From Lytechinus pictus (taxonomy: Eukaryota), in NCBI RefSeq assembly GCF_037042905.1, contig NC_087251.1, forward strand, positions 47,928,001-47,992,000: 64,000 bases of DNA. The letters are read 5' to 3'. The notes beneath the pieces are model-generated. The model had not been told where the DNA came from. It saw only the letters and a program-made list of their open reading frames with translations, and did not search any database. Position 1 is the first letter of the stretch; each line of letters starts with the position of its first letter. Both the position numbers and the translations under genes were made by a program. Shown here in pieces: positions 1 to 64,000 of the stretch.

Positions 1-356
1 AAGCTCCCGGAGTATAGCTCTCTCCTCCAGTGAACACTTTAAAATCAACCTAATGGAAATAAGGGGGGGGGGGCAGAAAAAGGGAATTAAAACGAGTTAC
101 ACACTGATTTTGATTAATTAAATTTCTCTAAAACTAGTTTCTGAAAATTTGAAACTTATTGTAGAATTATAAACATGTAATTTCTTCTCAAATGTTAACA
201 GCCAATCAGAAAACGGTATTTTGACGACGTCATCAATATTTGAAAATACTTTTATTGAATTCTACGGGTGAAATTACCCCTATCTGCCAACTTTAATCGT
301 ACAAATGTGTGAATAATGGGTTTTGGCGCACTTTGGATCCATTCTGGCCCACTGTG
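1..356 (-). mobile_element. End of a Transib/RAG-like DNA transposon (RSS-like terminus); rest of element lies upstream of the window
   Basis: Minus strand from 356 reads CACAGTG + 23 nt + CCAAAACCC. The flank 357-361 is CGACG (CGNCG). It truncates a SINE exactly at this point compared with the intact copy at 20811. Confidence 0.65.
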
Positions 357-494
357 CGACGGCTTAAGGTCTTCTCCGAAGGACCTGGTAATGAAGATGA
401 ATGCCTTACCAAAGGGCACTAGCGCACCAAGTGGGAATCGAACCCGGGTCACCGAAATACGAATCTCCCGCTCCCCCGACTGAGCTATCGCGCC
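357..494 (-). mobile_element. tRNA-derived SINE, 5' part (interrupted)
   Basis: Minus strand GGCGCGATAGCTCAGTCGG (A box) ... GGTTCGATTCCC (B box), followed by a body shared with 20811-21007 (CATTACCAGGTC..CGGAGA..TTAAGC). Confidence 0.85.
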
Positions 495-719
495 TCCCAA
501 TCAAATTGTCCCTTTTGTTTCATATCGCGCTTAGCAAGAGGAATAGAAAGATAGTCATCATTTTCATATGATGACATTATTGACATGTCCTAAGGATGTC
601 CCGGTCGTATGTCAAAACTAAAAAATAATAATGATGAAAAATATCAGCTCTTTATTACGTGCGATCCATATCCACCTCACAATTTTCCTACAAATTAAGT
701 GCTTGAACTATAGAGCTGA

Positions 720-900
720 AATTGACCCTTTTTTTAGATCGGAATATCACTGGATGAACAATATTATCTCTGATGCATATCAATTGTCGAAGTTTACAAA
801 AAACTTTCACTCTATGTCTGAATTCCTAGATCTGATAAAGTGTAAATTCGATTTTATAGTGGTCAGCGAAACATGACTTTCAGAAGGTCCAGATTGTCTC
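720..900 (+). pseudogene. CR1/L2-type LINE endonuclease fragment
   Basis: Translation ...LDLIKCKFDFIVVSET*L matches the APE-endonuclease motif FDxIxxSETWL with W mutated to stop. It is cut off by the element starting at 902. Confidence 0.55.
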
Positions 901-901
901 T

Positions 902-3900
902 TAGACGGGTCAATATACGACCAAAAATACCCTTACCCGGAACAAATTGCAACAAATGATTTTTCAATGGTTTTTATTACTATTTGACCTCAGGAATAAC
1001 ATACTAAAAATCTACCAAAATCTGCATCTGGGAAAGTGGTTATTTTCAAGATGGCGTCCAAGATGCCCGCCATTCACTGAAAATTGATACAACTGACTCA
1101 TTATCCACCTTAGGAATCCCTTTTCGGTTCATATTCCATGGTCTACGGGTGAAAACTTGTTGATACAGGCTAGCGTGAATTATAAGCCCTCCAGTGTACT
1201 TGGAAAATCCAAAATGGCTGCCGTAGGCTGAAATCCACAATTCATCTAAGTGGCTTCCACTTCGTTTTTATTCACAGGTTATAAGGGTGAAGTAGTAAAT
1301 TGGAACAAATTACAAGGCCAGCCAGTGGTCTGGTGTGTCCAAAAATCCAAGATGGTGTCAAAAAATCCAAGATGGCTTCCAAAAATGGAGTTTAAAATGG
1401 CTGTAGATAATTAAAATGGACATAGTTCATTAATATCCGCCTAGGACACAATGATATTGGTGTCTAGACCATGTTCTCAATGGTCAAATAAGACACTGGG
1501 ACAAGTTACAAGGACAGCCAGTGGTCCAGTATGTTCAAAAATCCAAGATGGCTTCCAAAAGGGAATCTAAAATTGCTGTTGCTACTTTTAAAAAGCCAAC
1601 ATAGTTTGCTCAATATCCAGAAATGTGATTGTTGTGTCTATACCATGGTTAAATGGGTCTAATAATACATTGCAAGTTACAAGGAAAGTCAGTGGTCTGC
1701 TATGTGCAAAAATCCGCGATGGATTAAAAAAAATTATAAATAATACATAAATCAGACATAGCTCATTTCATATCGGCCTGGGAGATGTGATTTTGGTGTT
1801 TAAACCACTGGTTTCAAGGGTCAATTTATACATTAGGATAAGTTACAAGGACAGTCAGAGGCCTGGTTTGTCAAAAAATTTAAGTTGGCTTCCAAAAATT
1901 GATTCTAAATTGACTGCTGTTACTTAAAGTGCATGGACATAGCTTATATCATATCGGCCTGGGAGATACTGTTTTGGTGTCTAAACCACTGGTTTCAAGG
2001 GTCAAAATAATACATTAGGACAAGTTTTGAGGACAGTCAGTGGTCTGGTATGATCAAAAATCCAATATGGCTTCCAAAAAAAAGATTCTCAAATGGCTGC
2101 TGATACTTAAAGTGGCATAGCTCATTTTATATCCGCCTGTGAGATATGATATCGGTGTCTAAAGTATGGTTTGAAGGGTCAAATGATATATTAGGACAAG
2201 TTACAATGACAGTCAGTGATCTAGTATGTCCAAAATTCCAAGATGGCTTCCAAAAATGGAATAAAGAAATGTCTGTTACTTATAAAAGGACATAGTTTGT
2301 ACAATATCTGTATGGGGAATGTGAGTTTGGTGTCTAAACCATGGTTTAAAGGGTCAAGTAATATGCTAGGGTAAGTTACAAGTCCAGTTAGTTGTCTGTG
2401 TGTTAAAAAATCAAAGATGACTTTAAAAAATGGGGTGTAAATTGACTGTTGTTACTTAAAAGTACACATAGTTTATTAGAAATACACCTTGGAGGTATGA
2501 TATCGCTGTCTACACGAGAGTTTAAAGGGTCAAATAATACATTGGGTTAAGTTGAAAGGATAGTCAGGTGTCAGGTATGTCCAAAAATCGACGATGGTTT
2601 TAAAAATGGGGTCTTAAATGACTGTTGTTACATAAAAGTGGATATAGAACATTACAAATACTCCTTTGGGATATTATCTTGGTGTCTACACTAGGGTTTC
2701 AAGGGTCAAAAATACTTTGGGACTGGTTACCATGATATGCAGTTATCAATTTTGCCTTAAAAAATGGGTTATAAAATGACTGCTGTTACTTAAAACTTGG
2801 ACATAGTTCATACAATATCCACCTGTGAGAAATAACCTTGGCGCCTACACTTAAATGCATGGGACAAATTATCATATTGTTTCATGAGTTGGTAACAGCA
2901 CCCATTTTGATGAAATTATAGAATCGACCATGGACAAAATGAAATACTAACCATCCTTGTTACTTGTCCGAATGTATTATTTGACCATTCATACCACAAT
3001 TTAGACACCAACATTTTTTTCCTACAGACAGTTATTGTAGAACTCTGACCATTATTGAGTGATATGAGTCGTTTTAGATGCGTTTTTTGAAAACCCTCTT
3101 GTGTTTTAGGCAAACTGGACAACTCCAGATCAATGTAACCAGTCCAAACGTATTGTTTTAGCCATGAAATCATGGTGTAGACACCGAAATCATATCTCCT
3201 TGGTGGATTTTAAATGAACTATATGTCCATTTTTAAAGTAACAGCAGTCATTTTAGACCCCGATTTTGAAAGCCATCTCGGATTTTTCGACATACTGGAC
3301 AACTGACTGTCCTTGTAACTAATTTTCTGACTTTTAAAACCATGGGATAAACATCAAAATCAAATGCCCTTGACGGATATTACATGAACTATGTCTATCT
3401 GTAAATATCAGCGGCTATTTTACACAAGTATTTTGTTAAGCCACCGTGGACTTTTGGACATACTTGACCACCTACCCTCCTTGTAACTTATCCCAATGTA
3501 TTATTTGACCCATTTAATCATGGTATAGGCACAAAAATCATATTCCCGCATATTGAACAATGTACTTAAGTTTTTTCACAAGTAGCAACAGCCGCATTTT
3601 TGCTCCATTTTGGGGAGTCATCATGGATTTTTTAACAAACCGGACCACTGACTGTCCGTGTAACTTGTCCCAATGTATTATTTGGCCATTGAAACCATGG
3701 TCTAGACACCAAAATTATATCTCCCAGGTGGATATGATATGAGCTATGTCCATTTTAAGTATTAACAGCCATTTTAAACTCAATGTTTGGAAGCACTTTT
3801 GGATTTTTGGACACACCAGACCACTGGCTGTCCTTGTAACTTGCCCCGATGTACTTCTTCACCATTAAAACCATTGAATAAAAACCAAATTAAAGCCACT

Positions 3901-4237
3901 TGAGTAATTAATAGATGAATTGTTGATTTCTAGCCTACGGCAGCCATTTTGGACACCATCGTGGATTTTCCTGGTATAGTGATAATATTCACTATAAATT
4001 CGTTTACCCACTGGACCATGGAATATGAACCCAAATGGGATTCTAGGGTGGATTATGAGTGAATTATATCCATTTTCAGTGAATGGCGGCCATCTTGAAA
4101 ATAACTACTTTCCCATATGCGGATTTTGGTGGATTTTTAGTATGTTATTCCAGATGTCAAATACTACCAGAAACAGTTAAAAATCATTTGTTGCAATTAT
4201 TGTTTACCGGGTCAAACCATATATATTGACCCGTCTA
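902..4237. mobile_element. 3.3-kb foldback-type non-autonomous DNA transposon, TAG...CTA termini (Academ-like)
   Basis: TAGACGGGTCAATATA (902-917) is inverted at 4222-4237. The arms remain complementary for >1 kb and are built of ~175-bp tandem units in opposite orientation. Imperfect TSD ctct/ctca. No ORF. Confidence 0.8.
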
Positions 4238-5982
4238 CTCATCTTCTCTCAGATGAGTGGATTGGCGCCTTTGAGATATTAATAACGCAAACTGGTAATA
4301 ATTATATCTCTATGATTGGCGCTGATTCGAGATTGGGCAGATTGCAGGGGGGTGAACCTCCGCTTCTGCATCCGGTCAGACATGGGGAAATTTTGGAAGG
4401 TCAAAAGTGCACACTGCTCCCATTTTTCGCGTACAAGCCTATGGACACCGCAACTTCATGGCACACCAGCGAAACAGAGGCGTGGTCATAATTGGCCTGC
4501 GCGCATAGCGTAAAAATATGCAAATAAGTATAATGTCACTAATTAGCATAATGCGCGACGTGATTGCATATGAAATGAATTCATAGAGCTGCGTCTTTAA
4601 AGTGGATTATGTCATTCATTCCCCCGTTCACCCCCCCCCCGGTATTCTGTTTATTCATCTTTTCTTGTTTATATATTTTTAATAATTATTATCTGTCGCG
4701 ATTTTTACTACATCAATTAATACAATTATTTATATGCTAGCTATTTCCCTGGAAGACATATGGAAGCTTTCAAAGGATTCATTAATATGTTTGAACTTGG
4801 GGATCTGCTTGCTCTATTCATCAGGTGTTCATCACAGACATCACTGCATATTATTTTTATTTTTAATTACACATCATGAATAGCTATTAATGTTTGTTTG
4901 TTTGGGTTTTTTTTTTTTTTGGGGGGGGGTTAAATGCTTAAAATGATCAGAGAAATCTGAGCAAGAGAGCAAAGCAATCAGAAGGTCATTTTGTCTTTAT
5001 TTTGAAATTGAAATGACAATCTGTTGCAAATCTTATCAAGATTAAAAAAAAAATATCTGAGTTTAGGTTTGGAGCAAGACAGCCCAGTTCCCCCCTGCAT
5101 GAATCAAGGCTATCTTATAAAGTTGACTTCCAAACAAAATAAAATTGTTGTACCTGCCCGCCCCCTAAATCTATCAATCTCACCCCCCCCCTCTCTCTCC
5201 TCCACACACACATATACCACATAATCATGCGAGCAAACAAATATTCTCATATCATTTTATTTCTATCCCACTCTTAAATCAAATTGGTTTATCTCTTTAG
5301 GAAGAATATTTATTTTGGCTGTGCCTGATAATAAAATGTCACAGTATGCCATGTTGCAATAGCTTTTATGGGCTATCTTGCCATGCATGGTATTTTTATA
5401 CTTTATGTTATACTCTTACCTGTTGTACTAGTATTTTACCCATAGATACCTGACAAACAAAGTCAATCAATCAGTAGCAACATCATATTCCAGTCATATA
5501 GAAGTATTCTTCATTATCATCATACCATCATCTAAATAGTGCCATTTCATCACAACACAGTTTGGTAGCAATAACATCATCATCATTTTATCTTTCACGC
5601 AATATGAATTGGTGGATTAAATAAATCACGAATATGAAGATTAGAAAGTATATTTCAAATTAAAATGTTTAATAAGGAATCAATTTTTGAAATATGTGAT
5701 AAAAATATTACTATCCTTTTTTTCTCGCCAAAGCATAAAATGCATATACTGAATGCAACAGAAATTGCAAGGCAGTTATAAGGGAGGGGATGTAATTTTT
5801 TATGTAAAATCTAGAGAAAAAAATCGGAAAAAAAAGAGTTTGTATATTCACTTTCATAGGTATTCACTTCCCCATAAAATAAATTCAACAGTTTAATGTC
5901 CAATACTACAGGTCCTTGTTTCATAAAGACTTCAATTATGGTAAATTTGCCCCAATTGTAACTAGCAACTAGCATGGGAACC

Positions 5983-7404
5983 CAGCGGCGTAACAGGGGT
6001 CGGTGGCCAGGGGGGGGGGGGCAAGCGCCAAAAAATTTCCCGGTCATATCATGGTATGAACAGGCGTAATGGTGTAATATGAGGAGACTATTTGAGAAGG
6101 CCAGTTATTGCGCATCGAGCAGAATATCTTTTTAAAACTTTGCGAGCGAGCGAAGCGAGCGAGCAAAAATTTTGACCTTTTAAGACAAAAATCAAATTTT
6201 GTGATATATTTTGACATTATATCCAGAGAATAATATATTGCATTCTTCTCTCTTTAGATTCCTTTTTTGTGGTCTGTACGCCACTGTGAACAGGATTAAT
6301 TGCGGCAGCGTGAAGAGTAAATAAAAAAATGAGGGGCGCAGTATAGCACATGTGTTAAAAAACTGCTTTGTATAAGTCCCGAGCGAGCGAAGCGAGCGAG
6401 AAAAAAAATCACCTTTTCATGAGAATCTAACTTTGAGCATTTTGATATTATATTCAGTAAATAAAAGCATATCCTACACTTCTCAGATGCTTTTCTTTCC
6501 TTTTTTTGTGTTATTGTTTGTAGAACCTTTGGGGCCATGGCCCAACCTTTCCATACGCAGTGCTGTGCAGTTGGGGTCCGGGGCGGAGCCCCTGAAACTT
6601 TTTGATATCAAAGCCATTTAAACCTCGCAGATTGCCGCTATTTTAATCAAATCGCGGGCATATACAGAATATAGCTTTAACACAACACATTTATTCAAAC
6701 CAGTTGTGTAATGAACCAAATATTTTGAGGGGGGCAAAACATAGCAATGTTGGAAAAATTGTAAAAAGTCGTCAGCATGCGAAGCGAGCTAGAAAATAAA
6801 TGACACCCCCCCCGTGCCTGTATGCCAGTGATTGAACGGGGGGGGGGGGGCGTTAAAGAGCCAATTGAAGGTTATAAATGAAGAGCCCGGTCCTACTGCG
6901 TAAGGTGTCGGGCAAAGCCCCGGTAGATTATTTGCATAAAATTTAGCTCGCTTATATAGAGCGCAATGTTGTATGCAGTCCATCTTTCTTCCCGCTCTTT
7001 AATTCAATCATCGGCAGCCCGGTCGTAATATTTTTTTTTTCTTATCCCTTTTCTTTGTTTTCCAATTTAGCTTTTGACTTATTACAAGTTCGTTTCGCGC
7101 TATTGTTTGCCGTTTTGTCATCTTTTGATTTATTTCCCATCGTGCTATTGCATTACATAGGCCTATTTCGGAATGCTTTGTTCTTTCTGAAATGTTCTTC
7201 TTTCTTACATTTTCCCGATTTCCTTCATTTACCATTTAAAAATGTTTTTTCTTCGTTTTCTTTTCCCTTTCCCTTTCCTTTTCCCCTTTCCCTTTCTTTC
7301 TCCCTCCTTTTTTTTCTTTTTCCCGTTTTTCTTTTTTTTTTCCCGGTGAAACCCGCCAGGGGGGGCAGCTTGCCCCCCCTGCCCCCCCGCCTGTTACGCC
7401 ACTG
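5983..7404. mobile_element. hAT-type non-autonomous element
   Basis: TIR CAGCGGCGTAACAGG / CCTGTTACGCCACTG; exact 8-bp TSD TGGGAACC (5975-5982, 7405-7412). Confidence 0.9.
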
Positions 7405-8958
7405 TGGGAACCTCACTTTTGATCTGTTGCTTTAATGTTTCCACGGTAATTACCAGAATGGCAAAGTTAGAATAGTGGTTAGTCTTAATGAAATGGGGTC
7501 CAGGAGTGAGAGTAATTTCTTAATCCTTTGTTCTGTCACCTTGTTTTTTTTAGAATGCACATTTTTCAATGAAAATCCATCATTTCTTATTGTCTTATGT
7601 ATGTCTGTAGGCATGTATGTTACATAGCCCAGACCTCAGTAAAGACCCATTCTGAATTGATTTTATTACCAGAATACAAACTATCCCTTTCAAACTACTA
7701 ATAGCATTAAAAGTTCTTTCACTACAATATGTACTACATTTAGATGATTACAACATTAATAATGGGTGGGTAAGTGTGCCCTTTGGGAAAATATTTTAAT
7801 CTTGTGTGAAACCTATGGACCTAAATATTTATACTCCAATATTATTTTTTCTACAGATGTGTAGTTCAAGCAAAATTCAATATGTATTGACAATATTCAA
7901 ATTCATTCAATTCTTAAAATGTGTAATTGTGATTAAGTAACTACTTGTTATGAACTTGGCCTCCATATTTCTTCTTAATCTGCCCTGGTGGTACTCAAAC
8001 AGCCTGCGAAACCTGCATGGTAAACAAAAAGAGAAAGTACAAAATGAGCTGCTGATATAATTATTCTCACTCATCTAGTCCAGTTTATTAAGAAGTTTAA
8101 ATCTTTTTATTAGGCCCTACTCTTCCATGCAAAATATATTTAGATAATGCACATGTAGCAATCTATATAGCCAGATAAAAATCATAGATCACTATTTATA
8201 GATCGTTTTTCATAGATCTTTTTTTATTAAGTGTGCAAACTAATTCAAATATATATCATGAGATTACTCTCAATATTTTGTCCTATTTTATTTCTGTCTA
8301 CAGAGTAACTGAGTTTTAAAGTGATTTTATGTATGACTAATATAGATAAGAGACATGATCAAGTATGCATTGATGAGAATGGAAATACTGGTGAATCTGA
8401 ATTCAAATAAATATTAACTCACAACGGAGCTTTACTATATATGGGATAACATGATTCAGAAAAAGTAACTATAGCCCCCCCCAAAAAAAAAAATAAAAAA
8501 AAAAAATAAATAAATAAAAAGGAAATAGGAGGCCTTTTTACGGAAACAAGCGTACCTTGCAAGTTTTCAGTTCAGATATCCTGTTCCTCATCAGATTGTA
8601 ACTCTTGGTGATGTGCAAATGGTAGTTGACTTTGTACTTCTGACTGGGCTAGGCTGCTAAGAACTTGATCCGATTGGATCTGCAATTTAAAATAAACACA
8701 ATACTTTACAGTTTAAAATTTTAGAGCCAAAAAAAAAAAACATTTTCAAAATTTCCAGCTAGTCATATCCTAAGCCTATTCATATACATGTATGAATATT
8801 TCCAACTAGAAAAAAGCTGGTCTTGACCAAAAACTTCCCTCTGTATCGTGACGAAATAGGCATACCTGGCTCTGTTTCCACTGACCATCTTCATTGTCAA
8901 TAAGAGTCAGTAAATGGTTCAAGCATACATGGCCTACTAATAATTAATCCCCCTACAT

Positions 8959-10030
8959 CCCGGGGGGGGGCACTCGACCAAAAAAGTAGTGGGCATGTGC
9001 CGCGGGCGAGACAAAAAACGGGGGCCTTGGAGCGGGCTTATTGTAAAAAGGAGGGTCCTCGGAACGTGCTTCGGAACGACAAATGTTTGTGAAAACGGGG
9101 GTCCTTGGAAAGGCTTGCGTGCATACGTGTATATGCAGCTAGCCTATAAGGTCTTTGCAGCTAGCCCAGCGGCACGGGCGCCGGGTGCGCTCGCGCAGAG
9201 GCGATGGTCGGCCCGGGGGGGGCACTCGACCAAAAAAGTGGTAGGGGTGTGCCGCGGGCGAGGCAAAAAACGGGGGCCTTGGAGCGGGCTTATTGTAAAA
9301 TGGAGGGTCCTCGGAACGGGCTTCGGAACTACAAATGTTTGTGTAAACGGGGGTCCTCGGAACGGATCTCCGTATCTCTGTGAGTGCGTATGCATCCCTA
9401 TGGAACGGGCAATCGTGCATGACGCAGCTAGCGCGGCCTCTGCCGGGTGCGCTCGCGCTTAGGCGATGGTCGAAAAGCGCTCTACGGCCGCTTTTCACCA
9501 AAATTGTAGCAGATCAATGCGACCGGAACGGCGTAACGAAAAATATGCAAAGCTTTGGAGCGGATTTCTTTCTTCTTTTTTCTCGATAAGAAGGAAATGC
9601 TATGCCTTGGAGCGGCTTTCTTTGTTCTTTTTCTCAATAAGACAAAAATGCTATGCCTTGGAACGGAAATTTGAGTGTAAAAATGGGGGTCCCCTCCGCG
9701 GCACATACCCACTATGCGTTATATACTGAGTGCCCCCCCCCCCGGGATGGTCGGACAGCGCTCAGCGGCCGCTTTTTACCAAAATTGCAGCTCATTGTGG
9801 CGGATCAATGCGATCGGAACGGCGTAACGAAAAATATGCGAAGCTTTGGAGCGGATTTCTTTCTTCTTTTCTCTCGATAACAAGAAAATGCTATGCTTCG
9901 GAGCGGCTTTCTTAGTTCTTTTTCTTAATAAGATGAAAATGCTATGCCCTGGAACGGAAATTTGAGTGTAAAAATGGGGGTCCCCTCCGCGGCACATACC
10001 CACTATGCCTTATATACTGAGTGCCCCCCC
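8959..10030. mobile_element. CCCGGG(G)nCACT-family MITE (outer copy)
   Basis: Left TIR CCCGGGGGGGGGCACTC; right GAGTGCCCCCCC (terminal GGG lost); 8-bp TSD CCCTACAT (8951-8958, 10031-10038). Confidence 0.85.
9212..9746. mobile_element. Same-family MITE nested inside the outer copy
   Basis: CCCGGGGGGGGCACTC ... GAGTGCCCCCCCCCCCGGG; exact 8-bp TSD ATGGTCGG (9204-9211, 9747-9754); highly similar to the host element halves. Confidence 0.92.
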
Positions 10031-10269
10031 CCCTACATCTGTCAAAGCTGGCTCGATGTATATATTATATTGAAGATTGACAAGGCCTCGCTATATATAA
10101 GTTGTAGGGCCTACCACGTCACATAATCTATTCAGTCCTCAATTTTGATGAGGAGTACAGTCCTCATCAAACTTTAAATGATCTGTTTTAACATGGACCT
10201 ATTACGAATGGTTTTAAGAATCAAATTTGTTTCTGTGACAAAAAGACTACCACGAAATCACAACAAATT

Positions 10270-10579
10270 ATGTGGAACGGCCTTCCATACTATCACGGAG
10301 GTCTAGCTGACCGGCCCGGCCGGCCGGCGAACCGCCGGTCGGCCTCTCAAAAGGCTTCAGCAGTAGCAACAGCAGCAGCTCACCCTCTTCTCTACCGCCC
10401 AGGCTCGCGCTCTGCACCGCCAAACACGCGGCGTCCGTTACAAAAATATACCGTACTCGTTCGGCCGTAGCCGCCCTAGTTTAGGCCTGGCTAGCTATAT
10501 GTACCGTACGTAGCTAGCTATCGCCTGGCATTGAATGTTTTCCTGGGATCGGCAACCTGCGTCTGGCGCTTACTGGAGA
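10270..10579. promoter_or_regulatory. CpG-rich promoter/5' UTR region of the SPT gene, possibly bidirectional
   Basis: Non-repetitive GC/CpG-rich island in AT-rich DNA immediately upstream of the first coding exon. Confidence 0.6.
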
Positions 10580-10732
10580 ATGGCCCTGCAGAGGAACAAC
10601 AGAGTTAGTTCGAAATGTATAGAATCCCTTAAGAACATGAAGAATGGATTTTCAGAAAGGAAAGATGTGCCTTCGAGGTTGGGCGAATCAAAGTCAAACA
10701 TGTCAAACTCAGAGTCAAAGTTTAATCATGAG
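10580..10732 (+). CDS. SPTLC2: Serine palmitoyltransferase 2, exon 1 (MALQRNN...SKFNHE); in-frame upstream ATG at 10535
   Basis: ATG in strong context (AgaATGG); open frame to phase-0 donor GAG|GTTGGT, which fits the phase-0 exon 2; lies in the CpG island. The N-terminus is not conserved, so it is assigned by position. Confidence 0.7.
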
Positions 10733-11052
10733 GTTGGTATTGCCTGTTTGTTTTCAATTTCAATTTTCATTCTTCTGATCAGTGGCGTACCCGGTAGGTA
10801 CCCATGACATGTTCATTGAATGAGTGGGCGTACCTAGTCCTAGGATTTTCCAAAGGGGGGGGGGGGCAAATTCGTGACAAGCAAAAAAAAAAAAGGTCTT
10901 CAAGTTCAAGTTTTCTTGATGCCGATGTGTGAATTAGGGAAGGTTTTTCTTCGGCTGATGGTCATTTTCCGACTTCACAAATGTGTCGCATATCGCCCTC
11001 AAAGCTTAAACGCAAGGTGATGTTGGACTAAACAAAATGAGTCATAATTTTT

Positions 11053-11345
11053 CTCGAGTTTGAGCGTTAATAATGACCCCTTTGAAAATTTTGTTTGATA
11101 TAATGAATAACAAATGTTGCATTCAACTTGTGCAGTGAGGTGAAAACTGAAATGAATGGGTCGACCGGATTGAGCTCTGTGTGTGTCTCGACTCTAGAGT
11201 TAATAATGACCAAACTCGAGTTTGAGCATTAATAATGACCCCTTTGAAAATTTTGTTTGATATAATGAATAACAAATGTTGCATTCAACTTGTGCAGTGA
11301 GGTGAAATGAATGGGTCGACCGGATTGAGCTCTGTGTGTGTCTCT
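11053..11345. repeat. Local direct duplication (~135 bp x2)
   Basis: ctcgagtttgagc.ttaataatgacccctttgaaaa...gagctctgtgtgtgtctc occurs at ~11053 and ~11215. Confidence 0.85.
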
Positions 11346-11584
11346 AGAGTCTAGTGCAGTGGTCACCGGTATAGCGGTAGAACATTTATAAGCGCTGGGA
11401 ATCTGCACGTGGCGTGTGTGTTGTACGTGTGTGCATGTATACAATTACAATTCATTTGCAATCATCGTGTGAAGCCAAAGGAGACAAAGGGGGTATGTTA
11501 GCCCCTCATATATTTTTTTACAGCAAATGGGTTACATCAGGGATGGAAGGGGTATATCTCTTTTCAAATAAAGTATCTTTACAC

Positions 11585-11785
11585 CAGGGGCGGATCCAGG
11601 ATTTTATGAAGGGGGGGGGGGGCACATTTCCCCTAGGAAAATTTTACAAGCAAAAAAAAAGTCCTTATCAAAGGGGGGGGGGGCACGCTATTGTGTTTTA
11701 ACTGCATTTTTACATTAAAAATTTTAATTGTGCCTCTCAGGGGGGGGGGGGGACGAGCCGGCTGTGCCCCCTGCATCCGCCAGTG
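11585..11785. mobile_element. Short hAT-type MITE
   Basis: CAGGGGCGGATCCAGG ... CCTGCATCCGCCAGTG; 8-bp TSD ctttacac/cttgacac (1 mismatch). A related copy lies at 11929-12192. Confidence 0.75.
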
Positions 11786-12668
11786 CTTGACACCAGAGGT
11801 TATAATTAGGTATACCCCCTCCCCTTTTAAATGTTTCATTTCATGCAAGTAAAATATTTTCATGCCCCACTTAGAAATTTAAGGAAGCCTATATAGTTGC
11901 AGAAATGCCTCCTGTATACATGCATGACCAGGGGAAGATCCAGGGGGGGGCACATCCAACCCCTCCCCTCCTTGAGAGCCATTATCAAAATTGTTAATGT
12001 AAATTGCTGCTTTTACACGTGTGCCCCCCTTTGAAAGTCAGCATAGGAATATTTTTTTTTGCTTTTCAAATTTTACCTGGATGAAATGAAATGCATTTTT
12101 AGGTGAAAACATTTTTATTTTTGCTTGTCAAATTTTCCTTCCAAAAAGGAAAATGAGCCCCCCCCCCTTGGAAAATCCTGGATCCGCCCCTGCACAATGA
12201 CCATGTGATAATTCTTATTCTTAATAGTACAATTATCACGGATCCAGGGATGGAGGAACTGGGGCACCCCCAAGATAGACATTTCGGAGAAGCTCAGAAA
12301 GAGCAGTTGATCTGTTCTTGACCCTTTCAAGAATTTCATTTTTTTTTACTCCTCACACCCCCTCCCCCTTCATGCAGGTACATGTATATCCTGGACCTGC
12401 CTCTACTTTGCAGTCTTTGAACAAAAAAAGCTTACACAGCTTGTAATACACAGTCATACACACAATTACATTTCATTATTGCTCTCCCCCCTCCTCAAGC
12501 CTGAATCTCCCCACTTTGTACAATGCACATTCAGCCACTCTCGTGATCACATGACACGCACACACTGGCGTAAATCCGTGTTGATGGGTGGGGGGGATGA
12601 CTGAAATATTTTGGCATTTTTTTGCAATCATGTTTCAGATATGCAAGGAATTGTCATTGATATGTCCA

Positions 12669-13595
12669 CAGTGGCGTACCGTGGGTCACGGCATTGGGGA
12701 GGGGGGGGGGCACCAGCAAAATTTTGAATCACTAAGTGAGTGCGCTAGTGAGCGCGCGAAGCGCGCTAAGTTGCCAGTTATACTGACCTAATAGAGACAT
12801 TTTAAGGACAATGTCATTAAACGGATATGTATCTCACTGATCAAATAATGCGAGCGCGAAGCGCGAGCTGACATTTTTTTATATTCACACCTAAAAAGGG
12901 ACAATATAATCAAACTTGTGTAATCATGTTAGGTACCTGTCTCGCTAAACAATGCGAGCGCGAAGCGCGAGCTGAAAACTTAGATAATTCAAACCTGAAG
13001 TGGGACATTCTAAGGTTTCTTTGTATAGGAATTAACTAGGACCATACGTATTTCATTAACCAAATGATGCGAGCGCGAAGCGCGAGCTGAAAATTTTTGA
13101 TATTCAGATCAGAAGAAGGGACATTTTAAGGACTGATTTTAGGACTACATGAAGAGCAGACATATCTCACCAATCCACTAATGCGAACGTAATCACGGAC
13201 AGGAAATGTTTCATATATACGAAGACCTTAACATGGGGCAATCACTTTTGAGTCATGAAAAAGAAGCATATGTCACTACATTAAACAATGATAACTCAAG
13301 TGCTAGGAAATATATTTGGTTTATATTGACTTGAAAACGGGATATTTTAGTACAACAGGATTATATATCTCGTTAAACAGACAATGCGAGCACCAGGAAC
13401 AATAAAAAAATGTTTCATAAAGTTGTAATGTAACATAATATAATATAACATTATAATGAATAATATTTTCTTCTTTCCCACTACGTTTCTCTTCCTTTCT
13501 CCCTTTTTTCTCCTTTTCCCCCTTTCCCCGTTTTTTTTGTCAGCCGATGGGGGGGGGGGGATGTGCCCCCCATGCCCCCCGTAGTTACGCCACTG
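12669..13595. mobile_element. hAT-type non-autonomous element (nested)
   Basis: CAGTGGCGTA ... TACGCCACTG; exact 8-bp TSD TATGTCCA; internal GCGAGCGCGAAGCGCGAGC repeats. Confidence 0.92.
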
Positions 13596-15479
13596 TATGT
13601 CCATATGGCAAATACCCCTCCAATATTATTATCTTTTTTTTACCTCATGATGGTTTAATGGTTTTATTAGAGATTACATTTAAAAAAATTTGACATTCCA
13701 TCTTAATCCCTTCCCAAAGACCCCAACATTGATGAATTGGAAGAAACAGGGGTTTCTCTTCAATGTTATAATAAGGACATAAGTATTTCGTTTGGAAATG
13801 GTGAAATGGCTCTTTATTTGCATTTTATGATTCAATAATATTGTTTTATTTGTTAAGCGGTATTTTAGGAAGAATTTTCACCAATAAAACAATTATCTCT
13901 TGTGATTTTTTTTTTCATTTCTTTCGTAAAAAGTGGGGGGGATGTTTGTACAGTAGGCGAGCGGCAAGAGGCCAAAATTTGGGACTTTAATCCCCCCGAC
14001 TGGATCAAAGCAAAAACATGCATTATTTTAAAGGAAATTTTCTGAATTTTTCAGAACTGAGAATTAAAAGTGTCGCAGAGTGTAGCTTCACCATGGAAAC
14101 CAGCCTTGAATAGGCCACGCCCATTTTTGTGATAAATGCAAAGCAGTAACTTATTATTTATATTTGTTAATTAATTACACTAATTTATATATAAATACAG
14201 AATTTACAAGGTTAAAATCACTACAGATTGAATGATATGATAACGCCTAGCAACCAAATATATATTTCATAATATTTGATTTAAAAACTGTTGCCTAGCA
14301 ATTTTATTTTCCCTAGCAACCATATTCACTTTTCAATATTCTCTTATTTTTTTAATCAGATTAATTCATTTTTTCATTTTTTTAAGTTTTTTATTTGTAA
14401 AAGCTAATGAAGAAGATGAATTTTGATGAAAAAGTGATAAAAGAGGAAGACTAGGGTGTATAATGCATTCATGATCATGAAAAATTACATTTTTGCCTTG
14501 TTTGAATAACCCTTGCATGTGACTGATATCACTAATAATTTATTGGTGTGTGTTTACGACTATACGCATCATTTAATGGATTTTATAATATTGTTATAAA
14601 TCATGCTTAGATACCCTGCTGTGTCATGTCATCTGTTCTAATCTAACTAATTGAGTATTCATATATTTTTTGTTACCTATGGAAACCATTTTTTGTTGCC
14701 TAGCAACAGTATTTTCCCTAGCAACCATCACTTTTTGGCGATATTTCAAGCCTGTAACCTCCCCAAAATCCCTGTTTTTTGGTACTCAAAATGCATCTGA
14801 TACTATTCTAAGCATATATCGTGGTGATGACAATTAATTTTACACATCTGGCCAGGCAGTTTGCATATTGAGAGAGGGCATGGCTGTATGAAGAAGATTT
14901 TTCCTTGGGGTGGCTGACGACAAAAAAATGTCAAAGAAACAAAGCGAGGGAGCGAAGCTACTGAGTTTGGCAAGAGGCGCTTTTTCATAGTAAATTGAAG
15001 GATATTATGCACACTTTGGGTGAATTTTGTGAAAACTTTTAGTTTAAAAATTTAACTTTTCGCTGCATACGGCAATGGGAGAGGAAATAGGTATTATTAA
15101 CAATATCATTTAGGTTGTTATTTGGAACATTTTATTATACAACATTTATTAGGAAGGGTAATACATATCCAAGACCAACCAATAAAGTGTAAAGTGTCTG
15201 CAATATGAAAACGAAATTATTTATCAGTATGGCATATATAATTCCTAAACTGTAGTGATTGTGAACTCAAATGCTTATTACTTTATGCAGGAACCTACTT
15301 AATTATGTAAATCACAATGATCTATCAAAGTTTCTAACTGCAATTCTGGCAATTTTCCTGTGTAATTGCGAGTTTTTTTATATTTTTTATTATTATTCCA
15401 ATGCATCCATGGGCAATGGGGCAATTAACACAATAGTCTACTTGCAGACCTTCAAGCAGGATTGCTGGTTTATCTGCAC

Positions 15480-18260
15480 AACCTGGTGAAAAAAAGCTTT
15501 TCAATGATCACCTGCCGTGATTTAAACATAGATCAAGAGATCCTCAGTATGTCGTACATGTATCAAGTAGACAACAAAAATTACTCCAATCTGTGCATGT
15601 TGCTCACTAGAACCGGTTAGTCCCTGGACATTCTATATGGGCATTACTGATTCCAGCAGTTAATTAGCAGGTCGAATATCTGTTCAAGTATAATTAATTA
15701 AGAGGAGGCCCTATTACTGTCTCATCAAGCTAACGGGCAAAGTCCTAACCATTGAAGTTATGAGTATTTCTTTAAGTTCTTTCTATAAACCTCCTAACCA
15801 ATCTTTCTCCCTTACTCGAGAAGCCACCTCCGATCTGGGAAATGTTATTATTAGGGATTTCAACAGTCACAGCATTATCTGGGGGTATGGAGAAACCCCG
15901 GGAGAAACCAACGAGATGGAGAACTTGTGGAGAACTGGTCACATGCAAATTAGATTGAATCACCCGACAAAATTTGAGAAAGTTGTGCTTGACCCTCTCC
16001 CGCACACTCAACATCGACCGATTGGGCTGAAGGTGAATGCAGCCATCACTCCACGCACAGTTCCTTTTCACAGACGTTTCACCCTGAAGAAAGCAATCTG
16101 GGAGCAGTTTGTCATAGATCCGAATACCTATCCACAGAATCTTCCAGCACTCCCTACGACATTAAGACACATTTGGAAAGCTGTTGAAGGAGTCATCACA
16201 GAAAAATATTCCACGAGGATGCCGTACAAACTATTCTCCGGGCTTGACGGATGACGAAGCTGCTGTGCAATAATTAAAGGAGCTTTGAGAATTACCCCTT
16301 TGGTGCCGATACACTTGAATGTGGGGGAACATTGACAATTGTCATTATGGATCCCAGTAAAAAAAGAAATTGACAGTAATTAAATAAATCAATGGATATG
16401 ACTCACTACAGCAGAAAAGCCGGGGAAAATAATTTGGATCCTTGAAAACGACTATGCGAGTCTCAAACTATACCCCTAGTGACCACCGACCAAATGGCCT
16501 ACTATCTTCTTGTGTACAAGGTATCCATATTTATTGCCCGCGAAGGGCCAACCTCCCTAAAAGTGCAGAGACAGCCTCCCAACTAAGAGTCATTTGAAAC
16601 CACAAGACCATTCAGCATGAACGTCTTGTCTGCTTGTGCTGTGCTATCAAAGAAAATAATGAAGAGCAACAAGGCACCTGGATTAGATGTCCTCTGTGAG
16701 CAGATCACACTTCTTGAACCTGTTGCAGCCCAATGGCTGCTGACATGTTAAACCACTGTTTGCATGAAAAAATAAAACAACGGCAAGAGGAAATTGAGGG
16801 TAGTTGCCTAACTAGAGCCAGGTAAAGACCTAATCAGCCCAAGGAGTTACAGCTAGAACAATCTCTCTACTCTGTCACACATACAAGCCCTTTGAAAGGC
16901 TCCTGATCAAACGCATTGCTCCCTTTGTGACTGAGTTCCTCATTCAAGTATGCAAGATTCAGGCCAGGAAAGTCCTTTACTGAATCTGATTCAGTACATC
17001 AGATGGTTTGAGGAAGGTCTGAAAACTAGAGCAGCCATTGTTGACTTCTCCGCAGCTTATATAACAGTTGATCATAGGGTAGGCCTACTTACGAGGAAAG
17101 TCATTGTGATGACAAAAGACGTCAAGTTGACAAGGCTAATTCAGAACATTCCCTCAAACCGGTTGTTTGTGAATCTCAATGGTTCCAGCAGCAAATGGTG
17201 GAGGCAGAAAATGGTCCCCCACAAAGAAGTGTCATTGCCCAAATACACAAACTACCAACTAATTCACCCAAACACCAAGAGCTACCAATGATTATGAACT
17301 GTACATTGCCTCACAGAAGCAGTCATTTGAAGAGGTGGAAAAAACATTCAGCGATCCTCTGGCGTATCTGGCTCTTTACTATAAAGAGAACATCCAACTT
17401 AGCTTCTCCCACCTTGACGATAGAAATGCAGACCGTAAACTGATGGTCAGATGGTGTTGAAACTTGAAAATGAATGAATCACACCCCCTCACACCAGCAA
17501 GCTTGCCTACCTTGACGTCACTCTTGCATACAAAGAATATGTTGCCAAGACAAAGGCAAAAGCTGGAGAAAGGAACAACATCAATAAGAGGCTTGCTAGC
17601 ACGATATGGGGAGCTGATGACAAACCATCCGTTCAACAGCTCTGCTGTATTCTACGAGTTTAACCCAGTCCTGAATGCTGCTTGCAGAGCAATTTCCGAC
17701 TGTCTGCTACCAAAAAGAGTAAATGATCTTTACCTATATTGTGTGACACAGTCCCCCACACATAGAGGTATCAGCACAGGTGGACAAAAAAAAATCCTTC
17801 TTCTTTCACTCTTTAACTCTGAATCCGCCAAAAAGAGACTCGAATCAAGACAGTTTCATTCACTTGACTGAATCCATTAATGGCTATGCACACAGCCAAA
17901 GGATCCCCCTATGGTCAAACCACCTCTAGTCTGTGACGCAAAAGCTTTCCATGTGACCTAGCGAATCTGGCCCCCAGGTACAAGTGACGAATGGCCATCC
18001 TGGCTATGTCTCAATTGCCTATGGTCTGGAACAGGAAGGTGCAAAGTCCTTAATATGCAGTTCGGGGCTACACTGAGCAGGGATGCAGACACTATCTACG
18101 ACTGAGGAGAGGATCAGACAGTGCATCACCTTTTGGTCTGCCCCCCCCCCTCCCTCCTAACAGAGCCGTGCGCTGCCAAAGATCTGGAGTCGTTCAACCC
18201 AAAAGCCAGATCTTGCTTGAACCCTCTACTACACATGACTTGTGTAGTGACCCGAGAAGA
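15480..18260 (+). mobile_element. Decayed non-LTR retrotransposon, Ingi/Vingi-like (endonuclease + RT)
   Basis: Fragments VIIRDFNSHSIIWGY, PLPHTQHRPI, KAPGLD, ISLLCHTYK, VDFSAAY.TV.HR, NGPPQRSV and C-terminal QTVHHLLVCP, with many stops and frameshifts. Confidence 0.8.
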
Positions 18261-18639
18261 TGGACACAGAGCAAATATTGCCGTTTAAAATCATGCAGTA
18301 TACTATGACCAAATGGGAGCCTAGGTGTGCAGGAGTCTAGGTCTCCAAAACGTGGCTTTTTATGTGGGTGTGTAGATATAAGGTAAGATTGTTAGCATCG
18401 AATATCTTTGCTCTTTCACTGTCAAATCGTAATTTCACCTTAAAACACTAACAATCAGAATATAGGCACCGTTTTCAGCAAAGTTTTAGCCTAATTAACC
18501 GACAACCCCATCAGGAACCAATCAAGTCCCTGCCCCCTCCCCCTTCCAAATGTCAGATTACCATAAATAGGTGTCTTCTACCAGTCAGATAATTAATGAC
18601 ACACTTCTTGTTAGTTCATTAAAGATGTCATGTCCTGTT

Positions 18640-19430
18640 AATGGTACAAGATCTACATGTAGCTTTCCTGTGAAAAGATTCTAGTGCAGTGGCAAAGGCA
18701 GTGGCAGTTCATAGCTCTGGTAGGAGGGAGCAGACACAAAAATGTTGTATCCTATGATCATCCTTACAGTTGCAGGTAGTTTCTTTATCCCTATTGTAGC
18801 CCCATAGGCGATTTAAACAAGATCAGGTAGGCCATTCTTCACTTGGACCTGGAGAGTGATGTACTAAGTCCATAGGTGAGATTGTGCATCACAGACTGGA
18901 GATTGTGAGACCAGAGGGTGACGCTTTCATGCGTGCAGAGTCATCATGCATGTCAAGGGATTCTGTTGAGCGGAGAAAACTGTGTCTAGATTTGAGTCTC
19001 TTGGCAGGTTCATGGTTGACGAGTGGAATACTATCCTCTTGATTGTTATTTTCTTTCTTCTGTGCTGATGACTTCTCTTCTGATGTACGATGGGGCAATA
19101 ATACAGAGAAGGTAAAGATTAATCACTTCTGTTAGTCGCAAACAGCCAGTGATGGCTCTGCAAGCTCCATTTAAGACTTGTCACCAAGGACTGCGTACTC
19201 AGCAGTGGAGAAGCATAGAGCAAGAGCTGTGGTACAGATAGATTTGGCATCTCTCAATTCCCCATCTGTTTCCCAGCTTCTTCAGAATGATATTCCTTCC
19301 TCCAAATTTTGCATTTGTTTTGGAAGCATGTTCTTTTTATGAAAAAGAACGGTCTAGAATGACGCCAAGATAGGTTGACTTGTTACCATCTGATCCTCAG
19401 TTTTTTATCTGCTCTCTGTTTTTAAGGTGG
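18640..19430 (-). mobile_element. Second, inverted 3' fragment of a related Vingi-like LINE
   Basis: Minus-strand HEPAKRLKSRHSF parallels ESAKKRLESRQF in the first copy; Cys-rich C-terminal remnants. Confidence 0.65.
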
Positions 19431-20172
19431 AATACACTAAGTTGGGGGTCTTTCTGGATTGGCTCAGAGATGATTTATAGCACAGTAAGGAATTAGACTT
19501 GCCAGATCATCACTTTGGCACACAAAGGAGTAATTATTTAGAGATTATTGCACAGTTCAATGTTTTCCCACTCCATTAAAGTAGTGATACAAAATTATGG
19601 CTGTAATTTAGATTTTCCAGCCTTATTATTTGAACTAATCATCATTACAAATACAGATTAGTATGTTTTACCAATACTGTAGGGGTATCATCCCAATTAC
19701 ATCAGTTTTAGATATATTCTTAGACATATTTCTTATACCATGGATGTCTTTAAATATTTATATTGATCTAAATCTCCATGGAACGAACAGTAGCGTTAGT
19801 GTAAGCCCTACATTAGTGGCATGTGTACCTGTTTTTTCCGAAGCTTTGTCAATGTCCTTTACATATGTATGCATGGTGAGGGGAATCCTTGTCTTTTCTT
19901 TCAGATATATTTTCTTAAACTGAGTATTTAAGGCATCAGTTTTTAAGAGCACGAGTCACTGACACTATCGATGTGGCAGAAAATACATGAAGGACAACAT
20001 CAAAGACCACTTAAGTTGATATGCCTCCTCTCTATATATTCAGGGACTTTTCTTGTATGCCCTTCCCTGGTTGTCTCTATTCTGCAGATGTGTGCAAACA
20101 TCATGACATATTACATAATGACACTTAGACATAGAAAACACCTCCCAATTTAGTAAGCCTTTCTATCCTTAA

Positions 20173-20775
20173 AGGACAAGTCCACCTCAACAAAAAGTTG
20201 ATTTGAAAAAGAGGAGAAAAATCTAACTAGCAAAACACTGAAAATTTCATCAAAATCGGATGTAAAATAAGAAAGTTATGACATTTTAAAGTTTTGCTTA
20301 ATTTCACAAAACAGTTTTATGCACATCCTTGTCAGTATGCAAATTAGCAGACTGATGACGTCACCCACTCACTATTTCTTTTGTATTTTATTATATGAAA
20401 TATGAAATATTCTAATTTCTCCTCCTTTTCAAGTGAAACAAACTTTTATTTTTCCCTCAACATGTGGAATTACCATTATTTTAACAGTTTATGGTTAAGT
20501 TAAGATGGTGCTTATTGTCAAATCTGTAAAAATTGAAAGATTGTATTATTCAAACAATAAAAAACAAAAGAAATAGTGAGTGGTGGACATCATCGACTCT
20601 CTCATTTGCATATCGCTGAGTTGTGCATTTAACTGTTTTGTGAAAAATAAGCGAAACTTAAAAATGTCATAACTTTCTTATTTTACATCCGATTTCGATG
20701 AAATTTGCAGCGTTATGTTTGTTTGATTTTTCTCTATCGATTCAGATCAACAATTTTCTTGGGTGGACTTGACCT
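20173..20775. mobile_element. Kolobok-type palindromic MITE
   Basis: TTAA|AGGACAAGTCCACC ... GGTGGACTTGACCT|TTAA; long internal inverted repeat. Confidence 0.85.
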
Positions 20776-20810
20776 TTAATGGTTTTCTTGTCATTTTCTT
20801 GGCCTAATCA

Positions 20811-21007
20811 GGAATGATAGCTCAGTCGGTAGAGCGGGGGTTTCGGATTCCGGTGACCTGAATTTGATTCTCACTTGGTACATTAGTGCTCTTTAGTAAG
20901 GCGCATCCTCATTACCAGGTCTCGGAGAGGACATTAAGCTGTCCGTCCTCTGGTTGTTTGCTTACAAACATTCATGCTTTCATAGCAATCAGGTAAACAA
21001 CCACCAT
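20811..21007 (+). mobile_element. tRNA-derived SINE
   Basis: GATAGCTCAGTCGGTAGAGCG head; same family as 357-494. Confidence 0.8.
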
Positions 21008-21552
21008 ATATGAAGGCCTAAGATCCCAAGTTTCCATACTTTCATCCCTCTGATTTCTTGACAGTTATCAGATTGAAAGTGACATCATAAGTTCCCTGTG
21101 ATTAAACTTCTGACACTTATTAATAGTATTCAACAGAAACTTGTCGAACTCACAGCTTTGGCATTTTGGGGCTACAGCCGCCACACAGACACAAACTTGG
21201 AAGTTGGACATGCTTGGGTGGCTAGGTATTATTTGACAAAACACATCCATTTGTTAACCATTCCATATTCACTTGAGGAATATGCAGCCAAGAGCTAAAA
21301 AATATCTTATGTACCCAGCTATTAATCCTCCAAACCATATTGATCTCTTTATGTCTTCAACATTTACATATCTCTTTGTCACTCTGCTCTTTTTGTATGA
21401 TTAAGTTTTAATACCATGCTCATCGTACTGTTAAGAATTTGTAGACAAGCAATATACAAACAAGGATAAATGATTTTTTTTTAGAAATGAAAGAAATTAA
21501 GTGGTGTCCTTTAATTTACCATTGCCAGTATGCATGTAGGCATATTATTTAA

Positions 21553-22085
21553 AGGGATGGTCCAGGCCGGAGATATTTCTATCTAAATAAATAGAGTAAA
21601 ATTCACAAAGCAAAATGCTGAAAATTTGATCAAAATCGGATAATAAATAACAAAGTTATTGAATTTTAAAGATTTGCATTATTCCGGTAAAACAGTTCTA
21701 GGCATGTCTTTATGAATATTCATTAGGTGGGCTGATGATGTCATATCCCTACTTGATCTTTTGTATTTTGTTACATGAAATTAGGTTTATTTAAAATATT
21801 TCTACCAAGAAACAATTGGATTGACAACTGACTAAATACATTAGTTATTTATTGCCGCAACTTATTTCATCATATTGCAGACACATCATGTACGCATGTA
21901 TGAAATAAGGAAACATTTATGATTTCATGTACTAAACTAAGAAAAAGGAAAGTGGGGATGTGACATCATCAGCCCACCTAATGAATATTAATGACGATGT
22001 GCATATAACTGTTTTCACAATATATTGATAAACTTTAAAATTCAATAACTTTATTATTTAGATATTTACAGCCTGGACCATCCCT
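21553..22085. mobile_element. Kolobok-type palindromic MITE
   Basis: TTAA|AGGGATGGTCCAGGC ... GCCTGGACCATCCCT|TTAC. Confidence 0.8.
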
Positions 22086-24338
22086 TTACAAATGGTACTG
22101 TACACTTTAAAGTGGATTATTTTCCTCAAGATTGTTTAAGGGAAAAATGCATCGTTGCTAAGGTAAATAGTGTTGCTAGGCAATGGAATTGTGTCAGTAG
22201 ATGATGGTAAATTCCTGAATACTGTTTAACAAACTATCACATGTTAATTTTCTCAATATTTTTACTCTAAGGCACAACTTCCTCAGCACATTTGACCGAG
22301 ATGAAGAGTGGTAACATAGCCATTGCTAGGGAATATTGTTACTAGGCAACACATTTGTCTCCATGGAAACTAAAAAATAGTCAGTTTGTTGAATGATTGT
22401 TGAAAATGAGGTTGTAGGCATCTAAATGATAATTGTGTCAGTATCATTGCTCATAATGAACTATTTTTACACAGATTTGTCCAGGGAGGAGAGTGTTATC
22501 ATAGTCGTTGCTATGGAAAATAGTCGTTGCTAGGCAATGAATTGGTATCCATGGGTAATGTGAAATGGTAATTTTGTTGTTGTTATATTGAAGAAAAGAT
22601 ACTGCATGTTAATTGATCAGGTATTATTAACTCAATCCATTTTTTCACCACAAAATAGTATAAAGTATGTGACTTGTACGTACGTGTATCAATGTAGTCA
22701 AAAATGAACAATAATATGGCGATTTGTACGATAGAAGGGGGTGTGTTAAGTAAAGCTTAGCAAATTTATTTGAGGTTCGCAATAATCAAAATGGGTTTTT
22801 TTAGTTCTTTTTATTATTTTTCAATAATACTTTATAGAATTTCATAGGTGTAACTTATTAGGTTTAATCTAACCTAGTTAAAAAGTTAAAAGTTAGGTTT
22901 GAAATGGAAAAATAAGTGGTTAACTTAATAAGCTAACTGGTTGCTAAGGAAAGTTATGTTGCTAGGCAACAATTTCTGAGAAAATGTTCATAAAATTCAT
23001 GCTAAGTTGTTATTCAGTAATCCTTATTAAAATATATAGTGGAACTATCCTTTAAAAATAAGAAAAAATACCTGATAATTTAAATTAATGAGTAAAAAAT
23101 CAATATTCACGATAAATATTCAATAAGTATTTAAAATGGGCGTGGCTTAATCAAGGCCGGTTTCCATAGTGATGCTACACATTACGTCACTTCTAATGCC
23201 CAATTCCGAAAAATTCAGAAAATTTCCTTTCATTTGATGTATGATTTTGCTTTGATCCAGCCGGGGGGATTAAAGTCAAGAAATAAGCCACTTTTTGGCT
23301 TCTGGCCGCTCACCTACAGGCCATCCCCCCCTCCTCGAAAAGTGGGGGGGATATATCCCCCCCATCCCCCCCGGGATTTACGCCAGTGCACGCACACACA
23401 CAGCATCCACATATCATTCAGCATTGCTGGAGTCATATAGAGGTACATGTACAGTGCAACTTGCAAATAAGTGTAGGGAGTAGTGAGAGCCAATTATAAT
23501 CTCATAAATATGCTCCCCTCCCCCATTTCTCCGCCAATCTCATGATATGGTAACAAAAATTTACAAGATTGTAGAAAAATGGCATTAACTACTTGATTGT
23601 AGAGGTAAACTTCACTGAATGTATTTATCACAAAAAAATGTCAGGCATCACATTTTTTTGGGCGTTTCTATTGCAAAGACCTTTCATTTGATGTGTCATT
23701 CGCCAATATTTACTTTTATCTTAATTTATGGGTAATATATAGCTAACATATAAAGTGAACAACTTTCCCTTTGGTCAAATAGAAAGAATCTATAGACCTC
23801 TCTACTATAGATCTAGTCTATAAAATACCATGAAATGTATATTTTTGCTCTTTATTAGATGGGTGATACAAACTCTTGTATTCTTTTAAATCTGTATTAC
23901 AATTTTACATGCCCTCCTAAACTAAAGAAGGAATAAACATGTATGATCTACTGATACTAGATACATGTAGATCTAGGCCCTAACATTAGATGTGAGAAAA
24001 GACTTGAGGCGGTTTATAGATCAATATAGAAAAGAAATGGGAAAGTTGTCATATATTTGGCACATGCACTTTACCCTTGTGACACACACTTCACCAAGTT
24101 CTGCAAGAACCTTCAGGATTGAAGGAAGCAGACTGCACAGTAACCCAGGGAACTCTGGCCCACGAAGCAAAATGTTAGGGAATATATAAAAAAACATATT
24201 GAAAAAGATTACAACTATTGAACTCATATTTTTTTGCGAAATCCAAAGAATAAAAAGAAGGCTTCAAATTTTAGAATCTTAGTGTCTAGACACCCTAGCC
24301 CCCCCTCCCCCATACATGTGGATCAATATGTCGATCAC

Positions 24339-24593
24339 TTAAATACAATTGATCCAATCATTCGTAACTCTATGGAAATCCATCAGTGTCATAATTTTTT
24401 CTTCAGGAAATTTGCGAAATGTCCTTTGTAAACACAGGCAAACACACCAAATTATCAAGAAAACAATGAATTTATGAATATACATCATATCTAGAAAACA
24501 TTTTGAACTATCATGCATTTTAGATGTTGACCATGCTGGCTTTTCATAGTTGAGATTGATCAGATCAATGGCAACTCTTTGTAAGACGGGGCC
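24339..24593. mobile_element. GGGCCCCGTCTTACAAAGAG-family MITE, one end missing
   Basis: Ends CTCTTTGTAAGACGGGGCCC; reverse-complement similarity to 55112-55385. Confidence 0.7.
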
Positions 24594-24948
24594 CAGGTGT
24601 TGGAATTCTGAGTCTAGATGAAAAGCCAATGGTCAAAGTAGTTCAATGGTTTCCACACAGTTGGCCTATTATAGAAAGAGTTAATACAGATTTTAAATAT
24701 TTGTGGTGTGTCGGGAGATGACCCAAAAATACAGGTCAAGTTTCAATTTGGAGTGTGCAGTTTAAAGGAAACTGAGTAAAGCATTTACTTTAATATTCAA
24801 TCTGGTTTCTAGCCAATAACGTTGATGAAATTGGAGGGATTTTAGATATTGTTAAGCGAGATTACACTGGAATGCAGATTAAGCTTGAGTTCGGAGTCTG
24901 CCAGTTTAAACTTTAATACAAAAATTCCACTTGTTTCTCATTTTTCAG

Positions 24949-25116
24949 ACAATTGGAAGCCATTTTGAAGAATCATTTGAGGAAGCTACGTTGTTGACTG
25001 CTTTCCTGACCTATCTCAGTTATCTCATCTTGGCTCTGGTAGGTTATGTCCAAGATACGCTTAGAGATATTGGACTTGCCAAAAGCCTTGCAGCTCAAGA
25101 ATGTAGTAAGCTTAAG
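24949..25116 (+). CDS. SPTLC2: SPT2 exon 2 (TIGSHFEESFEEATLLTAFLTYLSY...SKLK), membrane-associated segment
   Basis: tttttcAG acceptor, AAG|GTATGT donor, 168 nt, phase 0/0; similar to the LCB2 FEE...LTY..Y segment. Confidence 0.93.
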
Positions 25117-25819
25117 GTATGTTAATCACTTGTTATTACTTGTATTGTAATTATATACAGAAAGTAAAGAGAGAAGCACAATCTCAATGACAAAAATTAC
25201 ACAAAATTTATGAATGCTAGTTGATATTGTGTAGAACTGCCAAATATTTGTATGATCAAATGTACTTTTTTTATTTTTCTGACAATTTGACCAAATATAT
25301 TATTAAAATAGAAGTTCTTGGCATTTAAATAATGCACACCTGTGGGGCATAATCACCTGCAATTTAGTATAATTGTATCTACGTATGCATGTGATATATT
25401 GTAATATGTAATGTTTTTATTACAAATTATGTTTATAATGTGAGCAAAACGAATTTCCGTGTGGACAATAAAATAGAATTAAATTGTATTGTATGTACAT
25501 ATAGGTGCTAAAAAACTATCAGAAAGTCTCCAGCCAAGGTTCTCTGAAATGATTCAGTAATCTAATCTTTAGAATAAAGATTTAGGAATTTGACTTCAAT
25601 AAAGATGTCTTATTAAAGTAGTGTTGTTTTCTTGTATATTTTTGTTCTTCTGGAATTATAATCAATTATCTAATACCAAAAGAAGACTCCAGATTTTGTT
25701 TAAGGCCATTTCTTGCTAAGAATTTCAGATCTAGAACTTCTACAGCACAATATATAGTGTATGCTTTCAACAAGGTTTGGAATGGTTCTTATTCCTAAGG
25801 GGATGGCCAAAGTGTCAGG

Positions 25820-27740
25820 CAGGGTTGGGCGGTAAATACCGTCCGGTAAATAAGATGGGCGTTCGGTAAATATGTAAAAAACGGGAAATATGATTTATAA
25901 TTTTTTTTTTTCAATAATTTTAGTTGTTTTTAACCTCAACAAATGAAAATAGTGTTCTGAAATAATTAGAATCACAAAACTCATAGTAGAAACACACAAA
26001 CAGATAAAATCAATACTGCATACACGTACATACCCAAACACACATAGGATCTAAGTCCACACATACGTACACAAACTCAAATTATGTTCCTGGAAATTGA
26101 ATAATCATATTAAAACATAAACAAATATTTCTCCCGGGGTTTAACTTTTTACGTGCCATTGTATCTCATTACAATATGATTTTTGTTTTTAAGTGTGAAT
26201 AAAGCTCAGTATTCTACTGTATGTAAGGAGTTTTAGTGTGTACATGTATCAGTGTGTACTAGTGGTTGCTGGTTTTGAATTTTGATATTGCTTACAGAAA
26301 AAGATCTTTTCATAGCCTAAAAAATTACACAACTCGGATTATGCCATTTTTAATGTTGTAATTCTTTTAATATAACTTTTAAAAGAAGTTTAACAAACAA
26401 AGCAAACACAAAAATTAAAAAGCATAACTTATACAAATGTACACAAAAGTGGAAAGAGGTGTCAAAAGTTGTTTCCTTTAAGAAATATAAAATGAATACA
26501 ATAACAACATAATTGACATACAAGGCGGGGTAAGTTGTGACACTTTTTGCACTTTGCATGATAGAATTGATATGACTAATAATATTGTAGAAATAAGTAC
26601 CTTGCCTTTAAATATGATTCTTGGGAAATCTTTTTCACCTATATACAACTTTCTACCCCCACACTGAAAGTCGTTGTGACCTTTGAAAAAAACAATGTCA
26701 AGTGGCACAACTTGCCCCATCTATGGGGTAAGTTGTGCCACCTTCGAGGGTAAGTTGAGCCACAAAAACTATGTACAAAATGTATGCGGGAAGAACCAGC
26801 ATGTCAATGTTTTATTTAAAGTCTTTTCACTTGCTAATTCTCTAAAAATACCAACATTCTCTAAAAGTAAAAGAACTGTCATGTGAATTTGCTCTTTTCT
26901 GTCTGCATATCGATGGCTTTTTAAGGTTTTATTGTGTTTTTGTTTACATTACCATAAGAATTACCATGGCTCAACTTGCCCCATGTTTGCTGGCTCAACT
27001 TACCCCAGTCCGAACTTAATGCGATAATTTCGCATCCACACATTTCTTATGTATCCATCATGTAAAAGACTGTGACAAGAATGAAGATCCATACCTGGAC
27101 TGACAATGTTGTTCTTATGCTTTATTATATGTAAAGAAGTGTGTGTGTAAAAAACACTTATCTATTTCACACCCTTTTTTACTTTTTTGGCTGAAATGTG
27201 TATTTTTCCCTCTAAAAATATACTTTTTGTTTCAAAGTTGAAAAGAATGTGGTGGGGTTAATGGTTATGTAATGGGTCATCAATACATGACACCACCACA
27301 TTGTCTGACTCATTCATTATTGGCCTGGGGCGGTGGCTCAACTTGCCCCTATGCTCAACTTACCCCGCCTTCCCCTACATGTAGGTATTCATGAATATGG
27401 TAATTATTGACTGACTTAATGAAGAACATCATATCTAAATTAGATGTATATTTGGGATCTTTTTAGTATTTTATTGTATTTTTTCCAGCATTTCATGATA
27501 ACAGACATAGATAACACCCAAACATAAACACACACACACTCACACAAATGGTACACACCAGAGTGCTCACCACCTTTGTTTTTATGTTAAAAATTTGACA
27601 ATCCTATAGAAAAGTGAGTGGAAAATTATATTTCCCGGTATTTCCCGGTGAAAAGTGGTAAATACCGGAAAAAAGCGGTAAATACCGCTTATTTCCCGGC
27701 GTCCGGGAAATAAGCCTCCGAAGCGGGAAATATGCCAACC
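25820..27740. mobile_element. Degenerate TIR element with CGGTAAATA/CGGGAAATA subterminal repeats
   Basis: CAGGGTTGGGCGGTAAATA at left, GCGGGAAATATGCCAACC at right; motif clusters at both ends; TSD not resolved. Confidence 0.5.
26522..27375. mobile_element. TA-flanked Tc1/pogo-like non-autonomous element (left end uncertain)
   Basis: AAGGCGGGGTAAGTTG is inverted at CAACTTACCCCGCCTTCCCC|TA; several internal GGGGYAAGTTG repeats. Confidence 0.6.
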
Positions 27741-28068
27741 ACACCAGGACCAATTGGAAGGTACTGAGTGGGTGAGTGTGGGCCCAAACATTACATGTAT
27801 GTATTGTAAAATGAAATAATGACGCAGATCCTTGTTATTTGAGAAATCACCCGCATCTCAAACCATGACATAGTTATGGCCCATCATGACTGTGATGTCA
27901 TACATGTATACTACAGTGTATCACTGTATGTGTTAATTGAAAATTCAAATTTAATTAATGCCTTGTCACATGCATGGTCTCAACCAATTGATTAAATGGT
28001 ATCTGCTTTATCTGCTTTATCTGCCAATGAATATTGAACTGCCTTTCTGTAAATGATAATTCATTTAA

Positions 28069-30876
28069 GGACGTTCCACAGTTATGTTTGTGCGCATCAT
28101 GATCTGCGCATAATTTACACTCTGCGCGCTGACGTCACAATGGATATGAACTGGTGATTTAATCAGCTGTAGGTAATGTGAGCTGATTTTTCTCCTTATC
28201 TGCACAAACTGCAGATCCGATGTGTTATTTTATGAAGCTAATAAAGTGGAATTATTCCATGGACCATTTTTTAAATTCCTCTTCAATTTCAAAATAGTTT
28301 CTCCGTAGTGCTGCAAAGTATGATGAATATGACCCCGAGTTTGAATAAATGGAAAAGTGGTTCGGAATTTTTCCTTTTAATAAAGCTTTTGGCGCGTTTT
28401 GGGGTGTTTTAACAAGCAAATTTGCTCTAATAAGAGTGCTGATAGTTTGAAAGCAAGCACATGAACCCATAGTTTTTAATGTTTGCACCTCTTAGGTATA
28501 CCTTCCTCTACAACTTTGCAAAGTTTGGTGAAAATGTTTTGAATAAAGTGCAGCATTTCTTTTACTTCTCAAGTTTGTTATTGAAATTTCACATTTTTGA
28601 GGTTGAGTATCTTTCCAGCAATTTCTAAGAACTGAGAGTGTTGTTAGACTTAAATGAGCAAACAATTGACAGCAATATAAATAGATTATCCATCTTATGG
28701 ATACAATTATTAATCATATTGCAACATTTGATGAAATTTTCATGGATTTTGACTGAGTAATAGAGCTTTAAACTCAATGTTGTGATCTCGTGAGGTCTAA
28801 AAATGCCAAATTCTTTTGGATGCACGATTCTTAAGAACATCCATTTGGGTAAACTTTGAAGCTCTATAGCAAAAAATCAAGCACATAGACCCATGTTAAT
28901 TTTTGCATATTTGGAATATTCAGGTGCTAAAGTATTTATGTGCAAAGTATGATGAAAATGACATGGATTTTCAATGTTTGGGAGTAAGAATACGGAACCA
29001 TTCGCATTTTAGATGGTATATTAACAGACTTTTGCTTGTTTTCGGCGCATTTTGGGCTGTTTCAAGCCAACTCGCTATACTTTGGACACTGATAATTTGA
29101 AAACGAGCACATGGACCCCATAGTTTAAATGTCTTGACTTCTTCAAAATATATTCCTCTACAAATCTAGAGAGTATGATGAAAATGACATGGATTTTGAA
29201 TGTTTGGGAGCAGGACTATAAGGAACATTCGTATTTTAGACATTTTGGACGGTATTAGACTTTTGCCCGTTTAAGGCGCATTGTAGACTGTTTCAAGCCA
29301 ACTCTCAACATTTTAGACACTGATAGTTTGATAACGAGCACATGGACCCCATATTTCTAATATTTTAACGTCTTCAATATATATTCCTCTACAAATCTAG
29401 AGAGTATGATGAAAATGACATGGATTTTGAGTGTTTGGGAGCAGAACTAAGGAACCATTCGTATTTTCGACATTTTAGACGGTATAATCAGACTTTTACT
29501 TGTTTCGGCGCATTTTGGGCTGTTTCAAGCCAACTCGCAATACTTTAGACACTGATAGTTTGATAACTAGCACATGGACCCCATAGTTTAAATATCTTGA
29601 CTTCTTCAATATATATTCCTTTACAAAGCTAGAGAGTATGATGAAAATGACATGGATTTTGAGTGTTTGGGAGCAGAACTAAGGAACCATTCGTATTTTC
29701 GACATTTTAGACGGTATAATCAGACATTTGCATGTTTTCCGCGCATTTTAGGCGATTTTCAAGCCAACATGCAACATTTTGGACACTGATAGTTAAAAAA
29801 CGAGCACATGGACCCCATATTTTTAATATTTTAATGTCTTTAGAATATATTCTTCTACAAATATGGAGAGTATGATGAAAATTACATGGATTTTGAATGT
29901 TTGGAAGCGAAATATGGAACCATTTGCATTTTAGAGTGTATTAAGAGACTTTTGCATGTTTTCGGCGCTTTTTACGCGATTTTCAAGCCAACTTGCAACA
30001 CTTGGGACACCAATAGTTTAAAAACGAGCACATGGACCCCCTATTTTTAATATTTTAATGTCTTCATAATATATTCTTCTACAAAACTAGATAGTATGAT
30101 GAAAATGACATGGATTTTGAATGTTTGGGAGCAAAACTACAGTACCATTTGCATTTTAGATGATATTATTTTACTTTTTGCTTGTTTTCGGCGCACTTTA
30201 GGCGGATTTCAATATTTTCAAGCCAACTCGCAACAATTTGGACACTGATAGTTTAAAAACGAGCACATGGACCCCATACTTTTAATATTTTAATGCCTTT
30301 AGAATATATCCCTCTACAAATCTAGAGATTATGATGAAAATGACATGGATTTCGAATGTTTGGGAGCGAAATATGGAACCATTTGCATTTTAGAGTGTAT
30401 TAAGAGACTTTTGCATGTTTTCGGCGCTTTTTACGCGATTTTCAAGCCAACTTGCAACACTTGGGACACCAATAGTTTAAAAACGAGCACATGGACCCCC
30501 TATTTTTAATATTTTAATGTCTTCATAATATATTCTTCTACAAATCAAATAGTTTTACCAATTAAAAGACTTTCTCTTACTTTGGTATACACTTTGTTAT
30601 ATATCTTGAAAATTTGATGAAGTTTGATGCGGTATACACTGAGTAAAGATGATTTAAACTCATTTGGTGAATTCGTGAAGTCTAAGAGAGGCATGATTAT
30701 CTTGATTGCGCAAGATTGCATGTCATACAAATACGGCGACTTTGAAGACCCGTAGAAAAAAATAAGCACATGAACCTATACTATTTTTTGCATTTTCATA
30801 ATTCATAGATACCAAAGTAACTCTCTGCAAAATTTGGTGACAATGACATGGACTTCACTTTAACTGTGGAACGTCC
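28069..30876. mobile_element. Kolobok-type element with internal ~230-bp tandem array
   Basis: TTAA|GGACGTTCCACAGTTA ... TAACTGTGGAACGTCC|TTAA. GCACATGGACCC recurs about every 225-235 bp (7 clear units, 29107-30490). Confidence 0.9.
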
Positions 30877-31088
30877 TTAAGAAGTGCTTTATTAATTCAC
30901 AATGCTTTGTATTGGCTCACAATGTTTGTAAAGTTTCATTTACTTGATCAATATGAGAATCTCTAGTTACACTTGTAGTGTTTGCAGTGCTCTCAAATTT
31001 GTCAATATGAACAATGATAGCACTGGAGTAAAGTGAGAAAAAAAGTTTAGAATAAGTGACATACTAAAAGAGCATTTTTTTTCGTTCA

Positions 31089-32592
31089 TTTTTGTCTCGC
31101 CTGCATAGCAGAGCGAGACTATAGGCGCCGCTTTTCCGACGGCGGCGGCGTCAACATCAAATCTTAACCTAAGGTTAAGTTTTTGAAATGACATCATAAC
31201 TTAGAAAGTATGTGGACCTAGTTCATGAAACTTGGACAAAAGGTTAATCAAGTATTACTGAACATCCTGCCTGATTTTCAGGTCACATGACCAAGGTCAA
31301 AGGTCATTTAGGGTCAATGAACTTAGACCATGTTGGGAAAATTATTTTCAAAATCTTAACCGAAGGTTAAGTTTTTGAAATGACATCATAACTTATAAAG
31401 TATATGGACCTAGTTCATGAAACTTGGGCATAAGGTTAATCAAGTATTAGTGAACATCCTGCTCGAGTTTCAGGTCACGTGACCAAGGTCAAAGGTCATT
31501 TAGGGTCAATGAACTTTGATCAAGTTGGGGGTATTTGTTGAATTACTATCATAACTTTGAAAATTTAAGGATCTAGTCCATGAAACTTGGACATAAGGTT
31601 AATCAAGTATTAGTGAACATCCTGCCTGAGTTTCAGGTCACATGACCAAGGTCAAAGGTCATTTAGGGTCAATGAACTTTGGCCAAGTTGGGGGTATTTG
31701 TTGAATTACCATCATAACTTTGAAAATGTATGGATTTAGTCCATGAAACTTGGACATAAGGTTAATCAAGTATTAGTGAACATCCTGCTTGAGTTTCAGG
31801 TCACATGACCAAGGTCAAAGGTCATTTAGGGTCAATGAACTTTGGCCAAGTTGGGGGTATTTGTTGAATTACCATCATAACTTTGAAAATTTATGGATTT
31901 AGTTCATGAAACTTGGACATTAGGTTAATCAAGTACCACTGAATATCCTGTGCGAGTTTCAGGTCACATGACCATGGTCAATGGTCATTTAAGGTCAATG
32001 AACTTTGGCCGTGTTGGGGGTATATGTTAAATTACCATCCTAGCTCTGAAAGTTTATGGATCTAGTTCATAAAACTTGGACATAAGAGTAATCAAGTATC
32101 ACTGAACATCCTGTACGAGTTTCAGGTCACATGACCATGGTCAAAGGTCATTAAAGGTCATCGAACTTTGGCCGTGTTGGGGGTATTTGTTGAATTACCA
32201 TCCTAACTGTGAAAGTTTATGGATCTAGTTCATAAAACTTGGGATATAAGAGTAATCAAGCATCACTGAACATCCCCTGTGAGTTTCAGGTCACAAAACC
32301 AAGTCAAAGGTCAGTTAAGGTCAATAAACTTAGGCCATGTTGGGGTAATTGTTGAAGTGCCATCATAACTTTGAAAGTTTATGGATAGAGTGAATGAAAT
32401 GTGGACATGGGTGTAGTTGACAGTCTTAAGTCTCCGTTCAAATTTCATTTATGGTCAATGAACGTGGTATTATGTCATTTATATGAATGATGTTTTTGTG
32501 AATGATTATTTTATAGTAGTTTTCAAAGTTAGCACTGCTGCTATATTAGATTGCGTAATGCAGGCGAGACTGCCAGAGGCGTTCCACTTGTT
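31089..32592 (+). mobile_element. Helentron-associated non-autonomous element (HINE/DINE-like) with 163-bp core repeats
   Basis: 5' T-run, subterminal IR GTCTCGCCTGCA with nearby short IR GCGAGAC, (GGC)n, 7 tandem units, 3' subterminal IR TGCAGGCGAGAC, TT end. Confidence 0.8.
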
Positions 32593-32985
32593 ATTTTTAC
32601 TATGGCATATCTCTTTGCCGTATGATTAAATTCAGTTAAATATGAGCTTTGCTTTTGTTACATCAGGGCAGTAATTAAGCCTCCAGATATTTGGCTAGTT
32701 AGCTGTCCTAGAGACTGAGGGTGTTGCAAGAAAATATTTGCAATCATTTTCAGTTGCAAATGTACAAGTGATGAGAACAATCTTAATTAAAGCAAATCAG
32801 TTTATAGTTGTCAATACAAGAAGCAGACCAGTGACCAGTTGCAAATTGGCAATTAATTGTAAGACTTGTGATCGATCGGGAACCTGAAATTGACTTGCAA
32901 TCGATTGCAAGTGTTTTTCTACTGCCTGAATAGATTATTTTTCATCCTCTAAAGCTTGCAGATCTCTCATTTTTCCTTATTGCAG

Positions 32986-33140
32986 TCCTTCGTGCCACTG
33001 TACCAAGACTTTGACAGTTTCTTCACACGTCATGTCTACCGAAAAATACGGGACAATTGGAATGTTCCGATTGCCAGTGCTCCTACTGCACGTTTTGATC
33101 TGATGGGGAGATACAGCGAAGATCACTTTTGGACATTCAA
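32986..33140 (+). CDS. SPTLC2: SPT2 exon 3 (SFVPLYQDFDSFFTRHVYRKIRDNWNVPIASAP...WTFK)
   Basis: ttgcAG / GTAAGT, 155 nt, phase 0/2; conserved FVxLYQDFxxFxTR..Y..IRDxWNxPIxSxP. Confidence 0.97.
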
Positions 33141-33630
33141 GTAAGTGTGCTTTGCCATAGGAGTGTTCACCTCTTTGCAAAGCTGGATATACATGTTTTC
33201 AAGTTAACAGTTATGTTCCTATGACGTTGCAAAGTGCTGTATTTTCAAAATAATTATGCATGTTGGCAATGTTGCATTGAATGCCAGAAACTTTAATCTT
33301 GAATCTTGACTTTCTTGCAGCCAAAATGCTAACTTTATGCCAGAATCTTGAATTTTGATGTTAATCTTGAATTTATTGCAACCATAATGCTAACTATATT
33401 TGTTGTTTTAATATTAAAGCCTTACTCTTCTAGCAAAGGAGGGTTCCTTGCATGAACAGGCATACTTGTAAAAGCAGGGAATCATTGCTCTGTATGTGAG
33501 TGTGACATTATTTGGTTGTGCAATGTGCAAAATAAAATGTATGTCATGGTTGAATACTGCAAACTGTAGACTAGATGGAATAGAAGCTTGGAGGATTTGT
33601 GTTGTGTCCAAATGTAGCAACGATGTATAA

Positions 33631-34021
33631 TACCCCTTTCATAAACCCAATAAAACATATCCTCCAATTAGCCGCCTAAGAGTAATGCGGATAATTCAAT
33701 AAAAATTGCGTTCACAAACTCCATAAATTATTTTTACGAGCGCCCATCCTGAAAAAGGCGGATAATCGTCATGACAACTGGACACGCCCCCTCCAATGCG
33801 GTTGTGTTGGAAAAGGGTGACCTTGTGACCGCACCATGGCAATTATCCGCATTATTTGGAAATACGTTCATAAACTCAAAATCTTGTACCGATGCCGCTA
33901 TTATGCGGATAATAGCAGCATCAGAATAATGCGGATAACTCTTGTCCTCCTCTGATTTTACGACCAAATTATGCTGCTATTAGCCGCATAATTGTGTTTT
34001 ATTGGGTTTATGAAAGGGGTA
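33631..34021. mobile_element. Harbinger-like MITE
   Basis: TIR TACCCCTTTCATAAACCCAATAAAACA; 3-bp TSD TAA. Confidence 0.85.
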
Positions 34022-35587
34022 TAAGACTCATGTATCTGATGCCCTTCCATGGGTTGTGATTGGCCAAGTTCTAAGCACTGTTGTCTGACTGTTACTGCGG
34101 TAACTGTCCGTTGTTAATAACTTGTCAGTGCTGATTACTTTCATAAAATGGCCTCCTGAGCTGTCTGTCAATGTTTCAGCCACTACTGGGAGACTTTCCT
34201 TGTGAAGAAGCCTCAAGAAAAGAGCTGGTAAATCACTTCATGAGTGGTATTCTCAATTTCTCATAGCATTGGTTTCGGTAACTTAGATTACACTTTTATG
34301 GAGTGCCAGTCGTCTACCCAAGTGTGAAGTTAAAGTTTATTCAATAAGTAAAAATAGATTTAAAATGCAGTGGCAAAAAATTTGATTAAAATTTGAATTG
34401 AGAATGAATGTTTATTCTTTCATTATCTTTACTATTAATATTGAAGAGGTAAGATTAAATCTACCATGCTGTGGAAGTGTGGACTTCTTGTTTAGTGTGA
34501 GGTTAAACTTGGGTTTAATATTCAGAATAATACCCAATGACTACATGTATGAGTTGAGTGAAACATAGTTATCCTGCGAGACAAAATATATCAAATTGCA
34601 GTCAGTTATCAAAATCAGAAGTAGAAGCCAAGCCTTATCCAATACCCCCACATCTTGGCATGCACATGCTACCCAACAAGAACAGTACCAGCATAATTGC
34701 TGTATTTTGCAATATGAACGCTTGAAGAGTATGCTGAAGAGGAAAATGAACCCATTGTGTGATCTTTATAGATGCTGAAACTTTAATATGCATTTCCATG
34801 TGCATATTCCATTTGCTGTATTACAGATTTTCTGTCTGCAAATGAACAATAGGCCTAATAATCATAATGATATTAATTAATCTAGTAATGGCCACTTGAA
34901 TCTAGTGATTGTATTTATATGCCACTTTTTTTTTTTTTAGGTTTGTGCCTCAAAACTATTACAGTGTTGCCAAATGTTCAGTTTTTAACTGCATTGTGCA
35001 TTTTTTAAAGTTTTTATAAATTTCCCCCCAAATTGAATGTTCAGATTTGGGGATTTGTGAGTATGGATTTGGGTGCATATATAATAGTGTGTCAATTATC
35101 AATATCATTATTATTGTTTTTGTTAAATGTAGGCCCATATCCAATTATCCATTTCTGTATTCTAGTTAAGCAAATCATAACACACCCTGATAGAGTAATT
35201 CTTGAGGCTGAATAATTTCCTCTTGGGGTATGCACCAGATTGCACAATTGTAAGTCTAAAAATGCTAAAGCTCCAGCTACGTACCACAGGGTGGGGGACA
35301 GTCCGGGGCACCCCCTCCCCCTCGGTCGCTCCGGTCCCTCGCAATAATTGGTTCAGTTTTCTGCATTTCAAATGTTGGCAAGCCTATTATTACCCTGCTG
35401 GTCTGGCAATGACGGGAATATTTTGACTGCAAAATGAGAATCCACACAGTTTTTTTCATTTTAGCCCAAAAGATTCAAATCAATCAACTTTGAAGACCAT
35501 ACTGTTCATTTATAGGAAGGTGAACATCTGTGGGCAGATTCCCGAGTGGAATACTCGCTCTGTGTAAATGACAATCAAGATGAACTC

Positions 35588-36092
35588 CCGGGGGGGGGGG
35601 GCACTTCCATTGATGAGTGGATAACATGAGTGACCCCAAAAACATGTAAAAAGGATCTCTTTTTCAAGATAAGGCATGTTACAAATGTATCGTCAAAAAC
35701 ACTAAAATAATTTTAAAAGGGTATATATTATCAAAAAAAAAAAAAAAAAAATTAAATGAAATAACGGATTTTTTTTTTACCCTGGCAACACTAGGTGTAT
35801 AGGGTCTGATGCGAGCGAGGTGTGTGGGGTGGTACTAAACCCAATGAACCCAAAGCCGACATCTGTAATCACGTCCGTGACAACAATTAAGATATCATTT
35901 GTTTAGGGGGTCAATTCAGGAAATGCTTGTCAAGGGTATCGTTTTGTTTCCAATACTTATTAAAGGTAGTGTTTTACACGCCAATACTTGCTTAGGGGTA
36001 CATTTTCAGAACATGGAAAATACTTGTTTAGGGTGCTTTTCGAAACCACGCATGGTATCCACTCATCAATGGAAGTGCCCCCTTCCCCCCGG
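35588..36092. mobile_element. CCGG(G)nCACT-family MITE
   Basis: GGGCACTTCCATTGATGAGTGGATA is inverted at the right end; 8-bp TSD ATGAACTC. Confidence 0.88.
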
Positions 36093-36123
36093 ATGAACTC
36101 AATGATGGAGAAACGCTCTTATA

Positions 36124-36532
36124 AGGGCCGTCTGCACCAGCCCGAGTTTTCAAATTAGCGCGCTATTTCTGATCCGGCAAATTATCCCGATCTGAACAAT
36201 CTCAAGATTATTTGTAATGGAGACGCAATTATTGCGCTAGTTCGCTGGATTAATCTCGAGATTGCAATTCCAAGTCAACTTGGGATTATTTGCAAAATAG
36301 CGCGCTTCTTTACGAATTATCCCGCTAATTTGCAGGTGCAGACGAACTCGGGATTATTTATTCATGGCTTCTGACCATAATGCATGGATGCTTTGCTCGA
36401 GCAGGAATCGCTCTTCTTGCGATGGTGAAGACGGGATTTCTTGAATCTCGAGATTAATCGCGAAGAGGGCCGATCAGGCTAAAATCTCGAGATTGAGGAT
36501 TGAGCAAACTCGGGCTGGTGCAGCACCGCCCT
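36124..36532. mobile_element. Harbinger-like MITE
   Basis: AGGGCCGTCTGCACCAGCCCGAGTTT / AAACTCGGGCTGGTGCAGCACCGCCCT; 3-bp flanks ATA/ATA. Confidence 0.8.
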
Positions 36533-36648
36533 ATATAGACATATATGTACAATATACATCACTTCTGTATACATCGCTAGTCAAAGAGCACTGATCAAAA
36601 TAAATCTCTTCTTTCAAAGTCACATCTGCATATCTTACTTTCTATTAA

Positions 36649-37242
36649 AGGGGAATCCAACCCAAATGAAAACTTGTTTTTATAAGAAAAAGAAAAATCA
36701 GACAAGTTGATAGGTGAAAGTTTGAACAATATCGGACAGACAAAAAGAAAGTAATGATTTTTTAAAAGTTGTAAATATTGGTAATCACTATACCCATGGA
36801 GACTTCAAATTGGCCGTATATGGGATGTCATAGTGATGTAAGGCAAGGACTACTCTTCCATGCACTCCAATACATATTATGGCTAAAATGTCATTTTTCC
36901 CAAAAGTTTTATTTCAAATTATATTTTTCTTTCATTGAGGACATAAACAATATACTACCTGGGTTATATTTAGATCACTGCCCCAGGCGAATGGGTACTA
37001 GGAGAAAACCACAAATTCCTAGATAATAAAGTACATGGCCTATGGGAAAGTTGTCCTTGCCCTTGTCATAATTTACTTACCCAGTTGCCAATTTGAAATC
37101 TACATAGTATTAGTGATCTCAGTTTTAAAGCAGCTATAACTTTCTTATTGCTTGTCCGATTTCTTTCAAACTTTCAACATTCTGTTTGATTTATTTTTAT
37201 CCTTCCCAACACAACATTTTATGGCCAAGGCTGGATTCCCCT
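36649..37242. mobile_element. Kolobok-type MITE
   Basis: TTAA|AGGGGAATCCA ... TGGATTCCCCT|TTAA. Confidence 0.85.
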
Positions 37243-37889
37243 TTAATTAATTGCCATCTTTTGAAAATCTTTGACCCGTGAAGCTACATGTATTTTGCAC
37301 CCCCTGTCCCTGCAAACTCACTTTTATCCAAATTCCAGGGTCCACAATAAAAAAGGTGTGGTTGATCATATACATTTACCTCTATTGTTTGTAATTTTTT
37401 GGTAAATCTTCGTCCTCCTTTAGAATATGAATGCGCTTGGGTCAAGTTTGGTGGCTCCTGGGTGGTTCTCATAAGGCCAGGAAAGCATGTTGTAGAGCGA
37501 TGAATCATGATTTTACAGAGCTCTGACATTTTCTTGTATCATGATGTATTAATAAGAAAACAACTTTCTATTGCCTGTGTATTTTTGTTACAGCCTTCAC
37601 ATCTGGCATACATGTATGTAGGCCTATAGGGTAAAGCTAGGTTATACTTAGTTCAGAACCAAGATTTTGCAAAATTGTTGTCTCGATCAATATCAGTCAC
37701 CATGTAGAAATCAAGTGGAAATGTGACTGTGCAGGTCGAAAATTAAAAGTTAGATGAAAGATGAAAAAGGGCAAATCATCATCCAAAGATAACAGGAATA
37801 GCCCTTAATTTTTTTTTATTAAAGGGCTATTTAGATGATTTTGGTTTCCAATTATAAACTGTGTATATAATAATTCAGCCTTACCAATC

Positions 37890-38346
37890 CAATAGACCAG
37901 TTCGTAGTTACTGATGGACTATTTTGGTCAAATTACCTTTCATTTTTTTCATTATGATAGGCAGATTTCAAAGCAAGATATTACGCAAGCTTGCCTTACA
38001 TAGCAGGATGAAGAAATTGAATAGACCAGGTGACTAGAATAGCACACCAATGAACACTTTGTGAAGGTATTTGTTGCATTCCTACTTTGAATGCATATCA
38101 TAGCATGTTGCACAATGTACTTGGCAAACTGTGAAATACCAGTCGTTCGTGGACGCATTGTTGTTTTTTGTGGATGTAAATGAAAACCACTATTCAAAAG
38201 AATATATGAATAATCAAGACATCAAAGTTGGTGCTTATGTCATTAGATTTTAAACCACCATGTCACTTAAGTACAAATGACCTTCCTCTGATCATGCGTA
38301 GAATCTTTTGATCATGCGCAGAAAGGAACTACGAACTGGCTTATTG
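37890..38346. mobile_element. MITE, unclassified
   Basis: CAATAGACCAGTTCGTAGTT / AACTACGAACTGGCTTATTG inverted ends; no clean TSD. Confidence 0.6.
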
Positions 38347-38843
38347 CAGTGGAATTCAAGGCCTACAGTGAAAATTAGAGAAATTAATGAAAACTATTAT
38401 TTTTCTGTTCATACTTATACTGAGTATGAAGAAAGTTTTGAAATTGTTGTTATACCCCATATTGTCATCAAATGAATTGAAATACACAAGTCCGCTCTCT
38501 AGCAGTATTCCTGAAACTTTCCCACATTATTAATTGCAGCACTTGCTTTTGTATGCCATTACTTTCCCAGCACAGCTGAAGCTCCTTGGTTACAATGAGT
38601 TGCAACCTATTTGAACAAGTGTATGCTAATGTTTATTTTGTGAGTATAGTGAGAACTGTATATTGAGAAAAAGACCTTTTCATTCATGCTTTTCTTTTTA
38701 TTGATTGACGGAAAAGTAAACACACAGCACAGCTAGCCACCCACCGCTACCCAAAATTTGTGTTAAAAATGTCACACAATCGTTTTTGAGATCCTTGTCC
38801 ATTGCATTGTTCTATATCCAAGGCCGTTGTAGACCTGCATAGT

Positions 38844-39309
38844 AGGTGGTTTCGAACCGCCTCGATCATAAGAATCCCTGTTAAATTACGAGAACTTTTT
38901 TAGGCTAAAAAATACCCATTATTCCTGCATTCACACCGCCCCGAAACATACTCTTCAGGATAAGTTCCTGAAGTTACGAGCGTGCGCAGTATGGTCTGAT
39001 AAGCAGGCAAGGCGCGAGATTCAAAATCACTGGCTCAGCAGCCACCCACGGCGCCCATGCCTAACTAAGGTTAAAAGTTCTCGTAAATTGCTTTCACATT
39101 GCCAAAATACCTGCAACCTTGGAAAAATCCCCGCGAAAGTTCTCGTAATTTTGACAAGTACCTACTATTTAGTGGGTATTTTCTTTCGTGGAGATTACGC
39201 GTAATTTGCTTTCACATTGCCAATATTACCTGGTATTTTCTGATCGGGTAAATTTCCCGATCAGAAAATACCTGGAACTGACGAAATTGGAGGCGGTCTG
39301 AAACCACCT
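38844..39309. mobile_element. Harbinger-like MITE
   Basis: AGGTGGTTTCGAACCGCCTC / GAGGCGGTCTGAAACCACCT; 3-bp TSD AGT. A partial second copy lies at 42475-42660. Confidence 0.85.
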
Positions 39310-40925
39310 AGTGAGTACACAGTGTGTTTGATGTGCAATTTGCCATGTTTACTCAACTAATCTACATGTAATCCTATTCTAGTTCTACAGTGATGACCTA
39401 ATATAAGGCAGCATTTTCTTCAATGTTTTCTTTCGTGTTCTGTATTCCTCATATTCTTCATCCTCTTGCACAAAATTTCTACACTTGTTTACGACTGGTC
39501 CACAATCTGATTTTGCAACAAATTGCATTTTGCTAATTTTAGAAAAAGGGGGGAAAGAGCACTTAAACTATAAAAAAAAAGAAAAAGGGGAAAAGCAAAG
39601 TTTTTAACTTTTTATTTGAGGTTAAGATAATAAGCATTCTAGATATAACAATTTTGGATGATTCCACAATTTTCTTTTGGAGTAAAGGCCAAATCAGTTT
39701 CAATTCAAATCTTAGCCAATCATATCATTTTTAGATGTCATGAATAGATATTGAATTGGCTTTTATTCTAATATAAGGCTGATAGCATAGTCACATATTT
39801 GAACGTATACATGTATGTATTCAACTTTTCTTTTTATATAGTAAGATATTCCATCAATATTGGCATGCCATGTAGATTCTCCCATTGGCAATGCGACCAA
39901 GATCTGTGATGTCTCACACGTACAACTCCCTCATTACTTTAGTACTTATTTCACTTATATTCTCACTTTTATAGAGTCTATCACAAGGTGAGGTGTTCTC
40001 TTTATGAGAGGACAAGTACAGAGGTTTCACAACATTATATCATTGATGAATCGTTTGCCATATGATTAGAATGAGCAAAAAGAGATGTTTTGGGGTATAT
40101 TTTCAGTGTCCAAAAGGGGAGAGTTGTTCATCTGTGACATCATAGATCTTGGTCGCATTGCCAATGGGAGGATATCCATAGCATTAGTGATCTCGACATT
40201 CAATTGCTCATAACTCTTCTATTGCTAGTCCTATTTTACTCGAACTTTTGTTGATCTTATTCTTTGATTTTTCTGCTTTCACAAAAGCTAACTTGCTCCA
40301 AGAGTTTCATTCTCCTTTAATGACACTTATTCAGCCATTTCATTTTATTTAATAGCAATTCTATAACCATCTATTCTATTATTCTGCTGTTATCCAAAAT
40401 GACAAAATACTGTAATCCACGCGCCAATTTGCCCATTTCAGGTCCATTTCCATACCATTTTGTATTCTTCCATACTTGTACACAATGCTTGGTTATCCTC
40501 CAGTATAGTCTTGGAAATTAAGTGCTATAGATTGTTAATGAGTGGCTCTTTCATATAGATGTACATGTAGGTGCCCATTATTAAAATGTCATCAGCTCTA
40601 AAATCCAAACCCAAAAGAGTCTCTGAAACTCGGATACAGAAGGCGATTTTTCCAAAACACTGTATAGGAGGTCAGAAGTGAGAATATTTTCATCTCTCAA
40701 TCAAAATCCAATCATTATAGATTGCCCAACCTAATTTCTTCCTACTTATTTTCTTTGAAATCATGTTGACATTATCCAATTAAAATTGGAACTCTTTATA
40801 GTTTCTTACTTCATGCATTCCTTCATGTTCATATGTGTTACTGTCATCATTTTTTTTGTTCATAAAAATCAATCATGGTTTTCAATTTTATTCATATAAA
40901 ACTAAGTATTATCTGTGATGTCTAT

Positions 40926-41247
40926 TACCGTGTTTACACTTAATCGGCAATTGGTTCTGAACCAAATGCCGATGCAGAATCGGCATTTGGATTGCGTTTA
41001 CACGTTGTTACAGCTCGCGGTTCAGAACCGCGAGCCGATGCAAAAACCTGAAATGATACGCACACCAACAATATACGTCATAATAAAGACAACGCTGGAT
41101 CAGTGCGCTTACAATTACGTCACAATGGTAAAGTAATTGAAATGCGCACAAATTGCCGGTGCAGAATCGGCTTTCTGTTTACACGTAGTAAAAAAGCCGA
41201 TTATGCATCGGCTCGCGGTTCTGAACCGATTAAGTGTAAACACGGTA
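40926..41247. mobile_element. Harbinger-like MITE
   Basis: TACCGTGTTTACACTTAATCGG perfect TIR; 3-bp TSD TAT. Confidence 0.88.
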
Positions 41248-41883
41248 TATGTTCACTTTTTATTGCACCTGAATATACTTTGTATGCACTGATATTTATT
41301 GCAGGAATCAATTCAATGAAGGGAAATGACAGGGTGAAAATTAACTCATTTCATGACATTTTTAATATGTACATGTTCATGTTCTTGCAAATTAATACTT
41401 GTACCATGAGTTAAATAGCTCTGATAACAAAATTATTATTATCAAGTATCACTTATCAGGTAAGCAGTACAAATGTCAACAAGTACATGTATATGGAATT
41501 GGCATGATGTCAAATGTTGAAGATAATGATTTCTTTTGCTTATTAATCCAATCAGGAAATTTTGATTTGACGACTTTGGACAACTGTAAAAGCTTTCTGC
41601 TTTATAAAAGGTTAGAAATGAGAAAGATGTGAGCTTTAAATTTACATTCTTTAGAATGGGGAGAATATTATCATAAAGCAGCAGTCAACTGCAAAGCATT
41701 TTTCTTCCCATTCAACAGAAAATTATAGATAATTTTCAGGTACATATGAAGTTAGGACACCCGTGCTAGAATTATTTATGGTCCAACAAAATTAATTTAA
41801 CTACTGTATGTTTCATTTTTTATAATCCTTATGTCAATCTCAATGGATAAGTGTCATATATAACATTTTTTTTTACATTTTAG

Positions 41884-42029
41884 AGCTACGGGTAAAACTC
41901 ATCGTGCAATAAACATTGGGTCGTACAACTATCTCGGCTTTGCTGAACAAGATGGTCCGGGAATGGAGTCTGTGAAGAACTCAACCTGCTTTTATGGGAG
42001 TGGGGTTTGCAGTACCCGCCAAGAGTTAG
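41884..42029 (+). CDS. SPTLC2: SPT2 exon 4 (ATGKTHRAINIGSYNYLGFAE...GVCSTRQEL)
   Basis: ttttAG / GTGAAT, 146 nt, phase 2/1; hallmark NxGSYNYLGF motif. Confidence 0.97.
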
Positions 42030-42659
42030 GTGAATAAATTATACAAAGAGCTCAATCCCTTGAATGTGATTAGTTGGTATGTGAATCAAACAATCCTTAT
42101 TTTTAATGTGTATATTATGAAGCGAAGCATATTTTACATACTGTACTAAATTTTGTAGTTAAACTACCACCACAAAAAAAATATTGCATTTTATTCATTA
42201 TTTGGTGGCTGTTAAAAAGAAATTGAACAGGTTGCAATTGGAAAGATATTTTTTTTTTAAGTTCTGTATTGTAGTTCAAATTTCCCGTGAAGGAGGTTTA
42301 GTTCAGACAGTCCAAGTGATTATATAATGGGATATTAATGTTTGTCCAAATTTACCCCAAAACCTGGGGGTCGCTTTGGACAAACTTTGAGTTTGACCCA
42401 CCCCAAAAAAAATGAATAAAAAAATAATAAAAATGCTGGCCCAAGAAGTCTATATAAGAGGATGTCCGCCTCTCTAGGTGGTTTCAAACCGCCTCGATCA
42501 CAAGAATCCCTGTTAAATTACGAGAAAATTTTCAGGCAAAAAAATTGATTAATTATTTCCGCATTCGCATTGACAATGCCCCGAATGATACCCTTTGGAA
42601 TAAGTTCCTGAAGTCATGGGCATGCGCAGTGTGGTCTGATAGCGAGCAAGGCGCGAGAT

Positions 42660-43039
42660 CCCTGAATATCCTGTGCGTGTTTCAGGTCACATGACCAAGA
42701 TCAAAGGTCATTTAAGGTCAATGAACTTTGACCATGCTGGGGGGTATCTGTTGCATTGGCATCATAACAATAAAAAGTGTATGGAGTTACACATGTACAT
42801 GTAGTTTATGAAACACAGACATAAGGGTAATCGAGTATGAATGATTGTTTTGCACACATCTTAGGTCACATGATCATGATCAAAGGTCATGTTGGGTCAA
42901 TGGACATATGGTAGTATTTTATTATCATATGAGTGCTTTCTTTTTTTAATAATTATAAAATAGCTGTTTTCAAAGTTAGCACTGCTGCTATATTGAATCA
43001 CGTAATGCAGGCAAGACTGCCAGAGGTGTTCCACTTGTT
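42660..43039 (+). mobile_element. 3' fragment of the HINE family, fused to a MITE fragment
   Basis: One core unit plus the GTTAGCACTGCTGCTATATT...GCAGGCAAGACTGCCAGAGG..TTCCACTTGTT end, as in 32530-32592. Confidence 0.8.
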
Positions 43040-43134
43040 ACAATAAACTTTTTATCAGGGTGAACTTCCTATTTAATGTGAAAATGGCAGACTATGAATA
43101 TTGATGTGGCTTATAGGTGCCATTAGATGGTTAC

Positions 43135-44032
43135 CGGGGGGGGGGGGGGGGGGACGTCTTACAAAGAGTTATGATTGATCCAATCAACCACTACTACTGT
43201 ATGGAAAGCCATCAACATCCAAATTACAGGTTTGCTTAAAATATTTTCTATATATGATGTACAGTACTGTCTGACCTCCGGACACGTTTGGACCAGCACC
43301 AATCCCGATATTAAAGGGATTTATCCGGATCTGGGAGACCCAATATTATTTGTTAATATACGCAGCTCCGCCTCCCCAGTGGTAGCAACAGGTAATCTAT
43401 TGTAGTGGCCGTACACAGAGTGTATTCACTGCAGTGTCAGGGCAAATCGATTGGTTGCCAAAACTCTTGGATGATTTACCTGCTGAAATGATTAAGGAGT
43501 ACATCAAGCATACCTCGAAAGAAAGAGAATGACTCGATGAAACCAAGTTTGAAAATTGGATCATCGCGGCGGGCATCGTTGCTTCGCAAAGTGGGCTATT
43601 ATTAGACTGTAGGCTCAAACATGATAGATGGCACTGTCCGTATCAAGGCCTAGCGCCCCCCCCCAAAAAAAAAAAAAAGAATGTGATAAAATGGTTGTCC
43701 TATGCCCTGATATACTCAAAAATTATCCAAAGTTCTTTCAGTGAGTTGGGTAAGATATTTTCTTAAAAAATAATGTGGTTGTAGGTAGACTATATTGGAA
43801 AATGTATGTAATCAAACTGAGTTTGTGTAGGAATTTTGATTTTAGATTGAATTCCCCATGTACTAGATTGAACAAAAAAGATCTTGGCAAGTGTGCGTCT
43901 GTATCATAGAAAGATCTGAATAAGGGGAGGCCGGATAAGAGAGGTCGAACTGTATATTCATAATGACATTGATGGATTTCCCTATACTTGATGTTGATCG
44001 GATCAGTCGTAACTTTTTGTAAGACAGGGCCC
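43135..44032. mobile_element. GGGCCCCGTCTTACAAAGAG-family MITE hosting a nested element
   Basis: CGTCTTACAAAGAGTT ... AACTTTTTGTAAGACAGGGCCC; the halves rejoin to match the copies at 24339 and 55112. Confidence 0.75.
43262..43952. mobile_element. Tc1/pogo (Tigger-like) non-autonomous element
   Basis: TA|CAGT ... ACTG|TA with imperfect GACCTC..TCCGG TIRs; interrupts the host MITE at a TA. Confidence 0.75.
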
Positions 44033-44748
44033 AGGTTTAAAAGCTTGAATGTTTTTTAGTCTCTAGAATTCTCGAAGGGGCCTGACAATGGAGATTAATG
44101 CCTGTCCATTGCATACCCTACTTGTAGATTGTTATTGTGGTGCAGTGTACGATAAATACTTCGCAACCCAAGGTTTTCGAAAGGCGGGATTATTTCATTA
44201 ATAAATAAGAATTTTTGAATAGATGGATTTTCATTGAAACCCAGGCAATGATACACAAGATTATTGTGGGTCAGGGAATTAAAAAAATATCAATACTTTG
44301 ATTACCTGTTCCCAAGGTCCTTGTAATAGAAATGGGTGCATCTGCCAAGCCTATAGCTGTAGCCCCTTGATGTATTGTACATACGTATATGTAAAGTTGC
44401 ATAACTCGTTTTTTATCCATTGGTGGTCATGAGATGGACAATATTAATGCTTCACAGGTCACAGCTTTTCAAATATGTGGGATTTATTTTTACTGATCAA
44501 TAAGAACTGTTGGATGGAGATATAATAGACTTTCATTCAAACCAAGGTTGATGTGGGGGTAGAGGGTTGTGAAATACTTCAATGGTCACTTCTTTTCAAA
44601 AGGTGGGGTTTGTTATTATCGATGGCAACTTTTGAAAAGAGAGATTAGACATTACATCAAACCAAGGCTACGAGACAACCGCTTTTCTGAATGAGCTTTT
44701 ATGCTTCCTTTCATGATATTATATGAATATTTATTTATTTCTATCCAG

Positions 44749-44873
44749 GTAATCTAGCCATTCACAAAGAGTTGGAGACTTGCATCGCTGAGTTCTGCGG
44801 GCAAGAGGATGCCATAACCTATGGGATGGGGTTTGCCACAAATGCTCTTAATATTCCTACACTTATGGGAAAG
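44749..44873 (+). CDS. SPTLC2: SPT2 exon 5 ([10 protein letters not shown]...[17 protein letters not shown])
   Basis: atccAG / GTAATT, 125 nt, phase 1/0; GMGFATN motif. Confidence 0.97.
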
Positions 44874-45300
44874 GTAATTAACAGGATCAAAAAACAAAAT
44901 ATGCCCTATAATGTTTATATTTACATGGGGTAAACCCATTAAGTGTACTATGAATTTGGTCTAATTGCCATTTGGTCTACTTTACACTTGGTCTAATTAC
45001 CCATTTAGTCCATTCCTTGCTTAGTGTCATACCCAGTTGGTCTAATTTCCCTTTTGTCTACATACCATTCTTTATTTACTTTATCATATGAAAATATTTT
45101 TAGACAGTTAATCTAACCATATAGACTAAATGGTGTAAAAGCAAGTGGAAATTTAATAGACAAAATGGATATAACCTAACTGGAAACTAGACAAACTGAT
45201 AAATGGGCTAAAATGGCAATCACTGGTAGTGGATTAAGAAGGACTAGACCATATGGGATGAGACCACAATGGAAAGTAGACGTAGTTTAATCAACAATTT

Positions 45301-45360
45301 AATGTATATGTATAATGTATATGTATAATGTATATGTATAATGTATATGTATAATGTATA
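45301..45360. repeat. 13-bp minisatellite (AATGTATATGTAT)n
   Basis: About 4.5 perfect copies. Confidence 0.9.
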
Positions 45361-45963
45361 ATAATCATAATAATGGTATCCTGCGTCATCTGTTGAGTTG
45401 GCCTCGCCTCATCTCATTATGTATAATGTATATGTATATATATATATATCACTAAATCAATTTGGACTCACTCATACAAATAACCACCCAAGGTCGTTAA
45501 TGTATTGATAACAAGAAATGTGCCAAGTGATGAAAATGAGAAATTGCTCAGTTTTAAGATTTTGAGACACGACAGTCTACAAGTTAAGCGGCCTATTTCC
45601 AATAATTGATTCATGTGCCCGCATGTGCTTCTCTGTGTTTGCAAGTTTTAGCATACTTGGCTTTCAGCTATGTCACATTCTGACCATGTCACATTCTGAC
45701 CTGCTTACCCTAAATCAGAATCTACATGCATACAAAGATCTTTGTGATCTGGTAATACACACTGATTTGTAGACACACTGCCATTATTGCCATATAGATA
45801 TTTCTTGAAGTTATTGTCCCCAACAAGTATTGCAGTGTAGTTTTTAAATCATAATACACATATACCATATTTGAGAAATATACCCATCTGGCTTTCAAAT
45901 ATATTGAATCATGGCAAATGAAGAGTTTGATTATATTACTTTTGTTTTGTTTTTTCTCTCCAG

Positions 45964-46057
45964 GGTTGTTTGGTTGTCAGTGATAGACTAAACCATGCAT
46001 CTCTTGTACTGGGAATCAGACTGTCGGGCGCTTCTGTCAAAGTTTTTGAACATAACA
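45964..46057 (+). CDS. SPTLC2: SPT2 exon 6 ([31 protein letters not shown])
   Basis: ctccAG / GTAAGT, 94 nt, phase 0/1; SDxLNHASL motif. Confidence 0.97.
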
Positions 46058-46599
46058 GTAAGTATTTTTAAAGGCCTTAAAATGAAATAATTCTATGTGC
46101 GTGGATTCTCTTTTTCCAATTCAAAACCAAAAGCTTATGTAAGCTGTAAAGCAATCATTTCTGTTTGTTGTTTCTGGTCTCTGGTCCATAGATCTGGGGA
46201 ACTTTTCATCAAGTTTTATTTCGTCCAACAAGTTTTCAGATCAGACCACTTTCTTTGATTTTTGTTGGCTGAGAGGCACTGTTACTATGGTAACTGTTGA
46301 GACTTTTTTAGATAAAGTCAAATAAAACGTCTTATGCGTTTGTCTCTTACCTCATACCGTAGAGAAATCAACAAAGACAGTGACTTGCTTAAACATGCTA
46401 TCAAGCTGAAGGAACTATGCGGTGTCACACAGTATCATTCCATTAGGCGAATGACACACATCAAGAGCAGTGAATACTCTGAGTGTCTCTGCCTTTATAA
46501 GCATTGAAAACTGGTATCCTTGCTTCCCAAAGGTTCTGGCAGGAGGAACTCTCATACTATTGATACTGATACAAAGAGGATTATCATTACCATTCCTGA

Positions 46600-48650
46600 G
46601 AATCTTAGAATGTAAAATCAACGTGCTCTTCTCTTCACAGGCCTCACTTTTGTTTCCCAACGAAGGAATGCTGATGAATTTCAACTCTGTTGTGATTTTG
46701 AAATCTACGCTCGACGTTTGCGTTTAAAGGCACAGTTTTATGCTCGAAGGGAGGTTGTTGAGTCTAGTTCTGATACAGAAGATGACAACATCCATTCCAG
46801 AGGTGAAGTTCAGGAGTCTACTGAGCCACCCATTCCTTTTGAGCAGTTGCAACCTCGCCAGTCAGGATAGAATCGCCCTGAAGGAGAATTTCCCAACCTC
46901 GCACTGTACGTCGACACATGTCGCCATGATCTCAACTCAATCATCACTATTAATGAAGTAGCGGTTTCCTCTGACATCAGCTCTTCAGAGAAGGCTGCAA
47001 TCAACACTCTTCGCCACAAAGAGGATTTCGTTATTAATCCGGCCAATAAGGGAGGTGCTATCATTCTTTGGAAACGCGATTTGTACATCAAAGAAGGTCT
47101 GAGGCAACTAAGAGATTCCAATTTCTATAAAAAGATAGATGATGATCCAACTGATAACCATCAACGTGATGTGAAAGAAACTGTCGCTGCTCTTATTGAC
47201 AGCCAAAGACTACCGTAGGATGCAATGCATCTCCTCCAGAAGAATCCTAAATCTGCTATCTTCTATATGCTTCCCAAGATACACGAGATAGGGAGTCCTG
47301 GCCATCTGATTGTCTCTACGATAAACTGTCCCACTGAGCTCATCAGTGAGTATCTGGACAGCATCCTCTCTCCTGTTGTGAAGGGACTTCCGAATCCCGA
47401 CCTATGTACATGACTCATCTGAGATGATTTGGGTACTTGAGACAATCACTCTACCAGAAAATGAAGAGAAGTTTCTGTCCACCATCGTCCCCCAATCAGA
47501 TGACCTCAATGTTATTCGTTACTTTTCTACGTAGTCATCAATCTGATAACACACCTGACAATGACACTATATTACGCTTGACTGACCTTGTTCTCACATG
47601 TTCGGCATTCAGAAAATACTACAAACAGAAGAAGGGCATGAAGATGGGTACTAAGATGAGACCATCTCATTCTTGCCTCATGGGATTCAACAAAAGCAGG
47701 TTCTTGTCTAATTAGGAATGGTCCAAACCACTGCTTCTATGGAGATAGATTGATGATTATCTTGGAATTGCTGCATGTTCCAAGGATGAAATTATAGAAT
47801 AGATTGACCAACTTAGCAATATGCATTTATTGGTTCAGCTTCCCAACAAAGTGTCATACATCAGCATGGCCTTCCGTCACCATCAAAGGCTCGGGTATCA
47901 ACACGTCGGTGCATTACTAGCCTTCAGATTCCTGTGCTTACCTCAACTACTCATCTTCCCATCCACCTGCTTGCAAGAAATCCATTCCCATCTCTAAACT
48001 TTCTCGCATCCGTTATGCAGCAGATTAGCTTTGCATCCCTCTCCCTATCTCTATTTTTCTTTCTATATTCTAGGCAGTTGTCATCGTACTATTGTCCACC
48101 CTCATGTACCGTCCTGTGTTGTGTTGTGTCGTGTTATTGTCTTTTGTCTCTGAATTTCACAATCCTGTGTATAAGATTTTTTTTGCCCCTTTCGTTATCT
48201 TCATGTATTCCTTTACGTATATTTCAATATTTTTTCTATCCTAAGTTTTTGAGGGGTTCACATTTTACAAGCTTTGCTTTTCAGTGGACCCCTCCATTCT
48301 TCTCATGATATATGATTATATTGATTTAATTATATTTAATTATATTGATTATATTGATTTAAATTTGACATGCATGTTAATTTATATTTGAATCACTTAT
48401 TGAATATGTATATTATTTATTCAATGTTGAATTTTGTTCATGCTTTTATTTGAATTGAATTGATTTATCATGTAATTATTTATATTATGTTGAAGAATGA
48501 AAATAAATTGAATTGAATTGAATTGAATTTGTTCAGAGGAAGATGACAACAACCAACGAGCAGATGAAATGCAACATTTCTTCAAACAACAATTGTACCC
48601 GGACAAGATCCTTGCCAAGATGGTTAAGTCATCCAATTTTCTTTGACCAA
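46600..48650 (+). mobile_element. Decayed Penelope-like retroelement RT, interrupted by a LINE tail
   Basis: FVINPANKGGAIILWKRDLY (KPADKG motif), [19 protein letters not shown].., R*IDDY; multiple stops and frameshifts. Confidence 0.8.
48030..48530 (+). mobile_element. Probable 3' tail of an L2/CR1-type retroelement
   Basis: T-rich UTR-like stretch ending AATAAA(TTGAA)n, inserted within the Penelope-like sequence. Confidence 0.5.
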
Positions 48651-48969
48651 AGAAGCAGAATAAAACGTCACATAGGATTCTGTTAGCATCTTACTAGTGA
48701 ATGTCTGGCCAAGTCAGTTAGGGATAATTTTCATATCTAAATTGAGCATCCTACTACAAAGGAAATTTTCTCTGACCTCGTTCCTGAAGGACAGGAAACT
48801 CTGCCAGCTTCTTGTGAAATCCGACTCGAACTTAACCGATTGACTACTAAATTCTGTAATCCCCATATATAGGCTCTGTACAAGGACTATGTTTCCTGTA
48901 GCCAAATGGTTAAATGGTCTATCCTGCTTTTCATTGCATTTTGGATTATTTGAATTTAATTTTCTACAG

Positions 48970-49075
48970 ATATGGAAAGCTTAGAGAAGTTGTTGAAGAA
49001 AGCCATCATTGAGGGTCAACCAAGGACACAAAGGCCATGGAAGAAAATTCTCATCGTAGTTGAAGGAATTTATAG
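48970..49075 (+). CDS. SPTLC2: SPT2 exon 7 ([36 protein letters not shown])
   Basis: ctacAG / GTAAGT, 106 nt, phase 1/2. Confidence 0.97.
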
Positions 49076-49744
49076 GTAAGTCCTTTTCTTCTGAAATAAA
49101 AACCTTTCTAAATTTTTCAGAGAATGAATACCACTTGAACTTAAAAATAGCTTCAGGGATTTTTTTTGGTATATTGTTATATTGTGTAATCCAATGCTCA
49201 GTTAAATCTATGTCGTCTCTCCATTGACATTTTTTTTTCTTCAAATGGTACATAATTAATATTTTTTATGATTTTATCTGGCTAATATTTTCAGTCACAT
49301 CCACTCTCTTTAATCAGTCATTGGTCTACTGGAAGATGGCATGACCCACAAACTTTTTCAGACTAATCACTTCTACAAATATTATTCAATTTAAAGAAAC
49401 ATCATTTTCTTCCATAATGTTAGAGGCTTGTAGCAGTCAAAATTTCCCCAAAATGTTAAGTGAAAAATGACAAAGCAAGTGTGCAAAAGGTATTTATGGT
49501 ACAAGGATGGATCAAATATCAAATGAAAACTCAAATTTTAATTAATTAAACTGAAAATGTCCCCCAATTGTCTTAGGATCTTGAGTAACTGGGTATGACC
49601 AGGAACACCAAAAGAATAAGAACAAAATAGAATAGGCACTTAGACTCACAAAACAAGGTTTGATTTTTGTTTTGCATGACTGGCTATATGAAATATGAAT
49701 TTGAATTTGAAGTAGTATTAATTTCATTGATTTTGCATGATCAG

Positions 49745-49964
49745 TATGGAAGGGTCTATCGTGAGACTCCCGGAACTGATAGCATTGAAGAAGAAATACA
49801 AATGCTATCTTTACCTTGATGAGGCGCACAGCATCGGGGCCATCGGGCCGACCGGCCGCGGGGTGGTGGAATACTTTGGTTTGAATCCCAGGGACGTCGA
49901 CATCATGATGGGTACATTCACCAAGAGCTTTGGTGCTGCCGGTGGCTACATCGCGGGGTCAAAG
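49745..49964 (+). CDS. SPTLC2: SPT2 exon 8 with DEAHS and the PLP-binding GTFTKSFG
   Basis: atcAG / GTGAGA, 220 nt, phase 2/0; catalytic Lys codon at 49923-49925. Confidence 0.98.
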
Positions 49965-50426
49965 GTGAGATTGATGATAGGACTTCAGTAATGACATTGG
50001 TCAAGGTTTACCTGTGAAAGAAATGCAAGTGGTGGTATGTTAAAAGGAAGCTGCACTTTAAATAGCTATCCGTCTGTTCAAAGTTGATCACATAAAAATA
50101 AACAGATGATTAAGTGCAGACTCACAAATTACTTTTCATTTTTACTGGACCTTGAGTTGGTAACAAGGAAACAATGACAAGCTGGCTCCAAATTATATTT
50201 AAATAGCAACTGAAATACTCGTTCTTCTGTGATAATTTTTGCATGGAAAAATAATAAAATAACATGGAAACAATGAAAAACTAGATCCAATTTAATAGCA
50301 AGCAAAATACTCAGAATTCATTTGTGATACTTTTTGAAAGTGAAATGAAATAGAGAATGTAAACACACCGTACCTCATGTTCATCAAAACTCTTTCTTTA
50401 AATATTATTTTTGGTTCTTGGTGCAG

Positions 50427-50553
50427 GAGTTGATAGATCACCTTCGGATCCACTCACACAGTTCAGCCTACTCCAGCTCCACCCCAGCTCCTGTGGTAGA
50501 ACAGGTCCTTAGGACGGTCAAGATCATCATGCAAGAAGATGGGTCCACAGAAG
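50427..50553 (+). CDS. SPTLC2: SPT2 exon 9 (ELIDHLRIHSHS...IMQEDGSTE)
   Basis: gtgcAG / GTAATA, 127 nt, phase 0/1. Confidence 0.96.
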
Positions 50554-50682
50554 GTAATATCATGCAAATAATGCACAGGGGACCGTACACATAAAGCTTA
50601 GCAATAATCGTAGTACAATGTTCTACAATTGATTACAACAATGTGCAGTCAAGTGTACGATTCATCGCTAATGTTACGGAAC

Positions 50683-50834
50683 CCAGGTGGGTGTTTCACA
50701 AAGCTGTTCGTAAGTCAGGAGCGACTTAAAGAACGACTGGTGATTCTGGTATATTCATTGGCGATGGTTAAGCACGTAAGAAGGTTCACCAGTCGCTCTT
50801 AACTTACGAACAGCTTGATGAAACGGCCCCCAGG
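50683..50834. mobile_element. Short palindromic MITE
   Basis: GTTTCACAAAGCTGTTCGTAAGT / ACTTACGAACAGCTTGATGAAAC; related to 62674-62860. Confidence 0.7.
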
Positions 50835-51749
50835 TGTGATTGTGTTAGTGGAAATGCAGTGCACTTGAAGTTTCTTGAGATATGTGCCGCAATGAATGTG
50901 CACTTTGTGAAGAAGCTGAACATTTACTGCATTTTCTGTTACACATGACCGAGCAAGTGCCTTACTTGTTTTATAATGAAGTGGCACAGAAAACAGTACA
51001 TTTTTGGTGCTCTCCTACTCTGTCTTGATGGCACTTGGAGCATGCAATGTCAATGTCACACCTTTTTATACTACAGTGCATTTTACATGTGACGCATTTT
51101 GACCAATTTGGAGTCTCGAGAACTTTCTCAGATGTTTATACAAAAGTGACGATAGTTGAAGTGGATCTTTTTTAAACGTAGAATTTGCAGTAGGCAGGGC
51201 CAACAGAAGCATAGATGGTACATGTAGACAAATCAGGCCTCTGGCTCAGGTATTTTCTCATGTTTTTGTTCCATTTCTAGTGACTATGAAGTGGTATCTT
51301 TAGCTTTAACTTGTACATAATATAAGTATGGTTTTGGCCATGGATATGTTGAATAATAAGCCTGTGTTTGCACCTGTGAGTGTCTATGACCCCAGAGCTG
51401 GACGTTGACCCTGACCACAAGGGACGTTGCGCTTCATGTTCATGACGTGTGCTCAGAATTTTACTTTCAAATTGGTGGCAGGCAGGGAAAAAATATTACA
51501 TGGGGCTCGGGATTTTAAACTTTATCCAATGCTGCAGATCTACGCAGTAGGTAGTAAAAAGTAGCTGCTGAAAAAAAAAAAATTGCCTAATTGGAGTTAT
51601 GTACTCTTGTGAAATAATGTGATGATGTCTTGATAAGGAGATGGTTGTTGGTTTTCTTTTGTAAGTTACAATTAGGAGCCATGACAAAATGGAAACTTTG
51701 AAATCACTTGAACATAATTATAGAACATGTTTTTTTTCTCCTTTCACAG

Positions 51750-51885
51750 GTCAGAAGAGAATTCAAGCACTGCGAAGAAATACAAAGTATTTCAGGAGAC
51801 GCCTTCGTGAGCTGGGGTTCCTCACCTACGGGAATGTGGACTCTCCTGTTGTTCCAATGCTGCTCTACTACCCTTCAAAGCTGGC
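51750..51885 (+). CDS. SPTLC2: SPT2 exon 10 ([19 protein letters not shown]...[20 protein letters not shown])
   Basis: tcacAG / GTGAGT, 136 nt, phase 1/2. Confidence 0.97.
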
Positions 51886-52007
51886 GTGAGTTACTAGCTC
51901 ATTAGCAGAATAGAAATGTCTATTCCCAATTATATTTTAATCTTGAATCCCAGCCATTGTGTATTCCCTTCAGCGAGATTATTTACCCTATTTGTGCTGC
52001 TCTCAGC

Positions 52008-52417
52008 GGTTTTATTTCCAATTCGTCTCATGCCAATTCGTCCAATTGCCAACTCATCTACTATCATTTGGTCCACCATCAGTTCGTCCACTCACCACAT
52101 GGTCTACTTTCATTTAGTCCAATGCCATTCCGTCTAATAACCAGTTGGTCCAATAGCCAATTAGTCCATATACCATTTGTTCTAATTAAACAGAAATGTT
52201 AATTGTGCAAAATGAATGAAAAGAAAATGGATATCAGACCAACTGGTTATTAGACCAATTGGTTATTAGACGAACTGGTGATTAGGCGAAGGGATGATTG
52301 GACCAAATGCTTATTGGACCAAATGGTTGTTAGACGAAATGTTGACGGACGGAATGGCATTAGACTAAATGAAGGTAGACCATGTGGTGTGTGGACGAGT
52401 TAGCAGTGTAATTTACC
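52008..52417. mobile_element. MULE/foldback-like MITE with short internal repeats
   Basis: GGT...ACC ends; inverted arrays of TAGACCAAATGG-like units; 8-bp TSD ctctcagc/ctcccagc. A degraded relative lies at ~44927-45290. Confidence 0.65.
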
Positions 52418-52645
52418 CTCCCAGCCCAGGTAGGATTTACTCTTTGGTTGATTAATTCCACTAAGCGCTGGAATACAGCAGCTCGAGCTAAAGCCATTAT
52501 AATGATAATCGTGCGTCTCCAAATAGATTATATCTAGATATATGGCGCTGTATGAAACGATACCATTGCTCTCTCAACCAGTGTGGGGTTGTGAGATATG
52601 AAGAATAGTTTCATTATGTGTATGATTTGTTACCTTATTCCGTAG

Positions 52646-52775
52646 GGCGTTTGCCAGGGAGTGTCGTAAACGTGGTCTTGCCGTGGTCGTTGTAGGTTTT
52701 CCGGCTACGCCTATCATCGAGGGCAGGGCTAGGATTTGCCTTTCTGCCTCGCACACCATAGAAATGCTTGATGAG
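52646..52775 (+). CDS. SPTLC2: SPT2 exon 11 ([43 protein letters not shown])
   Basis: ccgtAG / GTGAGT, 130 nt, phase 2/0; PATP loop. Confidence 0.97.
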
Positions 52776-52808
52776 GTGAGTTGGCATATCATTTTTTAAT
52801 ATTTTCCA

Positions 52809-53141
52809 TTTTTTGTCTGGCCTGCATAGGAGAGCGAGACTATAGCCGCTGCTTTTCTGACGACGATGGCGGTATCAACTTTGAAATCTTAACCTAAGGT
52901 TAAGTTTTTGAAATGACATCACAACTTAGAAAGTATAAGGACCTAATTCATAAAACTTGGGCATAAGTGTAATCAAGTATTACTGAATATCCTACCAGAT
53001 TTTCAGGTCACATGACCTAGGTCATAGTTCATTTAAGGTCAATGAACTTTGACCATGTTGGGGAATCAACATCAAAATCTTAACCTATGGTTGAGTTTTT
53101 GAAATGTCATCATAACTTAGAAAGTATATGGACCTAGTTCA
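52809..53141 (+). mobile_element. 5' fragment of the HINE family
   Basis: TTTTTGTCTGGCCTGCATAG.AGAGCGAGACTATAG.. as at 31089; ends abruptly at the minisatellite. Confidence 0.85.
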
Positions 53142-53146
53142 AGTTT

Positions 53147-54091
53147 TGTGATTTACAGTGTAGTGTGTTGACAGTATGTCCACAAAGTGGACAATGTGAA
53201 AATGTGATTTATAGTGTAGTGTGTTGACAGTGTGTCCACAGAGTGGACAATGTGAAAATGTGATTTATAGTGTAGTGTGTTGACAGTGTGTCCACAGAGT
53301 GGACAATGTGAAAATGTGATTTATAGTGTAGTGTGTTGACAGTGTGTCCACAGAGTGGACAATGTGAAAATGTGATTTATAGTGTAGTGTGTTGACAGTG
53401 TGTCCACAGAGTGGACAATGTGAAAATGTGATTTATAGTGTAGTGTGTTGACAGTGTGTCCACAGAGTGGACAATGTGAAAATGTGATTTATAGTGTAGT
53501 GTGTTGACAGTGTGTCCACAGAGTGGACAATGTGAAAATGTGATTGATAGTGTAGTGTGTTGACAGTGTGTCCACAGAGTGGACAATGTGAAAATGTGAT
53601 TTATAGTGTAGTGTGTTGACAGTGTGTCCACAGAGTGGACAATGTGAAAATGTGATTTATAGTGTAGTGTGTTGACAGTGTGTCCACAGAGTGGACAATG
53701 TGAAAATGTGATTTATAGTGTAGTGTGTTGACAGTGTGTCCACAGAGTGGACAATGTGAAAATGTGATTTATAGTGTAGTGTGTTGACAGTGTGTCCACA
53801 GAGTGGACAATGTGAAAATGTGATTTATAGTGTAGTGTGTTGACAGTGTGTCCACAGAGTGGACAATGTGAAAATGTGATTTATAGTGTAGTGTGTTGAC
53901 AGTGTGTCCACAGAGTGGACAATGTGAAAATGTGATTCACAGTGTAGTGTGTTGACAGTGTGTCCACAGAGTGGACAATGTGAAAATGTGATTTATAGTG
54001 TAGTGTGTTGACAGTGTGTCCACAGAGTGGACAATGTGAAAATGTGATTCACAGTGTAGTGTGTTGACAAAATGTGAAAATGTGATTCACA
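53147..54091. repeat. 56-bp minisatellite, ~17 near-identical copies
   Basis: Unit TGTGATTTATAGTGTAGTGTGTTGACAGTGTGTCCACAGAGTGGACAATGTGAAAA; GTCCAC recurs every 56 bp from 53178 to 54018. Confidence 0.97.
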
Positions 54092-54306
54092 ACGCTAGAA
54101 AGCTCAAACTTAACAGTGTGAAGGTGACTACACATTATGTGGGACACCGTTATTCCCACCAACAAAAAATTAGTGACATTTTATCTTAAACAGTACACAA
54201 ATATATTTTGACAAGATAGATGAATTGAGGATATTTCACATTGCGGGCAGCTTTATTTTCATCTCACTTCCCTATTCACTTTGTTTCCTGTTCATTTTTA
54301 CTACAG

Positions 54307-54405
54307 GCCTTGAAGATAATGGATGAAGTTGGTGACTTGCTCAATGCGAAATACTCCAGACGCCAGCTGATAAAGCAAGAGTTAAATGGCAACTGCCATA
54401 CTTAG
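54307..54405 (+). CDS. SPTLC2: SPT2 exon 12 (ALKIMDEVGDLLNAKYSRRQLIKQELNGNCHT*)
   Basis: ctacAG acceptor, phase 0; DEVGDLLxxKYS motif; TAG at 54403-54405. Confidence 0.96.
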   Translation, partial: ALKIMDEVGDLLNAKYSRRQLIKQELNGNCHT

Positions 54406-54938
54406 CTTCAACTTACACTGCCTTCAGCCGAACAAATGCAATCAAGTCTTCCTACAACTCAGAACAAATGTCTTTGTAAAACTAAGTTTATTGCTTGAAT
54501 TAAATGATATTATTGATCTTCTGCATGGTTTTTGTAATAATCCATATAAAGCAACTCATCAATCTTCATTCTGAGAATTTTATTGTAGTACTTCTTTATT
54601 AATTCAGTGCTTCCTTGCATGAATAGGATTTCCAGTCAGCTAGCTTGATTACCAATGTAATATTTTTTTGTTGTACAATATTTAACCTTAATAGCAACTC
54701 ATTAATTTTCATGCTGAGAATGTTTATTGTTAATTCCTTTTTATTTGTTAATGCAGTGCTTCCTTTCCCTTACAGGATTTCCAGTAAGCTAGCTTGATAT
54801 TTGCCAACAATGCTGTATTTTTCTTTCTTCGTACAATATCCAACTGTTGTTTTGTGGTATTTAGTGTTTTATCTTTGTGCATCCTTTTCCTTCTTTCTAT
54901 AAACTTGAACAGGATTGGGAAAAGAAAATTTATGTATT

Positions 54939-54944
54939 AATAAA
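54939..54944 (+). terminator. Candidate polyadenylation signal AATAAA
   Basis: AATAAA ~530 nt after the stop, followed by GT-rich GTAGTGTGTT. The true 3' end could lie further downstream. Confidence 0.35.
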
Positions 54945-55111
54945 AAAACAAACTCGTAGTGTGTTATGAAAAATTGCCATACTGAGAAGTAAGTGGAAAA
55001 CTGGGGAGCATTTCACAAAACATAACAGTGAATATTAACTGACTATACTACTGAAATCCTTGCATCTGATTGGCTCAGAGCACTGACTAGGTGCTTCATG
55101 AAACACTCCCC

Positions 55112-55385
55112 GGGCCCCGTCTTATAAAGAGTTACGTTCGATCAGATCAATCACAACTATGGACGGCCAGCAACGTCAACATCTAAAAATGCAAATTTCT
55201 TCAAAATATTTTCTAGATATCAATGTATATTCATAAATTCATCATTCTCTTGAAGATGCAGTATGATTTTTTTCTTTACTAAAGAGATTGTGCACATTTC
55301 CTGTAGAAAAAAATTATGGTATTGATGGATTTCCATACAGGTGAGATTAATTGGATCAATCGTAACTCTTTGTGAGATGGGGCCC
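55112..55385. mobile_element. GGGCCCCGTCTTACAAAGAG-family MITE (complete)
   Basis: GGGCCCCGTCTTATAAAGAGTTACG / CGTAACTCTTTGTGAGATGGGGCCC. Confidence 0.85.
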
Positions 55386-55741
55386 TGAACTCTGTCCCTG
55401 TAAAGTGACCTTGAGAGGTTAATGATGAAAATATAACAAAAGATTCTCCTGACCAAATGTACTTTCAAAACAGACACCTCACATGGCATCTTGTCATGAC
55501 TTCTAATAATATGATACCAAGTATCAAGCGCAGTAGAGTAACTGTGCTTTATGAATGGATATACATGTATTATTATTATTATAATTATTGCTTTGGCCTT
55601 GTGGTATGGGATCTCTTTCATAAATAACTACGTCATTGATTCTAATTTCAGGTGATTTGTTGCTCAGGTTCTTTTTTTTATTGATTTACCACTCGTGGGA
55701 TGGAACATCCTATCAGCAAATGCTGTTTTTAGTAGGGGTCC

Positions 55742-55744
<3 letters not shown>

Positions 55745-55773
<29 letters not shown>

Positions 55774-56231
55774 CACTCTAATTTTTTTTTGATGGGGGTG
55801 TGCCTCACGAAACTCTGAAATGGGGGTCTAAGGAACTGACTAAAAGGGCAAAGTACGGGGTCTTGGGATCTAAATATATACCGTGTGGTGTGAAAAACGG
55901 TCTACGGAACGGGATCGCGGCACTGTAGGTAGAGCGTTGCGCATGCGCTCGCCATGCATGGAGCGGCTATTAATTATATGTTGGGAGCTGCAAAGCCGTA
56001 CGTGTAACTTTTGCATGCGGTCTCATGCTTGACAATTTTGGCAGGGCTGGGGAACTGAGATGTCTCATAACGAGGGTCTTGCGAGCGGGGCTGGGTGGCT
56101 TCTGAACTGAAAATTTGTCATTCAGAGTATCTAGGGAACTGAAAATTAGGTCTGAAAAAGGGGGTCATCAAAGCGGCACGTCCACGTACCACCAATACAT
56201 GTATATGTGAGTGCCCCCCCCCCCCCCAGGG
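55745..56231. mobile_element. CCGG(G)nCACT-family MITE
   Basis: CC(G)nCACTC ... GAGTG(C)nAGGG; 8-bp TSD ggtccata/ggtgcata. Confidence 0.8.
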
Positions 56232-56296
56232 GGTGCATACACACAAAATAAAAAGTACAATGTATACAGTCATCACCATTGCTGTACACATGCCCA

Positions 56297-56790
56297 CAGT
56301 GGCATACCGTGGGCCACAGCATTAAGGGGGCACCAGCAAAAAATTTGAGTCACTTCTTGCGCTCAGTTGCCAGGTATGACCTAATAGAGACATTTTAAGG
56401 ACAGTGCCATTAAACGGATATGTATTTCACTGATCAAATAATGCGAGAGCGAAGCCCGAGCTGAAAATTTTTGATTATCAGACCTAAAAAGGGACATTAT
56501 ATAAGCAAATTGTTGTAATCATGATACGTACCCGTCTCGCTAAACAACAATAAGAGCGCAAAGCGCAAGCTGAAATTTTTGTATACATTGACCTCAAACT
56601 GACATTTTAAGGACTATATTTTAGGATTAAGAGTATACATATCTCACCATAGTCATCTAATGCGAGTGCCAAGTGCTTCCTGATTTTGTTAGAATTACAT
56701 CTAAACACATGAAGCACTTGTAGTCTTTGTAATCATGATGACCATAGTATCTCACTACCGGTAATCAATTAAGAGCGCGAATATCTAGGC
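56297..56790. mobile_element. Truncated copy of the 12669-13595 hAT family
   Basis: CAGTGGCATACCGTGGG...GACCTAATAGAGACATTTTAAGGAC shared with 12669; right TIR absent. Confidence 0.8.
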
Positions 56791-58602
56791 CCAGTGTTGT
56801 GGTCATTAATTTTGTCAATTCCTAGTAAAATCATACCAGAATCTTTGCACAAATTGTAAGTACTTGATTAATATTACAAACCAGTGGCTTAATGAGAAAA
56901 AAAATTGAGGGGGCCAGACATGGCATATGGGGTAAAATTTCAAGAACAAAAATCTTTGACCAAGCAAACAAATATTTCACAATTTTTATACATCTTTTTA
57001 ATGATAGGTTTTGACATAATATTCAGAAAATAGAAAGTATTTCAACCCCCTTTTTTCCCCCTTTTATTTTCTCGCTTTTTTTCTATGTCAGTTCATGATA
57101 TTTGAAAAGAATTAATTTTTTCTTTTTACCAAACCAATCTTGCATCTTTGATGATAATTTTTCATAGAATTTGTGAAGTTGGTTGTTTGGAATACATCTT
57201 GTGTGCAAACTTCATAAAGGTCTAGTTTGGAAACAGATTAAAAACTATTATACACTGCAATTTTCAGGAATTTGTAAATTTATTGTGTACATAATTTGGA
57301 ATGTTTAAAATCATTTAGATGGTAAAAGATCTTTAACCCCCACACAGTACCTGTTACTATGTAACTTTTGACCAGATCATATGATGTTGATACATTATCA
57401 GACCCTCTAATAAGAAGCAAAATCAGCTCAAAAAACTGATTTTGATGGTAAAAACTTCCAGGGCTGATCAATTCTGTTTATATGAAAAATAGCATTACCC
57501 AAAGATCATGTTTTGATTTCCACTAAGATTTTGCATGTATTATCATACACACTATATGATGGGGTGTTATCATATTTAATTTTTTAAAGCCAAATTGAAA
57601 TTCTAATTCTTATCTAAATATTAGAATCTCAGTATATGATAAGAAAATAAAATATTTTGAATAGGTTTGTGTGATAAAAACATTTGATTACTAGTATTCT
57701 TTACTTGTATTCTTTACCAGCCAAAAAACGTTCCATATTTGGTTAAGTTAAATATTTTAGGGGAAAGTCTGGTCTGTGGTAGACCAGAACTGCTTGCCAA
57801 TACATGAAATTTGTAAAACATGAAATTCATCCCAAACAGCTCTCATGTCTTTGAAAAATGTTCATAGAAATTGTGCAATCAATTGTAGTACATCTGCTAT
57901 GCAAACGGCATTAAGGTCTTGTATGAAAACGGGTAAAAAACTACTGGCAATCTGTTAGATACGGTTTTGTAAGTTTCATCATATGAACCATATTATGAGG
58001 ATGTGTGAGTGCATTGAAATATAAATGCAATGTGCCATAACTGTTATTTTTTTTTACTTAGTATTCCTTTATCGTTCTCTTTTTAAAGCCAAATCAAAAT
58101 TTTAATTCATATTCAAATCTTTGAATCTCTTTCATTTGAATATTTATAAAGTATTAATTTGTTTTGCATACTTGTGTATATTTTCCTTTTTGAAATAAAT
58201 TCTGTTGGACAGTTGTTTTTCTTTTGTTCTGTATGAATGAATGGCAATGCCCATTAAAGGACATTTGAAATATGTTAAATACGGTAGATATAAAACTGTG
58301 GTATCTTGTTTTTAATTTCCCTTCAAAAGTTCAAATATCAATAATCATTTATTCTTTACCCAAATTATGAATAATCAAGATTCAAATTGAATGTATTTTT
58401 TAATGAAGCTGCTAACAGATCTAAAATCATGGTATTGGTGTTAATAATATCAAGCAACAGTGTCAGTAATATTAAGCAATAACTGTGATATGCTCTGAAC
58501 TTTGTTATTACTTTGATATATTTATGAGTAAAATTGTGATATGGATATGTACGTTATTCCCAACTGTTCTATTGAAACTCTGCCTTTCACGACTAAATTG
58601 AC

Positions 58603-59615
58603 AGCACTTACATTGGTGAGTGGATACCATGCGCGACCCCCAAAACATGGGGCACGTTACTTACGTAACGTAATAAGGGTGTCAAAAACACTATAATAAT
58701 GAAAAAAAGGGTATCTATTTCGGTTACACTTCGTAATTCCGAAGGTTCTTTATTCTGAAGGTTCGTAATTCCGAAACACGTAAATTGCCTATACCTCAAA
58801 GTTCGTTAATCCGAAAACGAAAAAGGGTTCGTTAATCCGAACATTTGTGGCGTAATTCCGAAGGTTCGTTAATCCGAAAAGGAAATGAGAGTCGTAATTC
58901 TGAAGGTTTGTTAGTCCGAAAACGAAATGAGGTTCGTAATTCCCAAGGTTTGTTAATCCGAAAACGAAATGAGGCTCGTAATTCCGAAGGTTCATTAGTC
59001 CGAAAACGAAATTAACAACGAACCTCATTTCGTTTTCGGATAAACGAACCTTATTTCGCTTTCGGATTAACGAACCTTCGGAACAACGAACCTCATTTCG
59101 TTTTCGGATTGTCGAACCTTCGGAACAACGAACCTTATTTCGCTTTCGGATTAACGAACCTTCGGAATATCCGAACCTTCGGAATAACGAAGCTTCGGAA
59201 TTACGAGTGTATACGATCTATTTCACTAGGAAAGTTATGTATTTAGGGTCAAATTTGCGAGGGTATAAAAAAGACTAAATTGTTTTATAAAGGATGTACT
59301 TTTTGCCCCGTCAACACTACGTGAATAGAGTCCTATTTGCTTGAGGTGTGGGAGATGTGGCCGTACTAAACCCAATGATGTAGGTAAAGGTAAAAGCGAC
59401 AACCGACGTCCGTGACATTACTAAAATATCGCTATACTTGTTTAGGGGTTCAATTCAGGGAATACATGTCCTTGCCAAGGGTATCGTTTTGTTTCCAATA
59501 CTTGTTAAGGGTAGGGTTTCACACGCCAATACATGCATTTTCAGAATATGGAAAATACTTGTTTAGGGTGCTCTATGAGACCCCATGGTCGCGCATGGTA
59601 TCCACTCGTCAATTG
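58603..59615. mobile_element. Relative of the 35588 MITE lacking G/C tracts
   Basis: GAGTGGATACCATGCGCGACC / GGTCGCGCATGGTATCCACTC; body similar to 35600-36080. Confidence 0.75.
58721..59215. mobile_element. Foldback/MULE-like MITE made of TTCCGAAGGTTCG repeats (nested)
   Basis: CG...CG ends with TCGTAATTCCGAAG inverted; exact 8-bp TSD ATCTATTT. Confidence 0.88.
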
Positions 59616-62225
59616 AATTGAATGCTTGAGAGCAAACATTGAACCTTTTATAGCTAGAAATTTGATCAAATGTTTAAATGGTTTGCCATATGTATGTTGA
59701 TATATGCTGATTGAAATATCCAATTGTGACTGCCTCTTTTATGTACAAGATGTTGATTGGTATGATTATTCCACTTTTCAAAATCTATGACTAAATTGAA
59801 GTAGACTTGTGCCTGTGTATTACGAATTGAAGAAAGAAAATGTGAAAAGCATTTTTCTTTCATGTAGGTTAAATCTTTGTTTATCTTCATTATTAAGATT
59901 AAAGCCTATAATTCTCCCTTGAATGTGACAAGTTGTGATGCAATATATGCATATTTTAGAGGAGTATAGTTTTTGCCATTTATGCCAATATATTCAACAA
60001 GAGTAGATTTTTTAATGAATAGATCCCTGCATTTAACTATCATGTCAAAGTCAAATGCCTGTATTTAATGAACAATTATTATGCATAAATTCTCTCAGTA
60101 TATTGCAATGTGTCCAATTGTTGTTGCCATTATGTAAAACTCTACAGGGTATACAATATTTTTATTTGAAAATATTAATAACTCCAAAGTCATTGTTTAG
60201 AACTTTTCTTTTCTTGCCATGTTTGACAACCTGATAGCGCTACCAACAACCCGGCGAAGGGGAATTCTATGAAGAACCTCTGCATATATATTTTCAGTGA
60301 ATCTTGATGAGTTAAGTATCCGTTTTGATGAGAAAGTTTATGCAGAGATCCTCTCAGATAGAGTCTCAATATTCACAAATTTTGTTACTGATATATTAAG
60401 CCTTTCAGGGTATTTATTATAAATTGTATGTCGTCATAATGCTATTCCGTTTTATTGACAAAAACAAGAGACTGTCAGCTGTAATTTCAGCAATGTAATG
60501 TAGTAGAGGTCTTGAATTTGTGATATTTTTCCTCTTTATCATATCATTTTTTCTTTCTTTCTACTTTCAATATTTTTTCTACCATTTAATACTCAGTAGT
60601 ACGATATATATATACATGTATTTAGATATAGGCATGGTTGTGTAACCTTTTTTCATAGCATTTATATAATCAATAATTGCATAACATTAATATATTGTGT
60701 AGATGTATGTCATATGAATCATATGTTTGATACTAAAAGGCATTCGTTTTGCTTGTCTATTCAATGAATGTGACGTATAGGCTTTTTTAATAGTAATCAA
60801 TTATGTAGGATAAGTTTGTAAATGATATATTTTGATGAGACATGGTTATGATGATGATGATCACTTTCTGAATCATACCAGTTGAGATTTTTACCGTTTC
60901 ATTCTGTATACATACATTATACTCTTTTATCATATATTGTGGGCATTTTTGTGGTGCGATATGTATTTTGGTCTGCTGTGCAGAACCATATATTGTACGA
61001 TGTACCTAAATTTAAATCTGATGAATTTCCATCAGGCTTTACATGTACAAAAATTTGCTGTCTAATACTGTGACATGATGGACAGAATAATGATCACTTA
61101 TATAATGATTGGATGGCACTATTAATGGGATATCATAAATATGCCACTTGCAAATATAAGTATTGCACTCATCCTTGATTCATACAATATGGCCCCAACC
61201 TGTGGAGTATGTGGAATATATCCCTTCTAAGCCGTTCAATATGATGGAATTATCTTGAAAAGAATGAATAGTGTGGAGTAACTAGCAATACAAGTTTGCT
61301 TTGTATGGAGAGGTACACGTATGTATACAGGCATTATCAGCAATTATGTCACGGTCCCTTCACCGCATGCCATTTTGTCCATGCTGGGGACATTTTGATT
61401 ACCCATTGGCTTTGTACACAAAGAGTCCTCAATATTGATTTTTTTTTACTAGGCAATTTCATAAAATATGTGGGACCCTCATGAAATTTTCTGTCTCTGA
61501 TTTCTCATTATTTTGACAGTCTGTGATGTTCTCAAAGGACCATGACTTGGTCAGTTTATGATGTGAAGGAAGACTTCAGAAAAATGGGGGTCGGACGTAC
61601 AAACAAGTTGATCATTTTATGGAATTGCCCTACTGTTGCTGTAAAAAGGCTTCAAATATTTTTACCTTGTGGATTATTTTCAGTCAAGTGAAAACAAATG
61701 AAAATATATCCATACAAAACAAGCTTCCCATAAAACTTTCCTGTGGGCCAAAGACAAATAAATCAATTTCATGACATTTGATCTTCGTGCCATACAAGTG
61801 AATTTTTAGAGCCATGAAAACGACTATTATTTTGCGAATTTTCTTTATATTTGTAAGATGAATTTATGTTTCACGAAACAAGTTGCAGAAAGAGTTGCAA
61901 TCAAACGCAACTCATAAAATTAAACACAGCATGATTTTTTAATCAATCAAAAGCATGCATTAGGGACTTGATTCTTTGAGCTACGTTCACATGCAATTAG
62001 TGTTCAAGTGAAAGGGGGAGTGAAGGTCGATTATCACAATGATCCCTGAGCTTAATGTACAAGCACATGGAACTTAAAAGAAAAAAAAAATCTTCTATTA
62101 TAGCTGTTTAAGTGTATAATCTAAGATCTTTTCTGCTAATTCTGTTTTATATCGTGTTTTTCTTTGATACTAGAAATAACATCTTTGGTATTCATGAAAA
62201 GATAACTTTGATGAAAAGAACCGAA

Positions 62226-62750
62226 ATGTACCATTTCTTTCCTCCTTTGGAAGCTCATTTGATATTGTGGCAATTTGTTAATACTTATTCTATACACTTT
62301 AGTGATAATACTCAAGGTTTTCCGGGTGGGCGTTTCAGAAAGCTGTTGGTAAAGTTACGTATGATTTTAAGCACAATTGGACATGATCTTACTTATGCTC
62401 CATGTACCATTTCTTTCCTCCTTTGGAAGCTTATTTGATATTGTGGCAATTTGTTAATACTTATTATATACACTTTAGTGATAATACTCAAGGTTTTCCG
62501 GGTGGGCGTTTCAGAAAGCTGTCGGTAAAGTTACGTATGATTTTAAGCACAATTGGACATGATCTTACTTATGCTCCATGTACCATTTCTTTCCTCCTTT
62601 GGAAGCTTATTTGATATCGTGGCAATTTGCTAATACTCATTCTATACACTTTAGTGATAATACCCAAGGTTTTCCGGGTGGGCGTTTCATAAAGCTGTCC
62701 GTAAAGTTACGTATGATTTTAAGCACAATTGGACATGATCTTACTTATGC
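62226..62750. repeat. 176-bp tandem triplication
   Basis: ATGTACCATTTCTTTCCTCCTTTGGAAGCT at 62226, 62402 and 62578. Confidence 0.95.
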
Positions 62751-63739
62751 TCTAAATCAGTTACGTGGGTATGGTATGAACATTTAGCACAAGAAAAGCT
62801 TACCAGGTCTGAGGAAGTAAGTATAAAGTTACGAACAGCTTTTTTGAAAACATCCGCCAGGTTCATGTACATGTAGTCTGGGACCCGTGGCATAAAAGTT
62901 GTGACAATGGTTGGCTTGCCATCCAATGGGAACTTAGCGTTGTAACCATGGTAATTACCATAGAACGGCAAAGTTTATGCAACAGGGCCCTGCTGTTGGG
63001 AAATATGACTTTAGAAATGGAAATGTACAAGGAATAAAGGGATATAAAGTACAATTTAGTGTTTGTCCTATGTTAAGTTGTATGCATACATTTTCTAATA
63101 TACATGTATGGAGGGTGGAGCCTTGAGCCTATAATTGTTTTGTTTTTTATGCTAGTGAAAGATGTGTGAATTGTGAACGATACTGATGCTTAGTCTATTG
63201 CCTTGTTATTCAACCCGAGAGCTATGGTTTCATCTGGGACTAAATGAAACAAAACAAACAAAAATTTTCATGTTTTCAATTCTCAATTGAATTTAATATA
63301 TAGATGCATTAAATCACAATTTAAATAATGACATGCAACATTATGCAAAATGAGATAATGCCACACAATAATATGTAATTGCTTGGAAGATATTTTCCTT
63401 TTGAAATGGAATGTTATGTTTCATGCAGAGAAATAATGCATAATTTAGCACTTTCTTATTTATGAGATTCTTACTTGCGTTACAATGACAACTTAACCTA
63501 ATTAGGTGATTTTACATATTAAAGGTAGGAGGTAGCTGTAGAGAACTGACAAAATTCGGAATTTTCTCGTCTGAAAAATTACTTTGCGGATTATTCACTG
63601 GAATGCATAATGTTTGACTTATGCTGACTTGAAATAACTTAGCTATATACATGTATATGCAGCAGCAACATCAGGTAAAGATCTGAAGCCACATCACATG
63701 CTTTTCAATGTCAGTGTAGGCTCTACCATTCTTGTATAT

Positions 63740-64000
63740 AATAATAATAATGATAATATAGAGTATTTCTAAAGCGCCAAATCCACATTGATTATGTGCT
63801 CAAGGCGCTGAAATACACTTGGTATATCATTATTACCCCGGCTGTAGCTGAGCGGCCATATAGGCGCTAAAGCATTCGAGGAATAAGTCCTACCGGGTAC
63901 CCATTCAGCTCACCTGGGTCGAGTGCGGCACAATGTGGATAAATTTCTTGCCGAAGGAAATTACGCCATGGCTGGGATTCGAACCCACGACCCTCTGTTT
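63740..64000 (-). mobile_element. tRNA-derived SINE (Nin/Deu-domain-like), head runs off the window
   Basis: Minus strand GGGTTCGAATCCC B box, CACTCGACCCAGGTG..AATGGGTACC core and (TTA)n tail. Confidence 0.8.

Follow-up and report, generated by a model that had tools for sequence, protein, structure and literature searches.

Within the window, the whole 64,000-nt stretch of Lytechinus pictus DNA that was analysed (C7:47928001-47992000), the head of a SINE (minus strand, approximately 498-362) ends at a junction with the V(D)J recombination signal sequence (RSS) heptamer CACAGTG, read at 356-350 on the minus strand. The heptamer is followed by a spacer of 23 nt (349-327, minus strand) and by the nonamer-like segment CCAAAACCC (326-318, minus strand), which agrees with ACAAAAACC at seven of nine positions, and CGACG lies just outside it on the plus strand (357-361), all of which direct reading bore out as originally described. 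The features of the locus are:

120-356, minus strand: surviving 237 bp of an approximately 2.0-kb non-autonomous Transib-type element of family F1, 94.5% identical to copy L034
321-356, minus strand: 36-bp terminal inverted repeat (TIR), identical to TransibN1_SP (Fig. S4g of PMC1131882, compared by eye) at 32 of 36 positions
346-356, minus strand: outer conserved block, positions 1-11 of the end, which holds the RSS-identical CACAGTG (356-350) and is invariant in nine of nine aligned ends
321-334, minus strand: inner conserved block AAAGTGCGCCAAAA, positions 23-36 of the end, with 13 of 14 columns invariant in all nine aligned ends and the other column in eight of nine
318-326, minus strand: nonamer-like segment, of which just the first six letters fall inside the conserved block; positions 37-39 vary
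357-361, no strand: target site CGACG, one copy of 5 bp, the second copy having been lost with the remainder of the element
362-498, minus strand: SINE head, host of the insertion, start approximate, 81% identical to the copy at 20816-20939

The nine aligned ends come from two families and two other genomes, and the name 5′ for the window-type F1 end is a convention only. The identity between the SINE head and its sister copy extends over 128 nt, and at the point where the window copy gives way to the heptamer, this copy and one more found upstream continue into a GTCCTCT tail. The host had been called a tRNA-SINE, a label of which the SINE part stands, while the tRNA part has slender backing: ARAGORN found no tRNA in the window, neither Rfam nor ARAGORN supplied a name for the SINE, and a T-loop-like 13-mer at 445-433 scored far below the Rfam threshold. 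This 13-mer and box A/B-like motifs are the basis of the label.

The RSS-like look by itself is weak evidence. In the window, 0.26% of all 9-mers reach seven of nine matches to the nonamer, and the eight heptamers present are expected to yield 0.12 chance pairings with such a nonamer at spacers of 12 ± 1 or 23 ± 1 nt, and 0.02 per window at exactly 23; an unrelated heptamer at 6288 (minus strand) has a 7/9 match at a spacer of 11. The boundary itself is real, because the fetched copies all begin at CAC. A genome search with bases 1-361 returned 251 candidates, 40 of which were scored, and all 40 match, at 95-97% identity except for the window itself. Among the 30 loci fetched (the window's own included, and as best-scoring copies leaning towards similarity), homology runs from CAC inward in all 30 and begins with CACAGTG in 29, while CGNCG precedes 25 of the 30 ends against a background of 0.0005 per base in the window. 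The break in the SINE had been read as an insertion boundary, and this was confirmed by the boundary common to 30/30 loci and by the two SINE copies that continue into the GTCCTCT tail.

A genome-wide pattern of the two end blocks, placed 9-14 nt apart, gave 716 exact matches (control, 0), and two size classes share it: F1 (approximately 2.0 kb), which includes the window end, and F2 (approximately 1.2 kb). Exact F1 ends number 105 of the window type and 102 of the partner type. Of 100 window-type ends listed, 74 have a listed partner no more than 20 kb away, at a median distance of 2015 bp, and 55 of these 74 listed pairs span 1.8-2.3 kb; the other 26 have no exact partner within 20 kb, a count that mutated partners would inflate by escaping exact matching. 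The largest listed pairing (18.8 kb, in a cluster on C13) is probably spurious. A 5-bp CGNCG duplication flanks every one of the 14 complete elements that were fetched (11 F1 and 3 F2, picked by two exact ends and hence biased towards intact duplications); it is exactly 5 bp long in nine and in five sits in CGG/CCG runs where 8 bp fits too. The collection of copies and duplications proposed with the original prediction thus placed the boundary at CACAGTG in all but one of the fetched loci and returned a 5-bp duplication from every complete copy.

The copies examined have no coding capacity. Their longest stop-free frames are 111 aa (F1) and 84 aa (F2), the F1/F2 interiors gave no real tblastn match to RAG1L and no match to 150 RAG1-like representatives, and a Transib/RAG1-core ORF, which the original prediction had proposed to look for inside the element, was absent from them. 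Among pairs longer than 2.6 kb we inspected six long copies and the C13 array (seven pairs, the C13 array included, lie outside the six), and the six long copies (4.2-7.9 kb) proved to be ordinary copies with nested inserts, which are LINE-, Penelope- or Tc1-like as judged by eye from their translations. F1 copies of approximately 6.1 kb (L042, L043 and L044) carry a similar 4-kb insert with LINE-like remnants at two independent sites, the C8 pair being one duplicated block with common flanks and a common neighbour; an F1 element with this LINE-like cargo may have moved as a unit. Rare spacer variants, of which two of four were opened, led to older gene-less F2 copies. This older F2 subfamily (L051:3780-4954 and L050:4462-4943) is 74-77% identical to young F2, which points to more than one wave of activity. 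Some copies are 98-100% alike over hundreds of bases and, judged by such matches, the family is young and abundant.

Some elements are inserted side by side with 5 or 8 nt between them, so that the CGNCG target of a previous insertion served again (L029:1737-1741, L039:2047-2054 and a further four places). Similar 3′ ends are present in two metagenome contigs (L048:50-188 and L049:367-526), where 140-160 nt match F1 at 76-81% identity, and relatives therefore occur in other genomes. These were the two ends returned by the metagenome search, both gene-less; the viral contigs searched for such ends gave 0 matches, and a foreign 3′ end used as query retrieved short stretches of F1-type end sequence.

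In block layout and spacing, partner ends agree with the window end, the gap between outer and inner block being 11 nt at both ends of the element. Across the nine aligned ends (F1, F2, older F2 and the two metagenome contigs), a single letter is the only variation at positions 1-11, 13 and 23-36, and each of the nine has a TIR that starts with CAC and, about 23 nt from the heptamer, a further A-rich block. The spacer is partly conserved, and the conserved second block is 14 bp long and differs from the RSS nonamer. A nonamer score of 7/9 is reached by the window end type only, the other eight ends scoring 5/9 or 6/9. Conservation of the nonamer-like segment among copies, on which the original prediction depended, accordingly holds for its first six letters and fails for its last three, positions 37-39. 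A genome-wide pattern with a gap of 0-8 nt revealed no end in which the inner block lies 11 nt closer; its one match (versus 716) is a 3-nt deletion.

The window copy is a truncated solo end. Positions 356-120 align with nt 1-237 of the complete copy L034 at 94.5% identity over 237 nt and then the similarity stops, and homology to all 29 other loci breaks off at the same place. Upstream, the remainder of the SINE followed by CGACG and a CAC-starting TIR had been predicted. By motif scan and blastn, the remainder of the element and its far end are absent from the window and from 19.8 kb upstream; the same 19.8 kb contain neither a second CGACG junction nor an element ORF, no orphan SINE tail was found there or in the window, and no partner end lies near the window on C7 among the genome-wide partner matches listed (exact matches only). 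The failure of this upstream prediction reflects the truncation of the window copy at 237 bp and does not count against the reality of the element. In contigs of four public runs the region is covered merely by short repeat pieces, and among those listed neither junction is bridged. With one end left, the remnant should be immobile, and the window end is a dead fragment of a known Transib kind.

We conclude with high confidence that a non-autonomous Transib DNA transposon of the TransibN1_SP type inserted into the SINE at CGTCG/CGACG and that everything beyond nt 237 was lost later. A Transib transposase supplied in trans, presumably Transib1_SP-like, would have bound both blocks of each end, made nick-hairpin cuts at the border of the heptamer, as known for HzTransib and RAG (PMC4840297), and reinserted the element at CGNCG through cuts staggered by 5 bp. 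A deletion or rearrangement after insertion would then have eliminated the far end along with the second copy of the target and the tail of the SINE.

The end consensus of 21 Transib families consists of heptamer, 23-bp spacer and nonamer (Kapitonov and Jurka, 2005, PMC1131882), and the 36-bp end of TransibN1_SP from the purple sea urchin, identical at both ends of that element, is of the same type as the window end (Fig. S4g of that paper). The layout that had been regarded as unusually RSS-like is thus the published one. The same figure gives CGNCG on the left flank in 10 of 11 TransibN1_SP copies. Compared by eye with the figure, the window end differs from TransibN1_SP at positions 14, 15, 16 and 20. 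F1 and F2 share with TransibN1_SP, as drawn there, the two conserved blocks and their spacing at both ends, the 5-bp CGNCG duplications and the lack of genes, but TransibN1_SP is approximately 0.9 kb long and has identical consensus ends, unlike F1, whose two ends have different spacer letters. We therefore file F1/F2 as a probable relative of TransibN1_SP and not as the same family, a likeness drawn from the ends alone between elements of different size.

The autonomous Transib1_SP (4132 bp, with a 676-aa transposase and a CGGCG duplication; PMC1131882) resembles F1/F2 in this CGGCG target duplication and is most likely the kind of enzyme that serves them, although no such autonomous element was found in this genome. 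CGNCG, put forward as the Transib target, holds for the sea-urchin family and not for Transib generally, as mosquito families prefer cCASTGg or cCAWTGc (PMC1131882). The ends of the published family served in 2005 as evidence for an origin of the RSS from Transib, and with the RSS likeness of Transib ends in print since then, the window end by itself changes nothing. The F1 family, with its sharp CGNCG target, offers a natural DNA substrate on which sea-urchin Transib or RAG1L could be assayed.

No Transib transposase or autonomous element with F1/F2 ends was found in RAG1-based searches that could miss a classic Transib enzyme. Such an absence is weak evidence, because the Pfam RAG1 model can miss these enzymes, as a Drosophila Transib without an InterPro hit illustrates (10.64898/2026.08.26.747230). 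The model gave 19 genome matches, 16 of them partial, and the two full-length ones that were opened are RAG1L:

L040:3897-5735 (C182, an unplaced contig; same score on C233), plus strand: open RAG1L frame of 612 aa with DDE-type motifs
L040:7440-8315 and 8993-9388 (C182), minus strand: kelch and PHD RAG2L-like frame facing the 612-aa RAG1L frame
L041:3818-5692 (C4 near 15.675 Mb): open RAG1L frame of 624 aa with DDE-type motifs

The two RAG1L frames are 49% identical, and the one on C182 has its best match in amphioxus RAG1L and matches HzTransib merely at E 3.6e-5. No RAG2L frame of at least 120 aa lies by the 624-aa frame in the 9.5 kb fetched. Ends of the F1/F2 type, and DNA similarity to these families, are absent from C182:4500-30000 (25.5 kb) and C4:15671000-15680500 (9.5 kb), which represent two of the three full-length loci, C233 and the 16 partial matches lying outside this comparison. 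Conversely, no RAG1L or RAG2L lies between F1/F2 ends in the copies examined. A motif check and three PDB searches revealed no classic Transib among the 150 RAG1-like representatives, and the atlas returned solely RAG1-type or unnamed clusters. The original description of a Transib/RAG-like end is therefore retained in part: a Transib-type end lies in the SINE at CGNCG, and its RAG-like side is lost, as no such ends occur at the RAG1L loci examined.

Mobilisation of the family by the host RAG1L/RAG2L, as a non-autonomous RAGL element, instead of by a Transib transposase is highly improbable. Two open RAG1L frames exist, that on C182 facing a RAG2L-like frame, no Transib transposase emerged from the genome searches, and spRAG1L is able to cleave RSSs when combined with mouse RAG2 (PMC4840297), all of which would suit such a scheme. 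F1/F2 share the CAC start and the 5-bp duplication with the RAGL and ProtoRAG elements (PMC7204232, PMC10629977 and PMC4411706). However, the F1/F2 ends have no link to the RAG1L regions examined on C182 and C4, F1/F2 carry no RAG1L or RAG2L inside, and where RAGL ends are A-rich at positions 8-10 (PMC7204232) these read GGC in nine of nine ends. TIRs, moreover, were not found around echinoid RAGL genes (PMC9885083).

An arrangement in which the window end acts as a 23-RSS and its partner as a 12-RSS, which the original prediction had raised as a possibility, deserves scarcely any credence. Certain insect Transibs are asymmetric (PMC1131882), the 12-register scores 4-6/9 in 3′-type ends versus 3-4/9 in 5′-type ends, and AA occupies nonamer positions 5-6 in all nine ends in both the 12 and the 23 register. 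Against this, block spacing is identical at both ends and the genome-wide pattern revealed no end with a closer inner block of this kind; the longer A-run at position 22 of the 3′ ends is missing in two older copies and also in TransibN1_SP, whose two ends are identical in the figure cited. We gave the difference in the 12-register little weight because it is absent from these older copies and from the published family. With the V(D)J 23-RSS, the asymmetric Transibs (Transib5, Transib2_AG and TransibN1-3_AG) and PflRAGL-A, the F1/F2 ends share the RSS-consensus heptamer, AA at nonamer positions 5-6 and a GC-rich 5-bp target, but unlike them they show no length asymmetry, their spacer is partly conserved and a 14-bp second block stands in place of an RSS nonamer. 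The window end provides no invertebrate 12/23 pair. That the SINE breaks at a sequence resembling an RSS by chance, or that the end belongs to another transposon superfamily, has a negligible probability: the 0.12 pairings at canonical spacing expected per window speak for chance, but the boundary shared by all fetched loci, the duplications around every complete copy and the agreement with a published Transib end speak against both, and the chance reading is already refuted. The Transib insertion outlined above is the reading retained here.

Ten back-to-back pairs of ends were found, with 5 nt between the ends in three, 8 nt in three and none in four. The four zero-gap fusions of a 3′ end to a 5′ end, in which no base is gained or missing, are all on C13 (13.886-14.024 Mb), and no further joints appeared when up to 2 mismatches or gaps of 0-30 nt were allowed:

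C13:13881552-13892374 (L056, L057), 13956315/16 and 14023761/62 (L054, L055): F1 3′ end fused to 5′ end, four joints (trimer and duplicated permuted fragment)

Two of the joints belong to a head-to-tail trimer with CGGCG at its start and at its end (one duplication); they sit in blocks 99.6% alike, and unequal crossing-over therefore probably lengthened a dimer. The other two fall within a duplication (99.4% identity) of a circularly permuted 1.2-kb fragment, which consists of F1 nt 1746-2017 followed by nt 1-927. Its halves beside the joint are 98.9% and 100% identical to the L034/L037 subvariant, compared with 92.6-96% and 81-95% for nine other copies, and this shared best match fits an origin of both ends from a single molecule or from sister copies. 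The four joints probably represent one event, because all are at one locus.

The precise fusion is compatible with nick-hairpin cleavage at the heptamer border. We give about even chances to the proposal that signal joints of the V(D)J type arise in the germline through this Transib family, blunt ends cut by transposase being ligated precisely into a circle or dimer that returned to the chromosome; its rival is a slippage deletion of the 5-bp target between adjacent copies. The closest analogues are the end-to-end joints of hobo/Hermes episomes (PMC2803484) and V(D)J signal joints, but the former are extrachromosomal and the latter somatic, whereas the C13 joint lies within an assembled genome, as seen in the assembly alone, and belongs to a Transib-type family. 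Perfect end-to-end joints are known for hAT episomes (PMC2803484) and for ProtoRAG (10.1101/100735), and HzTransib with mouse RAG2 forms signal joints on RSS substrates (PMC4840297). Titles and abstract openings in a limited literature revealed no genomic Transib joint in print. If transposase and host end joining made the C13 joint, precise ligation of signal ends, a V(D)J step, would already exist in a symmetric invertebrate Transib. It is highly unlikely that the host RAG1L/2L made this joint, or that a 12-type and a 23-type signal are superimposed in each end, with A-tracts at 23-25 and 33-36, one helical turn apart.

Other repeats occur in the window. To the right of the SINE, positions 934-4212 hold an array of approximately 70%-identical repeats with a period near 200 bp, the second arm of which is inverted. 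Four more CACAGTG heptamers, at 6288 and 7406 (minus strand) and at 12667 and 56295 (plus strand), are followed by GC-TA-type letters, with G-rich runs in three, and are probably the ends of another short repeat family.
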